Assembly: GCA_964394435.1 (NCBI GenBank)
Contig: CAYMXN010000002.1
Span: forward strand, 14,196 to 78,195
Source of the DNA: an uncultured Candidatus Saccharibacteria bacterium
Lineage (GTDB): Bacteria; Patescibacteriota; Minisyncoccia; UBA6257; 1-14-0-10-44-23
DNA length: 64,000 bases
Direction: 5' to 3'
The notes under the pieces: model-generated
Told to the model about the DNA's origin: nothing
The model's database searches: none
Seen by the model: only the letters and a program-made list of their open reading frames with translations
Program-made: the position numbers and the translations under genes
Shown: positions 1 to 64,000 of the stretch, in pieces
Position numbering within the stretch: position 1 is the stretch's first letter
How the letters are laid out: every line of letters starts with the position of its first letter

Positions 1-303
1 CGAACTACCCGCTAACGCCCACCGCGGTGGCGGGCGTCTTCGAAGAGAGTTCCTCCCCCCAGACGCAAGTGCCACATCCCGCAACCTACCTTCAGGCAGA
101 GCTGGCACAGGGGCATGAACACCTCCTCGATCGTAGTCAGGGCGACCCCGCCCTCGGTTTCGGTCGTGAGGACCGTGCCATGACCACAGATTGGCCAAGA
201 CAGTCTGAACTTCTTCTATAACAAAAACTGCCCTACCAGCCTCAAGTACAGGCCTTGGACGGCTTTTTGGTTGGGGCGCTCCCTGCCCTCCTCTCCTTAT
301 CTC

Positions 304-795
304 TTAGTTACTCTCACGAAACGATTCTAAAACCTCCCGAACCGTGTCCGGCGTATTGAAATTAATCCACACCCGTTGCGCCTCGTCGAAGAACGTCTGA
401 CACTCGGCTACCCACTCCGCCCGACTCGCATCAGTTGCCTGCGCACTGCGAGTCCTACCGAGGATTATCATATCGTTACTACCAAGACGCTGCCTGACTC
501 CCATCAACCACCCGAACTGCGTGTTCGCGACAAAACTCGACTTTGCAGCCGATGCAGGCAAAAGATTATAAGCCTCAACCAGCTTGTCCCCTATTTTTCT
601 CATTTGCTGACCGAACTCAGTAGCATTTCTGACGGCCGCTTCAGGGTCCACCTTGCCGCCATTACGCCGCACAACCAACTCCGCCGAAGCCGCACACTCC
701 TCTAAAATCCGCTGAAATTGACCTAACTTCTCAAGAGCTTCCGGTGAGCCACCTCCCGCCCCCGCTGCGAAACTTTTTTCACCAGGCATCGCCAT
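304..795 (-). CDS. hypothetical protein, GC-rich orphan (163 aa)
   Basis: Intact ORF in a block (1-1600) whose GC is about 55 percent and whose codon third positions are GC-biased relative to the rest of the window. No motif recognised. Confidence 0.4.
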   Translation of the reverse strand: MAMPGEKSFAAGAGGGSPEALEKLGQFQRILEECAASAELVVRRNGGKVDPEAAVRNATEFGQQMRKIGDKLVEAYNLLPASAAKSSFVANTQFGWLMGVRQRLGSNDMIILGRTRSAQATDASRAEWVAECQTFFDEAQRVWINFNTPDTVREVLESFRESN

Positions 796-824
796 ATATG
801 TAGTGAATGTTTAATAGTAATATA

Positions 825-1082
825 TTAAATCAAGCCTATCACGAACAAATCCTGTTCGCAAACCCTTATTAAAAACTCCTTTGGTGGACCCCCTCTTATG
901 AGAAAACCCGCCGAAAAGTCGCGGAAGGTCTGGCCGAGGACGCAGAGCACCCGCCGTTTGAACTCTGCCCTGCTCGCGACCACCCCTGGAGTCACAAGAA
1001 CCTTCCCCCACTGGGAACCGTCCACGTGAGTCACGATGTGTCCGTGACCACACTCCGGAATCTTGATGCTGACCTTCTTGGG
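825..1082 (-). CDS. hypothetical small protein with CGHGH motif (start taken at MPKK, 86 aa)
   Basis: GGAGGG sits 4 nt before the ATG at 1082. A TTGACA-like box lies upstream at about 1150. GC-rich codons. Confidence 0.4.
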   Translation of the reverse strand, partial: PKKVSIKIPECGHGHIVTHVDGSQWGKVLVTPGVVASRAEFKRRVLCVLGQTFRDFSAGFLIRGGPPKEFLIRVCEQDLFVIGLI

Positions 1083-1260
1083 CATGACACCCTCCGCGAG
1101 CACGCAGACTATCTGCGCACCAACCCAAGCGCAATACATATTTTAAAAATAAAAGTCAATGTCAAATCTTTTGAAGTTATTTTTCCTATAGAAAATGAAA
1201 AGGCGCCAGATCTCCCAAAGGAAACCTGGCGCGATCGTAAAGCCAACTCGCTCTTCCCGA

Positions 1261-1581
1261 CTAATCTGGGTACGTCACCACTCGAAAACGAACTTCGTAC
1301 ACCTGCTCGCCGTGCGTGAACCGCTCGACTCGCTCGGTTGCTGGCGACGCAGATTCGTACGCCTGAGCCTTTTCCTTCTCAGGAAGGAGCGAACCGAGTC
1401 CAACCGGCTCACTAAGATGAGCCCTCATTGTGCGAAACAAGTTCTGCACCGCCTCGTCTTGGCTTGGGCCGAACTCATGCACCCAGGGATACAAGCAGTG
1501 TGCCACATAACAATTGTCAGAATACGGATCTTCTTCCAGCAACCCCAAGAGTTGCACGACCGCAGCTTGGACGCTCGACAT
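1261..1581 (-). CDS. hypothetical protein, GC-rich orphan (106 aa)
   Basis: ORF with an AAGGAG-like RBS (taaggagttctctcATG) directly upstream on the minus strand. Confidence 0.4.
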   Translation of the reverse strand: MSSVQAAVVQLLGLLEEDPYSDNCYVAHCLYPWVHEFGPSQDEAVQNLFRTMRAHLSEPVGLGSLLPEKEKAQAYESASPATERVERFTHGEQVYEVRFRVVTYPD

Positions 1582-1670
1582 GAGAGAACTCCTTAAGAAC
1601 TATCTTTAGGATACTCATCCGCAAACAAAAGTAAAACGGCCGGCTCTCGAAAGAGTCGACCGTACCAATA

Positions 1671-2018
1671 CTACTTCGCAAGCAGTGGCTCGAGCCACTG
1701 CCAAAATGGGCCGCGCATCTGAAACCCAAGCAACTTGCCGACTATACTGCCATCCTTCCAGACGAGGAAAAGCGGAACAGCCTTGGCTCCATAGCGACCA
1801 ATCAACTCGCCGTTCTTCTCCTCATCTACGTCTACCCGGACGAGCTTGAACCTATTCGGGTGAAGCTCGACGAGCTCGTCGATGACCTGCGTAGCGCGAT
1901 TGCATGGACCACACCAATCCGCGAAGAACTGCACCAGTACGGGGCCGGTCGCTTTGAGCACCTCGCGCTCAAAGCTGGCATCGCCCTTTACTGCGACAAA
2001 CGGAGCTTTTGCAGCCAC
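1671..2018 (-). CDS. trxA: thioredoxin
   Basis: Canonical WCGPC active site in FFADWCGPCNRATQVIDEL. Start reassigned to the GTG at 2018, which lies 6 nt after AAAGGAGGT. The longer listed ORF would run through the upstream terminator hairpin. Confidence 0.85.
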   Translation of the reverse strand: MAAKAPFVAVKGDASFEREVLKATGPVLVQFFADWCGPCNRATQVIDELVELHPNRFKLVRVDVDEEKNGELIGRYGAKAVPLFLVWKDGSIVGKLLGFQMRGPFWQWLEPLLAK

Positions 2019-2091
2019 AGGACCTCCTTTTTGCAGCCAGAGAACAATTGCAAGATGACCTACGCGCCACGATAGATTAGTTGAGCCAGCC

Positions 2092-2124
2092 CTAAAATGC
2101 AAATCCCGCCAGCTGGCGGGATTT
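2092..2124 (-). terminator. intrinsic terminator after rplK (hairpin AAATCCCGCC-AGCT-GGCGGGATTT plus T tract on minus strand)
   Basis: Perfect 10-bp inverted repeat at 2101-2124, followed on the minus strand by GCATTTT. Confidence 0.6.
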
Positions 2125-2174
2125 GTTTAGTACTATTTCTTAACTCTTCGCTGGACACTCAGAGTCTTCGAAGA

Positions 2175-2600
2175 TTACTTCTCGACCTCGATACCCATGT
2201 TGCGGGCGGTACCTTCGATGATGCGCATCGCTGCTTCATCGCTGTTGGCGTTGAGATCTGCCTTTTTCTGTTCGGCGATTTTCTTAACGTCAGCCTTGGT
2301 TACCTTTCCGACTTTCGTCGTGAGCGGGTTTCCACTTCCCTTTTCGATACCGGCTGCTTTCTTTAACAGCGCAGAAGCTGGAGGAGTCTTGAGGATGAAA
2401 TCAAACGTGCGGTCTTCGTAGATAGTGATAACGGCTGGGATTGTGTCACCGGCCATCGTCTTAGTTGCCTCGTTAAATTTCTTACAAAAATCCATCAGGT
2501 TGATACCATGAGGACCGAGAGCGGTTCCGATTGGAGGCGCTGGGTTAGCAGCTGCTCCCTGAATCTGGAGCTTGACGACTGATTTTACTGGTTTAGCCAT
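2175..2600 (-). CDS. rplK: 50S ribosomal protein L11
   Basis: 141 aa. [42 protein letters not shown] matches L11 along its length. Confidence 0.95.
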
Positions 2601-2609
2601 ATAATTTGT

Positions 2610-3191
2610 TTATAGTTTTTGCACTTGGAGACTGTCGAGTTCGAGTACGGTATCACGGCCGAAGATTGGAATAACCACTTTGATTACTGCACTCTTCTCG
2701 TCTACCTGACTGACTTTCGCCTCCTGGTCCTTAAATGGACCGTCGGTAATTTTTACCATGTCGCCTACAGCTAAGTCAACCGTAAAGCGCTTTTCGCCAC
2801 CACCCATCTTCGCCATCAAGCTATCAACTTCAGCCTGCGAGAGTGGGAGTGGAGTGGTCGTGTCAGAGCCGACAAATCCGGTAACGCGTGGCGTGTTTCG
2901 CACTACGTACCAGCTGTCATCGGTGAGAATCATATCAACGAGCACATAACCTGGAAACGTCTTTTCTTCGATCTCCTGGCGCTTGCCGTTTTTGATCTTA
3001 ATCTTCTTTTCCTTAGGAACGACAACACTGAAAATCTTATCGCCCATTTGGAGGCTGTCGACACGCTGGTTCAAATAGCGCGCAACTGCGTCTTCATATC
3101 CAGAGTACGTGTGTACCGCGTACCAGTGGCGGCCAGTGCTTCCCTGCTGCTTACCTCCGGTCGGAGCCTTTTTGTCCTTTTTTTCGTCCAT
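2610..3191 (-). CDS. nusG: transcription termination/antitermination factor NusG
   Basis: N-terminal WYAVHTYSGYE NGN motif and C-terminal KOW (GDMVKITDGPFKDQEAKV). Conserved secE-nusG-rplK order. Confidence 0.92.
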   Translation of the reverse strand: MDEKKDKKAPTGGKQQGSTGRHWYAVHTYSGYEDAVARYLNQRVDSLQMGDKIFSVVVPKEKKIKIKNGKRQEIEEKTFPGYVLVDMILTDDSWYVVRNTPRVTGFVGSDTTTPLPLSQAEVDSLMAKMGGGEKRFTVDLAVGDMVKITDGPFKDQEAKVSQVDEKSAVIKVVIPIFGRDTVLELDSLQVQKL

Positions 3192-3205
3192 AGGAAATGT
3201 ATAAA

Positions 3206-3394
3206 TTAGACGACTAATATTTTGCCTAAGAGATAGCTAAATGCGTAATCAAATACACCCAGGTAAATAGCTACAATGAGCGCGATCGCGATGACGGTAA
3301 TCGTCAAACCACGGGTTTGCGCGAAGGTTGGCCACTGGATGGACTTAAACTCCTGCTTGGCACCAATAAAGTATTCTTTGACTCGTGAGAACAT
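3206..3394 (-). CDS. secE: preprotein translocase subunit SecE
   Basis: 62-aa protein with a single TM helix, immediately upstream of nusG as in most bacteria. Confidence 0.8.
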   Translation of the reverse strand: MFSRVKEYFIGAKQEFKSIQWPTFAQTRGLTITVIAIALIVAIYLGVFDYAFSYLLGKILVV

Positions 3395-3434
3395 ATTGCT
3401 AGAGATTATACGATAAAGTTGGACAAAAAGTCAA

Positions 3435-5492
<2,058 letters not shown>

Positions 5493-5597
5493 TCAACTCA
5501 ATACGTCTAGTTTAGCAGATTTTGGGCTTAGAAACAAGGCGAAAATACTTGATTTTTATCGACGAAATCAGTCTAAATGTAAGCCTTTTCTTGCTAT

Positions 5598-6998
5598 TTA
5601 ATTATTACTATTTTGTGGGTTGGGCGTTGTCTGGGCACTACACGATGCGGGTGCACTACACGCGTAGCTCTGCCCTTTAGTGATCTCAACCCAGCTCAAC
5701 TCGCCCACTTTTTGATTATTAGCGTCATAGAGTACAACCGAGTTGTTGGTATAGGCGAGCGAGTATGAGGCGGGAAATGTAATGTCGGCCGAAACTGAAC
5801 CGGAGTATGATCCGTCATGACCAATTAAGAAATGCTTTCCGGCCGGGATCACCTTTCCTTCAAGCCTGCTTGTCGCAACCAGCGAGGACTCGGTGCCGGA
5901 AGAGGTTTTCTTTTTCAGCGAGTATCCGGTAAGGGTTATGTCACTCGCAGTCGTATTATACAGTTCGATAAACTCATCGCTGGCGTTTACTTCTGTGCCC
6001 GCCATCACCTCACTTATAAAGAGCGAGCCCACGGTTGTACTTGGCTGCGTAGGTTGCTCGGGCGCTGCTGGCGTCGAGGTTGGTTCTGATTGTGTTGGTG
6101 CTGGAGTTGGAGTTGACTCAACTGGTGCGGATGACGATGGCGCTTCGGCTACGGCAGAAGCTGGAGCGGGTGGTGGCGAGTTTTCGGCCTTAGGAGTACC
6201 GAAGATAGTACCTGCAGCACCTCCAAGATATGTGTGCCACGCGTAATTAGGTGATCGTTCCATCGAACGCTTTGCTTCTGCATCTCCAGCGGGCCAGTCC
6301 GGACTGGCGACCACCTCATCAATTAGAAAGCAGTTTTTATCAAACAGTCGCAGCGCCTCGTTGCTATTTGAAAGCGCACCAACATACACTGCGTCAGCTT
6401 TGATCGTTGGAAGTGCCGCCTCATCGCGCTCGAGCATAAAAAATCCGCCAATACCCAAATGGGTCTGCGGAGGAATACGAACCTTAATCTGCTCTGTCTT
6501 ATCGATGAGTTGCCAGCCGGAAATATCTAACTGACTCCCGCTGATATTTTTCAACTCTACCCACTCGTGATTACTATTAGCCGAACTGCCCATCCAACCA
6601 ACTTCATTTATAATCATTCCGCGGTAGCTCGGAAACTGATTAGTCATAAATGAGCATACCTTCTCTTCAACTGGCGGCGGAGCTTCTTTTGCGACTACCA
6701 CCGGTGAGGTGGTCGCCTCCTCGCTTTTTGTCGATTGCACACCAAGCACTGCGGGCGTATTCGTGTGACTAACTGGCACGCTCGACTTTTTTGCCACTAC
6801 CAAACCCTGCTCGGGTGCCTGACCTACTGTCGAGCTCGCCTCGGGACTCATCTGGGTACTCACCTGCGCCAAGTATTGAAAATTGCTTTGCGGTGAAGCT
6901 ACATTTTTCACGCTTGAAATACCGAGAATCGCCATCACTCCAACCAGCGCCGCACCGGCGATCCAGCCAATGAGAACTTTGAGTGATACCCCATTCAT
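5598..6998 (-). CDS. membrane-anchored protein with two lamin-tail domains (LTD)
   Basis: N-terminal TM helix. Two segments match the LTD signature (INEVGWMGSSANSNHEWVELKN.., FISEVMAGTEVNASDEFIELYNTT..). Pro/Ala/Ser-rich linkers. Confidence 0.75.
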   Translation of the reverse strand: MNGVSLKVLIGWIAGAALVGVMAILGISSVKNVASPQSNFQYLAQVSTQMSPEASSTVGQAPEQGLVVAKKSSVPVSHTNTPAVLGVQSTKSEEATTSPVVVAKEAPPPVEEKVCSFMTNQFPSYRGMIINEVGWMGSSANSNHEWVELKNISGSQLDISGWQLIDKTEQIKVRIPPQTHLGIGGFFMLERDEAALPTIKADAVYVGALSNSNEALRLFDKNCFLIDEVVASPDWPAGDAEAKRSMERSPNYAWHTYLGGAAGTIFGTPKAENSPPPAPASAVAEAPSSSAPVESTPTPAPTQSEPTSTPAAPEQPTQPSTTVGSLFISEVMAGTEVNASDEFIELYNTTASDITLTGYSLKKKTSSGTESSLVATSRLEGKVIPAGKHFLIGHDGSYSGSVSADITFPASYSLAYTNNSVVLYDANNQKVGELSWVEITKGQSYACSAPASCSAQTTPNPQNSNN

Positions 6999-7132
6999 AA
7001 AAAATTAACTGCCTTTTTGAATGATAATCGGTGGACGAGCGAACTCGCCCGAAACTAAAAATCCAATCCCAAAACTAATTGAGGCGATAAGAAGGAAGAG
7101 TAAAAAGATGAGAATGGTTTTGCGCTGCATAG

Positions 7133-7864
7133 CTAAAATGCGAGATACGTCTCCCACTTTTCATACAAGTCTCTGGTCGCAAATAAATCACGCGAGTTAT
7201 ATTTCGCGATATCTAAAAACTTTCCCTCTTTAAATAGCTTACCTACATCATCTCCGGTCACCCCGTCTTCCTTTGGGCTCTTAATGCCAAAAGCGCGCGT
7301 ATATAAGTGCAGCGTACCCTTGCGTCGCATCGAGCCGTAAAAACTCAACTGATCATATAGGTCGATATGCACCGCGTCAGCTGACTGTTGATAGAGGTAG
7401 CGGGCGCGCATTAAATCCTTCGTTGGACGAATCCCGTGAATCGCAGACCGGAGCATTAAGAATGGTGCGTCAAATTGGCGACCGTTAAACGTAATGAAGT
7501 GGTGATACTTCTGGCTAAGCTCCCAAAACTTTTTCAGCATCTCCGCCTCACTCATCTGCTTGAGCACGACGCCATTTTCGGTCTCTTCTTTGATTTTCTT
7601 TCCCGGAGCCTGGTAATATACCGCTCCTTGTTTTTTGTGATAGTCGAGCACTCCGATCGCAACTATCTCACCGGTAAGCGGCGAAAAGCCTAACCCTTGC
7701 TTAAGGTCTTCGAGTGCGATGCGATAGTCGTCTTCGTTGGTAGATTCTTTCTCTATCCAGCGCGTCAGATTGTCCTGCGTCGCCTCGTCTAACGAGTCAA
7801 AATCAGTGCCCACGGTCTCGATATCAAAAACGAGCTTTTGGGGAACCGAGTTGCTGTTTGACAT
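7133..7864 (-). CDS. predicted 3'-5' exonuclease, RNase H-like/DEDD fold (PolB-exo-like)
   Basis: LVFDIETVG acidic motif at the N-terminus and YNSRDLFATRDLY near the C-terminus, as in the predicted 3'-5' exonuclease family. Confidence 0.6.
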   Translation of the reverse strand: MSNSNSVPQKLVFDIETVGTDFDSLDEATQDNLTRWIEKESTNEDDYRIALEDLKQGLGFSPLTGEIVAIGVLDYHKKQGAVYYQAPGKKIKEETENGVVLKQMSEAEMLKKFWELSQKYHHFITFNGRQFDAPFLMLRSAIHGIRPTKDLMRARYLYQQSADAVHIDLYDQLSFYGSMRRKGTLHLYTRAFGIKSPKEDGVTGDDVGKLFKEGKFLDIAKYNSRDLFATRDLYEKWETYLAF

Positions 7865-7941
7865 ATGGCTTAATTATAGCGTATAATCCAATAATCATAA
7901 ATTGAGTAGCGGTATAGGCCGCAGCTCGCTTTACCAAGAAT

Positions 7942-8223
7942 ATGGCACATACAAAATCAGGTGGTTCCACAAAATTAGGACGAGATTCAGAAAGTAAGCG
8001 CCTTGGCGTCAAATTGAACCACGGCCAGTTAGCTCACGCCGGTCAGATTATCATCCGCCAGCGCGGTACCGCAGTTATCGCCGGAGTTAACGTTCGCCGC
8101 GGAGCTGATGACACCCTCTACGCTGCTAAGACTGGTACAGTCAACTTTAAACAGACCAAGAAGACTCGCTTTGATGGCACCCGCCGCTACGCGAAGATCG
8201 TCAGCGTTACTGTGGCTAAATAA
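7942..8223 (+). CDS. rpmA: 50S ribosomal protein L27
   Basis: [24 protein letters not shown] is the classic L27 N-terminus. A TATAAT lies about 40 nt upstream. Confidence 0.95.
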
Positions 8224-8235
8224 GAACTTCAAACT

Positions 8236-8259
8236 AAAAACCCGCTTGCGCGGGTTTTT
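8236..8259. terminator. bidirectional intrinsic terminator between rpmA(+) and rplI(-)
   Basis: AAAAACCCGC-TTGC-GCGGGTTTTT, a palindrome flanked by A and T runs. Confidence 0.65.
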
Positions 8260-8262
8260 AGT

Positions 8263-8685
8263 TTAGGCTTTAATCTCGATATTCATCTTGGCGTGAACGC
8301 CACGATGCAAGTCTATTTCTACTTGATGCTTGCCGAGTGATTTAATCGGATGATCGAGGAGCGGCTGAAAATTAGCATACCCTTTTTCCTTGAGTGCGAG
8401 CTCGATATCGTGCTTTGTGACCGAACCAAATACCTCACCTTTTACTCCCGCCTTAACTGTAAAGATAAAACTATCTTTACCGATTTTATCAGCGATGTTT
8501 TGAAGTTGCTTAAGCTCGGCGGCTAACTGCTCATCATTTTTTTCTTTTTCGGCGAGGTTTTTCACATTAGCTAATACGGCGAGCTTTTTAGGAAACAAAA
8601 AGTTGCGCGCGTAGCCGTCTGCTACCTCTTTAAGTTCGTTGCGTCGGCCGATCCCGCGCACATCTTGTAAAAGCACCACCTTCAT
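8263..8685 (-). CDS. rplI: 50S ribosomal protein L9
   Basis: MKVVLLQDVRGIGRRNELKEVADGYARNFLFP is the L9 N-domain. Confidence 0.93.
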   Translation of the reverse strand: MKVVLLQDVRGIGRRNELKEVADGYARNFLFPKKLAVLANVKNLAEKEKNDEQLAAELKQLQNIADKIGKDSFIFTVKAGVKGEVFGSVTKHDIELALKEKGYANFQPLLDHPIKSLGKHQVEIDLHRGVHAKMNIEIKA

Positions 8686-8700
8686 TGGATTGAATAATAA

Positions 8701-10041
8701 TTAAGGTTTACTGCTGGTTGCTGGAACGATTTGTATCTGCTGCCCAGTCACTCCGCCAAACGATGGAATCGTAGTTGGTTCAACGACGCTCCCGTTTGGA
8801 TTTTTTACAATCTCCTCCTGCAATACCTGTAAAGCCTTTGCGAGCTGTGGATCGCGCTTAGCCTTGATGTCTTCATCGGTAAGAGCTACCTCGTAGTCTG
8901 GTTTGATGCCGTTTTTGTCTAAGATCAATCCTTTTGGCATTACCCAGTGTGCGACGGTGATCTTGATGGTCGAGCCATCCTTTAGTTCGTTAATCTCTTG
9001 CACCGTACCCTTTCCAAAACTACGCTCACCGATAATCTTGGCGCCGCGGAGATCGCGCAACGCACCGGCAAGAATTTCGGATGCAGAGGCTGAACCGCGG
9101 TTAATCAGCACGACTACTGGAATATTCTTAAGCGAGGCGTTTCCATCAGCGCGCAACACCTTATCAGACCCCTCTCTAAAGCGCTCACTTACTACAACCG
9201 TACCACGATCAACGAAATAGCCGGCGAGATTCGAGGCCACTTCGAGATATCCGCCTGGGTTGTTGCGCAAATCAATAACCACTCCCTTCACATGACTATT
9301 GAGCAAGCCGTACACTGCTTTAAAGAACTGCAACGGAGCGTTCTCATTGAAACTGTAGAGCTGAATTTGGGCGATTTGATTGTTGTTGTGCAAAGTAAGG
9401 TCGAGCGTCGGAATCGTAATCAGCGCGCGGGTAAGCGTAAAGTCTTTAGCTTGCAACCAGCCTTCGCGAAAGATATTTAGTACCACCTTCGTCCCTACCG
9501 GCCCACGAATCTTTTTAACTGCTTCTGAAACATCTAACCCTTGAGTTGGCTCATCATCAATCTTTACGATAACGTCGCCACTCTTAAGTCCAGCAGCTTG
9601 CGAAGGAGTTCCTTTGAGTGGAGAAGTGATAGCGAGTTGTTCATTGAGAATTCCGATTTCAGCACCGATACCACCAAAGTTTCCATTGATATCCTCTTCG
9701 AACTTCTGCGCATCAGCTGGCTCGAAAAAGTTTGTGTGCGGATCGCCAAACGCGTTTGTGATTCCGCGGATTGCTCCATACACCAACTTCTGATCGGTTA
9801 ATTTGCCCGCATCAACGTGAAAACGCTTCAGTCGCTGCCACGCCTCCCAGAAAACTGAAAAGTCGGCATCAGTTGTTCCACTCCCATCAGTATTAGCGAC
9901 ATTGATCTGTACTTGGCTTGTTCCTACCTGTTCACCACGCTGATATCCAAACGCAAAGCCACCGAGGATAAGTCCGGCGACTACGAGCGCCCCAATCGCG
10001 CCAAGGGCTATCTTTTTAATACGTTCCTTTGATGTAGCCAT
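8701..10041 (-). CDS. ctpA: C-terminal processing (tail-specific) peptidase, family S41, with PDZ domain
   Basis: PDZ region followed by the S41 catalytic region (RGSASASEILAGALRD..GERSFGKGTVQ). N-terminal TM anchor. Start placed at MATSKER. Confidence 0.85.
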   Translation of the reverse strand: MATSKERIKKIALGAIGALVVAGLILGGFAFGYQRGEQVGTSQVQINVANTDGSGTTDADFSVFWEAWQRLKRFHVDAGKLTDQKLVYGAIRGITNAFGDPHTNFFEPADAQKFEEDINGNFGGIGAEIGILNEQLAITSPLKGTPSQAAGLKSGDVIVKIDDEPTQGLDVSEAVKKIRGPVGTKVVLNIFREGWLQAKDFTLTRALITIPTLDLTLHNNNQIAQIQLYSFNENAPLQFFKAVYGLLNSHVKGVVIDLRNNPGGYLEVASNLAGYFVDRGTVVVSERFREGSDKVLRADGNASLKNIPVVVLINRGSASASEILAGALRDLRGAKIIGERSFGKGTVQEINELKDGSTIKITVAHWVMPKGLILDKNGIKPDYEVALTDEDIKAKRDPQLAKALQVLQEEIVKNPNGSVVEPTTIPSFGGVTGQQIQIVPATSSKP

Positions 10042-10079
10042 AGTGTCGATACTACTACAAAACCCTGGCCATGACAAAA

Positions 10080-10637
10080 CTAGAAGGTAAAAGCGGAAAG
10101 CGACTCATACGTACTCCCTCCTCGGCTAAGATGCGACTCCATAAGTTCGATTTTCTCCGGTGTAAATACAAGCTCGAATGGTTCGGTCTTAGGAGCTTGA
10201 GCCGATCGACGCAATCTCCGTGCGAGCGTGATGTGTGCTGTATATTTTTTATAATCCTGACGAAACTGCACCCCTCCAGCTAACAACCGCTCAACGAGCT
10301 CGTCGCGAACTTGCCCGAGGACATGTGAAGTCTCCTCGCTCCCCTTGAGCCAGATCATATCCGGGTCTGCCTCGCTCGGCATCGGGGTGATTTCTGTAAA
10401 TCGAAGCTCGTCTATTTCAGCAAGCATCTCAACAACCCCTTCGGTCGCAGAAAGAATGGCTGGCATCTTCTCATCATCCTGATCACCAAGAAACGCGAGC
10501 GTAATATGCCAACTTTCTGGCTCGGTTAAACGAAAATCCTCTTCTGAAACCTCAGCACCAATGATATCTGACTGATATCGCAAAGACCTGGCTGCGTTAG
10601 TCGTTAACGGAATAGAGATGAATAATCGGCGCTTCAT
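10080..10637 (-). CDS. thpR: RNA 2',3'-cyclic phosphodiesterase / 2'-5' RNA ligase (2H phosphoesterase)
   Basis: Two H-x-T-x motifs (HITLAFLG and HITLARRL) spaced as in LigT/ThpR. Start taken at MKRRLFIS. Confidence 0.8.
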   Translation of the reverse strand: MKRRLFISIPLTTNAARSLRYQSDIIGAEVSEEDFRLTEPESWHITLAFLGDQDDEKMPAILSATEGVVEMLAEIDELRFTEITPMPSEADPDMIWLKGSEETSHVLGQVRDELVERLLAGGVQFRQDYKKYTAHITLARRLRRSAQAPKTEPFELVFTPEKIELMESHLSRGGSTYESLSAFTF

Positions 10638-10653
10638 ATGGTAGTATTCTAGC

Positions 10654-10938
10654 ATGCCAGAGATGAAATCAGTCCGTCCAGACAACTACCTCGCAACTCT
10701 TAAGTCTCGTGGTGCCAAAAACCGCGTTTCACAATCATTTCAGTTAGTAGGCTTAGAGATAGCAACGATTCTTCGTGATATGCCCCATAAGGCGCTGTAC
10801 ATCAAATTCGCGAAAGAGTACAATCCTGGCCAACTCCTTGCGCTCGCTAAAGACGTAGCTGAACGCCGGGAGGTTAAGAATCGGGGGGCCTATTTTATGC
10901 GCGTCGTACACGAGTTAAAATCAGGTAATACGCAGTAG
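10654..10938 (+). CDS. hypothetical protein (94 aa)
   Basis: ORF directly upstream of def. No motif recognised. Confidence 0.45.
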   Translation: MPEMKSVRPDNYLATLKSRGAKNRVSQSFQLVGLEIATILRDMPHKALYIKFAKEYNPGQLLALAKDVAERREVKNRGAYFMRVVHELKSGNTQ

Positions 10939-10942
10939 TACT

Positions 10943-11425
10943 ATGCACATCCTCAATAAAGACAATCCGACCGATAACGCTTTCCTGCGCACTAAGACGC
11001 GGGATTTCGACTTTGCAAAAATTGGCAAGCCAGAAATTCGCGAGCTGATTAAAACCATGCGAGAGATTATGCGCGACGCTCACGGTGTCGGCTTGGCCGC
11101 AAATCAAATTGGCATTGATGCGAATATGTTTGTCGCCCAGTGCGAGGGAAAATTCTACGCGATTTTTAATCCTAAAATAACTAAAACCTCAAAAGAGACC
11201 GCCCTTCTCGAAGAGGGTTGCTTAAGCGTCCCAGGATATCACGGCATAATGAAGCGCCATGAGCGCGTCACGCTCGATGGCCAAGATCAAAATGGCAAAA
11301 AAATAAAGATTAAGGCGTGGGGACTTTTAGCACAAATCTTTCAGCACGAAACTGATCATCTTGCGGGCAAGCTCTATATCGACAAGGCTCAAAACATTAT
11401 GAAGAATGCTGATGCTGAAGAATAA
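10943..11425 (+). CDS. def: peptide deformylase
   Basis: Three PDF motifs: GVGLAANQIG, EGCLSVPG, HETDHLAG. Confidence 0.95.
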   Translation: MHILNKDNPTDNAFLRTKTRDFDFAKIGKPEIRELIKTMREIMRDAHGVGLAANQIGIDANMFVAQCEGKFYAIFNPKITKTSKETALLEEGCLSVPGYHGIMKRHERVTLDGQDQNGKKIKIKAWGLLAQIFQHETDHLAGKLYIDKAQNIMKNADAEE

Positions 11426-11429
11426 TCCT

Positions 11430-12254
11430 ATGCGCTATATCTTTTTCGGAAGTCCTGAATTTGCAAAAGAAGTTCTCGCTACGCTGATTGAGGCCAACCT
11501 CCCTCCAGTGGCTCTTGTTTGTAATCCAGACAAACCGGTTGGACGCAAAAAAATCATTACCGCCCCGGACACCAAGCAATATATTCTTGACTCAAAACTT
11601 CCGATTGAGATTTTTCAACCTAAGCGCGTACTCGAAATCGAAGAAGCGCTCATCTCGCTGAAGCCGGACTTTTTTATCGTTGCGGCCTATGGTCAGATTA
11701 TCCCGAAAAAAATCCTCTCTCTTCCTCCGCTAGGCGTGTTAGGCGTGCACCCATCACTCCTGCCTAAATACCGCGGCGCCTCCCCGATTCAGTCCGCCCT
11801 CCTCGAAGGCGAGAGCGAAACGGGAACGACACTCTTTATGGTCGATGAGAAGGTTGATCACGGACCGATTGTCGCCCGCGAAGCGATGCCTATTGATATC
11901 GACGAGACATATATCTCTCTCGAGAAGAAACTCGCCCGCCTTGGTGGCGAACTACTGATTCGTACCCTGCCGAACTTTATCAAAGGAGGCATTTTAGCCG
12001 CCGTACAAAACGAAGAAGATGCGACGCTTACTAAAAAGTTCGAAACTGCGGATGCGGAGATTGATTTTGTAAAAGATAGCGCCCTCTCGGTCTATCGTAA
12101 GATTCAGGCGCTCAATCCGGAGCCGGGGGCGTATACAATGAACTATCCAGGTCACGAGGGTAAGCGCGTAAAGCTACTCGCAGCTGCGCTTGCTGACGGC
12201 AAGGTTGTACCAACTCAAATTCAGGTTGAGGGCAAAAAGCCCCAAGCACTGTAA
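11430..12254 (+). CDS. fmt: methionyl-tRNA formyltransferase
   Basis: Formyltransferase N-domain (IFFGSPEFA..., HPSLLPKYRGASPIQ) and C-terminal domain. ATG lies 4 nt after the def stop, giving the classic def-fmt operon. Confidence 0.92.
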   Translation: MRYIFFGSPEFAKEVLATLIEANLPPVALVCNPDKPVGRKKIITAPDTKQYILDSKLPIEIFQPKRVLEIEEALISLKPDFFIVAAYGQIIPKKILSLPPLGVLGVHPSLLPKYRGASPIQSALLEGESETGTTLFMVDEKVDHGPIVAREAMPIDIDETYISLEKKLARLGGELLIRTLPNFIKGGILAAVQNEEDATLTKKFETADAEIDFVKDSALSVYRKIQALNPEPGAYTMNYPGHEGKRVKLLAAALADGKVVPTQIQVEGKKPQAL

Positions 12255-12320
12255 TCTTGACTTTTTTCAAATAAATAGTAATACTATATTTTGTAGGCCA
12301 TTCAACCCTGGAGGCGTTTA

Positions 12321-12587
12321 ATGACTCGCGAAGAATTCCTTTCGCTCCTTTCGGAGCTGTACAAGAGCGGGAAGATCAAGGCGACCCTCGGACTCCGCAA
12401 GGGGTTCGATCGTGGGACGATTCTCCTGCGTAAGTCAGGCGACGAGGACTGCCACCTCTCTACCGGAACGGTGGTGGTGTTCATCGCCAAGTTCCTCAAC
12501 CCGGACAAGCCGAGCTGGCTCTGCATGGCCTACGTCAACGCGGGCAAGGACATCGACCTCTCCCCCGAGGACTCGACCGCGGCCTAG
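12321..12587 (+). CDS. hypothetical protein, GC-rich cassette A (88 aa)
   Basis: Promoter-like TTGACT-17-TAATAC at about 12266-12295 and GGAGG 6 nt before the ATG. The ORF is GC-rich (about 60 percent) and is followed by a hairpin terminator. Confidence 0.55.
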   Translation: MTREEFLSLLSELYKSGKIKATLGLRKGFDRGTILLRKSGDEDCHLSTGTVVVFIAKFLNPDKPSWLCMAYVNAGKDIDLSPEDSTAA

Positions 12588-12597
12588 ACCGACACGG

Positions 12598-12636
12598 CCT
12601 GACACTCGCATCGCGAGTGTCGGGCCGCTTTTTTTA
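12598..12636 (+). terminator. intrinsic terminator of cassette A
   Basis: GACACTCGC-ATC-GCGAGTGTC stem followed by GGGCCGCTTTTTTTATTT. Confidence 0.65.
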
Positions 12637-12651
12637 TTTCCAGCGATTTTT

Positions 12652-13266
12652 CTACTTACCCTCCCTGCTCGCTAGACCGTATTCAGCAACAATCTTATTA
12701 GCAAACTTCCAGTCGAGATTTTTAAAGAATGAGTCGATATACGCCTTACGGCTCGTGCCGTAATCAATAAAGTACGCGTGCTCGTACACATCTAATACGA
12801 TAACCGGAACTGCTGCCCAAACTGCTCCGACGTTGTGCGCGTCTGAAGCGTAGTTGTGCAAGCGGTTGTCCTTGAAGTCAAAAGCGGTGATCGCCCAGCC
12901 ACGCGCTGAAAGTCCCGTAGCAACAAGATCGGCCTTCCACTCATCAAGCGAGCCAAAGTCGCGCTCAATCATTTTCACGAGCTCACCTTCTGGCTTACCG
13001 TCGCCGCTTAAGTGACCAAAATATACTTCGTGCAGCTTCATTCCGTTAACTGCAAACGTCTCTTCGCGCTTAAGCTCACCAACTAAGCTATATACGCCAT
13101 TAGCCTCACTCTTGTCCGCCGTCTCAAGCTTAGCCTGAATCTCGTTGGTCTTTTTTACATACCCTTCGTACAGCTTAAAGTGCTGCTCGAGCATTTTTAC
13201 ACTAATCCCATCAATATCTTTCGTAAACGGAAACTTATCAGCTATAAAATCTTTTCTGTTTTTCAT
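12652..13266 (-). CDS. sodA: superoxide dismutase [Fe/Mn]
   Basis: Metal ligands in context (HHxKHH-type N-domain, DVYEHAYF near the C-terminus). 204 aa. Confidence 0.93.
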   Translation of the reverse strand: MKNRKDFIADKFPFTKDIDGISVKMLEQHFKLYEGYVKKTNEIQAKLETADKSEANGVYSLVGELKREETFAVNGMKLHEVYFGHLSGDGKPEGELVKMIERDFGSLDEWKADLVATGLSARGWAITAFDFKDNRLHNYASDAHNVGAVWAAVPVIVLDVYEHAYFIDYGTSRKAYIDSFFKNLDWKFANKIVAEYGLASREGK

Positions 13267-13298
13267 TTGTTTTGGGTTGAATTATCCCGTTAGAGGTA

Positions 13299-13407
13299 AT
13301 TATTAATAATTATTTCCAAGACTATACACCTTAATAGATTTTTATCATTATATCACCGCGAAAGTACGGATGTGCTTTAAGCACATCCTACCTCTAACGG
13401 GACGCCC
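13299..13407. repeat. inverted-repeat-bounded element (CCCGTTAGAGG ... CCTCTAACGGG), copy 1, in the sodA promoter region
   Basis: Perfect 11-bp terminal inverted repeats 98 bp apart. The same termini bound two further elements at 40726-40853 and 41107-41235. Confidence 0.55.
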
Positions 13408-13434
13408 TTAGTATATCTTGCTCGCCGCTAAACA

Positions 13435-13462
13435 AAAAGACCGCCCTTAGGCGGTCTTTTCT
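13435..13462 (-). terminator. intrinsic terminator after pilin gene 1
   Basis: AAAGACCGCCC-TTAG-GCGGTCTTTT. Confidence 0.65.
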
Positions 13463-13467
13463 AAATA

Positions 13468-13941
13468 CTAGCGAGTTACCGAGATCGTCTGTCCGAGCTC
13501 TGCCGATGGAGCAGAAACCGTCACGCGACCAGTCGTACCACCGGTCTGACTGACGTAGTAGCCGGAGTTGTATGAGCTCGTCGAGGTCCAAGCAGCATTC
13601 GCAGCCGATGGGTCAAACGGCATAGATGGAATATACGTGTCTACTAAACAAGGACCGATATTGTAGCCACCCGAAGACGCCATAAGACTCGAGCTAGCTG
13701 GAATTGCCGATCCGCAAGTAAAGACACCACGGTTATCAGCCATATTTTGGCCAATAGCGTTAAGGATCGCGTTCACGTTCGCAGAGCGCTGCGTGTTGCG
13801 AGCCTGGGCAAACTGACGGGCTGGGTTCAAAGCTACGATGACGACAGACGCCAAGATAGCGATGATACCGATTACTACTAATAACTCAATAAGCGTAAAA
13901 CCCTTCGACTGACTCAGGACGATGCCTTTTTGTTTGTTCAT
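13468..13941 (-). CDS. pilA: type IV pilin (major pilin paralog 1, extended leader)
   Basis: Class III signal peptide MNKQKGIVLSQSKG/FTLIELLVVIGIIAILA with Glu at +5. Divergent C-terminal domain. Confidence 0.85.
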   Translation of the reverse strand: MNKQKGIVLSQSKGFTLIELLVVIGIIAILASVVIVALNPARQFAQARNTQRSANVNAILNAIGQNMADNRGVFTCGSAIPASSSLMASSGGYNIGPCLVDTYIPSMPFDPSAANAAWTSTSSYNSGYYVSQTGGTTGRVTVSAPSAELGQTISVTR

Positions 13942-13997
13942 ATGGTAGAAATTATATCATATTCTGTTCAATTCCCTATCTAGGCTTATCCACAAAC

Positions 13998-14026
13998 AAA
14001 AAGAGCCCGTTGGGCTCTTTTTGTTT
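13998..14026 (-). terminator. intrinsic terminator after pilin gene 2
   Basis: AAAGAGCCCG-TTG-GGCTCTTTTTG. Confidence 0.6.
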
Positions 14027-14034
14027 GCTCATGA

Positions 14035-14484
14035 CTAGCGGCTAACGGAAATTACCTGGCCCAACTCTTGAGCTGGGGCGGCAACCGTTACGCGACCACT
14101 GGTCGCATCACGCAAAACTGTGTAACCAGTCTTGTATGAGCTCGTCGAGGTCCAAGCAGCATCTGCAGCTGATGGGTCAAACGGCATAGATGGAAGGTAG
14201 GTCGTGACTAAGCAAGAAGCGATGTCGTAACCACCTGACGAAGCCATCTCTGTCGCGGTTGATGGCAAAGCGCCGGCACCACACGTCCAGTTACCACGGT
14301 TATCGGCGATATTCTGACCGATAGCGTTAAGGATCGCGTTAATGTTCGCAGAGCGCTGCGTGTTGCGAGCCTGGGCAAACTGACGGGCTGGGTTCAAAGC
14401 TACGATGACGACAGACGCCAAGATAGCGATGATACCGATAACCACGAGAAGTTCGATGAGGGTGAAACCCTTTTGTTTGTTCAT
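14035..14484 (-). CDS. pilA: type IV pilin (major pilin paralog 2)
   Basis: MNKQKG/FTLIELLVVIGIIAILASVVIVALNPARQFAQARNTQRSAN. 97 nt are identical to paralog 1. Confidence 0.88.
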   Translation of the reverse strand: MNKQKGFTLIELLVVIGIIAILASVVIVALNPARQFAQARNTQRSANINAILNAIGQNIADNRGNWTCGAGALPSTATEMASSGGYDIASCLVTTYLPSMPFDPSAADAAWTSTSSYKTGYTVLRDATSGRVTVAAPAQELGQVISVSR

Positions 14485-14593
14485 TTTTTCGTTTTGAAAA
14501 TAAAACTCGACCTTTCCTATACCCTAAGAATAGCAAAGCTATGCAAAGCTCGCCATTTATCGCTGTGTATAACTACCCAAGCTATAGCCTTAT

Positions 14594-16087
14594 CTATCTC
14601 ACCTCTTCCCAGCTGATAATATCGTATTGACTCGCGGTAATTGGGAAACTCGGCGGTGGCCCGTAGAGCAAGTTCCCGTCGTACGTAATAATGCGCGTGT
14701 TATACCCCGTACCGTCCGTATACGCAAACCCGTAACGCTGATTAGTTGCGAGCATACCATAGAGCGTAATTTTGCTACGCTTATACTCTGTACCGCAGCT
14801 TGAGCTGTAGTAGTACCGGCCGATGCGACCGTTTTGAGCCACGAGCGCCGCATCAATCTCGAGATCATCATCACTCTTTAAGGCGGCGTTGATATTTCCC
14901 TGGGTCATCAAACTGATCACGTCTTGCCCGTCGTAGTTTGTATACAATAAGTCGCTGTTAATAGTGATGTTGGCGTAGGTATTAGAACTTACTGGGAAGC
15001 GGCCGGAGGCGATCGTAAGTCGCGCGGTGTTGATTTTGCCACGCACCCAAATATCATCTTCGAAAAAGAGTAGACCGTTAGCCGGGAACGCGACATTAGT
15101 CGCTACTGATGAGGTCGTGTTGATAGACCACGTTCCCCAGCCGGTCGACCCATCACTATTACAGTTATTTGGAGCATTTTTTAATCCCGTCACCTTATAC
15201 ACATCAAAGGTGTCGTTTGTTTTTAACACAATCTCATACCCCTTTGAGCCCGATGGTCCTTTGTAATATCCGCTTGATGAGGCGGCGGTTTTTATATTTG
15301 CGAGATCGGTTGTAATACCGTTAAAGTCAACGGCTGGTACGGGGAAGCTGCGACCGGCAGTAAATACATCGGTACGCGTCGGCACTGCGGCTGGCGGTAG
15401 CGGGTCAACAGTTCCCGAGTGCGTATGCACGCCAAACTCCTGTCCACCGGAGTGGTCCGGATCATCATACTTATCTTTCGCGCTCGTCACGACGTTATGC
15501 GCCACACCGTCAAAACGAATACCGCCATTACTGTGCAGCTGACCATACACATCGGTTCCCTCTCCAAAACGAATATCTGCATTAGCAGCAACCGAATAAC
15601 GCGCGAGTGATGGCAAACCCATCTTTACCTTAATCACCTTATACGCGGTTGGGTCCGAATCAACGCGACCAGTTGAAGTAATCGTGGTAATCGTAGTGCC
15701 ACTCGCTGGCGTAGTAATTTGTAGCTCAAACTGACCAAGCCGATTTCCGTCTTTGTCGTTATATACGTGTACATAAGGCTGTGTAGACGTTCCTGTTCCA
15801 TCCTTAAAATCTTGCGGGGCGTGGGCTAAGTGCCAGCGATAATACTCGATACCACTCTCGGCGATTGTAAAAGCGAGCGACTTATACTGATCACGGCTCA
15901 CGCTCTTTACATACGTATCAGACCAGAGCACAAATCCCGATATCAATAAGATTGAAATGAATCCGAATAAAAGAACCTGGATAGCCAGCTGACCTGACAT
16001 AGCTGATGGCCTTCGACTCGCAAATGTTAGTTTGAAAAAAGGAATATACATACTATTTGTATCGAAGATTACGAATCGTCGCCTCAT
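14594..16087 (-). CDS. pilus-associated large secreted protein (possible PilX/PilY-like tip or assembly factor; start may be the internal Met at 16000)
   Basis: N-terminal TM helix, then a long Thr/Ser/Gly-rich extracellular region. It sits between the minor pilins and the major pilin genes in one operon. Confidence 0.55.
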   Translation of the reverse strand: MRRRFVIFDTNSMYIPFFKLTFASRRPSAMSGQLAIQVLLFGFISILLISGFVLWSDTYVKSVSRDQYKSLAFTIAESGIEYYRWHLAHAPQDFKDGTGTSTQPYVHVYNDKDGNRLGQFELQITTPASGTTITTITSTGRVDSDPTAYKVIKVKMGLPSLARYSVAANADIRFGEGTDVYGQLHSNGGIRFDGVAHNVVTSAKDKYDDPDHSGGQEFGVHTHSGTVDPLPPAAVPTRTDVFTAGRSFPVPAVDFNGITTDLANIKTAASSSGYYKGPSGSKGYEIVLKTNDTFDVYKVTGLKNAPNNCNSDGSTGWGTWSINTTSSVATNVAFPANGLLFFEDDIWVRGKINTARLTIASGRFPVSSNTYANITINSDLLYTNYDGQDVISLMTQGNINAALKSDDDLEIDAALVAQNGRIGRYYYSSSCGTEYKRSKITLYGMLATNQRYGFAYTDGTGYNTRIITYDGNLLYGPPPSFPITASQYDIISWEEVR

Positions 16088-16685
16088 TTTCTACCCCAAC
16101 GATTGATGGCGTACTTGTTGAAGGGCTTTGATTTGCGATTAGCGATATTTTCACTGTCTTTATTTTCAGCGGATCAACCGGCGATGGAAGTGCTATAGAT
16201 TGAGTGCTGGTTGCGCTCGCGTCGTAATACGAAAATATCTGCCCACTCATCATATTATGAACCATATCTCTTACATCTTCACTGGAGCTTGGGTACGTTA
16301 CTGGGTTACCAGTTGGGCGAATCACCCCCTTCTGGAAGGTTGTACCGTTAAGAAAATATCGCACCTGATCGTACCCGCCATCACGATCAATGTCGCTGTA
16401 AAACGCAAATGAACCCGAAGCGGCGCTGATAATCGGATATGCTCCATTGTTTGATTGCGCGATCGAACGAATCTCCGGCAGCATAATCTGTAATGTTTGC
16501 TGCATCTCTTGCTGTACGATCAGACTGTTATTAAAACGAAGGCTATATTTTGTCAGATCACTTCCCAATAAACCGACCGCCATTGCGATTCCTGCAACAA
16601 TACCCATCACAATAAGAAGCTCGATAAGCGTAAAGCCACGCGTCTCGCCTTGATCCCTCCAGCTCTGTATCTGTATTTTTTTCAT
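16053..16685 (-). CDS. type IV minor pilin / pseudopilin
   Basis: Prepilin N-terminus ..ETRG/FTLIELLIVMGIVAGIA. Confidence 0.78.
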   Translation of the reverse strand: MKKIQIQSWRDQGETRGFTLIELLIVMGIVAGIAMAVGLLGSDLTKYSLRFNNSLIVQQEMQQTLQIMLPEIRSIAQSNNGAYPIISAASGSFAFYSDIDRDGGYDQVRYFLNGTTFQKGVIRPTGNPVTYPSSSEDVRDMVHNMMSGQIFSYYDASATSTQSIALPSPVDPLKIKTVKISLIANQSPSTSTPSIVGVENEATIRNLRYK

Positions 16686-16692
16686 ATATCTA

Positions 16693-18468
16693 TTATTGGA
16701 GAGTTAAGCGTTTTTCTTGCCAGCCACTTACGACCGAAACCGAACTGGTCGCAGTAGTATAGCCGGACTTACTAACCGTCATCGTATAGGTGCCGGTTGG
16801 GATATTACTAAATAATGTTTGCCCCTGTGGTACACAGCTTGATGTGAATCCGATCTGAACACTTGAGAGTGTCGGCGTATAGTTTTGATCAACCGTGTTT
16901 AAGTACGCCTTATAACGCAGATACCGATGCCCATCATGCATAGTTCCGATCGTACTTGTTGCGGTGTAATAGGTGCTGCCCGTGCCATCTGGGCCGAGGT
17001 AGTTCCATGTACTGTTGTCGGTATTTGATGCGATCTGGAATTTTAGACAGTTTGTTCCACACTGGCTTGGTTGGGTAGTCGGCGTCCAAACAAGGTCGTA
17101 CAGTACGGTGCCGGTAGTCGTGCCAAGGTCGTATGTGTTTGAGATTAAATAGCTATTCGTACTAGTTGGATATACTCCCCCATTTTGTGCGAGCTTCACA
17201 TCACCAGCCGGATTAGCGTCGGCAAGATTGCCGTCTTGTGCGTTGTAATTTCCATTAGACCAGTCGGTTTGGCTTAAAAACTTTTTACCAGTAATTTGCG
17301 TAAGGTTTGTGCCGGTCTTAGCGATAGTAACCGTCGCTCCCAAAATCGGCGTGCTTGAGGCGTCCACAACTGTCGCCATGAGCGATGTCGAAGCTTTTGG
17401 TTCAAGTAAAAACGAAAGTCCGACCGTCGTATTTGGATCGATCGTTAATGGGGCGAGCGGAATACTGCCCGCGAGATCATACACCGCAGAAGTGTTGGTA
17501 AACGTATAGGTATCCCACTCGAGTGATGAGATCGTTTTTAACCCAGAGGTATCAGTAGTAAAACTCGAGCTATATTTATTTACATTTGGGCCGGAGCCGA
17601 TTAATTTACTGCCTACCTGATTAAATGGAATTGAGGCGACTCCGTTACACTGCGCATCTTGCGTCTTCACGTTTAGCGTACTCACCCGGTCAACACCGAA
17701 ACTGATTGAAGTTATTTGCTGCGTCGCAACCGTCGCGTGCGGCTGAATTGGATTTGGGTTAGCGGCCGCACCTGGTTTATAGGTTTGCGCTGACGAGTAC
17801 CCATTTTTACTTACCGTAATCTGATACGCGGTTGTGCTAGTCGGAATATCAACTAATTGGAGCGTGCCGGAGTTGTTTGTGCTGTCTGTGATTGAGATGG
17901 CTGGTGAAGTGCTATTGTTTACAACACTCACCGAGACGTTTCCAACTGGCTGACCGTTCGCATCAAACGTGTTGATAAAGAGTGATCCATTTTTACTGGT
18001 GGACTCGAGCGTTTGCGGTGCGACCCAGGTCGTATAGGTAACTGGGGCGAACCTAAAACAAGTTGGACAGCTCACCTCGAGCTGCACCATACGATAGTCA
18101 GCTGGCGCGGTATCGTTTGGTGTCCCGCCCTGCTTGCCATCAAACGCGTCATCGATATTACGCACATACGACTTTACGACAAATGAGTTGTTTTCGTAGA
18201 GCACGGTCTTTTGAGCCAGCAACACTCCAGCTGGCGAACCGCTGACTGTACCGACTTGGTCAAACGGAACGTTGCGCAGGATTTCGATTTCTTTATTAAG
18301 CACTGATGTCGCGAGCGTACGGAGTCTCGTGCGTCCCATAATCTCTAGCACGTTGGCGAATGTAAAATAGATACCGCCAACTAAAATCAAAAAGATGCAG
18401 ATCGTGATGAGTACCTCGATCAAACTGACGCCAGATTGGCTGTGAAGTTTACTACGCGATTGAGACAT
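16693..18468 (-). CDS. large pilin-like protein with prepilin-type N-terminus (591 aa, candidate tip adhesin)
   Basis: N-terminus SGVSLIEVLITICIFLILVGG resembles a pseudopilin. The rest is a long T/S/N-rich extracellular domain. Confidence 0.7.
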   Translation of the reverse strand: MSQSRSKLHSQSGVSLIEVLITICIFLILVGGIYFTFANVLEIMGRTRLRTLATSVLNKEIEILRNVPFDQVGTVSGSPAGVLLAQKTVLYENNSFVVKSYVRNIDDAFDGKQGGTPNDTAPADYRMVQLEVSCPTCFRFAPVTYTTWVAPQTLESTSKNGSLFINTFDANGQPVGNVSVSVVNNSTSPAISITDSTNNSGTLQLVDIPTSTTAYQITVSKNGYSSAQTYKPGAAANPNPIQPHATVATQQITSISFGVDRVSTLNVKTQDAQCNGVASIPFNQVGSKLIGSGPNVNKYSSSFTTDTSGLKTISSLEWDTYTFTNTSAVYDLAGSIPLAPLTIDPNTTVGLSFLLEPKASTSLMATVVDASSTPILGATVTIAKTGTNLTQITGKKFLSQTDWSNGNYNAQDGNLADANPAGDVKLAQNGGVYPTSTNSYLISNTYDLGTTTGTVLYDLVWTPTTQPSQCGTNCLKFQIASNTDNSTWNYLGPDGTGSTYYTATSTIGTMHDGHRYLRYKAYLNTVDQNYTPTLSSVQIGFTSSCVPQGQTLFSNIPTGTYTMTVSKSGYTTATSSVSVVSGWQEKRLTLQ

Positions 18469-18482
18469 AGATAGGTACGCGC

Positions 18483-19616
18483 TTATACCTTGATGCTCTG
18501 ACTGATTTGATAGATTGGAGTGATAACCGAAAGTGCGATGAATCCGACAAGCAAACCCATAAAGAGCAACAAGGCTGGCTCGATAACGCTGCCGATATTT
18601 TTCAAAAACTCATCAACTTCAGACTGATAAAATTCGGAAAGGTACTTTAGGTTTTCAGTTAAGTTTCCTGTGTTCTCCCCCACCTCTATCATGTTAGCCA
18701 AAATAATCGGGAATAATCTCTCATTCTTTTTTAAATAGCTTGAGAAAAAATCACCGCGGCGGAGCGTCTCGCCGGCATTTTTGAGCTCGTGACGGTAGAC
18801 GAGGTTATCGAGTGTTTCGGCAGTAATATTTACCGCCTCGATAATTTTCACACCCGAGTTGAGCAACAATCCGAGCGTACGCGTCATCGTAGTTGCGTTT
18901 ACGCGCACTGACATCTTGCCGATAACAGGTAGGCGCAAAATGAAATGGTGCCACGCGTGACGATACCAGTAGTAGTGCGAAAGAATCCAGAGTACGGCGA
19001 TAAAGAGGAAAAAGCCCAGCGCGAGCCAGATACTATTAGCAGTCATAAACTTGGAACTGGCGATAAGAATCTTGGTTGTGATAGGTAAGTCTACGCGCAA
19101 ACTGGTAAAGACCGGCAAAATTTTTGGAAATACGCCGATCATAAGCGTGGCGACAATACCAATCGTCGCGAAAAAGATAACAGCTGGGTAAATAAGTGCA
19201 CCGCGAATCTTACTGCGCAACTCCTGCTTCTTTTTAAGCTCTTCGGCGAGGTAGTTAAGGTTTTCAGTTAATGTACCAGAGGTTTCACCGACGTGAACGA
19301 TGTTAATAAAGAGCTCACCAAACACGCTCTGGTACTTGCGCATACTCTCTGACAAAAACATACCGTTGGCAGTATCAGAAATAATTTGGTCAAGGATTTT
19401 CTTAAATGAGGGCGACTTGGTTTGTCTATAAATAAGACGCAAACTATCCTGCATCGTCATGCCCGAGCGAATACCAACAGCTAAGTGGCGGGCAAAAACA
19501 ACGCGCTCCTGAAGACCAACGCGCAAAAATATATTTTGAAAAATAGACTTAGCGACCGCACCCTTTGGCTGGTCGTCGTTTTCAGTTTTCTTAACTTTTT
19601 CGGGTAAGCCTAACAT
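18483..19616 (-). CDS. pilC: type IV pilus inner-membrane platform protein PilC (GspF family)
   Basis: Two GspF-type repeats, each with three TM segments. Located directly downstream of pilB. Confidence 0.9.
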   Translation of the reverse strand: MLGLPEKVKKTENDDQPKGAVAKSIFQNIFLRVGLQERVVFARHLAVGIRSGMTMQDSLRLIYRQTKSPSFKKILDQIISDTANGMFLSESMRKYQSVFGELFINIVHVGETSGTLTENLNYLAEELKKKQELRSKIRGALIYPAVIFFATIGIVATLMIGVFPKILPVFTSLRVDLPITTKILIASSKFMTANSIWLALGFFLFIAVLWILSHYYWYRHAWHHFILRLPVIGKMSVRVNATTMTRTLGLLLNSGVKIIEAVNITAETLDNLVYRHELKNAGETLRRGDFFSSYLKKNERLFPIILANMIEVGENTGNLTENLKYLSEFYQSEVDEFLKNIGSVIEPALLLFMGLLVGFIALSVITPIYQISQSIKV

Positions 19617-19657
19617 GAGAGTTCTGTATATAAGTATACACTAGAACTACTCCACTG

Positions 19658-20917
19658 TTATTCGTGAAAGACTCTTAACACTTCTTCGATAGTTGTCATC
19701 CCCTTTACCGCTTTCTCAAAGCCATCTTCCATCATCGTTTTCATTCCTTCAGCAATCGCCTGGCGACGGATTTCGTCTGCATTAGCTTTTTTCATAATAA
19801 GTTCACGAATTTTTTCTGTAATCTCAATAACCTCGTGAATACCAATACGGCCGCGGTACCCACTCCCGTTACAGCGTGCGCACCCCTGCCCTTTATAAAA
19901 CGCGTTGGTATCGCCAAGCATCTTTTCAGAAATCGAATCTTTGAGCGCCTTTAGCTCAACGTCAGTAAATACTTTTTTAACCTTACAGTCCGGGCAAATC
20001 GTGCGCACGAGACGCTGACCAATGGCGATGTTGAGTGTTGAGGCGATCAAAAATGGCTCGACGCCTAAGTCGAGTAAGCGCGGCAAGGTCGTCGGTGCAT
20101 CGTTAGTGTGAAGTGTTGAGAGCACTAAGTGACCAGTCATAGCGGCGTTGACGGCGATACTCGCTGTTTCGCCGTCACGAATCTCACCCACCATGATGAC
20201 GTTTGGGTCCTGACGCAAGATAGAACGCAGTCCGGTTGAAAATAGTAAGCCGGTTTTGACGTTGACCTGAATCTGGTCGACGCCCGGGAGTGAGTATTCG
20301 ATTGGGTCTTCGATGGTAACAATCGAGACGTCCGGCGTATTAATTTTTTTCAAAATCATGTATAGGGTCGTCGTCTTACCCGAACCAGTTGGACCGGTCG
20401 CGAGGATTAATCCATATGGCTTTTTCATCGCACGCGCGATGCGTCCAAGATTGAGCTCGGAAAATCCAAGCTTTTCCAAACTAAACTCATCACTCGAGTG
20501 GTCGGCGAGCAAACGCATGACGCAGTTTTCGCCGAAATAGGTCGGGGTAATAGAAACACGTACGTCGAGGTTAGCTCCGTCTTTTAAGACAATACGCAGA
20601 CGGCCGTCTTGAGCGGCTTGGTGTTCGTCGGTACGTAGTCCAGAGAGCACTTTGATACGCGTAATGATTTCCGAGTGGAGCTCTTTCGGAAACTTATAAA
20701 TATCGTGGAGTACACCGTCAACGCGAAAGCGCAGACGTAAGGCGTGCTCTTCTGGATCCATATGGATATCTGAAGCGCGCATTAAAAACGCCTGCTGAAT
20801 AATAACATCAACGATTTTGATGATTGAGCGAAACGCGTCAGCCTTTTTTACCTCCTTATCAAGCGCTTCTACGTCGGCTTGGAGTTGGGGTTCTTTTTCT
20901 GTTTCGGTTTCCGCCAT
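19658..20917 (-). CDS. pilB: type IV pilus assembly ATPase PilB (GspE family)
   Basis: Walker A GPTGSGKTT, Asp box, Walker B and a tetracysteine motif (CPDCKVK...CARCNGSGYRGR). Start set at MAETETE with TATAAT just upstream. Confidence 0.92.
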   Translation of the reverse strand: MAETETEKEPQLQADVEALDKEVKKADAFRSIIKIVDVIIQQAFLMRASDIHMDPEEHALRLRFRVDGVLHDIYKFPKELHSEIITRIKVLSGLRTDEHQAAQDGRLRIVLKDGANLDVRVSITPTYFGENCVMRLLADHSSDEFSLEKLGFSELNLGRIARAMKKPYGLILATGPTGSGKTTTLYMILKKINTPDVSIVTIEDPIEYSLPGVDQIQVNVKTGLLFSTGLRSILRQDPNVIMVGEIRDGETASIAVNAAMTGHLVLSTLHTNDAPTTLPRLLDLGVEPFLIASTLNIAIGQRLVRTICPDCKVKKVFTDVELKALKDSISEKMLGDTNAFYKGQGCARCNGSGYRGRIGIHEVIEITEKIRELIMKKANADEIRRQAIAEGMKTMMEDGFEKAVKGMTTIEEVLRVFHE

Positions 20918-21125
20918 AGCGATATATCTATTATAGTACAGTTTCATTTCGCTCACGAACAAAACCGGCGCATATTGCGAAAATATGTCAAAATCTATAG
21001 AATAACGGCACGCTTCAATATCGGTAGCCAAGTGCCCCTTCTCTGCACTTCGTGACGATATTGTGGGCTCGCCAAACCGAAAGTCTTAATCAAAAGGACT
21101 GTAGGTGCTGAGCGCAGTGAAGCAT

Positions 21126-21167
21126 TGCCAGATCGCCTGCCTGCGCAGGCAGGTCTAATGGTAGGAC
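21126..21167 (+). pseudogene. duplicated 5' fragment of tRNA-Gln (nt 1-24) interrupted by an 18-bp perfect palindrome
   Basis: TGCCAGATCG[CCTGCCTGCGCAGGCAGG]TCTAATGGTAGGAC matches the first 24 nt of the intact tRNA-Gln at 21425, apart from the palindromic insertion. Confidence 0.6.
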
Positions 21168-21171
21168 TAAT

Positions 21172-21420
21172 ATGTGGCACGTCTATCTTCTAAAAAGCCA
21201 GAAACAAAAATGGTATTATGTCGGGAGTACAAACCGACTCGAAGAAAGACTTAGCGAGCATAATCAGGGTCGAGTGCGATCGACTAAGAGCTATCGTCCA
21301 CTAGATATTGCCTACGCTAAGGAGTTCGGAAGCGAGAAAGAAGCGAGAAGTTATGAGAGAATGATAAAAGACAGGCGCATACTAAAGGAAGCGATTGTAC
21401 GAGAAATTGAAGGAAGGTAA
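21172..21420 (+). CDS. GIY-YIG nuclease family protein (YhbQ/Slx1-like, 82 aa)
   Basis: WHVYLLKS...KWYYVGSTNRLEERLSEHNQG is the GIY-YIG signature. The gene fills the gap between the tRNA fragment and the intact tRNA exactly. Confidence 0.8.
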   Translation: MWHVYLLKSQKQKWYYVGSTNRLEERLSEHNQGRVRSTKSYRPLDIAYAKEFGSEKEARSYERMIKDRRILKEAIVREIEGR

Positions 21421-21424
21421 ATAT

Positions 21425-21495
21425 TGCCAGATCGTCTAATGGTAGGACAGCGGACTCTGAATCCGCGAATCTTGGTTCGATTCCAGGTCTGGCAG
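21425..21495 (+). tRNA. tRNA-Gln (anticodon CUG)
   Basis: Manual cloverleaf: acceptor TGCCAGA/TCTGGCA, D arm GTCT..GGAC, anticodon stem GCGGA/TCCGC with loop CTCTGAA, T arm CTTGG-TTCGATT-CCAGG. U1-A72 as in bacterial tRNA-Gln. Confidence 0.85.
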
Positions 21496-21551
21496 CAAAG
21501 TTAAAATAGGTTCGGAGTCCGAGGAGCTTAACAGATTTAAATAATTAAATT

Positions 21552-21953
21552 ATGAATAATTTTGAGCTGGAAGGATGGGACGAAATAAATCAAAACGGAG
21601 GTACTATTGGAACGGGTATAAATAAATCTATTCACAAGCTCACCGTTGCAATATTCAACTCTGGCTCAAAAACCTCTACTCATGTAGGTTATCTTAAGGA
21701 TAAGGTTGAACAGCTAAATAAGAATCTGGAAGAATCGAGTAAATCCTCCGATAGGAATTCCAGAGCGATGAAGTATTTAACCGGAGCTTTGGTTTTTCTG
21801 GGTATCGTGCAAGTTCTAGTAGCTTGGTTAAGCTATTCTGCCGATCGATCAATAATTGGAACTAAGAAAAATTGCTATAAAACTGCACTTCAAACTTCTG
21901 ATATAGAATTAAACTATAGAAGCTGCCTTCATAGCAATGGACTTTCAGAATAA
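21552..21953 (+). CDS. hypothetical single-TM protein in AT-rich island
   Basis: 133 aa with one predicted TM helix (YLTGALVFLGIVQVLVAWLSY). About 33 percent GC. Confidence 0.4.
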   Translation: MNNFELEGWDEINQNGGTIGTGINKSIHKLTVAIFNSGSKTSTHVGYLKDKVEQLNKNLEESSKSSDRNSRAMKYLTGALVFLGIVQVLVAWLSYSADRSIIGTKKNCYKTALQTSDIELNYRSCLHSNGLSE

Positions 21954-21977
21954 ATATGCTTCAAATAGTGTAATTCT

Positions 21978-23009
21978 ATGGAAGAAAGAACAAGTCCTAA
22001 GCAACTTAAGTCAGATACAAGACAGTGGAATTCTGGCAGGGTTCATTTTGCAGTCATTGGTTGGCCAGGAAAACCTGAGGATAATTATATTGTTTTTCAA
22101 AAAAATTTCTTTGGAAAAACGAAAAACCAAGACCAAAAATTCAATTTACGTTTTAGAGATTGGCAAAATCTCAAGAAGCTTATTGATGGCGAGTTGACCC
22201 CTATTACTGAGTGGGAAAAGACAATTTCTGTCGTTGACAAAGAAAGTCTCGAAAAACTCATAAATGATGATCCTGATATTTTTTCAAAAGTCCTAGCAAG
22301 TCCGAATATATTAAAGTTGAGCGATTCCAGCTTCGAATCTCTTGATCGAATTGCAGTAAAAATATACGAAGTTAAGGCAGAAAAAATTGATCTAATCTTA
22401 AAAAAGATAGCTGAGACGCCATCAGCAGATCTCGAAAAGTTTAGTACCCTATTGAATGATTTGAGACTAAACCAGATTTCAATGATGACCACTTTGGTTT
22501 ACCAGAAATTAAAAATAATTGATTTGCTTGAAAAAGTTATCATATCTCCTAGAAGTAAAGAAAAGGATGTACATCAGATTTTTGAAAAACACCCATGGCT
22601 TTTGGGGAGAGCTTTCGAAATCGTTTCAAGTGATAAGGCGCTTATAAATTATCTAGAAACAAATTTACAAGAAGACCCAGAAACCCGCGTAAGACCTGAT
22701 ATAATCGCCAGCACTATTCCTTACACAAATGATGTCGTAATTATTGAACTTAAAAAACCAGGGATTAAACTTAAGGCAAAACATATTGGACAAGTCCTGG
22801 AGTATAAGGCATTAGTACAAAGACATAAGCCAAATGTAAAGAATATAAATTGTTTTGTTTTTGGTTACGAGAAAGATACCACTTTTACTTTTTCAAAAGA
22901 TGCAACAATAAAGACTTTCTCAGAATTAGTATCAGAGCTTAGGCATGAATACAAAGAATATCAAAAAGTATTAGATGTAGGAAAAGATCTTGAAGTAGAA
23001 AATTTATGA
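21978..23009 (+). CDS. PD-(D/E)xK nuclease-domain protein, Shedu(DUF4263)/NERD-like candidate anti-phage defense protein
   Basis: C-terminal region KEKDVHQIFEKHPWLLG...RPDIIAS...NDVVIIELKKP...QVLEYK shows the D...E-x-K restriction-endonuclease-fold motif and the hPWLlG element I associate with DUF4263. The N-terminal 200 aa were not recognised. Confidence 0.55.
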   Translation: MEERTSPKQLKSDTRQWNSGRVHFAVIGWPGKPEDNYIVFQKNFFGKTKNQDQKFNLRFRDWQNLKKLIDGELTPITEWEKTISVVDKESLEKLINDDPDIFSKVLASPNILKLSDSSFESLDRIAVKIYEVKAEKIDLILKKIAETPSADLEKFSTLLNDLRLNQISMMTTLVYQKLKIIDLLEKVIISPRSKEKDVHQIFEKHPWLLGRAFEIVSSDKALINYLETNLQEDPETRVRPDIIASTIPYTNDVVIIELKKPGIKLKAKHIGQVLEYKALVQRHKPNVKNINCFVFGYEKDTTFTFSKDATIKTFSELVSELRHEYKEYQKVLDVGKDLEVENL

Positions 23010-23107
23010 TATTCCGAAAAATGGTGAAGTGATAAGATTATTGTAATTATTATAAAACACTTGTGGGGGTGAGGTATGAAAATATCCAAATCCGATGAGG
23101 TCGACAA

Positions 23108-23704
23108 ATGAATAAAAACGAATTCCCTCGAGCAATTCAGTTTCTAGAAAGTTTAAATGTCTCCTACTATATCCATGCCGGATTTGCGATGCACCTACAT
23201 GGACTCCTGTCTGACCTCGATGATTTAGATGTGCGCATCGACCACCCAAATCTCGAGCAGGTTTTAAAACAAGCAAAGGAAAATTTTGCCTGCCCCGTGC
23301 TATTAACCATCGGTGGCGAATATGATAATGGGCAGTATCGCTTTGGTCGTATAGAGATCGAAGCATCAACCCCTATCGATATCTGCTCATCAATGGGAGT
23401 TATTAATGATTGGGGCACCGTCGACTTCCCTCCCTTCGCGACCTCTTCGCTGAATAGCACGGCAATCAACTATCATGGTGTGTCGGCGCGAGTTGCCTCC
23501 CCGGAGACATTGCTGTTGTATTACCTTATCTTACGCCGGAAGCAGAATAAAAATGACAAAGAAAAAATTAGAGCCCTATTTTTATCAGGGAAAATTAATG
23601 AGGATCGATTCCGCGCGCTCTTAAAAAATAACAAACATGAATCTCAAATCCTAAACCTATATCGGTATTATAAAAAAATAGCTTCTAAACCTAGGAATAA
23701 GTAG
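23108..23704 (+). CDS. nucleotidyltransferase, Lnu/ANT-like (Pol-beta superfamily)
   Basis: VSYYIHAGFAMHLHGLLSDLDDLDVRID follows the hG[GS]x9-13Dh[DE]h NTase signature. Overall pattern resembles lincosamide/aminoglycoside nucleotidyltransferases. Confidence 0.5.
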   Translation: MNKNEFPRAIQFLESLNVSYYIHAGFAMHLHGLLSDLDDLDVRIDHPNLEQVLKQAKENFACPVLLTIGGEYDNGQYRFGRIEIEASTPIDICSSMGVINDWGTVDFPPFATSSLNSTAINYHGVSARVASPETLLLYYLILRRKQNKNDKEKIRALFLSGKINEDRFRALLKNNKHESQILNLYRYYKKIASKPRNK

Positions 23705-23726
23705 TTTTTACCAAGAAAATAATTTT

Positions 23727-24503
23727 ATGCTTCACGATTTCCTCATCTTCGCCCTTAAACAGGCGCGGGCGGCGCTGTTTGCCGGAGTGTTTTTGTTTTT
23801 GATTTTCGCCTCAAAATATATTGCGATTCCGGGATTATATCGCTACGACTTTCTCTTTTTGGCCGCAGTAGCCATTCAGCTCCTGATGCTTCTGTTTAAG
23901 CTCGAGACAGTAGATGAAGCTAAGACTATCGTCCTCTTTCACCTCATCGGTCTTATCCTTGAGATTTATAAAACCAGTCCAGCGATTGGGTCGTGGACGT
24001 ATCCGGAGCCTGGGTACCTGAAGATTTTTACCGTGCCACTGTATAGCGGATTTATGTACGCTTCGATTGGCAGCTATATCGCTCACGCGTGGAAGGGCTT
24101 TAACCTTAAACTCATCAACTCCCCTCGCTATCTCTATAGCATCATCCTCTGCGCACTTATCTATCTCAACTTTTTTACCAACCACTTTATATATGACTTT
24201 CGTCTTTTTCTTATCGCGGGAATCTTTATCTTATACCGAAAAGCTTACGTTGAGTTTACGCCGGATAAGCGCACCTATCGCCTTCCGCTTAATGTCAGCT
24301 TTTTACTCATCTCGCTCTTTGTGTGGATAGCGGAAAATATCGGAACGTTTTATGGCGCGTGGCAGTACCCTTCGCAGATTCACGCGTGGCAAATTGTTTC
24401 GTTTCAAAAAATCACCTCGTGGTTTTTGATGGTGATTATCTCCTTTATCATCGTCGCGTATTTAAAACATGTTAAGGCGGAGCGTACTTTGAATGCCGCT
24501 TAG
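23727..24503 (+). CDS. polytopic membrane protein (DUF817-like)
   Basis: 258 aa, about 8 predicted TM helices. Length and hydrophobicity pattern are consistent with the DUF817 family. Confidence 0.5.
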   Translation: MLHDFLIFALKQARAALFAGVFLFLIFASKYIAIPGLYRYDFLFLAAVAIQLLMLLFKLETVDEAKTIVLFHLIGLILEIYKTSPAIGSWTYPEPGYLKIFTVPLYSGFMYASIGSYIAHAWKGFNLKLINSPRYLYSIILCALIYLNFFTNHFIYDFRLFLIAGIFILYRKAYVEFTPDKRTYRLPLNVSFLLISLFVWIAENIGTFYGAWQYPSQIHAWQIVSFQKITSWFLMVIISFIIVAYLKHVKAERTLNAA

Positions 24504-24575
24504 TTTCTTGGCTGGTTTTTTGCTTTATGTAAAAATACTGCTTCCGTTTGTCGGCGTAGTGTCGACGATGGACCT

Positions 24576-24989
24576 ATGAGGTGTACTTTGAAGCGTTCCT
24601 TTCTGCTCGCACTCGCGCTGATCGTGATGGCACTCGGCTTCCTGAACTCCCCGCTGGTCGAGCCGGCCAACGCTGGCGGCTTCACCATGCTGCTGCCGAA
24701 CACCCCGGTGTTCTCGATTGGGGTCTGGAGTCTGGAGACCGACGACTTCAAGTCGGTGGTCGTCCCTGCGGACCGGGCCGCCGACCTCTGCGCGGCGCTG
24801 GGCATCTCCATAAGCCAGGGCACGTTTAGCACGGCGGCCCAGGTCGTCACACTCAACCCGAACGCCACGGCGATCGTGACGTGCGATTGTCAGCCCACCC
24901 AGGGCCTATCCACGTACTGGGGAGTCCAGAGTACGTGCTGGCAGGACCAGTACGCACAGTTCTCTTTCGAGCAGGTCAACACACGCTGA
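24576..24989 (+). CDS. secreted Cys-containing small protein, GC-rich cassette B
   Basis: Signal peptide (..LLALALIVMALGFLNSPLVEPANA), mature domain with CDC...C...C. GC is about 62 percent. Terminator follows. The start could instead be the TTG at 24588. Confidence 0.5.
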   Translation: MRCTLKRSFLLALALIVMALGFLNSPLVEPANAGGFTMLLPNTPVFSIGVWSLETDDFKSVVVPADRAADLCAALGISISQGTFSTAAQVVTLNPNATAIVTCDCQPTQGLSTYWGVQSTCWQDQYAQFSFEQVNTR

Positions 24990-24995
24990 CCCGCT

Positions 24996-25032
24996 CTCGC
25001 CCCAACGACTTCGGTCTGCGGGGCTTTTTTAT
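24996..25032 (+). terminator. intrinsic terminator of cassette B
   Basis: GCCCC...GGGGC stem followed by TTTTTTAT. Confidence 0.55.
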
Positions 25033-25063
25033 ATCATAGCTTTTCGTGATACGATGCGTATAT

Positions 25064-25606
25064 ATGAAACTTTTTTACCGCCTCTTACTCGCACTGATTA
25101 TCGGCGCGGCGGCCTGGTTCTTTTTCTTGCGCGACACCACCTCTTCACTTAACACATATACAAGCGCTGAATATGGCATCTCATTTTCGTATCCTAGTAT
25201 GTATCTCCTAGAAGAAATGGACGCGCCAGGAAACGAACTACGCAAACATCACGTAATTACGTTGATGCGCAAAGACTCACTCCCAGCTCCCGAAGGTGGC
25301 GAGGGTCCGACCTATATCGCGCTGGAGATATATCAGAACAATTTAGATAACCAAACAGCGGAGGGTTGGATTAAACATACGAGCGAGTCGAACTACAAGC
25401 TTAGCGATGGAACGCTTACATCGATCACGCTCGCTAATGGACTCCCTGCCACCTCGTATCGCTGGTCCGGATTATATGAAGGAACGACGATTGTGACCGC
25501 CCAGCCGAAATGGATATATGCGTTTACGGCAACCTATATGGAGATGGGTGAACAGATTATTCAAGACTTTGTCGCGATTCGGGATAGTATTCGTATAACC
25601 AAATAA
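25064..25606 (+). CDS. hypothetical membrane-anchored/secreted protein
   Basis: N-terminal hydrophobic segment MKLFYRLLLALIIGAAAWFFFL. No domain recognised. Confidence 0.5.
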   Translation: MKLFYRLLLALIIGAAAWFFFLRDTTSSLNTYTSAEYGISFSYPSMYLLEEMDAPGNELRKHHVITLMRKDSLPAPEGGEGPTYIALEIYQNNLDNQTAEGWIKHTSESNYKLSDGTLTSITLANGLPATSYRWSGLYEGTTIVTAQPKWIYAFTATYMEMGEQIIQDFVAIRDSIRITK

Positions 25607-25622
25607 CCACTATACTGTTAGT

Positions 25623-26408
25623 ATGGAGCAACCAACAGGACTACATTTTGATGACGCGAATAAGTTTGAAGTGCCTCGCGGCATCGTTGACGAGAGTGGA
25701 ATCGAACAGGTGCGCAAGTTCGAGATACCGGGTGGACGATTTGCTTTTATTACTCACCGAGGTGGACGGCCGGAAAAACCAAACGAGGACTGTGTAGTGC
25801 TCGATCCTGAACATAAAGCGTTTGCGGTTGTTGACGCGATGGGTGGACAGAGCAACCCCCTACTCTCTAAGCAACTGACGAGCGAGGAGCTCTTGAAAGC
25901 GTTTACTACTAATGAGCCTCTTGTGCGCGCACACTATAGTGCGATGAGGCGAATGGAGAGCGAGAACCGTAATGGTGGTGCGTGTTATAGCGCCTTTCGT
26001 ATTAATGGCAAGATGCTCGAAGCTATCCAAGGAGGAGACACGAGCATTGTTGTTGTAAATACGATCAATAGAAAAGTAAAACTAGGAGCTACGGGAGGCG
26101 AAAACCTTGCAATGGATCTGCGCCAGGCGATACAAAAAAGCTATCATGGCGTAGAGCCTCCAAGTACCGCAGCTATTGAGCTCCAAAATGGTGATCGCAT
26201 CTATGCTATGAGTGATGGCGCGTGGGAAAACTTCAGCACCGAAAGACTCTTAAGCAAAGAGATGCTTCGACTTCCTATTGATACGGTCCTTAAAATGGCA
26301 TACGAAGAAGCACTTCAGGAGATGTTTCAAAAAACAAGAGGACCTGAATGGGGCAATCCTGATAACTTTACGCTTTTCGTCTACGAAAAAGACTCTGCGA
26401 TTACATAG
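25623..26408 (+). CDS. PP2C-family Ser/Thr protein phosphatase
   Basis: NEDCVV...AVVDAMGG (motifs 1-2) and AMSDGAWENF (the xSDG motif) of PPM phosphatases. Confidence 0.78.
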   Translation: MEQPTGLHFDDANKFEVPRGIVDESGIEQVRKFEIPGGRFAFITHRGGRPEKPNEDCVVLDPEHKAFAVVDAMGGQSNPLLSKQLTSEELLKAFTTNEPLVRAHYSAMRRMESENRNGGACYSAFRINGKMLEAIQGGDTSIVVVNTINRKVKLGATGGENLAMDLRQAIQKSYHGVEPPSTAAIELQNGDRIYAMSDGAWENFSTERLLSKEMLRLPIDTVLKMAYEEALQEMFQKTRGPEWGNPDNFTLFVYEKDSAIT

Positions 26409-26412
26409 CTTT

Positions 26413-26447
26413 AAAAAAATACTCGCTCATTGAACGAGTATTTTTTA
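26413..26447. terminator. bidirectional terminator between the PP2C gene (+) and the TPM gene (-)
   Basis: AAAAAAATACTCGCTCATTGAACGAGTATTTTTTAC. Confidence 0.6.
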
Positions 26448-27302
26448 CCATTTTCCGGAGGCGCCGCCACCACCTGAACCTCCTCCACCGAATCCACCAA
26501 ACCCGCCGCCGCCGCTGTGCCCGCCTCCGCCAAACCCGCCACCAAATCCACCTCCACCACGGAACCAGTTTGAGCCACCGGCTTTTGAAGCTATGAAATC
26601 AATAAGGAGACCGAGCGGAATTAAGACTATGGCTGAAAGTGCACCATAAACAAATGAGGCGAAGACAAAACCGATAGCGGTACCAGCTACTCCGCCCAAG
26701 ACTCCGCCAAGCCACCACGACTTTGTGCGAGCGAGGACTCCAAGTACTAAACTCAAGAAAAACCAGATGCCAAAAATTAAAAATGGAAAGAGGTCGCCAA
26801 TAGACTGACTAGATACTGGGACTGGCGGAGCGTACTCGCTGGCGATCGCCTGCTCAATCGCACCCACTCCTTGCGTAATGCCCGCATCAAAATCACCCTG
26901 CGCAAATGCGGGCACGATCACCTTGTCGATAATCTGCTTACTTTCTAAGTCGGTGAGCGCGCCCTCGAGACCGTAACCGACTTCGATACGCACTTCGCGC
27001 TCATCGCGGGCGATAAGCAGTAAGACTCCATTGTCTTTTTCTTTGCCTCCAATCCCCCACTCGGCAAATAGTTTTACCGCGTACGTCTCGATCGTTTCAT
27101 CTGTAAGCGTTGGGATAGTTACTACCGCTATCTCGTGCGCTTTTTCAGCACGAAAATTTTTCAACTCTTGCTCGAGTGAGGCGCGCACCCCACTACTCAT
27201 CATCTGCGCAAAGTCGTTCACAAATCCGACCGGCTTTCCTGGGCTGGTGTACGCAAAAACAGTTAGCGGCAAAAATACTATCAGTGCGAACAAACGTCGC
27301 AT
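26445..27302 (-). CDS. TPM-domain protein (TLP18.3/Psb32/MOLO-1 family) with Gly-rich C-terminus
   Basis: Signal peptide, TPM phosphatase-like domain, TM helix, then a GGGFGGG repeat tail. Classic partner of LemA. Confidence 0.85.
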   Translation of the reverse strand: MRRLFALIVFLPLTVFAYTSPGKPVGFVNDFAQMMSSGVRASLEQELKNFRAEKAHEIAVVTIPTLTDETIETYAVKLFAEWGIGGKEKDNGVLLLIARDEREVRIEVGYGLEGALTDLESKQIIDKVIVPAFAQGDFDAGITQGVGAIEQAIASEYAPPVPVSSQSIGDLFPFLIFGIWFFLSLVLGVLARTKSWWLGGVLGGVAGTAIGFVFASFVYGALSAIVLIPLGLLIDFIASKAGGSNWFRGGGGFGGGFGGGGHSGGGGFGGFGGGGSGGGGASGKW

Positions 27303-27314
27303 ATCGTGTTGAGA

Positions 27315-27869
27315 TTATTGGAGATCGACTTTCGGAGCCTCTTCTGCGCCCTGCGCGGCTTCAAAATATGCGCGCTCATCAAACCCAGAGATACCGGCGA
27401 TGAGGTTAGATGGGAAACGCTTAATCGCGAGGTTGAATGCTTTGACCGCTTCGTTAAAGCGCATACGCTCTACGCTCACCCGGTTTTCGGTTCCCTCGAG
27501 CTGCGTCATTAAGTTCGTTACTGCTTCCGAACTGCGCAGCTGCGGATAGTTTTCGATAATTACGAGCAAACGAGAAAGCGCCCCTTCTACCTCGGTTGCG
27601 GCGGAGGCTTTTTGATCAATGGTCTGGGCGCCGGAGTATTTCGCGCGAGCGTCAGCGAGCGCGGTGAATACTGTTTTTTCTTGCGTGAAAATGCCCTTTA
27701 CGGATTCGGTTAAATTTGGAATCAAATCAAAGCGACGCTGATACTGACTCTCAACTTGTGCCCACTGACTGTCGACTCCTTCATTTAAACTTACAAAGCG
27801 GTTGTACGAACTAATACCCCAGACTGCGAGAACGATGACGATTGCGAGAACAATAAGTGATTTTTTCAT
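27315..27869 (-). CDS. lemA: LemA family protein
   Basis: N-terminal TM helix followed by the LemA domain (NRFVSLNEGVDSQWAQVESQYQRRFDLIPNL). Start taken at MKKSLIV. Confidence 0.85.
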   Translation of the reverse strand: MKKSLIVLAIVIVLAVWGISSYNRFVSLNEGVDSQWAQVESQYQRRFDLIPNLTESVKGIFTQEKTVFTALADARAKYSGAQTIDQKASAATEVEGALSRLLVIIENYPQLRSSEAVTNLMTQLEGTENRVSVERMRFNEAVKAFNLAIKRFPSNLIAGISGFDERAYFEAAQGAEEAPKVDLQ

Positions 27870-27915
27870 ATGAGATGTATTGATTACTGAATAATACTGA
27901 CAACGACTCAATCGC

Positions 27916-28116
27916 CTAGAGCTTACCGAGCTCTTTGAGGTCGTGGTCGGGAATGTAGAGGATAAGAAGCCCAAGGATTAAGCCGGCGATAGTGGTGATG
28001 ATATGGCTTCCTCCGAAGACTACTTTATCAATCCAATCGAGAACGTACCAAATGCCGCGCCAGACGAGAACGATACCGATAATGACCGAAAGATTTTTTA
28101 GCAAGTTTAGTTTCAT
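27916..28116 (-). CDS. small two-TM membrane protein (66 aa)
   Basis: Hydrophobic ORF immediately upstream of lemA. Weak support. Confidence 0.3.
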   Translation of the reverse strand: MKLNLLKNLSVIIGIVLVWRGIWYVLDWIDKVVFGGSHIITTIAGLILGLLILYIPDHDLKELGKL

Positions 28117-28200
28117 ACCTCAACAATATCATCCTCTTCATTCTCATTCAATTGCGCAAAGCGATTTGATTTTTACCCTACTTCCTATACTCTAGCAATC

Positions 28201-29211
28201 ATGGATACTACACTGCTCGCCCTGGCGACTAAGAACATCGGAGATACTGTCCGCCTCGCACTCGAACACACTTCTAACCATAAAGCTTTGGTGGTTTATG
28301 ATACGCAAAATGGACTGACTAATATTTTGACGGCTGCGTATCGTGCCACCCTGCCAGACGCGACCTATATCGATTTTGATAAGACCTCGCGCGAAGAGGT
28401 TATTGCTGCGTTTGATACGATGAGCCCGGGCGACTTGGTTGTTTTGATTCAGTCATCAAACTTCCGCTTAAACGAGTTTCGTATTCGTCTGCATCTCTTT
28501 AGCAAAAAGCTCAAAGTGATTGAGCATATGCACCTCTACCGCAATACCCCGGATGTGTGGGACGTGTATATCAACTCGATCGCGTATGATATCAATTGGT
28601 ATCGTAATGTTGGTCCAAAACTTAAGGCTAAGCTTGAGCCGATCAAGACATTGCGCATCCAGGCGATGGGTCAGGAGCTTGCTATTACCGGCGGACTGGA
28701 AACTCCAAAGTTAAATATCGGAGACTACACAGGGATGGAAAATGTCGGGGGAACGTTTCCGATTGGCGAAGTGTTTACCGAGGCACTCGACTTCAGCACG
28801 ATGAACGGCTCATTTATGATTTATGCGTTTGCGGGTGCGGAGTTTACCGTTGATATGCATGAACCGTTTCGCGTTGATATCAAAGAGGGTCAGGTAGTTG
28901 GCTGGGGAGAAAACACACCGAAAAATTTTATTGAAATTGTCGGAGCGATTAAGGCTGAAGAGCGCGCTATTATTCGCGAGATCGGGTTTGGACTTAACCG
29001 TGCGATTACCCGCCAGCGCTATATGCAAGATATTACCGCGTTTGAACGTATCTTAGGCATGCACCTCTCGCTCGGCGAAAAGCACGCGGTCTATAAAAAA
29101 GAAGGTATTGTTACCGCAAAAGCACGTTTTCACGTCGACCTCTTCCCTGTTGTCGATAAAGTAATCGCTGACGAGACGGTTATTTTTGAAAACGGTCAGT
29201 ACGTTGTCTAG
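28201..29211 (+). CDS. aminopeptidase-like protein (distant peptidase M29/AmpS resemblance)
   Basis: [13 protein letters not shown] and [14 protein letters not shown] resemble the PDGEVFTGP and GEFAIGLN motifs of M29 aminopeptidases. Assignment is tentative. Confidence 0.45.
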
Positions 29212-29435
29212 CCGTTATCTGCGTAAACTGTTTCGACATACAACCCCTCTACTTTCTCCCGCGCCCACGGTGTTTTACGCAAAAATGTCAGACTCGAGTT
29301 AATACTCGGGTTGCTCATAAAGCAGTTGATTTTGATACGCGCGCCCAACTCGGCCCAGCCGTAACGCTCAACTAAAAATTCTAAAATCGCCTGGAGTGTT
29401 TTGCCATGCAGCGGATTATTGAGGTGCGCGTGCAT
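29208..29435 (-). CDS. small conserved protein, DUF2132/VF530-like
   Basis: 75 aa with [34 protein letters not shown], as I recall for DUF2132. Confidence 0.45.
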
Positions 29436-29437
29436 AC

Positions 29438-30076
29438 TTATTGTCCTAATCCGGTACAGCGCCAGTTTATTTCGGCGGTCTTGCTTTCTTCGAGCACTAC
29501 GCAGGCCGGATTACAGCCAGGCTTGGTTGCGTTTAGGTTTGCGTCAAACCACCAGGTCTTCGTTATTTCGTTATACTGCCCGGCGGCGAGCGCCTCCCCT
29601 CCTTTGATGCAGGCTTGTTCGGCGATGGTGCGCGCTTGAGCCTCGGTGAGCGAACTCTTTATTTCAACGATTGGCGTAGGAGAGTTGGTGGTCGCGATAG
29701 TGAGTTGAAGTACGGTCGCAAAACTACCCCACAGCAAATATGGAAGTAAGAGCCAGAAGATAAGCTTGGAGAATTTAACTACTTTTACTTCTAGAATAAG
29801 CAGCGTGATTAAAACCGCGAGGATGTCGATTGAGGCTGGCCAAAATGCGGCGTAGTCAAGTTGAAGCGGCGTAAAGAGCAGGTTGGCAACAATGTTAAGC
29901 GCAAACACAATGATTAGATATGGCGGGACGCGTTTTTTGACCGTGAGATACAGCAAATAAATACCAGCGATAATAATCAGCGGATAGATAATCCCCCACG
30001 CGACTCCAAACACCCAGTCAGGCGGAGCAAATGATGGCTTGATAATACCCGCATAAAATTCTTGATAGGTACGCAT
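29438..30076 (-). CDS. tspO: TspO/MBR (tryptophan-rich sensory protein) fused to a C-terminal Cys-containing extracytoplasmic domain
   Basis: [22 protein letters not shown] and 5 TM helices (about 150 aa), then a roughly 60-aa tail with 4 Cys. Confidence 0.7.
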
Positions 30077-30093
30077 ATAGTATCAGTATACTC

Positions 30094-30609
30094 TTACATC
30101 TTTCGGCTGTCGTACGCCCAGTGGAGTAAGGCTTGGCGCTGTTTCGTGTGGCAACTAAAATCCCCTATGCGGCAGCTCTTTTTGATTTGCGCGATATGGC
30201 GCACCATCGCCTTCCAGCGCTTAATTTGGCGGACATCTTCATCTGGAATGCGCCTGCCCATATAGTAGCGACAGTACCACTGAAACCAACCACGCGGATC
30301 ATCTTTATATATCCACCCCTTCGCCTGCCAGACTGCGATCGGCTGACTCGCGTCTACTTTAAAAAAGTTAAGCTTGGGGTCGTGTCCCGCCACCCCCTGG
30401 GGTAACAGAATAGCTTTTGCAAACCAAGCTGCGGGAAATTCTTTTTGGCAGTCTCGCATATAGCGCCCACCAAATACGCCAAGCTCGAGCATCTGCTTTG
30501 GTGTCAGATCGGGCTTAAAGTCTGACGCAAAATTACGTCCCTCTGGCTCGGTGAGCTCGTAGGAGTAGTTTTTCTGCATCAGGTCATTTACCGTTATTCG
30601 ATTACCCAT
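30094..30609 (-). CDS. conserved hypothetical protein (171 aa)
   Basis: Intact ORF with Trp-rich motifs (KGWIYKDDPRGWFQWYCRYY). Family not recognised. Confidence 0.45.
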   Translation of the reverse strand: MGNRITVNDLMQKNYSYELTEPEGRNFASDFKPDLTPKQMLELGVFGGRYMRDCQKEFPAAWFAKAILLPQGVAGHDPKLNFFKVDASQPIAVWQAKGWIYKDDPRGWFQWYCRYYMGRRIPDEDVRQIKRWKAMVRHIAQIKKSCRIGDFSCHTKQRQALLHWAYDSRKM

Positions 30610-30610
30610 A

Positions 30611-31087
30611 CTATTCTTTTGCTTCTTTAAGGTCGGTGAGCACCTCGCCAGCGTGTAGCTCGGGCTTTACCTTTTCGTACACTTTAGCAATCCTTCCTTT
30701 TGGGTCGATTAAAAATGAGGTGCGGAGCGTACCCATATACTCACGACCCATAAACTTTTTCAGCTGCCAGACGCCGTACCGTGCGACTACTTTCTTTTCT
30801 TCGTCAGACAGTAGTGTAAATGGGAGCTTATATTTTTTCGCAAACTTCTCATGACTTTTCACCGAGTCGGTACTTATGCCAAACACCTTCGCCTTGAGCT
30901 TTTCAAACTTTGGAAACTCGGCGGCGATTGAGCACGCTTCTTTTGTGCACCCTGGAGTGTCATCTTTTGGATAGAAATACAACAAAACCCACTGACCCTG
31001 ATAGTCAGAGAGTGTATGTTGTTTGCCTTGTTGATCGAGTAATTGGAAATCCGGAGCCTGGTCGCCGACTGATAGGTTATTGGCCAT
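30611..31087 (-). CDS. bcp: peroxiredoxin Bcp (thiol peroxidase, PrxQ type)
   Basis: PKDDTPGCTKEAC with the peroxidatic Cys in a thioredoxin fold. 158 aa. Confidence 0.9.
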   Translation of the reverse strand: MANNLSVGDQAPDFQLLDQQGKQHTLSDYQGQWVLLYFYPKDDTPGCTKEACSIAAEFPKFEKLKAKVFGISTDSVKSHEKFAKKYKLPFTLLSDEEKKVVARYGVWQLKKFMGREYMGTLRTSFLIDPKGRIAKVYEKVKPELHAGEVLTDLKEAKE

Positions 31088-31106
31088 ATATCCGGATTAT
31101 AGCACT

Positions 31107-32408
31107 TTAGCCCTGATGGCGGCTGCCGTGAAACCCTCCACCCCTGCTGCGATTGCCCTGGCGACGCCACGGACCACGCTGCGGATGATTCGATGAACCG
31201 CGACGGTGATGATTTGATCCTGACTCACGAAATCCGCGCTGTGGCAGATCTGGCTGCAGATGAGCGAGTTTAATCTTTGGACGAGCTGGCGGAAGAATTG
31301 GAAGCTTAGAAACTGGAAGCGTTGCTTTAATTAAGCGTTCGATCGACATAACGTCGCGGCGCTCGGTCGGCATCGCAAATGAGATCGCGTGGCCACTGCC
31401 TCCGGCACGGCCGGTACGACCGATGCGGTGCACGTAGTCTTCGCTCGCTGCCGGTAAGTCGTAGTTGATAACGAGCTCGATATTATTGACGTCGATACCA
31501 CGGGCGGCGATGTCGGTCGCGACCAATACGCGATAACGACCGGTCTTAAATCCCTCTAAAGCGTCTTTGCGCTGATTCAGTGAGCGGTTGGCGTGAATCT
31601 CGCTCGCCTGGTGCCCCATTTCGCGGACTGCGGCAGCGACACGCTTCGCCTGAAACTTCATACGACAAAATACTAATACTGAACCACGATACTCCTGAAG
31701 TAATTTTTCGAGCAAGCGCGACTTGTCGTCTTTAGAAACGAAAAATACTTCTTGCGTAACATCTTTCGCGGTCGTTCCCGGACGGGCGATCTCGACGCGA
31801 ATTGGCAACTTTAAATAAGTGTTTGCGATTTTTACAATTTGTTCAGGCATCGTCGCTGAAAATAGCATCGTTTGACGCTCTTTTGGAACGGCCATCAAAA
31901 TCTGCTTCAGCTGTACCTCAAAACCCATATCAAGCATGCGATCGGCCTCATCTAATACGAGCGTCTTTACCTTCGCGAGATTAACGGTCTTTTGCATCAT
32001 ATGGTCGAGCAAGCGACCCGGGGTAGCGATAATCACATGCGGATTGGCACGTAAGCGCTGGTGCTGACGAAACATTGGTTCGCCACCGATTAAGCACGCG
32101 TTGCGCATACCAAGCGGGCGACCGATTTTCTCAAATGTTTCAGCGATTTGCAGAGCGAGCTCGCGCGTTGGAGCGATGACCAAGCCGATGCCGGCTCCCT
32201 TTAATACCGACTGAAGAAGCGGTACGCCAAAAGCGAGCGTCTTCCCTGTTCCGGTTTGGGCGATACCCATTAGGTCTTTTCCTTCGATGGCGATAGGAAT
32301 CGACTGTTTTTGAATTGGAGTCGGCGCCTTATACCCGATTTGATCGAGGACCGTTAAAATACCCGGTGCGATGCCCAACCCCTGAAAGCTTTGTTCACTG
32401 TTTTCCAT
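31107..32408 (-). CDS. DEAD-box ATP-dependent RNA helicase with R/G-rich tail
   Basis: Q motif, AQTGTGKT, DEAD, SAT and HRIGRTGRAG. C-terminal RGG-like low complexity. Confidence 0.93.
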   Translation of the reverse strand: MENSEQSFQGLGIAPGILTVLDQIGYKAPTPIQKQSIPIAIEGKDLMGIAQTGTGKTLAFGVPLLQSVLKGAGIGLVIAPTRELALQIAETFEKIGRPLGMRNACLIGGEPMFRQHQRLRANPHVIIATPGRLLDHMMQKTVNLAKVKTLVLDEADRMLDMGFEVQLKQILMAVPKERQTMLFSATMPEQIVKIANTYLKLPIRVEIARPGTTAKDVTQEVFFVSKDDKSRLLEKLLQEYRGSVLVFCRMKFQAKRVAAAVREMGHQASEIHANRSLNQRKDALEGFKTGRYRVLVATDIAARGIDVNNIELVINYDLPAASEDYVHRIGRTGRAGGSGHAISFAMPTERRDVMSIERLIKATLPVSKLPILPPARPKIKLAHLQPDLPQRGFRESGSNHHRRGSSNHPQRGPWRRQGNRSRGGGFHGSRHQG

Positions 32409-32503
32409 AAGAACATCACTCTAGCAGACTATTGCCAAAATAGCTAATATTTGTTGCTATAAAGAAAAACCCGCCAAACCATTGCTGCTTTGGCGGGTGC
32501 GAT

Positions 32504-33610
32504 TTATTTGTGGCGCGAAAGGTTGAAATTACTCCATTCTGGATTACCAGTCACCTCTTTGATGACCGTGATGAACGGTGGTAACTCAACGCGTTGCTGC
32601 TCTTCGGTAAGCTCAACCTCTAGCAGGTACATCCCCGCTAGATGATCGCAAAATCGGTCGAGCTCGAAGTACTGGTTTTTCCAGAGAAATGGATATCGCA
32701 TCTTGCGTATGCGTCGCCTAGACGGATCCGCCTCTTCGAGCAGGAGATTGTATCCGCCTAAATCCAGCTGACGCGTGCGCTCACCCCGAGCGTTTGTGTC
32801 CGGGAGCTTACGTTTCGTCGTCTGGAAAAAGGTAGAACACCCATCAAGCGTGCGCCGGCGCACACGGCGCTCTTCTCCCGGTCTGTGCGAGTGCAAATAC
32901 TGCTGCGTAATCATCACGCCGCGAGTATGCACGGGAAACTCTGACGGCTTACACGCCATAACGACAAACTTTCGTTCGTCCTCGATTGGCACAGGGATAC
33001 CCAGTCCGCGCGCCAACACCTGCTTGAGGCGCAACAACTTTCTGGGAAAGTCAGTCGAGTTATCGATGACGCGCAAGTGCTCGGCACCAACCCAGGCGTT
33101 TTGCGTGAGCAGATCTAACTCGCGCGCCCTACTTGGACTCTCGGTGCGCACCTTGTTGTTCTCGAGCGTGTAAAACGCCTCGGCACCATTCGCAGCGGTT
33201 ATCAAGTGAGCAATCACATCGTATCTATCCAAAAGCGCTAGCTCTCTGACGCCGGTACGCTTTAAGATTTTCTCGACGTGAATGGGATCTACATACGCCC
33301 TGAAATCGAGCGCTCCGCGATCACACAGCAGAATTCGTCCGCGCTCCCCTGGCTCAACTTGAGCGAGCGCTTCTGCATACGCCTGTTCAGTTGCGAGCTG
33401 AAGCTTGAGCAGATGGACTTGAAATGCGAGTGGGTCTTTCCATCGCTGCATCGGACTCAAGCCCGCGTTTGCAATGCGAGTCGCCTGCTCTTCAACCACT
33501 GCGACCGAGTATCCCGCCGCCCTAAGCCAGTCGGGAATTTCGAGCACTGCCGTCGTCTTGCCGCTGCAAGGACCGCCGGTGATTACTGCACGACTAAGCT
33601 TTTCTTCCAT
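32504..33610 (-). CDS. P-loop NTPase/kinase domain fused to C-terminal CYTH (triphosphate tunnel) domain
   Basis: Walker A GGPCSGKTT at the N-terminus. IEDERKFVV (the ExExK hallmark of CYTH) begins the C-terminal half. Confidence 0.6.
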   Translation of the reverse strand: MEEKLSRAVITGGPCSGKTTAVLEIPDWLRAAGYSVAVVEEQATRIANAGLSPMQRWKDPLAFQVHLLKLQLATEQAYAEALAQVEPGERGRILLCDRGALDFRAYVDPIHVEKILKRTGVRELALLDRYDVIAHLITAANGAEAFYTLENNKVRTESPSRARELDLLTQNAWVGAEHLRVIDNSTDFPRKLLRLKQVLARGLGIPVPIEDERKFVVMACKPSEFPVHTRGVMITQQYLHSHRPGEERRVRRRTLDGCSTFFQTTKRKLPDTNARGERTRQLDLGGYNLLLEEADPSRRRIRKMRYPFLWKNQYFELDRFCDHLAGMYLLEVELTEEQQRVELPPFITVIKEVTGNPEWSNFNLSRHK

Positions 33611-33684
33611 GACTACCAACCTCCGTAGGATGTACCGCAGGCATCATACCCCACCTGTCTTCTCCTAATCAAGCTATCCAAAAC

Positions 33685-33713
33685 TAAAAACCACCAGGCA
33701 GCCTGGTGGTTTT
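33685..33713. terminator. intrinsic terminator downstream of membrane protein gene 33719-34177
   Basis: AAAAACCACCAGG-CAGC-CTGGTGGTTTTT. Confidence 0.65.
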
Positions 33714-33718
33714 TAGTT

Positions 33719-34177
33719 TTACTTTTGCTGCGGAGGAATCATCGGCTCCATCTGCCCAGTGTAGAGCGGGCGAACCTGGAACAAGATGTAAAACCCAATC
33801 GCGAGACTAATAATCATTCCGACAATATTCATCATTAGGAGATTTTGTAATCCACTTACAAGCACTCCATAAAATATGAAGTTCCAACCAACAAGCGAGC
33901 GCTTGCGAAGCCCTGGAATAGCAAGGGCGTTTAAAATAACGCCCACTAAAAGAAAGATCCAGGCGGCACCAAATCCACTATACGCCATATAGCCGTACCC
34001 TCCCATCATCGCGAAACGCGAAAATCCAAATACGGTAAGGATTGCCGGAATGGCCAATACGACACCGATAATTGCGAGCCATGGCGCGATTTTCACCAAA
34101 AACTCTTTCGCCTTTCCTGGTAGCTGCGGAGCCTTTTGCCCAAAGTACAGATCAAGCCACTTGATAAGCTGATTCAT
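33719..34177 (-). CDS. hypothetical polytopic membrane protein
   Basis: 152 aa with 4 predicted TM helices. Confidence 0.5.
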   Translation of the reverse strand: MNQLIKWLDLYFGQKAPQLPGKAKEFLVKIAPWLAIIGVVLAIPAILTVFGFSRFAMMGGYGYMAYSGFGAAWIFLLVGVILNALAIPGLRKRSLVGWNFIFYGVLVSGLQNLLMMNIVGMIISLAIGFYILFQVRPLYTGQMEPMIPPQQK

Positions 34178-34255
34178 AGGTATGTTTATAATTACTTAAT
34201 TAGTATCTAGTATACTCCTTCTGCTTGCGAGCGCAAAAACTGATATACTTTATAT

Positions 34256-35752
34256 ATGATGCGCTTACGCGGCCTCTTTCTTTTCTTTACTCTTCTTTCT
34301 TCACTCACCTCACCACTCATTACCCAGGCGCATGACGAAGGATTTTTTGAGTTCGCACCAGATGCGTGGCAGTCAGAACGAGTACTCGTCTCCAGCCTCC
34401 AAACTCCGATTCAAATATTTCAACCGGCTATTAGCACTACCTTAACCGGTTTTTCATTTTGGGTAGACAACACTGGAAGTGCGGGCGATGTAAGCTTTGC
34501 ACTTATTGATAGCGACTACAATACACTTGCTACAAAAACTGTAACTCTCCCCGCTACCGCAGCAGTTGATGGTGGCACAAAATTTCACGTAGACCTCACA
34601 ACCCCGATTACTCTGACTGCCGGAGCTACCTATGGAATTCAGATCAACTCCACACTCCCGGGATTTGGCATATATTACGCTAACCGCATCACCATCCTTG
34701 AACACAACCTCCCCTACACCCTAACCTACCAGTATGGTGCGGCTCGCGTTGGTGGCGACGATCAGTCGTATACTTTTAAATTCGCACTCTATCGTCCGCC
34801 GACCGGCTCGGCGACTATCACCAGCCCAACACCAGATCCGACGCCAACTAGCACTGCACCGACATCGGCCGTGATGAATAATGTGCACGCGGTACTCATC
34901 ACTGGTACGAGTGCGACGTTTGCCTGGTCAACAAATATCGCCACTGACTCACGTATTGCGATTCGTACCCAGCTCAACTCACTCTATACCATCGCCACGA
35001 CCTTTGATCCGACGCTTGAACTCGAACACACGCTCACCATCTACGGACTTAGTCCAAGTATCGCCTACTTTGCGGATATCAGCTCGGGCTTAGGAGAGCA
35101 ATACACCCTCGCAACTTATACGCTCGGGTTTAGTACGACAGCCAGCGGACAAGAGAGTACGACGGTGTATCAAAATCCAGGAACAACAACCAACTCAACG
35201 ACTACGAGTAATACGAATACGAACTCAAACACTTCGACGACAAACACAAATACATCAAGCTCGAGCACTTCCAATAACACAAATTCGAATACTACCGGGA
35301 GCCAATCTAACACTTCTAACTCCGGACAGAGCACTTCAAATACAACTAGCTCAAACACTCCTCCTGATTTAGTAGTCGAGTCAGGTACTAAAGCTGACAA
35401 CTTTACGCTCGCCTGGGAAGAGCCAACTACTGGCGCGCCAGCAAACGGATATCGTGTCGATATCTTTGATGCAAATAATGGCCTTGAGCGTCAGTTTCAT
35501 GTTGGCGCGAGCACTACCGAACAGGTCATTGGAGGTTTACCAGCTGGCGATCACCGCGCGATTGTGTATGCGAATAATGAGGGAACGTTTACGAAAGTAG
35601 CGCCAAGCAAGGAGTTTAGTATTAAGTCGCAAGTTAATAAGCATATCTGGATTTCGGTCACTCTCGCCGCGCTCTTTTTCCTCCTCTCGTCTGCGGCAGT
35701 AATCTGGTGGTTTACTAAAGAGAAATCTCCGTTGCCGGTTATTGAGGAGTAG
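34256..35752 (+). CDS. cell-surface protein with signal peptide, S/T/N-rich linker and C-terminal TM anchor
   Basis: Signal peptide LLSSLTSPLITQA/HD, a roughly 60-aa Thr/Asn/Ser-only linker, and a C-terminal hydrophobic anchor WISVTLAALFFLLSSAAVIWWF. Confidence 0.6.
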   Translation: MMRLRGLFLFFTLLSSLTSPLITQAHDEGFFEFAPDAWQSERVLVSSLQTPIQIFQPAISTTLTGFSFWVDNTGSAGDVSFALIDSDYNTLATKTVTLPATAAVDGGTKFHVDLTTPITLTAGATYGIQINSTLPGFGIYYANRITILEHNLPYTLTYQYGAARVGGDDQSYTFKFALYRPPTGSATITSPTPDPTPTSTAPTSAVMNNVHAVLITGTSATFAWSTNIATDSRIAIRTQLNSLYTIATTFDPTLELEHTLTIYGLSPSIAYFADISSGLGEQYTLATYTLGFSTTASGQESTTVYQNPGTTTNSTTTSNTNTNSNTSTTNTNTSSSSTSNNTNSNTTGSQSNTSNSGQSTSNTTSSNTPPDLVVESGTKADNFTLAWEEPTTGAPANGYRVDIFDANNGLERQFHVGASTTEQVIGGLPAGDHRAIVYANNEGTFTKVAPSKEFSIKSQVNKHIWISVTLAALFFLLSSAAVIWWFTKEKSPLPVIEE

Positions 35753-35770
35753 GAGCGTTACTTATAGTAG

Positions 35771-35796
35771 GTCTGGCTTATAAGCCAGACTTTTTA
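35771..35796 (+). terminator. intrinsic terminator of the surface-protein gene
   Basis: GTCTGGCTTATAAGCCAGAC followed by TTTTTA. Confidence 0.6.
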
Positions 35797-35878
35797 TTAG
35801 GATATTTTCGAAAATAAAAACAGCCCAGTGACAGACGCTTGCGCGTATGCACCGGGCTGAACAGGGCCGAACTGCTGA

Positions 35879-36562
35879 CTACCCCTTGCCCCCTGGAGGA
35901 GGCGCGAAGGCGGCGATCGGAGTCCAGCCGAGCAACTTGTCACCTGGCTTGGACCCCTCCGGACCCTGGATCATCGGGAGCGGATCGGTCCGCTGCCCGA
36001 AGTTGAGCTCGAAGCCCGTCGCCAGACGCGAGATGAGCACGTACTCCTTCTCCTGCCCCACCGGAGCCGTGGGCAGGACCGTCGCCCCGTTGAGGACCCA
36101 GGCGCGGCGCTTGTCGCACGTGCCGACGTTGCCGCAGACCTTGACCCAGCCCGCCTCGCCGACCTGCAGCGTCGCCACCGTGAGGTGGTAGAACTGCGAG
36201 GGAACGACGGCCGGGACCGGCTTGGACGACTCGCTGGGCGACTTCATCGCCGGCACCGTCGGGCAGTCCATGTCCGACTGCGGGAGACCCGGTACGGTCG
36301 GAGCCATGAGCCACTCGTTGAAGCCCGAGGCCTCCTTGGAGTTCGGCGAGGACGTGAACGTCTTCACCGCCTGCTTCGTCTCCTTGTCGTCGCCGCTGTT
36401 CCAGCAGAGGCCGACGATGATGACGATGATCAGGACGATGATACCCCCGATCGCCACGAGGCGACCGCGGGTGATCCCCCCGGGCACCTCGTGCGGGACG
36501 GGGTCGCCGCCGGACGAAGCCGGGGCGTGGGGGTCGTGGGAATCGTGGGAATCGGCGGACAC
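35879..36562 (-). CDS. single-pass membrane protein, very GC-rich cassette E (about 66 percent GC)
   Basis: His/Asp-rich cytoplasmic N-terminus, TM helix LVAIGGIIVLIIVIIVGLCW, Pro/Cys-containing ectodomain. AGGAGG 5 nt before a GTG. Strong promoter immediately upstream. Confidence 0.55.
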   Translation of the reverse strand: MSADSHDSHDPHAPASSGGDPVPHEVPGGITRGRLVAIGGIIVLIIVIIVGLCWNSGDDKETKQAVKTFTSSPNSKEASGFNEWLMAPTVPGLPQSDMDCPTVPAMKSPSESSKPVPAVVPSQFYHLTVATLQVGEAGWVKVCGNVGTCDKRRAWVLNGATVLPTAPVGQEKEYVLISRLATGFELNFGQRTDPLPMIQGPEGSKPGDKLLGWTPIAAFAPPPGGKG

Positions 36563-36600
36563 AGACACCTCCTTATTGGACTAGAGACATAGCCGTTTTG

Positions 36601-36640
36601 GCTTTTACTATAATAGCATACTATTTATATAAAGTCAATA
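36601..36640 (-). promoter_or_regulatory. near-consensus sigma70 promoter (TTGACT-17-TATTAT) driving cassette E
   Basis: Minus strand reads TTGACTttatataaatagtatgcTATTATagt, about 35 nt before the RBS. Confidence 0.55.
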
Positions 36641-36744
36641 GTTCGGGCAAAGGCGGCAATTCGAACATACCCCCTTCGACTTCCTATCTCAGGCCATTCG
36701 GCTCTGAAAGCTTCAGGCTCGATGAGGTCATTTCCCTTTGGAAA

Positions 36745-36980
36745 ATGAAATAAAAAGCAGCGCCGAAGGAAGGTCCTTCTGCGCTGCGGAGAGAAAGCCG
36801 GGTGACTCTTTGGTTTGCTTTGGCCTGGGAAATGGGGATGTGGAGGTCGAGGTCCGCAGGGACGCCCGACGAAAGCCTTAGCTCACCGCTAAGCCACCCG
36901 GAAAAGCGGTATCGCCGAGGGTTTGGAGACTACCCTCTTTGATGTACTCAAAGAGTACCCTTCCTCCGAAGGCTCGTCAA
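36745..36980 (-). other. structured noncoding region downstream of ftsX (about 235 nt) ending in an intrinsic terminator
   Basis: Multiple nested inverted repeats (CCGGGTG...CACCCGG, GCTTAGC..GCTAAG, GTCCCTGCGGAC). Terminal hairpin CAGCGC-N17-GCGCTG plus CTTTTTATTT. Confidence 0.4.
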
Positions 36981-37889
36981 CTAGACTTTGAGGTAGCGCC
37001 TGATAGCGATCCAACTACTGATAATACCGAGACCACAGCCGGCTAAGATGAGATATCCAAACAATTGAAATAGATTTGAGTAGAAATACACTTCGATATT
37101 AACCTCGGGTATAACTGCAGCAAAATATGGCGAGGCGAAGTTGATTGCCGGAGCGGCGATAAGCATCGTAAAGACGGCTCCAAATACTCCGTACAAGATT
37201 CCGTTTACAATATATGGCCCTTTGATAAAGGTGTTAGACCCTCCGACTAAACGCATAATCGCGATCTCTTCTCGATTGCTGTAAATCGCCAGACGAATCG
37301 TGTTGAATGCGACAAGACAAGCGGCGATGGCGATAAATACAGCGAGAACAAATCCAACTTTATTGACCGTATCAATAATCTTGTTGAGGCGCTCGATCGC
37401 TTTTTGGTTTTGGGCGTAGGTAATTTTCTCGACAATTGATTTAAAGTTGTCGTTTTCTAAATATGAGGCGATGATTGGATAATCCTTTGTGTCGTTCGCT
37501 TTAATGTTTACCGAGGCACGCAACGGATTAGCACTTAACTCCTGAAGCGCCTGACTGATGGTCGGGTCTTCTTTGTGGTTCTCTTTAAAAATTTCAAGCG
37601 CTTTGTCGCGCGAGATATACTCGACGCTCTTTACCTCCGGGAGTTGCTCGAGTGCTTTTTCGATTTTCAAAATATCATCTTCTGGAGCGGCAACTTTGAA
37701 ATACACGGCGATGTCTATTTTGTCGCGTAATGAGTCGGTAGCGGTCTTAGTTAACACATCAAACATCGTAAGTCCGTTGAATAAGAGTAGCGCCAATACC
37801 ATAACCACGATGGTCGCGATTGAAAGTGAGCTGTTACGCCAAAAGCTCTGGAAGCCGTATTTAATCATTCGTAATAGTCCGGTAAGCAT
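36981..37889 (-). CDS. ftsX: cell division permease FtsX
   Basis: 4-TM FtsX topology with a large first periplasmic loop. Follows ftsE. Confidence 0.88.
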   Translation of the reverse strand: MLTGLLRMIKYGFQSFWRNSSLSIATIVVMVLALLLFNGLTMFDVLTKTATDSLRDKIDIAVYFKVAAPEDDILKIEKALEQLPEVKSVEYISRDKALEIFKENHKEDPTISQALQELSANPLRASVNIKANDTKDYPIIASYLENDNFKSIVEKITYAQNQKAIERLNKIIDTVNKVGFVLAVFIAIAACLVAFNTIRLAIYSNREEIAIMRLVGGSNTFIKGPYIVNGILYGVFGAVFTMLIAAPAINFASPYFAAVIPEVNIEVYFYSNLFQLFGYLILAGCGLGIISSWIAIRRYLKV

Positions 37890-37893
37890 ATGA

Positions 37894-38577
37894 TTACATT
37901 ATGACGTATTTACCGTTTGCCTCATCTCGTACGATGCGCCCATCAACGAGGGTAATAACGCGCTTATTTAACTTATTAACCACATCTTTGTTATGGCTCG
38001 CTAAAATAATCGTCGTGCCAAGCTCGTTAATGCGCTGAAGCAACTTAATAATTTCATCGGTATTTAAATCATCGAGGTTTCCGGTCGGCTCGTCAGCGAC
38101 GATGACTGATGGGTGGTGGATCATAGCTCTTGCGATTGCGACGCGTTGCTTTTCACCGCCAGACAGTTCGTGTGGAAAGTTGTGATGTTTGTCGGAAAGA
38201 CCGACGAGGTCGAGCACCTGCGGTACAAACTCTTCGATCTCATCTTGAGCGCGTCCCCCTACTTCGAGCGCGAATGCAACGTTTTCATACGCAGTTTTTT
38301 TCGGCAATAATTTAAAGTCTTGGAATACGATGCCGATTTGTCGGCGCAGTCGTGGAAGCTCATTATTTTTAAGCTTATTCACTTCTTTGTCTTCAATAAC
38401 AATCCGCCCTTTGCTTGGGCGGTCTTCGCCGATCATTAGCTTAATAAGCGTGCTCTTACCCGCTCCGGACTTACCTACCAGCGACACAAACTCACCCGGC
38501 TTTATCTTAAAGCTAATATCTTCGACACCAACAGACTTATTACTGTAGATTTTAGAAACGCCAAAAAATTCAATCAT
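37894..38577 (-). CDS. ftsE: cell division ABC ATPase FtsE
   Basis: Walker A GKSGAGKST, signature LSGGEKQRVAIARA, Walker B IVADEPTGNLD. Start set at MIEFFG. Confidence 0.92.
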   Translation of the reverse strand: MIEFFGVSKIYSNKSVGVEDISFKIKPGEFVSLVGKSGAGKSTLIKLMIGEDRPSKGRIVIEDKEVNKLKNNELPRLRRQIGIVFQDFKLLPKKTAYENVAFALEVGGRAQDEIEEFVPQVLDLVGLSDKHHNFPHELSGGEKQRVAIARAMIHHPSVIVADEPTGNLDDLNTDEIIKLLQRINELGTTIILASHNKDVVNKLNKRVITLVDGRIVRDEANGKYVIM

Positions 38578-38647
38578 AGTAGGTGCGCTTTTTCTGACTA
38601 CAACGCTCACTTAGCGCATACCGTATAGTATAGCAAATTTTCACCTC

Positions 38648-39391
38648 TTACGGCAGTTGCAACTCGGCCTCGATAAACTTATCAAGATCACCCTTGAGTA
38701 CGTTTTCAACTTGCGTTGTTTCTGCCTTAGTGCGGTGGTCCTTAACCATCTTGTATGGGTTGAGCACGTACGAGCGAATCTGGCTCCCCCACTCCGGCTT
38801 GGCGTGGACGCGCAAATCCGACATCTCCTGTTTTTGATGCACCTCCATCAAATGAATCAATTTTGATTTTAACAATGCGACCGCCTTTTCTTTGTTTTGC
38901 GCCTGGCCGCGCTCGGCCTGACTTTCGGTCGCAATACCGGTCGGAATATGTACGACTCGCACCGCGGTCTCGCGCTTGTTCACATTTTGTCCGCCCGGAC
39001 CCGATGAGCGCGTAGTCTCAAATCGCAAGTCAGCATCTGGAATACGAAACTTCATATGTTCAACAGCCGGCAAAATTGGAACAACCTCAACGAGCGCGAA
39101 GCTCGTATGGCGAGCTTTTTTTGAATCAAATGGACTGATACGTACGAGACGATGTACGCCTGATTCTTTTCTAAGCGTTCCATACGCAAAATCACCCTTA
39201 ATCTCAATCGCACGATCAGTAATAAGCGAAACTTTAAATCCTCGCTTACCGCAGTACTTGATATACATCTCGACAAGCATATTTGCCCAATCTTTAGCAT
39301 CATCGCCGCCGACGCCAGGATAGACTGAAAGATGAGCCGAACCTTTGTCATATTTGCCGGTAAGAGGTTTTAACGGAAGTGTTGTTTCCAT
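38648..39391 (-). CDS. prfB: peptide chain release factor 2 (domains 2-4 only, 247 aa)
   Basis: SPF tripeptide (RISPFDS) and GGQ (SSGPGGQNVNK). No N-terminal domain and no CUU-UGA frameshift site upstream. Confidence 0.78.
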   Translation of the reverse strand: METTLPLKPLTGKYDKGSAHLSVYPGVGGDDAKDWANMLVEMYIKYCGKRGFKVSLITDRAIEIKGDFAYGTLRKESGVHRLVRISPFDSKKARHTSFALVEVVPILPAVEHMKFRIPDADLRFETTRSSGPGGQNVNKRETAVRVVHIPTGIATESQAERGQAQNKEKAVALLKSKLIHLMEVHQKQEMSDLRVHAKPEWGSQIRSYVLNPYKMVKDHRTKAETTQVENVLKGDLDKFIEAELQLP

Positions 39392-39415
39392 GATTTGTTT
39401 ACTGTAACAGACTTA

Positions 39416-39913
39416 TTAAACTATCTCCATCTCATCTTTATGCCTCGCTTTTATCAGCCCGCGCCCTTCTTTTGCCCGCTTACTTAAAACCCGATTTCCT
39501 CTTCCCCTCCCTCTATTCAAACCAGCATACGTTGCAGTAAGCGAATCGCAATTTGGACAGATCAACCGTAAATTCCTTTCGCTATTATTACGCCAATTCC
39601 CATCAATATGATCAGCTACTAATGGAGAGTATCCTATCTTCGTGTTAATTTTTGCCCATCCACAGAGACAGCATTTATCTTCAAATTTCCGCCTTAAATA
39701 TCTCTTGATGTATCCCGATACAATACCAAGACCTTGTAGCCCGCTCACCTCTCCCGCCTGCCACTTTTTTATATACAGTTGATACTGATATTCAATCTGG
39801 CAAGCATTACTACAATACTTGTATTGAGAACGTGCAGTTTGGCTACCGCATAAGAGACAAGCGGCTCTCGGCTTTTTAATTTGAGGCATACTAATATACT
39901 TCAATATTATCAA
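39416..39913 (-). CDS. HNH endonuclease
   Basis: CxxC...HIDGNWRNNSERNLRLICPNCDS is the HNH/His-Me finger with a zinc-binding Cys pair. Probable start at MPQIKK. Confidence 0.8.
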   Translation of the reverse strand: MIILKYISMPQIKKPRAACLLCGSQTARSQYKYCSNACQIEYQYQLYIKKWQAGEVSGLQGLGIVSGYIKRYLRRKFEDKCCLCGWAKINTKIGYSPLVADHIDGNWRNNSERNLRLICPNCDSLTATYAGLNRGRGRGNRVLSKRAKEGRGLIKARHKDEMEIV

Positions 39914-39957
39914 AAAACAACCAGTTTTGAAATATAGACTGGTCGCATTTTATCTTG

Positions 39958-40030
39958 AGCCACCTCGCGGATTTGCACCGCGGACCTTCTCGTTACGAGT
40001 GAGATGCTCTACTATCTGAGCTAAGGTGGC
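39958..40030 (-). tRNA. tRNA-Thr (anticodon CGU), probable
   Basis: Reverse-complement folds as acceptor GCCACCT/AGGTGGC, D arm GCTC..GAGC, anticodon loop CTCGTAA, T arm CGCGG-TGCAAAT-CCGCG. One A-C mismatch at 31-39 lowers confidence. Confidence 0.6.
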
Positions 40031-40073
40031 AGTTAGTGCCTACTATACCGATTTTAGAAAGTAATTTCAATGC

Positions 40074-40147
40074 TGGAGCGGGTAACGAGAATCGGACTCG
40101 TGTCTCAACCTTGGGAAGGTCGCGTTCTACCACTGAACCATACCCGC
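40074..40147 (-). tRNA. tRNA-Gly (anticodon CCC)
   Basis: Reverse-complement GCGGGTA..TACCCGC acceptor, D arm GTTC-AGTGGTA-GAAC, anticodon loop TTCCCAA, T arm ACGAG-TCCGATT-CTCGT, encoded CCA. Confidence 0.8.
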
Positions 40148-40151
40148 GCTT

Positions 40152-40721
40152 TTAACGCGTCAGTAGCTCACCTTCTTGCCATTGATAACTGGCGAGGAAG
40201 ATACTGACATCTGCGTCTTTACGCTTCTGTAGTATCCAATCATTTAGATTGGTTTTTTGCAAGATAAGCGAACTGCTTAAGATATTTCGCTGCGCCTGTG
40301 GAACTAAAATAAGGCGGGTAAAATCTCCGGGCATCAGACCATAGAGCTCGTTGATCGCTGGCGCGAGAGCTTGCGAGCTGGTTGTATTACCAATCATTTT
40401 CGAAAGGTCTTCTTCTCCCTGTTTGCCAAGCGTCAGAAATCCAGCCTCTACGACCTTATTTTCAATAAGCGTATCAAGACTTACTCGACGGAGTTCGATT
40501 AAAAACTTCGGATCAGCTAATTTTTCTTTTTCAGCAACAGAAGCGTTTCTCGAGGCTTTCTCGTAATAGTGATAGGCGGCATCAAAATGCTTCTGTACAT
40601 CTCCCGCCCAGATCATCTCACCGTTTACGCTTGCAACTGGATATAAATTAAAAACACTCGCAAAGTATACAATCCCGAAAATACCAACAAGCGCGGCAAG
40701 AATAATCGCGGTTCGTTTCAT
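40152..40721 (-). CDS. hypothetical secreted/membrane-anchored protein (189 aa)
   Basis: N-terminal TM/signal MKRTAIILAALVGIFGIVYFASV. The start codon abuts the end of IR element copy 2. Confidence 0.5.
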   Translation of the reverse strand: MKRTAIILAALVGIFGIVYFASVFNLYPVASVNGEMIWAGDVQKHFDAAYHYYEKASRNASVAEKEKLADPKFLIELRRVSLDTLIENKVVEAGFLTLGKQGEEDLSKMIGNTTSSQALAPAINELYGLMPGDFTRLILVPQAQRNILSSSLILQKTNLNDWILQKRKDADVSIFLASYQWQEGELLTR

Positions 40722-40725
40722 TGCG

Positions 40726-40853
40726 CTAGAGGCAATCCTGATGTTGTATAAGCGACCGGTAGGAGTTCATAGGTATTGATATATTGTAGCGTATATTCGT
40801 ATGTAGCATCGGCGGCAGAGCCGCTCTGCCTCTAACGGGATTCATTGGTAGTT
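40726..40853. repeat. inverted-repeat-bounded element, copy 2 (GCGCTAGAGG ... CCTCTAACGGG)
   Basis: About 128 bp and about 90 percent identical to copy 3 in direct orientation. The right terminus contains the stop codon of the ftsB-like gene. Confidence 0.6.
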
Positions 40854-41113
40854 GAAGGCACGAGAATAAAGAGCTTCTCGTCTGGCTTCTTGTAATTAAA
40901 CTGGGCGGTAGATTCTTTGGCAAGATTTGGATCTTGACGATAGTACTCAAGGTCCTGCTCAAGCTTAGCATTTTCCGCCTCGAGCGCCTTCATCTGCAGA
41001 CCCAACTCGTCTGAACGCTTAGTTAGCTCATTTTTCTGATCAATAAGCTGGTATAGCTGAAAGCTTGCAAAGACTAGAATAGCAGCTAAAAACAATATGA
41101 GAAAGAATTTCAT
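40832..41113 (-). CDS. FtsB/DivIC-like septum formation initiator (TM plus coiled coil, 93 aa)
   Basis: N-terminal TM helix followed by a coiled coil (ELGLQMKALEAENAKLEQDLEYYRQD). The gene is bracketed by IR element copies 2 and 3. Confidence 0.55.
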   Translation of the reverse strand: MKFFLILFLAAILVFASFQLYQLIDQKNELTKRSDELGLQMKALEAENAKLEQDLEYYRQDPNLAKESTAQFNYKKPDEKLFILVPSTTNESR

Positions 41114-41235
41114 CCCGTTAGAGGCAACTCTTATATTGTATAAGCGACCGGTAGGAGTTCATGGGTATTGATATATTGTAGCGTATATTCGTATATAGCA
41201 CGGGTGGCAGAGCCGCCCTGCCCCTAACGGGATGA
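41107..41235. repeat. inverted-repeat-bounded element, copy 3 (CCCGTTAGAGG ... CCCCTAACGGG)
   Basis: On the minus strand the terminus CCTCTAACGGG is directly followed by the ATG of the ftsB-like gene. The internal sequence carries TACAAT/TATAAG -10-like boxes. Confidence 0.6.
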
Positions 41236-41272
41236 GTCGCCTTTCATTATAGCGGAAAATGTACGACCAACC

Positions 41273-41296
41273 AAAAAACCGCTGACGCGGTTTTTT
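41273..41296 (-). terminator. intrinsic terminator after the SIMPL gene
   Basis: AAAAAACCGC-TGAC-GCGGTTTTTT. Confidence 0.65.
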
Positions 41297-41308
41297 GAAA
41301 GGAAAGGA

Positions 41309-42067
41309 TTACTTAATCTCGTATGTAACGTTAACCGTTACGTTGATGTCCTGCTCTCCCGGCTGAATGCTTGGAGCAACTGGCGCAGAAGATCCAGCTT
41401 CTGCCTTTACTGCGTACACTCGGTCGTAGTATGGCATAGGGTATCCGCCGTTTGACTCACTAAATGTGATCACACGAGCGATGCGGACTCCATTGGCGCG
41501 CGCCATTGACTCGGCCTTGGCGCGTGCCTGCTCAAACGCTTCGGCGCGTGCCTCTGCTTGCTTTGCCTCTGGGTTCTCAACGCTAAAGCTTAATTGACTA
41601 ATCTGATTAACCCCCTGCGCAGTGAGCCCACCCATTACCTCGCCCACCTTGGCAAGATTACGCATCTTTACCGTAACCGTCTGACTTAGCTCATATCCGA
41701 TAATGTTTGATTGGCTTGAGAGCTTGTCGTACTGATATCGTGGGTACAAGTTGTAGCCAGTGGTCGTGATATCCTTTTCGGCAATATCTTTTGACTTCAA
41801 GTACTCGATTACTTTATTGATTTTCGTGGTATTCGCGGTTTGAATTGCGGCTGGATCGGTTCCATTAGAAACGACCGAGAAAGAAGCCGTGGCGATATCT
41901 GGAGCGACACTTACCTTGCCCTCTCCGCTTACCATAATCGTGCGACTTGGATTTACCGCGTTACTTCCTCGAACAATTGCCTGAATGCCTACAAGCCCGA
42001 ACACAATCGCTACAATGAGCGAAACATTTACGAGCTTCCACATAATCGACTTTACTGAATAATCCAT
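41309..42067 (-). CDS. SIMPL-domain protein (DUF541, YggE-like)
   Basis: Signal/TM segment, then the fold-typical VSGEGKVSVAPDIATASFSV ... QPGEQDINVTVNVTYEI. Confidence 0.78.
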   Translation of the reverse strand: MDYSVKSIMWKLVNVSLIVAIVFGLVGIQAIVRGSNAVNPSRTIMVSGEGKVSVAPDIATASFSVVSNGTDPAAIQTANTTKINKVIEYLKSKDIAEKDITTTGYNLYPRYQYDKLSSQSNIIGYELSQTVTVKMRNLAKVGEVMGGLTAQGVNQISQLSFSVENPEAKQAEARAEAFEQARAKAESMARANGVRIARVITFSESNGGYPMPYYDRVYAVKAEAGSSAPVAPSIQPGEQDINVTVNVTYEIK

Positions 42068-42121
42068 ACTGTTTAATAAATTAATTGTTAATACTTGCTT
42101 ATATACTGTACAACGCGCGGA

Positions 42122-42859
42122 CTATGCTTTTGTGACAATTTTAGTAATCGATTTTATTTCTGCCACTTTGAGACTCGCTCCCCCAATCAACACTCCATCA
42201 ATCTGCGCCTCTGTTAAAAATGAAAGGATGTCTGACGAACTTACCGAACCACCATATAACACCTTTACTGGTTTTGAGAGGTCAGTAGTTTGACTCTTGA
42301 TATACGAAGCAATCTCATTTGCATCAGTCGGCGTCTCCACGCTTAATCCGGCAGTCTTTTCGGAAGTTGAGATCGCCCAAACTGGCTCGTAGGCTACGAT
42401 GAGCGGCTTTTTAAACTCGCGACCTCTTACTTGGACTAATGCGACTCGCAACTGATGATCAAGAACTTCGTGCGTCTGTCCAAGCTGTCGCTGCTCACCG
42501 GTTTCACCCACGCACAAAATTGGGGTAAGTCCGGCTTCAAATGCACATACGAGCTTTTGCCCAATCTCCTCATCAGTCTCCCCTAATGCTCGCCGCTCGG
42601 AGTGCCCAATAATTACATACTCTGCTCCCACTGCTTTAATTTGATCCGCAGAATACTCGCCCGTCAGCGGGCCCATTCGTTTTACTGATACGTTTTGCGC
42701 ACCCACCTTTGCCTTCGTTAATACCTTCTTCGCCTCGCCAATAAACGGTGCTGGTGGACAGACTACCCACTGGACAGCATCTGTTGCCTTAAATAATTTC
42801 AGCGCTTCAGCCTTGGTTTGCGGATTCATCTTCCAGTTTGCGATAAGTAGTTTTTTCAT
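42122..42859 (-). CDS. tpiA: triosephosphate isomerase
   Basis: IANWKMN, catalytic IIGHSERR, YGGSV. 245 aa. Confidence 0.93.
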   Translation of the reverse strand: MKKLLIANWKMNPQTKAEALKLFKATDAVQWVVCPPAPFIGEAKKVLTKAKVGAQNVSVKRMGPLTGEYSADQIKAVGAEYVIIGHSERRALGETDEEIGQKLVCAFEAGLTPILCVGETGEQRQLGQTHEVLDHQLRVALVQVRGREFKKPLIVAYEPVWAISTSEKTAGLSVETPTDANEIASYIKSQTTDLSKPVKVLYGGSVSSSDILSFLTEAQIDGVLIGGASLKVAEIKSITKIVTKA

Positions 42860-42862
42860 AGA

Positions 42863-43321
42863 TTAGAAAATAGCGGCGATACCGAGCGTGGCGACCAGCA
42901 CGATACAGCCAGCAGTAATTACCCCTAATGATATCGCATAGAATGACTTCCTCAAAGGTAGGTCAAAGATGAATGCGGCGATGGTCGCACTCCACGCACC
43001 GGTCAGCGGAAACGGAACAGCGGTAAAGATAAATAACCCAATCACCCCCATTGCGGTGAACAACTGGGTATGTCTTACCCGTGTACGCTCAAATAGCCAG
43101 TTAAAAAATCGATTTGCCCAATACAAATGCTGACTCAATACTTTTGAAAGCTTGTGCCAGAAATACAGAAGTGGAAGTATCGGCGCAATATTACCAATTA
43201 CTGACAAGAGGAGTGCCTTGATCGCTGAAAAATGAAACACCCCGATGGCGAGCGGAATAGCGCCACGCAATTCAGAAATAGGCGCAGCTGCGACAAGCAT
43301 CGTGATTAGTTCTTGCTTCAT
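42863..43321 (-). CDS. small polytopic membrane protein (COG2426 / small multidrug export-like)
   Basis: 152 aa, 4 TM helices, ELRGAIPLA motif near the N-terminus. Confidence 0.45.
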   Translation of the reverse strand: MKQELITMLVAAAPISELRGAIPLAIGVFHFSAIKALLLSVIGNIAPILPLLYFWHKLSKVLSQHLYWANRFFNWLFERTRVRHTQLFTAMGVIGLFIFTAVPFPLTGAWSATIAAFIFDLPLRKSFYAISLGVITAGCIVLVATLGIAAIF

Positions 43322-43324
43322 AGA

Positions 43325-45211
43325 TTATTCAGTCGGCGCTACATTAATACGATTATCGTAATACCATTGTAGTACATCTTTAGCGATTGGCACTGCGTTT
43401 AAGCTTCCCTCTTTTGCATCTTCGACGAGCACGAGAATTGCGATCTCCGGCTCGTCAGCAGGAGCGTACCCGACAAAAAAGGCGTTTGTTTTTGTGTTGT
43501 TTTGAATCTGTGCACTACCTGTTTTCGCCGCCACTGACATTGGTAAATCGGCGAGCTTATACGACGTACCATAACTCTTACTCGCACCATCACGCATACC
43601 CTGCCTGACATCAGCTAGCTCACTCTTAAATGCTGAACTGTAATCAAGTAAGAGCTGGGGTTCTTGTAAGTCTTTTGTTATCTTTCCACCCGCACTCATC
43701 TCTAAGGCGAGCTTAGGCGCGAATAACTTACCGCCATTAGCGATCGAGGAGATAAAGTTAATCAACTGAATCGGCGAGACGAGGAGATCTCCCTGTCCAA
43801 TCGAAACGTTATACGTATCACCAATACGCCACGGCTGTCCGGTGCGTTTTTCCTTTTCGGCGGCGTCTGGAAGAAATCCTGTATTTTCAGAATCAGCATC
43901 GATATTGGTTTTTTGTCCAAATCCAAAATACTGCCAATACTGCTTAAGCTTATCAATACCTAACCCTTTTATCGCTGGCTCACCCGGACTTCCCGGAAAG
44001 CCACCACCAACCTCATAGAAGTATACGTTTGAAGAACGCGCGAGTGCCGAGTGCACATCTACCCATCCCTGCGGTCGCCAGTCAACAAATCGGCTCGGTT
44101 TATCCGGGAAAAACGGGTTAGCGATCTCAATATAGCCTTTTGAGTAAATCTGAAAATCTGGCGTGACAATATTTTCTTTTAAAGCGGCGAGTGCTACCAA
44201 TGGCTTAATGATTGATCCTGGGTTGTATGCTCCTAATAATGCGCGATTAAATAATGGCTTGCGCTTATCAGTAAAGAGCGAGGTAAGCTCGCTACCTGCA
44301 CCGGGAGTGACGAACAAATTGTTGTCATAGCTTGGCTCACTAATGAGTGCCAATACCTGGCCAGTCTTTGGCTGCATCGCAATCCCAACGCCACCACTCA
44401 CCCCAAGACTGCGCAGACTTTGTGATAGTCTTTGATGAAAATACTCTTGGAGCTTGGCATCGATTGTCGTCTTTAATATCTGCCCCGCCTCTGGCTCGCT
44501 GACAATGCGCTCATCAATCTGCTTACCCTTAGCATCTTTATATATAGCTTTCGCACCGTCGGTTCCGCGCAGCGATGCATCATAATAACTCTCGAGCCCA
44601 CTTTTTCCGACGATATCATTACTCGTCTTACTCACCCCGGTATAGCCAATCACCTGACTAAATACTGGCCCCTCAACATACTCTCGTCGATAGTCATTGC
44701 GCACCTCTACTTCAGGAATCGCCAACCCTTTAATCGCAATCGCTGTCTCTGGCGAGACGTTGCGCGCTACAGCAACAGTGCTTTTTTTCTCAAAATCATT
44801 GGTTTGAATAATCGTACGAACCTCATCTGGAGCAAGCTCAAGCGCCTGGGAAAGTTTATCAATCACCTCTTCAAAATGACGCCTATCTTTTAAAAGACTC
44901 GCGGTACTCACAAACACACTGAATGTTTCGGCATTTTTCGCGAGCACCTCACCGTACCGATCGGTAATTAATCCACGATGCGCCGGAAGCGAAACTTCTT
45001 GGTTAGCGTTAGCCTGTGCACGAGCTGCGTAGAAACTCTTTTTCGTCATATTTAAAAACGCAACGCGCCCAAGGACAATAAAGCTTGTAATCCCAGCGAG
45101 AATCAATACAAACAAAAAGACGCGTTGCGAAATCGGAAGCTCTACATAGCCAGCATCCTTATCTGCAAACGCTTCTGACACAAAATCATCGAATTGAAGA
45201 TCGTGCTTCAT
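43325..45211 (-). CDS. mrdA: penicillin-binding protein 2 (class B transpeptidase)
   Basis: SxxK (GSIIKPLV), SxN (SSNVYFY) and KTG (KTGSAQ) motifs. N-terminal TM anchor. Downstream of mreBCD. Confidence 0.9.
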   Translation of the reverse strand: MKHDLQFDDFVSEAFADKDAGYVELPISQRVFLFVLILAGITSFIVLGRVAFLNMTKKSFYAARAQANANQEVSLPAHRGLITDRYGEVLAKNAETFSVFVSTASLLKDRRHFEEVIDKLSQALELAPDEVRTIIQTNDFEKKSTVAVARNVSPETAIAIKGLAIPEVEVRNDYRREYVEGPVFSQVIGYTGVSKTSNDIVGKSGLESYYDASLRGTDGAKAIYKDAKGKQIDERIVSEPEAGQILKTTIDAKLQEYFHQRLSQSLRSLGVSGGVGIAMQPKTGQVLALISEPSYDNNLFVTPGAGSELTSLFTDKRKPLFNRALLGAYNPGSIIKPLVALAALKENIVTPDFQIYSKGYIEIANPFFPDKPSRFVDWRPQGWVDVHSALARSSNVYFYEVGGGFPGSPGEPAIKGLGIDKLKQYWQYFGFGQKTNIDADSENTGFLPDAAEKEKRTGQPWRIGDTYNVSIGQGDLLVSPIQLINFISSIANGGKLFAPKLALEMSAGGKITKDLQEPQLLLDYSSAFKSELADVRQGMRDGASKSYGTSYKLADLPMSVAAKTGSAQIQNNTKTNAFFVGYAPADEPEIAILVLVEDAKEGSLNAVPIAKDVLQWYYDNRINVAPTE

Positions 45212-45656
45212 ATAATCGTCTTAGCACTGCAGCAAGCAGTAAACCAATACACCCATTATAGATGATTTCTTTCACGACAATGACTGGGTGGGTATAGATA
45301 AAGTCTGGAGCGACAATTAGCGTATTAATGAGCGTCGCAACGACTACCACAATCAGGGTCGCTCCAGTAGCAACTTGTACTACGCGCTCTTTGAGCCAAA
45401 AAATAATAAGCATCGCGCTTAATAGACCGATCGCCTCCTTGCTTACCCCAGGCGTAAATCTGGCAAAAATAAGACTGAAGAATAATAGCCAACCATATGC
45501 TGCGAAGTCTTGCGCAAAGAGCGTGCAGACTGCGGCCACTACAAGAATAAGGTTGGGTTTTATACCAAACGCAGTCAACACTCCCATTTGCTCAACTACA
45601 GCAGAAAAAAATAGGAGGGAGAAAAAAACTACTACCTGATAATTACCTTGGCGCAT
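45186..45656 (-). CDS. mreD: rod shape-determining protein MreD
   Basis: About 156-aa polytopic membrane protein in the canonical mreC-mreD-pbp2 position. Confidence 0.65.
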   Translation of the reverse strand: MRQGNYQVVVFFSLLFFSAVVEQMGVLTAFGIKPNLILVVAAVCTLFAQDFAAYGWLLFFSLIFARFTPGVSKEAIGLLSAMLIIFWLKERVVQVATGATLIVVVVATLINTLIVAPDFIYTHPVIVVKEIIYNGCIGLLLAAVLRRLYEARSSIR

Positions 45657-45659
45657 ATA

Positions 45660-46379
45660 CTATTTAACTCGGACCAGTACGGTTTCAATATCGCTCATTT
45701 GGTATGGAATTGTGATGTCGGCCTCACGAAACACTCCTTCAACCGTCTCTCGCAACTCACCTACCTGACCAAGCTCAATCCCGAATGGTAAATCCTTACT
45801 CGCACTGATTACCGTCTCGCCACCAAGCACTGTTTTCTTCTTGGAGATCAGCGTTAGCTTTGGCGTATGCCCTCCAACATAGAGTGCATCAACTTTATTC
45901 GCCCCAATCTTTACCGGAATCTCCCAATTAGGAGTTAAGATCGTCTTTACGACACTCTGATTGCTATACACGTTAATAATCTGACCCAGTAAAATACCCT
46001 TATCGGCGTATACTGCCATTCCTTCTTTGATGCCCTGTTCGCTTCCCGCATTGATGAGCAGCTCATCGCTCACATTGAGCGGATAGTATGAGTACACGCT
46101 CGCGCTTACATATAACTCCTTCCCCTCCTCTACAAACTGCGGCCGCTGGAGCAACTCAACGAGTTGAGCGCGCAAGCTCTGATTTTCCAATTGTAATGTT
46201 TGGATCTGCCGTGAAAGTGCGACGCGATTAAATAAACTTTGAATGAACACCACTGGCGCCTGAAACGCCTGGCCAAATCTCGAAACAAGATATGTCTTAG
46301 GGGCGAACAAAAGCTGGCTTAAAAAAAACAATACTGAAAGCGCTAGTACGAGCGCCAAGATAGTACTTCGTCCTCTCAT
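45660..46379 (-). CDS. mreC: rod shape-determining protein MreC
   Basis: N-terminal TM, coiled coil (LQLENQSLRAQLVELLQ), C-terminal beta domain. Confidence 0.8.
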   Translation of the reverse strand: MRGRSTILALVLALSVLFFLSQLLFAPKTYLVSRFGQAFQAPVVFIQSLFNRVALSRQIQTLQLENQSLRAQLVELLQRPQFVEEGKELYVSASVYSYYPLNVSDELLINAGSEQGIKEGMAVYADKGILLGQIINVYSNQSVVKTILTPNWEIPVKIGANKVDALYVGGHTPKLTLISKKKTVLGGETVISASKDLPFGIELGQVGELRETVEGVFREADITIPYQMSDIETVLVRVK

Positions 46380-46384
46380 AGATG

Positions 46385-47434
46385 TTAAAGCTTAATATCC
46401 CGTGGCTTAAGCGGGTTGTCGAGAATGTAATCGTACTTCTCGAGATTTTCTACTGCCAGGCCGGTGCCGCGAGCAACACATGTAAGTGGGTCATCTACGA
46501 TATTCACGAGCACAGAAAGTTCCTTGCTGATTAGCTGATCAATCCCACGCAAAAGTGATCCCCCACCACACATATAAATACCACGTTTTAAGATATCGCC
46601 GACGAGCTCTGGTGGTGCGACCTCAATAACCTCGCGCACCGACTCAACGATCTGCTTAAGCGATTTTGCGAGTGCGGCTCGAATATGCGTGTCTTTTAAA
46701 AGAATTTCTTTCGGCAACCCCGTGGCGAGATCGCGCCCGCGCACCGGCATCTCAAGCTTTTCAGTTGGCGGAATTGCTGACCCGATTGATATTTTTAAAT
46801 CTTCTGCGGTCGGCTCGCCAATTGCCAAGTGGAACTCATCGCGAACGAACTTAATAATATCGTCATTAAACTTATCGCCGGCAACCTTCAAGCTTTTTAC
46901 AGTAACCGTGCCACCCATTGAGATAATCGCCATCTCGGTCGTTCCTCCGCCGATGTCGATAATCATATTCGCAACTGGCTCGTGAACCGGTAAGCGCGCG
47001 CCTAATGCGGCAGCGAGTGCGGACTCGATTACGTACGCCTTAGAAACTCCGGCGCCAATAACCGCATCTTCAACTGACTTGCGCTCAACTTCGGTTAGGT
47101 CGGCTGGTACGCCGATAACTGCTTTGTGGTAGTAGCTGAAAAAATTATTCTGCCCGAGCTTTTTTAAAAATGCGCGCAAAATCTCCTGCGCCATTTCGAA
47201 GTCAGAAATAACTCCATTAACGAGCGGACGGATAACGCTGATCTGCAGCGGTGTGCGCCCAAGCATCTCTTTGGCCTCTTTGCCAACCGCAACCACCTTA
47301 CCGGTTTTGTTGTTGACGGCGACGCAGCTCGGCTCATTAATCACAATGCCCCGCCCCGCGAGATACACGAGAGAGTTGGCTGTGCCTAAGTCGATACCGA
47401 CGTCACGCTTAAAGATGCCAAATGGATTCTTCAT
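46385..47434 (-). CDS. mreB: rod shape-determining protein MreB (actin homolog)
   Basis: DVGIDLGTANSLVY phosphate-1 motif, IIDIGGGTTE phosphate-2, adenosine motif. A TTGAAT-18-TATGAT promoter lies upstream. Confidence 0.93.
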   Translation of the reverse strand: MKNPFGIFKRDVGIDLGTANSLVYLAGRGIVINEPSCVAVNNKTGKVVAVGKEAKEMLGRTPLQISVIRPLVNGVISDFEMAQEILRAFLKKLGQNNFFSYYHKAVIGVPADLTEVERKSVEDAVIGAGVSKAYVIESALAAALGARLPVHEPVANMIIDIGGGTTEMAIISMGGTVTVKSLKVAGDKFNDDIIKFVRDEFHLAIGEPTAEDLKISIGSAIPPTEKLEMPVRGRDLATGLPKEILLKDTHIRAALAKSLKQIVESVREVIEVAPPELVGDILKRGIYMCGGGSLLRGIDQLISKELSVLVNIVDDPLTCVARGTGLAVENLEKYDYILDNPLKPRDIKL

Positions 47435-47532
47435 ATCGTGCCCGTATCATAGCAGACGGCCCGTAGATTATTCAATAGGACCCTTCGGGCATACTCAGGG
47501 CGAGCACGACTTGACTAAATCGACTGAAATCT

Positions 47533-47555
47533 AAAACCGCCCAGCGGGCGGTTTT
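47533..47555 (-). terminator. intrinsic terminator after proS
   Basis: AAAACCGCCC-AGC-GGGCGGTTTT. Confidence 0.65.
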
Positions 47556-47564
47556 AGGCAGTCA

Positions 47565-48806
47565 TTATTTGATGTGGTCGATGAGATGGTCGGCTTTCAC
47601 TATCTTCTCCTCACCTGTCCGGCGGTGGCGTACTTCGTACCCACCTTTCTCGAGCGTCTTCTCGCTTACTACTATACGATATGGAATACCAAGCAAATCG
47701 GCGTCATTGAGTTTTTGGCCGGCGGTTGCGTCGCGATCGTCAAACAATACTTCGACATTTTCGTTACGAAGTTTTTTATACAACTCTTCAGCCGCTTTTT
47801 CTGCCTCTCCGGTTTTACTCTTAAGCGAGATCAAGTGTGCGCGAAATGGCGCGACTGATTCTGGCCAGACAATTCCCTTTTCGTCTGAAAGCACTTCGAC
47901 GATCGTACCCATCACGCGCCCCAAACCGATACCATAACAACCCATTACCACCGGCTGAAGCTCACCCTTTTCATCTTTATAGGTAACTTTAAACGGCTCG
48001 GTAAACTTAGTCTTGAGCTCAAAGATGTTTCCCACCTCAATCGCCTTTTCTTCTCGTAGGCCGGTCGCGCCACATTGCGGACAGTTCGGTTGATCGGCTT
48101 TGATTTCTTTGTTCACTGCGATCGCGCACTGGTCGCAAAGATAGATGATATCCTCACCAGCCGAGGTAAGTGTCTGAAACTCGTGGCTATACTTACTAAA
48201 ACTTCCACCTGAAGCGTAGGTTACATAGGTGCGCTCACCAATACCAACGCGCTTAAATATTTCGCGATACGCCTGCTTCATAATCTCGTAGTACATCTTT
48301 AAATCTTTCTCATCGCGATGGAACGAATAGAAGTCCTTCATAATAAACTCACGGCCGCGCAAAATACCGCTCTTCGCGCGCAGCTCCATACGGAACTTGT
48401 TTTGGAATTGATAGACGCCAAACGGCAGGTCTTTATAGGAAGAGATAAACTGCTTAGCGAGCGGAACTACGATTTCTTCGTGGGTTGGACCGAGAGCGTT
48501 TTCACGACCCGAAGCGTCTTTGACTTTGTACAAGTCATCCATCGTCGTCCAGCGACCGGTCGTCTCCCAGTTTTCTTTTGGATGGAGCGACGGCATCAGT
48601 ACCTCTTGTCCGCCAACCTTATTCATCTCCTCGCGGATAATCGTTTCGATTTTTCGCAGCACGCGAAGACCAAGCGGTAAGTAGGTGTATACCCCGGCTT
48701 GAAGCTTATCGATATAGCCAGCACGAATTAAGAGCTGGGCGTTTTTAGCCACCTCTTCAGACGGATTGTCTTTTTGAGTGCGGGTAAATAGTTCGGTTTG
48801 TCTCAT
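47565..48806 (-). CDS. proS: prolyl-tRNA synthetase (short form lacking the INS editing domain)
   Basis: Class II motifs 1-3 (e.g. FRMELRAKSGILRGREFIMKDFYSF) and C-terminal anticodon-binding domain. 413 aa. Confidence 0.88.
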   Translation of the reverse strand: MRQTELFTRTQKDNPSEEVAKNAQLLIRAGYIDKLQAGVYTYLPLGLRVLRKIETIIREEMNKVGGQEVLMPSLHPKENWETTGRWTTMDDLYKVKDASGRENALGPTHEEIVVPLAKQFISSYKDLPFGVYQFQNKFRMELRAKSGILRGREFIMKDFYSFHRDEKDLKMYYEIMKQAYREIFKRVGIGERTYVTYASGGSFSKYSHEFQTLTSAGEDIIYLCDQCAIAVNKEIKADQPNCPQCGATGLREEKAIEVGNIFELKTKFTEPFKVTYKDEKGELQPVVMGCYGIGLGRVMGTIVEVLSDEKGIVWPESVAPFRAHLISLKSKTGEAEKAAEELYKKLRNENVEVLFDDRDATAGQKLNDADLLGIPYRIVVSEKTLEKGGYEVRHRRTGEEKIVKADHLIDHIK

Positions 48807-48910
48807 ACGCCCATTATACAGAAATAATCGTCCTATACAAAAATTGACACCCCACTCGGCTTTTGATAAAAATCAGCTAGCACCTTTCATCCTCTTTTGG
48901 AGAATGCGTT

Positions 48911-49291
48911 ATGCGCAAGCACCAGGCTGGTTATACGGGAACTGAAGTAATCATCACTTTCGCCCTCATCGCCCTTTTAGCGTCGGCGGTGGCCGGGCTT
49001 CTAAGCGTGACTCGAAGATACAAAGAGCAGACTGAACGAACGACTGCTCTCGCAGGCTGGCTCACTGCCAACAACCCCGAGATGAACTTCTCGGCGAAGG
49101 TTGGTGATACGTGCGGATGCGATCACGGCAAGACCGTCCCCTATCAGCTCGAGCTGATGGACAAGGTCTCGGACAAGTTCGCTCCCGGACTCATCTTCGT
49201 CGTCGAGCAACCGAAAGAACGCCCACTCCAGAAGGGGCAGCTCGTCACGCTCCACCTAGTCGACGGCAAGATCGAAGTCGAAAGCCCTTGA
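48911..49291 (+). CDS. prepilin-like small protein, GC-rich cassette D
   Basis: N-terminus AGYTGTEVIITFALIALLASAVAGLL has Gly then Glu at +5 and a hydrophobic helix, a class III signal-like pattern. TTGACA-17-TAAAAAT promoter, GGAG RBS, about 58 percent GC. Terminator follows. Confidence 0.5.
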   Translation: MRKHQAGYTGTEVIITFALIALLASAVAGLLSVTRRYKEQTERTTALAGWLTANNPEMNFSAKVGDTCGCDHGKTVPYQLELMDKVSDKFAPGLIFVVEQPKERPLQKGQLVTLHLVDGKIEVESP

Positions 49292-49298
49292 TTCTCAA

Positions 49299-49330
49299 AG
49301 CCCCACCTCCCTGCGGAGGTCGGGCTTTTT
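49299..49330 (+). terminator. intrinsic terminator of cassette D
   Basis: CCCCACCTCC-CTGC-GGAGGTCGGG followed by CTTTTTAATTTTT. Confidence 0.55.
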
Positions 49331-49335
49331 AATTT

Positions 49336-50382
49336 TTAAAATAATCGAATGATATCCCGACCCGTAATTGCAATCATCAGAATAAAGAGTAGCCCAAACC
49401 CAACGAGGTTAAAGACAAGCTCTTTTTTCTGACCAATTGGCGAACCCTTTATTTTTTCAATGATGATAAATAAGAAACGACCGCCGTCTAAAGCAGGAAA
49501 TGGAATCGCGTTAAGAATTGCGAGGTTGAGCGAGATCATGCCAAGTAGCTGCATCAGATAAACGAGACCGAGGCCGCCAAGCTGATTGGCTACGCCCCAG
49601 ATACCAATTGGCCCAACTACGCCCTCAAGTAGTTCCGCGTGTACAAATAGCCGACTCACCATCGAGCCGAATGTCTGAAGAATCTGACCCATCACTTCGA
49701 GCGAGGTCGTCAGCCCTTTCCAAAGAGCGGTGAAAAATGGAAGCTTTTCAAATCCGGCTTCAGAAATAATAACGCCGGTTGCGCCCTGCCCTTTTATATT
49801 TTCTAAGCGCGGCGTAACTTCAACATTTATTTTCTCTCCATTGCGGGTTATCTCAATCGGAAATACTTGGCCACGATGAGCCTCGGTTGCCTGAATAAAA
49901 TCTGAAGCGGTTTTAAACTGTAATACTTGGTCGCCTGGAAGGATACCGGCGAGTGCGGCCGGAGAGTCCGGCATCACATTGGTAATCACTACCGCTTGCG
50001 GTGCGCCCACCATAAATACTGCCGAGAGTAAGAGCCAGCCGGCGAAGAAGTTAATCGCCACCCCGGCAAATACAATCGTTAAACGGCGCCAGGCGCTTTG
50101 GTGCGCAAAGCTACGCGAAGGTTCGATGATCTCCCCGGTCTGTGCGGCTCGGCGCTCCATCTGCTCCTTGCTTTCACCATAGATTTTTACAAATCCGCCA
50201 AACGGGATCCAGTTAAAGCTGTACTCGGTCTCCCCTTTTTTAATCGCAAAGATGCGCGGCGGAAACCCAAAGCCAAACTCCTCGACTTTCAGCCCCGCTT
50301 GCTTAGCGGCGATAAAGTGACCAGCCTCGTGGACGATAATAAGCAGTGAGATTCCAATAACAATGATTAATCCAAATAACAT
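49336..50382 (-). CDS. rseP: RIP metalloprotease RseP (site-2 protease, M50) with PDZ domain
   Basis: HEAGHFIAAK zinc motif in TM1, PDZ insert, C-terminal LDGG motif (PALDGGRF). Confidence 0.88.
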   Translation of the reverse strand: MLFGLIIVIGISLLIIVHEAGHFIAAKQAGLKVEEFGFGFPPRIFAIKKGETEYSFNWIPFGGFVKIYGESKEQMERRAAQTGEIIEPSRSFAHQSAWRRLTIVFAGVAINFFAGWLLLSAVFMVGAPQAVVITNVMPDSPAALAGILPGDQVLQFKTASDFIQATEAHRGQVFPIEITRNGEKINVEVTPRLENIKGQGATGVIISEAGFEKLPFFTALWKGLTTSLEVMGQILQTFGSMVSRLFVHAELLEGVVGPIGIWGVANQLGGLGLVYLMQLLGMISLNLAILNAIPFPALDGGRFLFIIIEKIKGSPIGQKKELVFNLVGFGLLFILMIAITGRDIIRLF

Positions 50383-50427
50383 ATGTGCTTATTGTAAGGG
50401 AAAATAGGTACTAGCGCCACTCAATGA

Positions 50428-50464
50428 ATCACCCCCACTAGAAGTCTGGTGGGGGTGATTTTTA
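50428..50464 (-). terminator. intrinsic terminator after frr
   Basis: ATCACCCCCAC-N9-GTGGGGGTGAT followed by TTTTAT. Confidence 0.65.
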
Positions 50465-51013
50465 TTCCAAGATTTCTTTTTCCTTTTTCTTGAGCAAGTT
50501 CTCGATTTCCATATTACCCTTATCGATCAACTCCTGAATCTTTTTGCGTCCGCGGGTTTTTTGATCTTCGGTGATCGCTTTCATCTTTTCAGCAGCATCG
50601 GTTTTTTTATTCGCATCATCGCGAATACCGCGAAGCTGAATCTTTGACTTCTCTGTAGTTGCTTTTAATAACTTAATGAGCTCGTCGCGACGCTCCTGAC
50701 TAAGTGGCGGAAGCGAAACACGGATACTACTCCCTTGGGCAGCGAGAGAAAACCCGCGCTTAGAATCTTCGAGCGCTTTCATTACTTGTTCAGTGCCTGA
50801 TGGGTCCCAGAGTGTGATGACCATTTCGCGTGGTGGGACAACTGAAATTGAGCCAAGCTGCTTAATCTGAAGCTGCTGACCCATGTAGTCGATTTTTACA
50901 TCCTCAACCAACGCCGGAGACGGGCGGTTGGTTCGAATCGCGCCCGCCTCACCTACTAAGGCGGCAAGGGCGGAAGCGATGCGCTGTTCTAACTCTTTAA
51001 TGATTTGGTCCAT
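50462..51013 (-). CDS. frr: ribosome recycling factor
   Basis: 183 aa. ALVEDVKIDYMG...IRVSLPPLSQERRDELIK match RRF. Confidence 0.95.
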   Translation of the reverse strand: MDQIIKELEQRIASALAALVGEAGAIRTNRPSPALVEDVKIDYMGQQLQIKQLGSISVVPPREMVITLWDPSGTEQVMKALEDSKRGFSLAAQGSSIRVSLPPLSQERRDELIKLLKATTEKSKIQLRGIRDDANKKTDAAEKMKAITEDQKTRGRKKIQELIDKGNMEIENLLKKKEKEILE

Positions 51014-51017
51014 AATT

Positions 51018-51305
51018 TTATTTTAAGAAATTCTCGATAAGCTTTTCTACTTGTTTTCCATTCGCCCTCTCTAGATCGAAATCCCAATCCTTTGGAACTT
51101 CATATACTGCATTGCAGTATCCGCACTTGAAACACTCCTTTGTATCGCTAGTTGGGAAAAGTGAAATGAAAAACATCTGGAAATACCTCCTACCCCTCAC
51201 CCTAATTAACGGGGCCTCTTTCTTGCAATGTGGACATGTCGCTTTTTGCACCTTTGCATAAGGGACTTCCTCATTTACAAACTTTTCACCAAAGATAGCA
51301 AACAT
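51018..51305 (-). CDS. zinc-ribbon domain protein (two CxxC pairs)
   Basis: CPHCK ... CFKCGYC pattern. 95 aa. Confidence 0.5.
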   Translation of the reverse strand: MFAIFGEKFVNEEVPYAKVQKATCPHCKKEAPLIRVRGRRYFQMFFISLFPTSDTKECFKCGYCNAVYEVPKDWDFDLERANGKQVEKLIENFLK

Positions 51306-51306
51306 A

Positions 51307-52065
51307 TTAACTGATAAATGGTAAGACTGATTCTAATTGTAATCGTTTATTGGTTGAGTAGTCGCCCATCGCGGTCTGGCGATAGAGCAGTGCTTTGAGC
51401 GCGCGCCAGTTGAGTTCGGGCTTTTTCGCCAGCTCCTCAATTAGTGCGTCGACGAAAGTATCTATCATTTTGTCCCCTTTTTCAAGAATCTCTTTCTCAT
51501 TCGTCGCCAACTCTTTAATCATATCACTGCGCCCTTTTGCGGTTGAGCCAAGAAACTTACGCACGAGCTCATCTGCCTGACTTTCGATTTCAGAGCGATT
51601 TGGACGGGCACCTTTGGCCGCACTGATATACAGTTTTTGAAAGCGTGAAAGGAGCGGAGGAAGTAAGACCCCGAGATCTCGCACCACTAAAATAATCAGC
51701 GCGTGCTTTGGGGGCTCTTCGGCGATTTTCAGCAAAGCGTTTTGCGCTTGCGTAGTCAGGTCACCGGCGGCATGAACGATGAGCGTACGCTTTTGTGAGG
51801 CGACTGGCTGCTTATATAAAAAGGATGAGAACTCGCGCGCTACATCAACGCCCAAGTCTTGCTTTTTGCCGTCGATAACCAACGCATCAAACAAAACTGC
51901 TTGTGATTGCTCCCATTGTTTGGTTTCTAAGTAATTTGCGATTGAGTGTGCGGCAAGAAACGCCTGCGCCATATCCGGACCAAAAAAAATATATCCTTGA
52001 GCGAGGGTTTCTTTTTCGGCGAGCTTTTTAAAATCAGACTCTATTTCTTTAATTGACGCCATCAC
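51307..52065 (-). CDS. holB: DNA polymerase III delta-prime-like clamp-loader subunit (degenerate P-loop)
   Basis: NALLKIAEEPP matches the clamp-loader sensor region (LLKtLEEPP). The Walker A position reads IFFGPDMA, which lacks Lys/Thr. Confidence 0.6.
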   Translation of the reverse strand: MMASIKEIESDFKKLAEKETLAQGYIFFGPDMAQAFLAAHSIANYLETKQWEQSQAVLFDALVIDGKKQDLGVDVAREFSSFLYKQPVASQKRTLIVHAAGDLTTQAQNALLKIAEEPPKHALIILVVRDLGVLLPPLLSRFQKLYISAAKGARPNRSEIESQADELVRKFLGSTAKGRSDMIKELATNEKEILEKGDKMIDTFVDALIEELAKKPELNWRALKALLYRQTAMGDYSTNKRLQLESVLPFIS

Positions 52066-52072
52066 CCTTATC

Positions 52073-52687
52073 CTACCTCTTCTTACTGATTATTTGTATC
52101 CAGTTCGTTTTGCCAGTCTTTTCAATCTGTTTGTGCACTACCTGAAGTCCCACCTGCTTGAAATATCCCTCGAGCTCCGGGATAGTGTAATAGCTGAAGA
52201 AGATCTCCTGCGGCTGGTCATAGTCGGTATCGATCTTCACCTCTTCATCAGGTTGCCCCTCCCACACCTCTTTGACGGCGACATAGAACAATCCACCTGG
52301 TTTCAACTTACTATTAAGCGCTTTCATCGTTGCGAGAATATCTTTCTTGGCGACGTGTAAAAGTGAAGCCTGCGCAAAAATAGCATCAAACTCTTTCGTT
52401 AGTTTTCCTGTCTCTTCGAGACTCAGCACCTGATACTCCCCCGCCGGTGCGGTCTTTTTGGCGATCTCAATGAAAGATTCTGCGATGTCAGTCCCATACA
52501 CCTTCATCCCTCGGTCAATTAAGTATTTCGACTTCATGCCGCCGCCACAGCCAGCGTCTAGAACAAGTGAGCCCGACTTGAGCATCGAAATAAACCGGTC
52601 CGTCCCGGCAACCCACCAGGTATCAGAAGAGTGAGTAGCGTGCCAATCTGCAGCTATTTTGTTATAGGTTTCTTTTAATGAAGCCAT
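52073..52687 (-). CDS. class I SAM-dependent methyltransferase
   Basis: Motif I VLDAGCGGGMKS, motif II spacing, and the acidic residue of post I (YGTDI). Confidence 0.8.
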   Translation of the reverse strand: MASLKETYNKIAADWHATHSSDTWWVAGTDRFISMLKSGSLVLDAGCGGGMKSKYLIDRGMKVYGTDIAESFIEIAKKTAPAGEYQVLSLEETGKLTKEFDAIFAQASLLHVAKKDILATMKALNSKLKPGGLFYVAVKEVWEGQPDEEVKIDTDYDQPQEIFFSYYTIPELEGYFKQVGLQVVHKQIEKTGKTNWIQIISKKR

Positions 52688-52911
52688 TATGCTCGGCCTC
52701 GAATAATTAATTCTACTTGTCTAAGAAATTTATCGAGGTTTTTCTGATCTTTCTCCCGAATGATTCTTTCTCGCTCTGCATTAAATTGAGCGACAAGAGC
52801 GTCTATTCTTTTGACGTTCTCTGCATTACTTAACTCTACTATCTTCTTTACTTCACTTCCCCACCCCTTCTCTCGAAAATATTCCTCATAGGATCGGACA
52901 GGCTTTTCCAT
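52687..52911 (-). CDS. hypothetical small protein (74 aa)
   Basis: Charged, helical ORF between mreB2 and the methyltransferase. Confidence 0.4.
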   Translation of the reverse strand: MEKPVRSYEEYFREKGWGSEVKKIVELSNAENVKRIDALVAQFNAERERIIREKDQKNLDKFLRQVELIIRGRA

Positions 52912-52914
52912 ATT

Positions 52915-53922
52915 TTACCTCTTATTTAAGAGTGTACGCTTGTATACGTCGAGGTGGCCCAAGATAAGGCCGGTGCCTTTAGCAACGCAGAACAGTGGCT
53001 CGTCGGCGATATAGGTCGCGACGCCAGTAATACGCTTAAAGAACTCATCAATATTGCGGAGATTCGCACCACCGCCGGAAACGATAATACCCTTTTCCAT
53101 AATGTCAGCAACGAGCTCCGGAGGCGTGTTGTTAAAGACACTCTGTACCCCACCGGCGATATCCATCAAATGTGGGTTAAGTGCCTCGGCGATTTCGTTG
53201 GAGGTAAGCGTGATGTCTTTTGGAAGTCCGCTGGCGATATCGCGTCCGCGAACTTTAGTTGAAAGTTTTTCTTTGGTCGGAAGTGCGGAACCGATTTCAA
53301 TCTTTACCGCTTCGGCAGTTTGCTCACCGATAAAGACGCCATATTTCTTTTTCACATAATCCATAATCGCCTGGTCAAACTTGTTACCGGCGACGCGCAG
53401 CGACGACCAGCTCACGATGCTCCCCAGGGATACCACCGCGACTTCAGCCGTTCCACCTCCGATATTAATGATCATATTACCCGAGTGTGAGTTGATAGGA
53501 ATATCAGCGCCGAGCGCGGCGAGAATTGGTTCTTTGACGATATAGACTTCTTTCGCTCCGGCTTCACGCGTTGCGTTAGTTACCGCACGACGCTCGGTCT
53601 GCGTAATACCTGCAGGAACAGAGATAACAACGTCTGGGCGGAAGACGTTAAATGAACCGGTAGCTTTGGCGATAAAATACTTGAGCATCGCCTTAGTAAT
53701 ATAGTAGTCGGCGATCACTCCATCTTTGAGAGGCTTGTACGCGGTAATATCTTGCGGAGTGCGGCCGATCATATTCTTTGCTTCTTGGCCGACGGCGAGT
53801 ACTTGGTTATCCGGAGAACCCAACGCGACAATAGTCGGCTCATTCACAATAAACCCTCTTCCTGGAACGAAGACGATGGTGTTTGCGGTACCTAAGTCTA
53901 TGCCGATTTTGCGTACAAACAT
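52915..53922 (-). CDS. MreB-like actin homolog (second paralog)
   Basis: KIGIDLGTANTIVFV, IINIGGGTAEVAV and the same motif order as the mreB at 46385. It is not followed by mreCD. Confidence 0.88.
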   Translation of the reverse strand: MFVRKIGIDLGTANTIVFVPGRGFIVNEPTIVALGSPDNQVLAVGQEAKNMIGRTPQDITAYKPLKDGVIADYYITKAMLKYFIAKATGSFNVFRPDVVISVPAGITQTERRAVTNATREAGAKEVYIVKEPILAALGADIPINSHSGNMIINIGGGTAEVAVVSLGSIVSWSSLRVAGNKFDQAIMDYVKKKYGVFIGEQTAEAVKIEIGSALPTKEKLSTKVRGRDIASGLPKDITLTSNEIAEALNPHLMDIAGGVQSVFNNTPPELVADIMEKGIIVSGGGANLRNIDEFFKRITGVATYIADEPLFCVAKGTGLILGHLDVYKRTLLNKR

Positions 53923-53961
53923 GTGCAGGTATCCTAGCAGATAGGCATTAAGAATTCAATA

Positions 53962-54004
53962 ATATTTAAAAATAAACGGGGCGCGACTAACTAGTCACGC
54001 CCCG
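53962..54004 (-). terminator. intrinsic terminator after membrane protein gene 53987-54577
   Basis: GGGGCG-N16-CGCCCC with a T-rich stretch on the minus strand. Confidence 0.55.
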
Positions 54005-54577
54005 AGAACGATCCGCCATTAACCCCACCGCTGCATGCAACATCAGGCAATTGACCGGATAGACGAAATCCTGCCATTGCCCTCGCCATCGCATAACAAT
54101 GACAACGATACTGAGAACATACGCCACACTCCAAATGAACCACGGAAGAGGCTTTTCACTTGTTCGGTCGAGCCTTATGCTCCGCAGGGTTGGCGCAAAC
54201 GAGATAGCGATCGAACCCTGAAGGATTAGGTTCGCGTACGTAGCAGAGTTGTATTGCCACCACGCAAAGCCGGCAATGATGCCAACTCCGAGTGCCGCCC
54301 CATCCCAAGGATCGATTTTTGAAAGCTTCCCTTTCGCGAGAGCAAAGATAAAGGTGAAAAGGCAGGCAGTCGAACTCGCCAATGGAAGAATGCTCTTCAC
54401 CCAATCGCCGCTCATCGCGCGGTAACTTCCGAGATTCAGAAACGTAAGAAACACCCACAGTGTCCAAGTCGCCGTATTAGGACGAGAAACGCCCTTGAGC
54501 ATCTGTCTATTGTAAAGAACAAACGCTACCACATGCATCACCCCAGCAATCACGCCAAGAAAAAGATCGGTAGACAT
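53987..54577 (-). CDS. hypothetical polytopic membrane protein (196 aa)
   Basis: 6 to 7 predicted TM helices. Confidence 0.5.
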   Translation of the reverse strand: MSTDLFLGVIAGVMHVVAFVLYNRQMLKGVSRPNTATWTLWVFLTFLNLGSYRAMSGDWVKSILPLASSTACLFTFIFALAKGKLSKIDPWDGAALGVGIIAGFAWWQYNSATYANLILQGSIAISFAPTLRSIRLDRTSEKPLPWFIWSVAYVLSIVVIVMRWRGQWQDFVYPVNCLMLHAAVGLMADRSRGVTS

Positions 54578-54753
54578 GATTACCTTTCTCCCAGTGAAAT
54601 ACTGAGGCTTGGAGAAAAATGTCAGTAAATATTATACAATACTTCTCAATTTTTGCAATTCCTAACTAAGAATTCAACCAGATGCGTTTTAAAATAATAA
54701 CGCCCCGAACCTCTTGCGAAGGCGCGGGGCAGGAACGAGGCGAGACGCGAAGA

Positions 54754-55104
54754 CTAGGGCCGCTGACCAACCAGCTGGGCCACCAACCTCTTCGTCTTCG
54801 GATCGCCGCGGCACTCGAAGCTCCACGTCGGCTCGCCGTGACGAATGAGATTGTTCGGAGGAAGCTGGATCTGGATGGATCCTTCCAAGCCCTGAACGAT
54901 CGCATTCGCAGAAACGTGGACGTCCGGGTAGATGAGGATGCTGAGAACCACGCGCCTCTCCGAGGCATCATGACCCTCCATCTCGAAGTTCATCTGCATG
55001 AACATCGAACTGAGCTCGAGTTCACGCCCTGGGATGAGGGGCAGGCACGCGCGGACCATCTCGAGCGCGAACACAACACTTCTGCTGAGTTGGATCTTGG
55101 ACAC
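54754..55104 (-). CDS. hypothetical cytoplasmic protein, GC-rich cassette F (116 aa, GTG start)
   Basis: Perfect TTGACA-17-TATAAT promoter upstream, GGAG 7 nt before the GTG, GC-rich hairpin terminator downstream. The (+) overlapping ORF reads as an Arg-rich antisense artefact. Confidence 0.5.
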   Translation of the reverse strand: MSKIQLSRSVVFALEMVRACLPLIPGRELELSSMFMQMNFEMEGHDASERRVVLSILIYPDVHVSANAIVQGLEGSIQIQLPPNNLIRHGEPTWSFECRGDPKTKRLVAQLVGQRP

Positions 55105-55170
55105 GAGAAACTCCTGTCAAAGGAGGCGCATGGGCGAGCTGCCCACACGAATGCCGTCAAAGCATTAGAT

Positions 55171-55201
55171 ATATTATACTCTTAATTATGATAAGTGTCA
55201 A
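55171..55201 (-). promoter_or_regulatory. consensus sigma70 promoter (TTGACA-17-TATAAT) for cassette F
   Basis: Minus strand reads TTGACActtatcataattaagagTATAATat. Confidence 0.6.
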
Positions 55202-55256
55202 TAGTAAATAGCCCTTGTTTCAAGGTTTTTGTAGCTTCCTAGTACTAAATAAGCTA

Positions 55257-56561
55257 CTAGTCTACCCTCTGAATATCCGCACCGAGACTGCGAAGGCGTT
55301 CATCAAGATACTGATAGCCACGGTCGATTTCTTCAACACCGGTAATGGTCGACGGACCTTCGGCGATAAGTGCGGCGATGACATTTACCATACCGCTGCG
55401 TAAGTCCTTAACGGTTGTGTCGGCGGCTTTCAGTTTGGTCGGACCACTGATAATCGCGCTGTGTGGAAAGTTTTGTCCGTTGAATCGGCAAGTTAGCTCA
55501 CCCATACATTTAGAGAGCACTTTGATATCCGCGCCCATGCTATTTAAATCTTTCGTGTAGCTAAAACGGTCTTCGTAAATTGTTTCGTGAATAACCGAGA
55601 GGCCAGCGGCTTGAGTAAGCACAACTGAAAATGGCTGCTGCCAGTCAGTCATAAATCCCGGGTGAGTGTCGGTTTCGATTTCGATACCCTTGAAGTGTTT
55701 TAGATTTTTCGGTCGATAAAAAACGATACCATCTTCGCGCACCTCGTACTCCCCTCCGATACGGCGTACCGCGTTTAAAAAGGTGATGAGGTCGTGCTGG
55801 CGCGCGTCTTTAACCAGCACCGGCCCACCACAGGCGAGACCGAGACAGGCGAAACTTACCGCTTCGTTGCGGTCCGGGATAATCTTGTGCTTTACGCCAT
55901 GTAGGCGCTCAACACCCTCAACGCTAATAACACGATTAGCTCCGCGCTCGATAATCGCGCCCATATTTTGGAGCATCTTAATCAAGTCAACGATTTCCGG
56001 CTCAACGGCGCAGTTGTTAATCACCGTGCGCCCTTTCGCGAGTACGGCGGCGAGAATCGTATTTTCGGTAGCGCCGACGCTCGGAAACTTTAAATCGATA
56101 CGCGTACCTTTGAGGCCGTTTTTCGCAATCGCATAATAACTGTTTTCACGCACTTCGATTTGCGCACCCATCGCGGTTAACGCAGCGAGGTGTAAATCAA
56201 CCGGACGTGGGCCGATCTTGTCCCCGCCTAAAAACGGTACTTCGGCTTCGCCAACGCGTGCGAGCAAAGGACCGAGCGCGAGAATTGGAATACGATTACG
56301 ACGAGAGAGTGAAACTACGCGATGATTTTTTATTTTCGGCGTGCTAATGGTGACCACCGACCCGTCACGCTTCACATTGCTACCAATCGCCTCGCAAAGC
56401 TCGGTAACAATTTCCGTCTCACCAATATTTGGAGCGTTTTCGATTACACACTCGTCTTCAGTTAAGAGCGTAGCGATCATCGCCTTACTGATACTGTTTT
56501 TCGCGCCAGCTAAGGTGATTTCTCCGGTTAGATTTTTTCCACCGTTAATAACGAATCTCAT
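55257..56561 (-). CDS. murA: UDP-N-acetylglucosamine 1-carboxyvinyltransferase
   Basis: 434 aa. Active-site loop with Cys (LACGGPV... / KNSISKAM.. pattern) and EPSP-synthase fold repeats. Confidence 0.93.
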   Translation of the reverse strand: MRFVINGGKNLTGEITLAGAKNSISKAMIATLLTEDECVIENAPNIGETEIVTELCEAIGSNVKRDGSVVTISTPKIKNHRVVSLSRRNRIPILALGPLLARVGEAEVPFLGGDKIGPRPVDLHLAALTAMGAQIEVRENSYYAIAKNGLKGTRIDLKFPSVGATENTILAAVLAKGRTVINNCAVEPEIVDLIKMLQNMGAIIERGANRVISVEGVERLHGVKHKIIPDRNEAVSFACLGLACGGPVLVKDARQHDLITFLNAVRRIGGEYEVREDGIVFYRPKNLKHFKGIEIETDTHPGFMTDWQQPFSVVLTQAAGLSVIHETIYEDRFSYTKDLNSMGADIKVLSKCMGELTCRFNGQNFPHSAIISGPTKLKAADTTVKDLRSGMVNVIAALIAEGPSTITGVEEIDRGYQYLDERLRSLGADIQRVD

Positions 56562-56622
56562 ATAGCTCTATAGTACTTTACTCCTATGTACTAAGTACAT
56601 AGCCTGGTGGTATTCTATATAT

Positions 56623-56976
56623 ATGATTTCACGTATTATCCGCTCGCTGATCGCTAATGGTATCGCGTTTGCGCTCGCCGCCTACTTTTTACCGGGATTT
56701 GTTCTTTCGGGAGATATTGTCTCCATAGCAGCGCTTGTCCTTGTCTTTACCGCGATTAACGCGTTTATCTATCCAATTATCAAGCTTGTCTTGAGTCCGA
56801 TCATCTTTTTCACTCTCGGACTCTTTACGATTGTCATTCACGCAGGAATCCTCTATATCATTGACATTTACTCTACAAACATTAGTATAAGTGGACCAAT
56901 TACCCTGCTCTACGCGACCCTGATTATTACCGCAGTTAACATCCTGTTCGGCGTAGGCAGTAAACTATCTAAGTAA
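56623..56976 (+). CDS. phage-holin-4-2 / DUF360 (YvlD-like) family membrane protein
   Basis: 117 aa, 4 TM helices. The N-terminal pattern LIANGIAFALAAYFLPGFVLSG matches YvlD-like proteins. Confidence 0.55.
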   Translation: MISRIIRSLIANGIAFALAAYFLPGFVLSGDIVSIAALVLVFTAINAFIYPIIKLVLSPIIFFTLGLFTIVIHAGILYIIDIYSTNISISGPITLLYATLIITAVNILFGVGSKLSK

Positions 56977-56980
56977 TCAT

Positions 56981-57205
56981 ATGCAAACAATCATCTCAAT
57001 CGCTCAAATCGTCGTTTCGGTTCTTTTAATGATCTTGATCCTTCTTCAGGAGCGTGACAGCGATATGTCTGGATTTTTAAGCGGCGGTAGCGCCGGTGGT
57101 GGTTTCTATCAACAGCGCCGCGGCCTCGAGAAAGTCATGTTCTATGCTACGATTATTTTAGTGTTCGTATTCGCAGGTTTGGCGCTTGCCAGCCTTTTCG
57201 TCTAG
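56981..57205 (+). CDS. secG: preprotein translocase subunit SecG
   Basis: 74 aa with two TM helices, LLQERDSDMSGFLSGGSAGGGFYQQRRGLEK central loop. Confidence 0.78.
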   Translation: MQTIISIAQIVVSVLLMILILLQERDSDMSGFLSGGSAGGGFYQQRRGLEKVMFYATIILVFVFAGLALASLFV

Positions 57206-57286
57206 ACCCTCCTCTCGTCGGAATCGATTTTTGTTTTGAATTAGCTCTCGTATCATTAGGAGCTTACTCTTTTATATCTCGACTTC

Positions 57287-58945
57287 ATGTTTTCCGATAT
57301 TGTCAGTCTTCTCAAATCCCTAACCCGACGCGAACGACTAGTCTTTTTTGGCTCGGTCCTCATTTTTTTCGTCGCTCTTATCTTTACACTCATTGCTGTT
57401 TTTTATCGCAATACGGTACTCGAACCAGCCCAGGGTGGTGAGTATCGCGAAGGACTTGTTGGTCAGCCGGTAGTCATCAACCCGATTCTTGCGGGCAATA
57501 ACGATGTCGACCGGGACTTATCAGAAATTTTATTTTCAGACCTCATTACGCTTGCCGACCGCTTTGCGACGAGCACTGACGGAAAAACATTTACGATTAC
57601 ACTCAAGCCAGATCTTCGCTGGAGTGATGATGAGCCGCTCACCTCTGACGATGTTATTTTTACGCTTGAGATGATTCAAAATCTCGACACCAACTCCCCG
57701 CTTCTTACCAACTGGCAGGGTGTAATTGCGGAGCGTTTGAGTGAGCGCGAAATTCGCTTTACCATTCGCACCCCATACGCGTTTTTCATCGACAACTTGC
57801 GCATGCTCCGCCCGATTCCAAAACATATCTTTGAAAGTGTTCCACCGGCCAATCTCCGTCTCTCAACATACAACCTTGAGCCGATTGGCAGCGGGCCGTA
57901 CCAATTTAGCCGATACGAAAAACAAAAGACCGGATTCCTCTCTTCTTACGTCCTCGAACTTAATCACAACTTCGCAGGCACGAAGCCACACATTCAGACT
58001 ATTCGGCTCGTCTTCTACCAAACCTACAAGGATGCGCTAACCGCGTTTAATACGAAAGAGATTGATGGCTTGGGCGGACTCGACCCTGCGCAACTCCCCG
58101 ATTTACGTGTTGTACATCAGATTTTTGAACTCAATATTCCTCGCTACTACGCGATCTTCTTTAACCAGACCGTTCAGCCGCTCCTTAAAGAGCTCGCAGT
58201 ACGCCAAGCCCTTGAGCTCGCAACTGACAAAGAAGAGATTATTAAAGCGGTGTTTGATAATCACGCACTCATTGTTAACGGCCCACTCCTTCCTTATATC
58301 GAAGGATATGATGCGGCCAGGTATGCGAGCGATACGCTCTCGCTTGAGCTCGCCTCTTCAACACTCAACAAGGCTGGGTGGAAGCTCGGTGACGACGGAA
58401 TACGCGCCAAGACGGTCAATAAAACTGTCCAGAGACTTTCGTTTGAAATCGTAGTTCCGCAAATTCCTTTCCTAGTTAACACCGCCAACCTACTCAAGGC
58501 GCAATGGGGAAAAGTTGGTATCGAACTCACGCCTATCGTGCTTACCCCGCAAGAAGTTGCCAATAATGCGATCAAGACTCGTAGTTATCAGATGCTTCTT
58601 TTTGGAAACATTCTTCGTGGCAATCCAGACATCTTCTCCTTCTGGCACAGCAGTCAGCGCTTCTCGCCAGGACTTAACTTATCGCTCTATGAAAATAAAT
58701 CGGTAGACGCCCTCCTCGAGTCACTTCGCAAAGACAGCAAAAAGGAGTCTCGCCAACAGAGCCTCGCTAAGATTCAAAAATCAATCGCAGACGATCGCCC
58801 AGCTATCTTCTTGTACTCGCCAACCTATCTGTATGCCGGCCCGAAAGACTTAGGTGGATTTGGTGCGCCATTTATCACCTCGCCCGCAGAACGTCTCCGC
58901 ACTATCGAGTCCTGGTATCTCGAAACGACTCGCGTCTTTAAATAA
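57287..58945 (+). CDS. ABC transporter substrate-binding protein, family 5 (peptide/oligopeptide-type)
   Basis: N-terminal TM anchor, then the SBP_bac_5 fold (e.g. LRWSDDEPLTSDDVIFTLE.., GSGPYQFS..). Confidence 0.82.
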   Translation: MFSDIVSLLKSLTRRERLVFFGSVLIFFVALIFTLIAVFYRNTVLEPAQGGEYREGLVGQPVVINPILAGNNDVDRDLSEILFSDLITLADRFATSTDGKTFTITLKPDLRWSDDEPLTSDDVIFTLEMIQNLDTNSPLLTNWQGVIAERLSEREIRFTIRTPYAFFIDNLRMLRPIPKHIFESVPPANLRLSTYNLEPIGSGPYQFSRYEKQKTGFLSSYVLELNHNFAGTKPHIQTIRLVFYQTYKDALTAFNTKEIDGLGGLDPAQLPDLRVVHQIFELNIPRYYAIFFNQTVQPLLKELAVRQALELATDKEEIIKAVFDNHALIVNGPLLPYIEGYDAARYASDTLSLELASSTLNKAGWKLGDDGIRAKTVNKTVQRLSFEIVVPQIPFLVNTANLLKAQWGKVGIELTPIVLTPQEVANNAIKTRSYQMLLFGNILRGNPDIFSFWHSSQRFSPGLNLSLYENKSVDALLESLRKDSKKESRQQSLAKIQKSIADDRPAIFLYSPTYLYAGPKDLGGFGAPFITSPAERLRTIESWYLETTRVFK

Positions 58946-58948
58946 TCC

Positions 58949-59932
58949 ATGAACTCACTCGATCGCTTTGAAAAGCACATTTTCACCCTTGGCGAGCAGT
59001 TTTCGCCGAGTGCGGTTATCGTTGAAGACGTAAAGCAGCTTAAAGGCGCAAAGCCTGATGTAGTGGTGCTTTGTGGCATGGGCGGCTCGGGGATTCCGGC
59101 CGCGGTCTTGCAAAATATCGCAGAGTATGCTAATATAACTATACCGTTAGTTTCTTGGCATGATTTCGGCTTGCCTGCCCTTTCCTCCTATAGGCGGCCA
59201 CTCTTCATTTTTGTTTCCTTTTCCGGAGACACCGAAGAGACACTTTCCAGCTTTGAATTGGCACACAAAGCAAAGCTACGAGCGGTTGTCACTAGTGGTG
59301 GCAAGCTACTGGATCACGCACGCACCGAAGGGATAGCGCGTGCGATCGTTCCGGTTGCGCCAGGTATTTTAGCTCGGCAAACGAGTGGTGCTCTTCTTTA
59401 TGGAGTCCTATCGATACTGCAAGCCGTACTAACTACCACTGCCCTCCCTGATCTTTCAAACTCACTCCGCCCAGAGCTTTTTCGCACTATCGGCAAAGAT
59501 ATCGCCCGCGAACTGCTCTATAAAACGGTTTTAATCTACACCCCTACGCGCGAAAGCCATATCGGGCAGCTGATTAAAATCCAGCTGAATGAGTCGGCAA
59601 AAACACCGGCCTTTGCAAACACGTATCCACATATAAATCATTTTGAGATATCGGGGTTTGATCGAAAGCCGCAACACTTTGTCGCGCTACTCCCTGCGAG
59701 TCAGCATCAAAACGCGATTACTAAGAAGCTCTTAAAAATCGTGCGCGAAACACTTGAAAATGATGGGGTCAAAACAATAACCGTGAGCATCCCTGGGGAG
59801 AGCTCACTGGAAATTGTCGCTAACTCGTTTATACTGGCAAATTGGATTGGCCTTGAGCTTGCGAGACTGCTTAACCTCGACCCTTCGCAAAATGAGACGG
59901 TCGCTAAAATTAAGCGGAAGCTGCGAAGCTAG
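58949..59932 (+). CDS. SIS-domain bifunctional phosphoglucose/phosphomannose isomerase
   Basis: CGMGGSG and SFSGDTEET motifs of the archaeal-type PGI/PMI family. Confidence 0.68.
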   Translation: MNSLDRFEKHIFTLGEQFSPSAVIVEDVKQLKGAKPDVVVLCGMGGSGIPAAVLQNIAEYANITIPLVSWHDFGLPALSSYRRPLFIFVSFSGDTEETLSSFELAHKAKLRAVVTSGGKLLDHARTEGIARAIVPVAPGILARQTSGALLYGVLSILQAVLTTTALPDLSNSLRPELFRTIGKDIARELLYKTVLIYTPTRESHIGQLIKIQLNESAKTPAFANTYPHINHFEISGFDRKPQHFVALLPASQHQNAITKKLLKIVRETLENDGVKTITVSIPGESSLEIVANSFILANWIGLELARLLNLDPSQNETVAKIKRKLRS

Positions 59933-59954
59933 AGACTGATCAGGGTTTAAACGG

Positions 59955-60035
59955 GGGGATGTGGCGAAATGGCAGACGCGCACGTTTCAGGTACGTGTGA
60001 GGCAACTCATGTGGGTTCAAGTCCCACCATCCCCA
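59955..60035 (+). tRNA. tRNA-Leu (anticodon CAG), type II with long variable arm
   Basis: Acceptor GGGGATG/CATCCCC, anticodon stem CACGT/ACGTG with loop TTCAGGT, long variable arm, T arm GTGGG-TTCAAGT-CCCAC. Confidence 0.85.
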
Positions 60036-60203
60036 CCCTTCGGTGCGCTCAGGGCGTGCCAGAAATAGCAAAAAGTTTATAGTTGTGAGTTGAGGTTTGT
60101 CCCTCATCTGACCACTGTAAGCTTACAGCTATAAGCTACGTTATCTTGTCGGAGATATACGAACTACAAAAATTATAATTTATTATTAACATTAAAATTA
60201 TTT

Positions 60204-62315
60204 ATGGCACCAAAGCCACCGAAAATTAGGCCTCGTCCGCAGCGAACCGTGATTACCAATGACGTTTCTCGTGGACCATCGGCCCACCCTGCCCCAAAGC
60301 AGGACGCACCAAAACACGTCGCCCATTCAGCAAAAGCGAAAGATTTCGACCAAGTGAAGGATGCGATGTTTTATAAACCACAAGCTTCGTCAGCACCGAT
60401 TGATCCGAGCGCTATTGTCGTTCGCAAGCGAACTGACCCAGAGCACTCTTCGCATCGCCACGCACCACACCAACACGGTGCGGCCCGTCCACACGGACAC
60501 GGCGACGCGAGTCGGCGCACAGAAAAGATGTACCGCATGTCTTCAGCGATTAAGCGCAACCCGATTGCTGACAAGAAACTTTACGCTCAAGAGAACTCAC
60601 TCAAAGGACATGAGCAAAAAGACGAACACGGCACTACCGGCGGACTCAAGCGCGACACACTCTACTACGTCCCGCTCGGAGGACTCGAAGAGGTTGGACG
60701 CAACTCGATGTTTTTCGAATACAACGATGAGATCGTTATTGTTGATATGGGTATTCAGTTCCCGGTTGAAGAAACGCCGGGCGTAGACTGGATTATTCCA
60801 AACGTCAGCTACCTCGAAAAGAAAAAACAGAATATCAAAGCACTTATTATTACCCACGCACACTACGACCACTTTGGCGCCGTGCCGTATGTACTTGAGA
60901 AACTTGGTAATCCGACCATTTATGGAACTGCACTTATTCGTGCTGTTTTGGAAAAGCGCTTAGCTGAAATTCCTAACGCACCGAAAATGAAGTTCCACGA
61001 AATCAAGAATCACGACAAGATTAAGCTTTCTGAAAACTTCACCTCCGAGTTCTTTGGCGTAAGCCACACCGTACCGGATACGACCGGCGTCGCGCTCCAC
61101 ACCCCTGCCGGACTGATGGTGCACTTTGCCGACTTCCGCTTGGACTACAACGAAGAAGGAACGGCAGAAAATCTTCAAGAGTTTGAGCGCCTCGGTAAGA
61201 TGAACGTGCATACGCTCTGCATCGACTCAACTAACGCTTGGGAGTCTGGACACTCGGTTTCCGAGAAGATTGTTGAAGCGAACTTGGAAAAGATGATGCT
61301 TGAAGCCGAGGGACGTATTATTCTCTCGACCTTTGCTTCGATGATCACGCGTATCGCCGAGATCGTAAAAATCGCCGAGAAAATTGGGCGCAAAGTTATG
61401 ATTAACGGGCGCAGTATGAAAGAAAACCTGGAGATTGCGCGCAGCCTTGGTTATGTGAAGTTTAAACCAGGTAGTGTTGTTCCAATTGAAGACATTGCTA
61501 AGTATAAAGACGACAAAATTTTGATCCTCTCTACTGGAGCACAGGGTCAAGAAAATGCTGGACTTATGCGCATCGTGAATGGCGAACACCGCTTTGTGAA
61601 GGTAAAAGCTGGCGACACCGTCATCTTTTCTTCCTCGGTCATCCCGGGTAACGAGCGTGGCGTACAGACGCTTAAAGATAACTTTGCCCGTCAGGGAGCG
61701 ACAGTTATTACAAACAACGACCTCGACATTCACTCCTCCGGACACGCTCCGGGAGCAGACCTGGGCCTCGTCGCACAACTCTGTAAGCCAAAGTTTGTTA
61801 TTCCAGTTCACGGCCACTACTTTATGCGCGCGTCTAACGTGCTCAACATGAAGCGTATTGGCATCGCAAAAGAACGCGTCATTTTGATGGATAACGGACA
61901 GATCGCTGAAGTTACTCCAGATAATGTAAAAATCACTGATAAAACTGTTGATGCGTTTTACGTACTCGTCGACGGTCTCGGCGTCGGTGATGTCGAAGCG
62001 GTTGTACTTCGCGATCGCAAACTCCTCTCACAAGAAGGAATGGTGGTTATTATCTCGACCGTCGACCGTCGCACGGGTAGGTTAATGAAAAATCCAGACG
62101 TGATTAGCCGTGGATTTATTTACCTCAAAGACCATACCTCGCTCATTGATGAGATTCGCACAAAGATTCGCAATATTCTTACGCAAACCCAGCATAAGAA
62201 ACAGGCTCCAGAAAGCGACTACATCAAGGGACTGATTCGCGATCAAGTTGGGCTCTTCCTGTACAACAAGACGATGCGTCGTCCGATGATTCTTCCGGTA
62301 ATTATCGAAGTCTAG
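60204..62315 (+). CDS. rnj: ribonuclease J (beta-CASP metallo-beta-lactamase) with an extension of about 150 aa that is basic/His-rich
   Basis: HAHYDHFGAVPY (HxHxDH), beta-CASP motifs, C-terminal domain. The first 150 aa are low-complexity and the true start is uncertain. Confidence 0.88.
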   Translation: MAPKPPKIRPRPQRTVITNDVSRGPSAHPAPKQDAPKHVAHSAKAKDFDQVKDAMFYKPQASSAPIDPSAIVVRKRTDPEHSSHRHAPHQHGAARPHGHGDASRRTEKMYRMSSAIKRNPIADKKLYAQENSLKGHEQKDEHGTTGGLKRDTLYYVPLGGLEEVGRNSMFFEYNDEIVIVDMGIQFPVEETPGVDWIIPNVSYLEKKKQNIKALIITHAHYDHFGAVPYVLEKLGNPTIYGTALIRAVLEKRLAEIPNAPKMKFHEIKNHDKIKLSENFTSEFFGVSHTVPDTTGVALHTPAGLMVHFADFRLDYNEEGTAENLQEFERLGKMNVHTLCIDSTNAWESGHSVSEKIVEANLEKMMLEAEGRIILSTFASMITRIAEIVKIAEKIGRKVMINGRSMKENLEIARSLGYVKFKPGSVVPIEDIAKYKDDKILILSTGAQGQENAGLMRIVNGEHRFVKVKAGDTVIFSSSVIPGNERGVQTLKDNFARQGATVITNNDLDIHSSGHAPGADLGLVAQLCKPKFVIPVHGHYFMRASNVLNMKRIGIAKERVILMDNGQIAEVTPDNVKITDKTVDAFYVLVDGLGVGDVEAVVLRDRKLLSQEGMVVIISTVDRRTGRLMKNPDVISRGFIYLKDHTSLIDEIRTKIRNILTQTQHKKQAPESDYIKGLIRDQVGLFLYNKTMRRPMILPVIIEV

Positions 62316-62324
62316 CACTTCATC

Positions 62325-62354
62325 AAAAAACCAGCTCGCGAGGGCTGGTTTTTT
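62325..62354 (+). terminator. intrinsic terminator after rnj
   Basis: AAAAAACCAGCTCGCGAGGGCTGGTTTTTTGATTTTT. Confidence 0.65.
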
Positions 62355-62425
62355 GATTTTTAAAGCATAATTCGTTAGGGTTGGGGTAGAACCTTTCACT
62401 AATCCAAACTTCATGGAGGGATGTC

Positions 62426-63220
62426 ATGAAGAAGATTTCAGACAAAGAGGTCGCCCCTCTCTGGACAGCCTACCACGATGGGTGCACGGACGAGCAAAAA
62501 CTCGACCTGCGTAATCGCCTAGCTACTCACTATTACCTTCTTGTTAGATTTCATGCAGAACGCATGGCCTCAACCCTTCCTGCTTCGGTTGATGTTGATG
62601 ATCTGATTTCTATGGGTACTTTTGGTCTCCTGGAGGCGATTGAGAATTTTGATCCCACTCGAGGATTCCAATTCAAGACATACGCAGTAGATCGTATCCG
62701 TGGAGCGATGTTTGACGGGCTAAGAAAAAGTGACTGGGTTGCTCGCCTCGTCCGGATCAGGCAAAAACTTTACCGGCGAACGCTTGATGGGCTTCGCGCA
62801 ACGCTTGGTCATGAGCCGTCTGACGATGAGGTGCGAGCTAAGCTCAAAATGAGTCGTCAGGAATACGAGAACTTCATGTCTGATGCCCAGGAAGAGATCT
62901 CGGTCCTCTCGCTCACCGATGAGGCTGAAGGTGCCGAAGATGAGGGCGGGGCACGAATGATCGACCTGATTGAGGATAAGAGTACACCCTCTCCGCTCAC
63001 CTCCAGTCTCCAAAATGACAACTTCAGATGGATACTGCGCGCCCTACCGAGAACAGAGCGCGCAATACTACTCCTCTACCTAAGCAGCGGAATGACTATG
63101 GCAGAGATTGCCGAAGAGCTTTTGCTCACCGAAAGTAGAATATGCCAACTCTATTCCCGAGCGCTTGAACGCCTCCGCGAACATCTCTCACGGCATAATT
63201 ACCTCGAACGCAATACCTAA
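62426..63220 (+). CDS. RNA polymerase sigma factor, group 3 (FliA/WhiG/SigB-like)
   Basis: Region 2 (GLLEAIENFDP..FKTYAVDRIRGAM), region 3 and region 4 HTH (MTMAEIAEELLLTESRICQLYSRAL). Confidence 0.85.
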   Translation: MKKISDKEVAPLWTAYHDGCTDEQKLDLRNRLATHYYLLVRFHAERMASTLPASVDVDDLISMGTFGLLEAIENFDPTRGFQFKTYAVDRIRGAMFDGLRKSDWVARLVRIRQKLYRRTLDGLRATLGHEPSDDEVRAKLKMSRQEYENFMSDAQEEISVLSLTDEAEGAEDEGGARMIDLIEDKSTPSPLTSSLQNDNFRWILRALPRTERAILLLYLSSGMTMAEIAEELLLTESRICQLYSRALERLREHLSRHNYLERNT

Positions 63221-63356
63221 ACAGAGCTTTCCGCGAAGATGCCATTGGTTTTCTTGGCCGCCCACTTAGAGATGAGTAGGCGGCCATTTATTTTAGAAAC
63301 CCTTGAAAAGAATCTTTCAATTGTATAGGATTCAGCTAGTCTTAGGAGGATTTCCC

Positions 63357-64000
63357 ATGGCTTCCCAACCCGCACTGAAGATCGACAACCAGATCGTTCT
63401 AATTCCGCGCGTACGGATTCGGCCCTTCAAAGACCAGCCGCGTACCTACTTTGATCCCGATGCCCTTGAGGAGCTCGCAAATAGCATCTCCGAGGTTGGA
63501 CAGCTAACCCCCGTACTCGTTCGCCGCATCGATGGCGACCCTGAGCATGACTATCAGCTTATCGCCGGGCAACGACGCTGGCATGCGTGTGAGGCTGCGG
63601 GTGTGGCGTTGATGCGTGCCGAGATCAAGGACGTTAAGAGCGAAGAAGAGGCTTATCTCCTTTCTGCAGTTGAGAACTTTGCTCGCCTTGACCTTTCGGA
63701 CATCGAGACGGCTCGGACACTCAAGAAGGTCAGGGATCAGCAAAACTGGACCGCTGATCGACTCGCTCGTGCTTTCGGTCGAACGAGATCTTGGGTTACC
63801 CAGCGTCTCCAACTTCTCACGCTACACCCTGGCGTTCAGGCAATGATGGAGCCGAGGCCGGGCGTCCCAGAAAATCAGCGCATCACCTTCTCGTTTGCGC
63901 TTCGTCTCGCCGGTATCCGCCGTGATCTCCAGCTGGATATTGCGCGTACCGTCATCGAACGTGGAATGAAACTCAATCAGGCGACCGCCTTTTTGAAGCG
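63357..64000 (+). CDS. ParB/Srx-like nuclease-domain protein (partial, continues past window end)
   Basis: IRPFKDQPRTYFDPDALEELANSI...LIAGQRRWHACEAAG is the ParB N-terminal box with the GxRR motif. AGGAGG RBS 7 nt upstream. Confidence 0.7.
   Translation, partial: MASQPALKIDNQIVLIPRVRIRPFKDQPRTYFDPDALEELANSISEVGQLTPVLVRRIDGDPEHDYQLIAGQRRWHACEAAGVALMRAEIKDVKSEEEAYLLSAVENFARLDLSDIETARTLKKVRDQQNWTADRLARAFGRTRSWVTQRLQLLTLHPGVQAMMEPRPGVPENQRITFSFALRLAGIRRDLQLDIARTVIERGMKLNQATAFLK

Follow-up and report, generated by a model that had tools for sequence, protein, structure and literature searches.

We analyzed a stretch of DNA of 64,000 nucleotides (the window) from a genome of the candidate phyla radiation (Patescibacteria), in which a single small gene, here called cassette D, lies between proS and rseP in the orientation opposite to both. 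The two flanking genes belong to a co-directional run that comprises the genes for ribosome-recycling factor (RRF), RseP, ProS, MreB, MreC, MreD and PBP2. The locus contains the following features:

47565-48806, minus strand: prolyl-tRNA synthetase gene (proS), flanking cassette D
48844-48873, plus strand: sigma-70-type promoter (promoter scan)
48899-48902, plus strand: GGAG ribosome-binding site, 8 nt 5' of the ATG (read from the sequence)
48911-49291, plus strand: coding sequence of cassette D, 126 aa, stop codon included (ORF list)
49297-49333, plus strand: intrinsic terminator, a 13-pair hairpin with a one-base bulge, then TTTTT (terminator scan)
49336-50382, minus strand: M50 site-2 protease gene (rseP), flanking cassette D and convergent with it

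Searches of 5.8 billion clustered proteins, together with HMMER searches of 1.84 billion representatives, returned a single relative of the cassette D protein (P0002, 126 aa, 70% identical). This relative occupies the same slot between proS and rseP in a metagenome-assembled genome (MAG; hereafter the sibling) whose deposited name is uncultured Candidatus Saccharibacteria bacterium, and the neighbour genes of the two genomes share 84-98% identity. No homolog beyond the sibling was found in phage records, plasmid records, viral contigs or metagenome contigs. An earlier note on this DNA had pointed to high-GC bacteria as the place to look for homologs; none turned up there or elsewhere beyond the sibling. 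Some matches to repeat proteins were spurious and were discarded. The identical protein is encoded on seven contigs, some of them from the three sequencing runs SRR13076513, SRR13076514 and SRR14271359, so cassette D is not an assembly artefact. Between the window and the sibling, the Nei-Gojobori method gives dS of about 1.0 and omega (dN/dS) of 0.19, and thus the protein is under purifying selection, although it evolves faster than the neighbour genes. Every conservation argument made for this protein is a comparison of this one pair (two sequences in total). Cassette D is a real gene under purifying selection.

The coding sequence starts with MRKHQAGYTGTEVIITFALIALLASAVAGLLSVTRRYKEQ. Its promoter consists of a -35 element TTGACA (48844-48849), a 17-nt spacer and a -10 element TAAAAAT (48867-48873). 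The earlier note had described this TTGACA-17-TAAAAAT promoter, and it is present, but about 36 nt upstream of the position at which that note began the cassette. All 13 of the 13 bases in the promoter elements are the same in the sibling (L001), as are 10 of the 17 spacer bases, with the length of the spacer kept. The ribosome-binding site of the sibling ortholog is weaker (GGGAA). At the other end of the gene, the terminator that the earlier note had reported is found as a hairpin (49297-49328) followed by a U-tract, with a folding energy of -21.6 kcal/mol (z = -4.7 relative to shuffles). It is the same in the sibling at 31 of 32 positions, the sole change falling on the bulge, and it directly adjoins the stop codon (49336) of rseP, the convergent gene. 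Cassette D is independently transcribed and restricted to one narrow lineage.

On the minus strand, an extended -10 element (TGTATAAT) lies at 48807-48820 and ends 6 nt 5' of the proS ATG; the stretch around it is identical to the sibling at 35 of 37 positions. The proS gene may be expressed as a leaderless mRNA from a promoter that stands back-to-back with that of cassette D.

The composition of cassette D is atypical. The coding sequence has a GC content of 57.0% (the earlier note gave about 58%, and the anomaly that it described is present) and a GC3 of 68.5%, whereas the whole window has a GC content of 48.0%. Relative to the 57 confident genes of the window, these values correspond to z-scores of +3.3 for GC and +4.0 for GC3. 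The GC3 of the sibling copy is 0.74. We also inspected the junction in relatives whose RseP is 60-63% identical and in which the gene order around rseP and proS is conserved. In one of them (L010) the junction is empty, proS following rseP directly after a 30-bp gap. In two others (L009 and L011) it holds an unrelated, co-directional gene of 101 aa that has left no trace in the window. Because the junction is empty or otherwise filled in these relatives, cassette D is an insertion into a variable slot, and it was acquired before the split from the sibling (dS of about 1). The gene thus combines two marks of horizontal acquisition, atypical composition and absence from the slot in relatives, whereas homologs in a plausible donor lineage, a third mark, were not found. 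The earlier note took the gene to be foreign. Composition and patchy distribution make a foreign origin a reasonable inference from the sequence, but it stays unproven because no donor homolog occurs in any collection searched, and the source of the gene is untraceable.

Three further GC-rich orphan genes occur in the window, at 12321-12587 (plus strand), 24576-24989 (plus strand) and 35879-36568 (minus strand). They have GC contents of 0.61-0.68 and GC3 values of 0.84-0.91, compared with a typical GC3 of 0.51. Each is followed by a strong hairpin with a T-tract and preceded by AT-rich, promoter-like sequence (judged by eye). One carries a Sec-like signal and one a membrane helix. None has a match in Pfam, NCBIfam or PHROGs; they are unrelated to one another and to cassette D and share no common flanks, and the 229-aa orphan has no match in phage or plasmid records. 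Similar genes are seen in relatives. For instance, the sibling carries a 74-aa ORF (L001, 4166-4390, minus strand; GC 0.62) between mreB and proS that is absent from the window, and L010 carries a 126-aa ORF (2026-2406, minus strand; GC 0.68, GC3 0.91) upstream of rseP. Insertions of single GC-rich genes appear to have been gained and lost repeatedly in this clade.

Two other regions of the window are of separate interest. A 291-nt non-coding gap (36690-36980, minus strand) lies downstream of a 302-aa gene (36981-37889, ftsX-like by eye). It folds at -120.5 kcal/mol (z = -5.4; none of 200 shuffles was as stable) and contains a hairpin with a U-tract about 80 nt from its 3' end. It matches no Rfam family and was not recognized as a tmRNA by ARAGORN, and we consider it a candidate structured non-coding RNA. 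Within the region 21172-23009, a tRNA gene (21425-21495) is followed by an island of 31-36% GC (21552-23009), which encodes a 343-aa protein with a weak, below-cut-off match to the C-terminal domain of Shedu SduA; this is probably an integrated defence island.

The relatives of RseP and of the minor pilin described below that carry names are mostly Paceibacterota, Parcubacteria-type (Harrisonbacteria, Wolfebacteria, Liptonbacteria) or Patescibacteria. The sibling-level copy of RseP is 92% identical and the next-closest only 63% identical. The lineage is isolated, and its class-level placement is uncertain despite the Candidatus Saccharibacteria label of the sibling MAG.

The window also encodes a type IV pilus cluster (13468-21031), about 28 kb from cassette D, in agreement with the earlier statement that the gene lies far from the pilus operon. 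The cluster includes the following assembly genes:

18483-19616: T2SSF platform protein
19658-21031: T2SSE ATPase

It also includes four N_methyl pilin-like genes, three of which have GFTLIE N-termini and the fourth GVSLIE. One of the resident pilins, a minor pilin of 210 aa, scores slightly below the Pfam N_methyl cut-off (19.7 bits). No prepilin peptidase (Peptidase_A24) is present among the 31 window proteins scanned. Two major-type pilin genes of the cluster are tandem paralogs (13468-13941 and 14035-14484, minus strand) whose mature N-termini are near-identical over about 50 residues; the leader of one is longer by eight residues (MNKQKGIVLSQSKG, followed by FTLIE). In a close relative (L012), an ORF at 2217-2738, after the 485-aa gene of the pilus cluster, opens with the leader and first residues of the major pilin (MNKQKGFTLIEL) and continues as an unrelated, non-hydrophobic sequence. 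It is a rearranged or fused pilin 5' end.

The protein encoded by cassette D can be divided into the following parts:

48911-48931, plus strand: putative class III leader MRKHQAG, residues 1-7, with Gly at -1
48932-49012, plus strand: putative mature N-terminus, residues 8-34, with Y+1, T+2, E+5 and a hydrophobic helix
49013-49072, plus strand: the helix continued, at first charged and then amphipathic, residues 35-54, RRYKEQTERTTALAGWLTAN (AlphaFold2)
49073-49288, plus strand: small five-stranded beta-barrel head, residues 55-126 (AlphaFold2 model)
49112-49126, plus strand: C-G-C-D-H motif, residues 68-72, invariant in both orthologs

The class III signals of type IV pilin-like proteins have a hydrophilic leader of 6-26 residues with Gly at -1, and a Glu at +5 that interrupts a stretch of about 21 mainly hydrophobic residues (PMC4471445). 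The cassette D protein shows both elements. Its leader has seven residues, is basic and ends in Gly7; its Glu at +5 (E12) is invariant, and the stretch YTGTEVIITFALIALLASAVA is hydrophobic, with a best 19-residue Kyte-Doolittle hydropathy of 2.67. Residues 5-29 (QAGYTGTEVIITFALIALLASAVAG) match the sequence quoted in the earlier note exactly. The window protein reads MRKHQAG followed by YTGTE and the sibling MRKQQAG followed by FTRAE, so that six of the seven leader residues are the same, Gly7 is invariant, and G-1, F/Y+1, T+2 and E+5 are conserved in both orthologs. Loss of the processing site in homologs would have spoken against the prepilin-type signal; the only homolog keeps all four positions. 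The hydrophobic stretch of the sibling is shorter and carries R+3, N+6 and K+22. Over residues 1-37 the two proteins share 14 identities, nine of them in residues 1-14 (hypergeometric p = 0.013), whereas the hydrophobic residues beside the motif are only about 22% identical.

In order to gauge how specific this pattern is, we applied a PilFind-style rule (basic leader, G/A, the +1 residue, S/T, x, x, E and 14 uncharged hydrophobic residues) to all six-frame ORFs of at least 50 aa. Five of the 299 ORFs match, namely the four operon pilins and cassette D, and none of the reversed-sequence decoys does. In an hhalign comparison with the resident minor-pilin family, the Gly, F/Y, Thr and Glu fall in register (E = 9e-4, probability 23%). 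Furthermore, the leader MRKQQAG of the sibling, which is one residue off that of the window protein, also begins a canonical minor pilin (MRKQQAGFTLIE) that is encoded in an unrelated operon from a metagenome (L007). Judged from these comparisons, the putative class III motif is specific and conserved, and the Gly/Glu+5/hydrophobic pattern that the earlier note had recognized is real.

Not all of the N-terminal evidence points the same way. The match to Pfam N_methyl (PF07963) scores 12.4 bits (E = 0.12), below the cut-off of 21.2, and the sibling protein has no match to this model at E <= 0.01. The NCBIfam model XpsI (NF047828) aligns with residues 5-45 over its positions 1-41 (E = 7e-4), at 19.6 bits compared with a cut-off of 150; the sibling protein does not match it. 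Positions +3, +4 and +6 are polar or small (G-T in the window protein, R-A and N in the sibling) and do not read L-I-x-L. The positive charge is about +2 on each side of the hydrophobic helix, so the positive-inside rule does not settle the topology. The protein could instead be a plain signal-anchored bitopic membrane protein that is never cut by a prepilin peptidase, in which G-[YF]-T-x-x-E would be a coincidence or a relic. Both the sub-threshold family scores and the equal flanking charges fit such a protein. Against it, the motif is rare, matches no decoy and otherwise occurs only in true pilins; a Glu at the start of a membrane helix is kept, together with the Gly, the aromatic residue and the Thr, amid diverging neighbours (p = 0.013); and the register is the same as in the resident pilins.

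Alternatively, the protein could be secreted through the Sec pathway and lose a class I signal peptide by cleavage, for example after A26-V27-A28. This would account for the n-region (MRK), the hydrophobic h-region and the A-V-A preceding G at residues 26-29 of the window protein. However, the sibling reads A-A-T-C-V-K, and class I signals do not usually have a conserved Glu where the hydrophobic region begins (PMC4471445). Because the A-x-A site is not conserved, we consider Sec-type cleavage very improbable. A sortase anchor was also rejected. The Pfam model Gram_pos_anchor (PF00746) scores 19.2 bits against a cut-off of 20, but the match is N-terminal, lacks the LP, is absent from the sibling and spans only the TG-E, the hydrophobic stretch and the RR.

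We then compared selection along the protein with that along a resident pilin. In cassette D, conservation is fair over the leader and motif (omega 0.40). Over the hydrophobic helix (codons 15-37) omega is 0.81, with hydrophobicity kept at an identity of about 22%, and over the C-terminal 89 residues (codons 38-126) it is 0.08. As a control we used the resident 210-aa minor pilin (16053-16685) and its closest relative on L012 (dS 1.19). Here the leader has an omega of 1.0, the first 30 residues of the mature protein 0.03 and the rest 0.04. The selection pattern of cassette D is thus the reverse of that seen in this control. Subunits in pilus filaments contact one another mainly through the N-terminal half of the pilin helix (PMC4471445), and in cassette D this putative interface is not conserved in the manner of the resident minor pilin (omega 0.81 compared with 0.03). 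Given the known role of the pilin N-terminal helix, its near-neutral evolution here argues that the helix serves as an anchor or stalk and not in subunit packing. A class III signal that survives in front of a drifting helix hints at anchoring rather than filament assembly. The two proteins also differ in their distribution: the resident minor-pilin family has at least 187 relatives across Patescibacteria and the cassette D protein only one. The content of Gly, Ala, Ser and Thr (GAST) is 29% in the cassette D protein, compared with 41% in the two major-type pilins.

Structure prediction adds a head domain to this picture. AlphaFold2 modelled the full-length protein with low confidence (pLDDT 66), as one helix of 45 residues (residues 10-54) and five strands behind it. 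A model of residues 41-126 alone reaches a pLDDT of 88.3 and a pTM of 0.75, with a 13-residue helix (positions 2-14 of the truncated model, pLDDT 87-92) and five strands. The head is predicted to be a compact OB-like barrel that is mildly acidic (pI of about 5.2). The CGCDH motif lies between the first two predicted strands in the secondary structure of the model and may have a metal-binding or redox role. Foldseek searches against the PDB returned weak OB-like matches (S28e, S17, NTR domains, EutN and DUF2500; best E = 0.02), and neither PDB search had a pilin among its 50 listed matches. Pilins have a lollipop shape, in which the C-terminal half of an N-terminal helix of about 50 residues packs on a head formed by a four-stranded beta-meander (PMC4471445). 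The modelled long helix and beta head are compatible with a pilin-like lollipop, on a head without a recognizable relative.

These results bear on the proposal that cassette D encodes a bona fide minor pilin from a GC-rich donor that the resident peptidase processes and that becomes part of the filament or tip of the type IV pilus. The class III motif with a helix-plus-beta-domain shape, the presence of a pilus system in the same genome and the GC3 outlier status (z = +4) are what one would expect of such a protein, and there are known examples of orphan or modular minor pilins among Saccharibacteria and monoderm bacteria (PMC11623550, PMC8179133). However, the putative assembly interface, in contrast to that of the resident minor pilin, is unconstrained; the head does not diversify but is conserved and has no pilin-like structural match; the GAST content is low; and the collections searched contain no donor homolog. 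We therefore regard a foreign minor pilin built into the pilus as unlikely. Incorporation into the type IV pilus, which the earlier note had suggested, is doubtful given the omega of the helix, the non-pilin head and the GAST content.

Several of the same observations are what one would expect of the uncut bitopic membrane protein introduced above, in which the helix would be only a transmembrane anchor and the conserved barrel could face either side of the membrane. Its transmembrane segment would be free to drift near-neutrally with only hydrophobicity retained, as observed. The head resembles small OB-like barrels, including that of the membrane-anchored DUF2500 protein (3q6c), rather than any pilin among the listed matches; the GAST content of 29% is like that of a cytoplasmic protein; and there is no linkage to pilus genes. 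Set against the rarity and conservation of the motif, these points leave an uncut anchor as a possible explanation, though one on the unlikely side, and the same holds for a barrel that faces either side of the membrane.

We give about an even chance to the reading in which cassette D encodes a lineage-specific, bitopic, pilin-like envelope protein that has a class III signal under selection, is a probable substrate of a prepilin peptidase and uses its helix mainly to anchor the barrel head at the cell surface. The basic seven-residue leader ending in Gly, the Y/F-T-x-x-E and the hydrophobic helix would together act as a class III signal peptide, and the protein would insert in the membrane with its N-terminus inside. 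The prepilin peptidase of the resident type IV pilus would then probably cleave it behind Gly7. The long helix would be mainly a membrane anchor or stalk, and the helix-plus-barrel head with its CGCDH motif would be displayed outside the cell. Such a protein would more likely be a rare accessory subunit, or a stray surface protein of pilin-like or pseudopilin-like type, than one of the regular building blocks of the filament. The cleavage, the membrane topology, the display outside the cell and a link of any kind to the pilus are steps that we infer.

Several known proteins resemble this one in part. Nanosynbacter lyticus TM7x carries PilJ and PilK, orphan pilins encoded away from the pilus loci with an intracellular-like GAST content (PMC11623550). 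Like cassette D, they are stand-alone pilin-like genes off the pilus loci of a Patescibacteria genome, with near-intracellular GAST and C-terminal parts that are poorly conserved outside the lineage. No sequence relationship to them surfaced in the database searches with cassette D, the likeness being one of description, and cassette D differs in its degenerate motif (YTGTE / FTRAE), OB-like barrel head and unconstrained helix. The minor pseudopilin GspI/XpsI of type II secretion has a similar size (about 125-130 aa) and an N-terminal match, but the scores for this family and for N_methyl are far under the curated cut-offs and the remainder of the cassette D protein has no match. The resident minor pilin (16053-16685) shares the Gly-ended leader, the F/Y-T-x-x-E and the hydrophobic helix in register, but its leader is free and its mature residues 1-30 are fixed, the reverse of cassette D. 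DUF2500 (PDB 3q6c) likewise combines an N-terminal membrane helix with a small beta-barrel. However, the Foldseek match is not significant (E = 0.19, TM-score 0.43-0.59), the two proteins share no sequence similarity, and the function of DUF2500 is not known.

The bindosome of Sulfolobus, made up of sugar-binding proteins with class III signal peptides, offers a precedent for such a signal serving to anchor and display a non-filament domain at the cell surface (PMC4471445). The bindosome is archaeal, has large solute-binding domains and uses a dedicated Bas system, and no bacterial counterpart has been shown. A bolder interpretation is that cassette D encodes a bacterial, non-filament substrate of the prepilin peptidase, in which a class III signal, serving purely as a bindosome-like anchor, would display a new OB-like barrel with an exposed metal-binding or redox (CXC) CGCDH motif on the surface of an ultrasmall episymbiont, the cassette possibly having come from high-GC hosts. 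We assign this a low probability. At the same low level, the interpretation would extend to the repeated gain in this lineage of GC-rich single-gene cassettes, each with its own promoter and terminator, in the gaps between housekeeping genes.

Taken alone, cassette D is a modest finding, an orphan without traceable relatives beyond the sibling. Saccharibacteria were already known to carry orphan pilin-like genes (PMC11623550), and what is new here is the head domain. Type IV pili are central to the attachment of Patescibacteria and Saccharibacteria to host bacteria and to their life on them, and stray pilin-like genes belong to this repertoire. If the protein is processed and displayed, such cells would have one more surface module, a new small-barrel head domain that carries a CGCDH motif, and the protein would be a case of a class III signal that survives while the helix behind it drifts. 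In this lineage, several unrelated orphan cassettes of foreign composition lie scattered between core genes; cassette D is one of them, and the pattern bears on gene gain in very small genomes.

Follow-up and report, generated by a model that had tools for sequence, protein, structure and literature searches.

A single GC-rich gene behind a perfect promoter, set between the core genes murA and mreB, raises the question of whether it was brought in from elsewhere as a cassette or is a resident gene under a control of its own. This gene, cassette F, was analysed within the window, by which we mean the whole stretch of 64,000 nucleotides. Read 5' to 3' on the minus strand, the locus (54691-55225) runs from the murA stop through a small hairpin, the promoter, the leader and the SD to a GTG-started ORF and a terminator (Table 1). 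The preliminary description had placed the perfect promoter, the SD, the GTG start and the GC-rich 116-aa ORF correctly on this strand, and the hairpin terminator that it had announced is present at 54730-54691, just beyond the part that it covered. The terminator follows the ORF stop after a spacer of ~25 nt and is retained in the orthologs; in the same alignment (A1), the stem of the hairpin at the murA end is retained in the ortholog L002 (CCCTTAATATAAGGG) despite base changes in its loop and arm. The promoter, the transcription start and the terminator of F are consensus predictions.

Table 1. Positions of the features of cassette F and of other GC3-rich ORFs in the window
Feature	Position	Strand	Description
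Short hairpin CCTTGAAACAAGG	55213..55225	-	3' of murA stop, just 5' of F promoter; weak murA terminator
F promoter TTGACA-17-TATAAT	55173..55201	-	sigma-70-type, predicted; 12/12 matches; -35 TTGACA 55201-55196, -10 TATAAT 55178-55173, spacer 17 nt
H1 AAUGC-UUUGAC-GGCAUU	55150..55166	-	begins at predicted transcription start, ~7 nt after -10
H2 CGUGUGGGC-agcuc-GCCCAUGCG	55127..55149	-	fold; 8/9 pairs with double-sided changes
H3 CUCCU-uugac-AGGAG	55111..55125	-	3' arm is the SD, 55115-55111; anti-SD perfect
SD AGGAG	55111..55115	-	six nt 5' of GTG 55104
F CDS	54754..55104	-	GTG start 55104, 116 aa, TAG stop 54756-54754
F terminator	54691..54730	-	long GC-rich hairpin, GCAA tetraloop, then TTATTATTTT; strong intrinsic, predicted
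TTGAATTCTTA flank	54667..54677	-	3' of F terminator T-tract; second copy 53959-53949 after next gene's terminator
167-aa antisense ORF	54682..55185	+	codon-opposite shadow frame, no gene
GC3 outlier	12321-12587	+	GC3 0.85
GC3 outlier	24576-24989	+	GC3 0.84; secreted
GC3 outlier	35879-36568	-	GC3 0.91; 229 aa, membrane-anchored; most GC-rich
GC3 outlier	48911-49291	+	GC3 0.69

The 64 kb contain two perfect TTGACA-N16-18-TATAAT arrangements, where shuffles lead one to expect 0.02, and the one that is not at F drives rpmA. Both hexamers of the F promoter are unchanged in the orthologs L001, L002 and L003, and each family member examined is preceded by a near-consensus promoter: a -35 equal or close to TTGAC(A/T/C), 17 nt, and a -10 equal or close to TATAAT, which is often of the extended TGn type. 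The composition of the ORF is an outlier within the window, as had been claimed: its GC content is 0.59 (59%) and its GC3 0.78, compared to a mean GC3 of 0.52 (sd 0.10) for 77 window ORFs, and GC3 is ordinary in rpmA (0.51), murA (0.52) and mreB (0.54). Since the neighbours of family members are not conserved, the unit is monocistronic. Judged from these signals, cassette F is a strongly signalled, autonomous monocistronic unit of a Saccharibacteria-like (CPR/Patescibacteria) chromosome, and its promoter signals suggest that it may be among the more strongly expressed genes.

An open frame lies on each strand of this locus, and the coding strand was determined from the substitutions among orthologs. 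Three diverged orthologs were recovered, one from an assembly (L001, GCA_964523595.1) and two from JGI metagenomes (L002 and L003), together with an identical copy in L004. The 351-nt F ORF is free of stops and indels in the window, L001 and L002. Substitutions at sense codon positions 1, 2 and 3 number 29, 21 and 37, most at position 3 and fewest at position 2, and the sense frame has the lowest omega (dN/dS) of the six frames, 0.32-0.44 by the Nei-Gojobori method. The 167-aa plus-strand ORF, which had been named beforehand as the possible real gene, was rejected: the antisense frame has an omega of 0.75-1.08, and the ORF has no promoter or SD and crosses both the promoter and the terminator of F. 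All three orthologs keep both frames open; in the antisense frame this follows from the absence of TTA, CTA and TCA codons on the sense strand, as expected at a GC3 of 0.78. The GTG start is confirmed: remote relatives that begin with ATG have N-termini to which the residues between the GTG and the first ATG of F can be aligned, and the JGI gene call (P0003, 101 aa) is too short. The minus-strand F ORF encodes a protein and is under purifying selection of moderate strength.

It could be argued that the transcript serves chiefly as a structured non-coding RNA, or that the plus-strand ORF is real, with the 116-aa ORF fortuitous in either case. In keeping with this, the transcript at its full 476 nt is more stably folded than its shuffles (z = -3.9), dS is lower in F (0.64) than in murA (0.99), and the antisense frame has stayed open across the three orthologs. 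However, that openness is explained by the missing sense codons, the omega values and the codon-position pattern both single out the sense frame, and the promoter, SD and terminator are all oriented to the minus strand. Moreover, the protein can be traced at 24-42% identity across the CPR, where the DNA is beyond alignment, its predicted fold is confident, and no Rfam family matches. We regard a non-coding or plus-strand gene here as extremely unlikely. A known RNA, such as RNase P RNA, tmRNA, 6S RNA or similar, was likewise rejected, as Rfam and ARAGORN are empty at F and the codon-level evidence is that of a protein.

F lies 3' of murA in L001, L002 and L003 and 5' of mreB in L002 and L004. 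Between F and its orthologs, amino acid identity is 67-70%, dN 0.14-0.23 and dS 0.42-0.64. Against the same relative, MurA is 98.4% identical (dN 0.014) and F 67% (dN 0.23), so that the dN rate of F is ~16 times that of murA. Throughout the orthologs the GC3 of F stays at 0.76-0.80. The F terminator sequence occurs in one GTDB representative genome, an uncultured Candidatus Saccharibacteria MAG, whose MurA is 98.4% identical. The genes up to 5 kb away are housekeeping genes: an rseP-like M50 protease gene, frr, holB, a methyltransferase gene and mreB; murA, secG and the gene of a holin-family membrane protein that is conserved in the relative; and those for RNase J (60204-62315), a sigma-70 factor, an SBP_bac_5 protein and a PGI-like SIS protein. 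Neither the ORFs within about 5 kb, searched with Pfam, nor the annotations of the relatives include a recombinase, integrase, transposase or phage gene near F. In the window's lineage, F is inherited at a fixed position between murA and mreB and is fast-evolving.

The product of F had been called an orphan, which holds for curated families. No match at E<=0.1 was found in Pfam, PHROGs, PADLOC or NCBIfam, the last of these scanned with six relatives included, and the F profile had no match at E<=10 among PDB sequences. Related proteins do exist, about 20 clusters altogether: a word-indexed search returned three clusters of close relatives, HMMER, run exhaustively with a profile on 1.84 billion cluster representatives, returned 16 related clusters at E<1e-3 (P0004 at E=2.8e-17), and a repeat of the indexed search with a wider alignment added two further relatives. 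The members share the motifs xSKSVxFAIEMVRA, GMWMQMNME, GEWxSG and WxFxC, and W94 is invariant. Source names, where present, are Ca. Paceibacterota and Ca. Liptonbacteria, the closest genome is from Ca. Saccharibacteria, and the family contigs carry CPR-typical neighbours, e.g. T4SS_pilin; from these names and neighbours, the family appears restricted to Patescibacteria, rare and patchy. No viral relatives and no plasmid matches were found. As judged from its sequence relatives, the F protein is a member of an undescribed CPR/Patescibacteria-restricted protein family.

An AF2 model built from a 21-sequence alignment (pLDDT 86.6, pTM 0.82) predicts an antiparallel sheet of six strands with an N-terminal helix (residues 8-23) packed against it. 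With a fold match defined as a Foldseek E<=1e-3 or a TM>=0.5 to a confident model, nothing significant was found in the PDB (best E 0.22, TM<=0.44) or in BFVD (best E 0.10). The earlier prediction of a cytoplasmic protein is consistent with a pI of 6.8, the lack of a TM segment (maximum KD19 1.63) and the globular helix-plus-sheet model. The protein has no recognisable nucleic-acid-binding motif, and Foldseek gave no structural analogue in the PDB or BFVD. As for a toxin-antitoxin or defence module, the family neighbours are mutually dissimilar and offer no conserved partner, and PADLOC gave no match.

What the family members share besides the protein is the sequence before it. The 62-nt leader of F folds better than shuffles (z = -2.9), and all 12 distinct family loci have a near-consensus promoter and the same arrangement of three hairpins (H1, H2 and H3) ending at the start codon. 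RNAalifold, run on an unguided MAFFT alignment of the 12 leaders (A4), returned three helices with compensatory changes in 11 of the 14 pairs. A covariance model, R1, scores 45-68 bits on the 12 distinct loci, by construction, and within the 64-kb window it matches F alone, with no second leader copy. Standard pairs fill 90.4% of the cells in the R1 alignment, compared to 31-44% in controls slid by 1-3 columns, and double-sided changes are seen in 15/19 leader pairs, including 6/6 in H1. The covariation score, which comes from 12 sequences of about 9 lineages in an alignment fitted to R1, is 0.511 against 0.263 for shuffled leaders, and none of 500 shuffles reaches it. The cells of H1 and of H3 are each 95.8% paired across the 12 loci. 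H3 is near-invariant because it contains the SD, and it is supported by conservation rather than covariation. In isolation H3 has a predicted stability of -4.8 to -8.0 kcal/mol across the family, and given this modest stability ribosomes may open it unaided. At the gathering threshold, Rfam matched only 4 tRNAs in the window; its E-value mode gave chance-level matches only between 54500 and 55300, and the loci of nine relatives had tRNA and tmRNA matches only.

The loops of H1 and H3 resemble each other within a leader, being the same or 1-2 bases apart, and differ among lineages: UUGAC/UUGAC in F, GUGAC/GUGAC in L010 and L022, GAGAC/GAGAC in L012 and CCGAU/CCGAU in L011. The two loops match at 39 of 45 positions, and permuting the H3 loops among lineages gives p ~3e-5 with phylogeny ignored. 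Shared lineage ancestry or another common partner could produce this likeness. Five members have a longer leader, with an extra 70-90 nt at the 5' end and an additional upstream hairpin, H0, which is much stronger than H1. The 3' arm of H0 is the 5' arm of H1, so the two hairpins are mutually exclusive, and MFE folds favour H0 over H1 in the five long leaders; in these members, H1 may not form. Pairing of the 3' arm of H1 with the anti-SD, which would make a three-way switch, was dropped as it appears in the MFE fold of L010 only and is absent from the other long leaders.

These features suggest how F might be controlled. Transcription from the consensus promoter would be high, and translation would be gated, as our best guess, by the opening or stabilising of the SD hairpin H3. 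H1, at the 5' end, might additionally protect the mRNA, as the organism encodes RNase J; in RNase J organisms (Bacillus), 5' stem-loops protect mRNAs. We propose that the H1 and H3 loops could act as twin operators for one trans-acting factor. Twin loops that co-vary speak for a single trans-acting partner able to recognise the two hairpins, and since a partner conserved across the CPR would not require the loops to change, a fast-evolving cis-encoded protein would be the most economical candidate. On this reasoning from sequence, the F protein itself might bind the hairpins of its own leader in negative autoregulation, a speculative reading that we hold to be possible though not probable. The near-neutral pI of the F protein, its lack of a binding motif and its lack of a structural analogue give no positive sign of RNA binding. 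The fullest form of the idea is a self-contained homeostat of expression in which a protein of new fold would read two identical GAC-loop hairpins of its own mRNA, one of them with the SD, and would co-evolve with them, as part of a unit that is mobile among Patescibacteria and often beside tRNA genes; this combination we consider improbable.

The leader might instead work without any protein, as an RNA thermometer or stress-melted SD hairpin joined to a 5' stabiliser, with the likeness of the H1 and H3 loops incidental or structural. SD-sequestering hairpins with the modest stability of H3 act as thermometers, short-leader members have H1 at their predicted 5' end, and an RNase J gene is close by, all of which would suit such a leader. 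However, it matches neither ROSE, fourU nor any other Rfam family, its anti-SD (CUCCU) is perfectly Watson-Crick paired whereas thermometers are typically mismatched or U-rich, and the concerted change of two loops is left unexplained. A protein-independent leader therefore seems to us rather unlikely.

According to the preliminary description, F shared its architecture with cassettes A, B, D and E, through a common mechanism of acquisition or as a family of strongly expressed accessory genes. The generic monocistronic layout is indeed shared, and the four other GC3 outliers of the window (Table 1) also have promoter-like sites, SDs and hairpin terminators, but there is no common sequence, leader or terminator. 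An all-against-all blastp comparison in which neighbour proteins were included with those of the cassettes revealed no similarity, R1 matches F alone and the F terminator sequence occurs once in the window; a common origin of the window's GC-rich cassettes was rejected on these grounds, and the same three comparisons gave no evidence for a common acquisition mechanism within the window. The protein of 35879-36568 has four relatives only, lineage-restricted and 47-100% identical, and an actinobacterial (host) origin of the GC-rich cassettes was rejected on that account; in having no relatives beyond its lineage, at 47-70% identity, this protein resembles that of F. The idea of strongly expressed accessory genes is plausible for F, which is patchy, fast-evolving and accessory-like with strong promoter signals, but the cassettes are no one family. 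This genome does have a class of genes that are small, evolve fast, are rich in GC3 and are restricted to the lineage.

Next to F, the gene content changes from strain to strain. L001 and L002 each have, on the 3' side of F, an additional promoter-ORF unit that is unrelated to F, differs between the two and is closed by a near-identical copy of the F terminator, and a TTGAATTCTTA-type flank also lies 3' of the last terminator copy in both. The corresponding slot in the window holds a 196-aa membrane protein between repeated copies of the T-tract and TTGAATTCTTA. This pattern, seen in three haplotypes only, suggests recombination at the terminator or its flank. A genome-wide or mobile terminator repeat was rejected: the exact pattern occurs once in the window, and among 185,579 GTDB representative genomes there are 2 local copies on one Saccharibacteria contig; a looser pattern gave four chance matches without a hairpin in JGI metagenomes and none in IMG/VR. 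F could be seen as a module of local cassette exchange, integron-like or at a recombination hot spot, with the terminator hairpin as recombination site. Besides the second units and the exchanged slot, such a reading draws on the flank GGTTGAATTC, which contains GTTGAAT and by eye fits the integron GTTRRRY core. Yet F is constant in all loci and the variation, known from just three haplotypes, is confined to the neighbouring slot; the cassettes have their own promoters, no integrase is nearby, and the hairpin is confined to this locus in the GTDB representatives, with no true copy in JGI or viral contigs. We judge it very unlikely that F belongs to such an exchange system.

There remains the reading that the composition of F had invited: F would be a foreign islet of recent arrival, with a promoter and terminator brought along from a high-GC donor such as the actinobacterial host of a Saccharibacteria epibiont. 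The GC3 of 0.78 against 0.52, the autonomy of the unit, the patchy distribution of the family and the strain-specific gene content of the adjoining slot would all be in line with this, as would the setting of the nine other family loci, those outside Saccharibacteria. Four of the nine are ~300-450 nt 3' of a tRNA gene (P ~2e-5, roughly, assuming 45 tRNAs per Mb), one is ~700 nt 3' of a tmRNA gene and one is beside a rolling-circle Rep gene. Recent acquisition is nevertheless contradicted by three relatives, in which F keeps the same murA-mreB position and orientation at a dS of 0.4-0.6 and a GC3 of 0.76-0.80. The loci seen show no amelioration and are not polymorphic for the presence of F. Nor did a high-GC donor come to light, as all homologs detected are on CPR-type contigs of 37-55% GC. 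Family gene GC3 exceeds the GC of its own locus in 9/9 other loci examined (0.78/0.51, 0.78/0.51, 0.57/0.37, 0.72/0.47, 0.59/0.45, 0.84/0.50, 0.81/0.50, 0.70/0.53 and 0.70/0.55), so that the excess is a maintained property of the gene family and no donor fingerprint. No integrase or transposase lies within 5 kb and no phage or plasmid matches were found; att-type integration beside tRNA genes was rejected, there being no direct repeats of tRNA ends. A recent foreign origin is thus quite doubtful in our estimation. The proximity to tRNA genes and the patchiness fit occasional horizontal movement among CPR genomes, with vertical inheritance in the window's lineage.

The explanation that we consider probable is an autonomous F unit with a structured leader that would gate the SD, a Patescibacteria-restricted protein and a terminator of its own. 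By its predicted leader, F would be a translationally controlled small accessory gene. CPR/Patescibacteria have tiny genomes with many unannotated genes, and little is known of their gene regulation. New here are a family of small proteins whose fold, predicted with confidence, finds no structural relative in the PDB or BFVD, and a covariation-supported, SD-sequestering 5' leader that is absent from Rfam and is a candidate post-transcriptional control element in CPR. A full-text literature search found no earlier account of GC-rich islets in Saccharibacteria, of this protein family or of its leader. The case of F shows that a single-gene islet rich in GC3 can occur in a Saccharibacteria genome without being a recent import, which raises the question of what keeps the GC3 of F high: mRNA structure, recombination-linked GC bias or selection.

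Several known systems resemble parts of this unit. Phage morons, known from the Juhala/Hendrix-era literature, are autonomous units in lambdoid prophages that deviate in composition and combine a gene with its own promoter and terminator. F likewise appears, from its sequence, as a single ORF that has a sigma-70 promoter of its own on one side and a factor-independent terminator on the other, its composition is unlike that of its neighbours (GC3 0.78 versus 0.52 in murA and 0.54 in mreB), and its family is patchy with an accessory-like product. Unlike a moron, F lies between the chromosomal core genes murA and mreB, with secG, frr, holB, rseP-like and RNase J genes among its neighbours, has no PHROG, phage or plasmid match, is syntenic in relatives and carries a structured leader that is conserved family-wide. 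With integron cassettes the locus shares short single-gene units that are separated by a repeated imperfect hairpin, and variable content beside a fixed point. It differs in that promoter-like sites of their own precede F and the neighbouring cassettes, no IntI-type integrase is found among the ORFs scanned within about 5 kb, and the repeated hairpin is a canonical terminator with a T-tract that is repeated locally only.

The leader has parallels of its own. The 5' stabiliser stem-loops of the ermC and aprE type in Gram-positive organisms with RNase J are like the hairpin that short leaders carry at or near the predicted start, and RNase J is encoded in the window; in the long-leader relatives, however, 70-90 nt precede the equivalent sequence and a rival hairpin competes, and the 5' end of F is a predicted one. 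Closer in form are the SD-sequestering operators, namely ribosomal-protein leaders, the MS2 coat protein-replicase operator and the ROSE/fourU elements. The F leader is unlike these in having no Rfam match, in an anti-SD that is perfectly Watson-Crick paired as those of thermometers are not, in two hairpins that share a GAC-containing, co-varying loop, and in a protein that resembles no known RNA-binding fold in the PDB or BFVD. As in these operators, the SD of F forms the 3' arm of a small hairpin right before the start, the stem-loops are conserved, the upstream helices covary, and a hairpin that mimics the operator lies upstream. By analogy, the autoregulation proposed for F would follow the same logic as the MS2 coat protein-operator pair and the ribosomal-protein leaders.

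Cassette F, a gene for a 116-aa protein with its own promoter and terminator, lies between murA and mreB, and the slot separating its terminator from mreB has a different gene content in each haplotype: the window and two loci carrying diverged F orthologs, L001 (from the Saccharibacteria relative GCA_964523595.1) and L002 (from a JGI metagenome). A near-identical copy of the F terminator closes the extra unit in both L001 and L002, and in the window copies of a T-tract plus TTGAATTCTTA lie at either end of the insert (54677-54667 and 53959-53949). The arrangement resembles that of a small recombination hot spot. On the other side of murA, an insert of ~1 kb separates it from a holin-family gene in L001 (2483-3543) and contains a GC-richer membrane ORF with third-codon-position GC (GC3) of 0.63-0.68; the corresponding gap in the window is just ~60 nt (56561-56623).

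The genomic setting of remote F-family members was examined in other CPR (Patescibacteria) genomes. A tRNA gene is found just upstream in 4 of 9 family loci, for which a rough binomial estimate gives P ~2e-5, and a tmRNA gene is near one locus. No att-like direct repeats were found at the tRNA-adjacent loci. On L021, the member P0030 and a gene for a rolling-circle replication initiator, REP_ORF2-G2P (L021 32-916), are separated by ~2 kb, and the ORFs around these two genes are without Pfam matches; the context of P0030 may be a mobile element.

Features of the window and of F-family loci
Feature	Location	Strand	Details
Slot insert	window 53949-54690		196-aa membrane protein
Slot insert	L001 5405-5995		129-aa ORF
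Slot insert	L002 1327-1915		128-aa ORF
tRNA/tmRNA association of family member	L012 2556-2647
tRNA/tmRNA association of family member	L016 2623-2787
tRNA/tmRNA association of family member	L018 1-55
tRNA/tmRNA association of family member	L023 1-54
tRNA/tmRNA association of family member	L011 3891-4281
Long-form leader with H0	L010 2270-2340
Long-form leader with H0	L012 2860-2945
Long-form leader with H0	L016 2835-2915
Long-form leader with H0	L021 2870-2950
Long-form leader with H0	L023 205-285
GC3-outlier small ORF	window 12321-12587	+	GC3 0.85
GC3-outlier small ORF	window 24576-24989	+	GC3 0.84
GC3-outlier small ORF	window 35879-36568	-	GC3 0.91
GC3-outlier small ORF	window 48911-49291	+	GC3 0.69
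Direct repeats	window 13558-14472		194 nt + 126 nt, 82-88% identity, spacing ~565 nt, across two adjacent ~150-aa ORFs
Direct repeats	window 40716-41233		126 nt, 89% identity, spacing 392 nt

Four other small ORFs in the window have GC3 of 0.69-0.91 versus a window mean of 0.52, and a promoter-like site and hairpin terminator accompany each of them. None of the four matched a curated family or was related to another of the four, and the 229-aa protein has four relatives only, at 47-100% identity. These genes are lineage-restricted. Elsewhere in the window, two sets of diverged direct repeats are probably tandem paralogs, and a GC-rich plus-strand ORF with an AGGAGG Shine-Dalgarno (SD) sequence (~63357-64000) is open at the window end; the 102-aa ORF at 63504-63812 (-) is probably its shadow.

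Downstream of the gene at 36981-37889, a gene-free stretch of ~330 nt (36640-36975, minus strand) folds far more stably than its shuffles (z = -4.5; the plus strand gives -2.6). One hairpin within it resembles a terminator, with GCAGCGCAGAAGGACCTTCCTTCGGCGCTGC preceding TTTTTATTT, and the stretch matched no Rfam family. A structured RNA that is so far unannotated may lie here.

The second L001 cassette (5470-5527) places its SD inside a small hairpin, UUCUCC-AAAA-GGAGAA, directly 5' of the ATG, as the third leader hairpin of the family holds the SD, therefore SD sequestration may be common among such small units. Long-form leaders possess an additional, very stable upstream hairpin of 10-19 bp (H0). 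Because one segment doubles as the 3' arm of H0 and the 5' arm of the first leader hairpin H1, the two are mutually exclusive, and this alternative pairing may constitute a switch.
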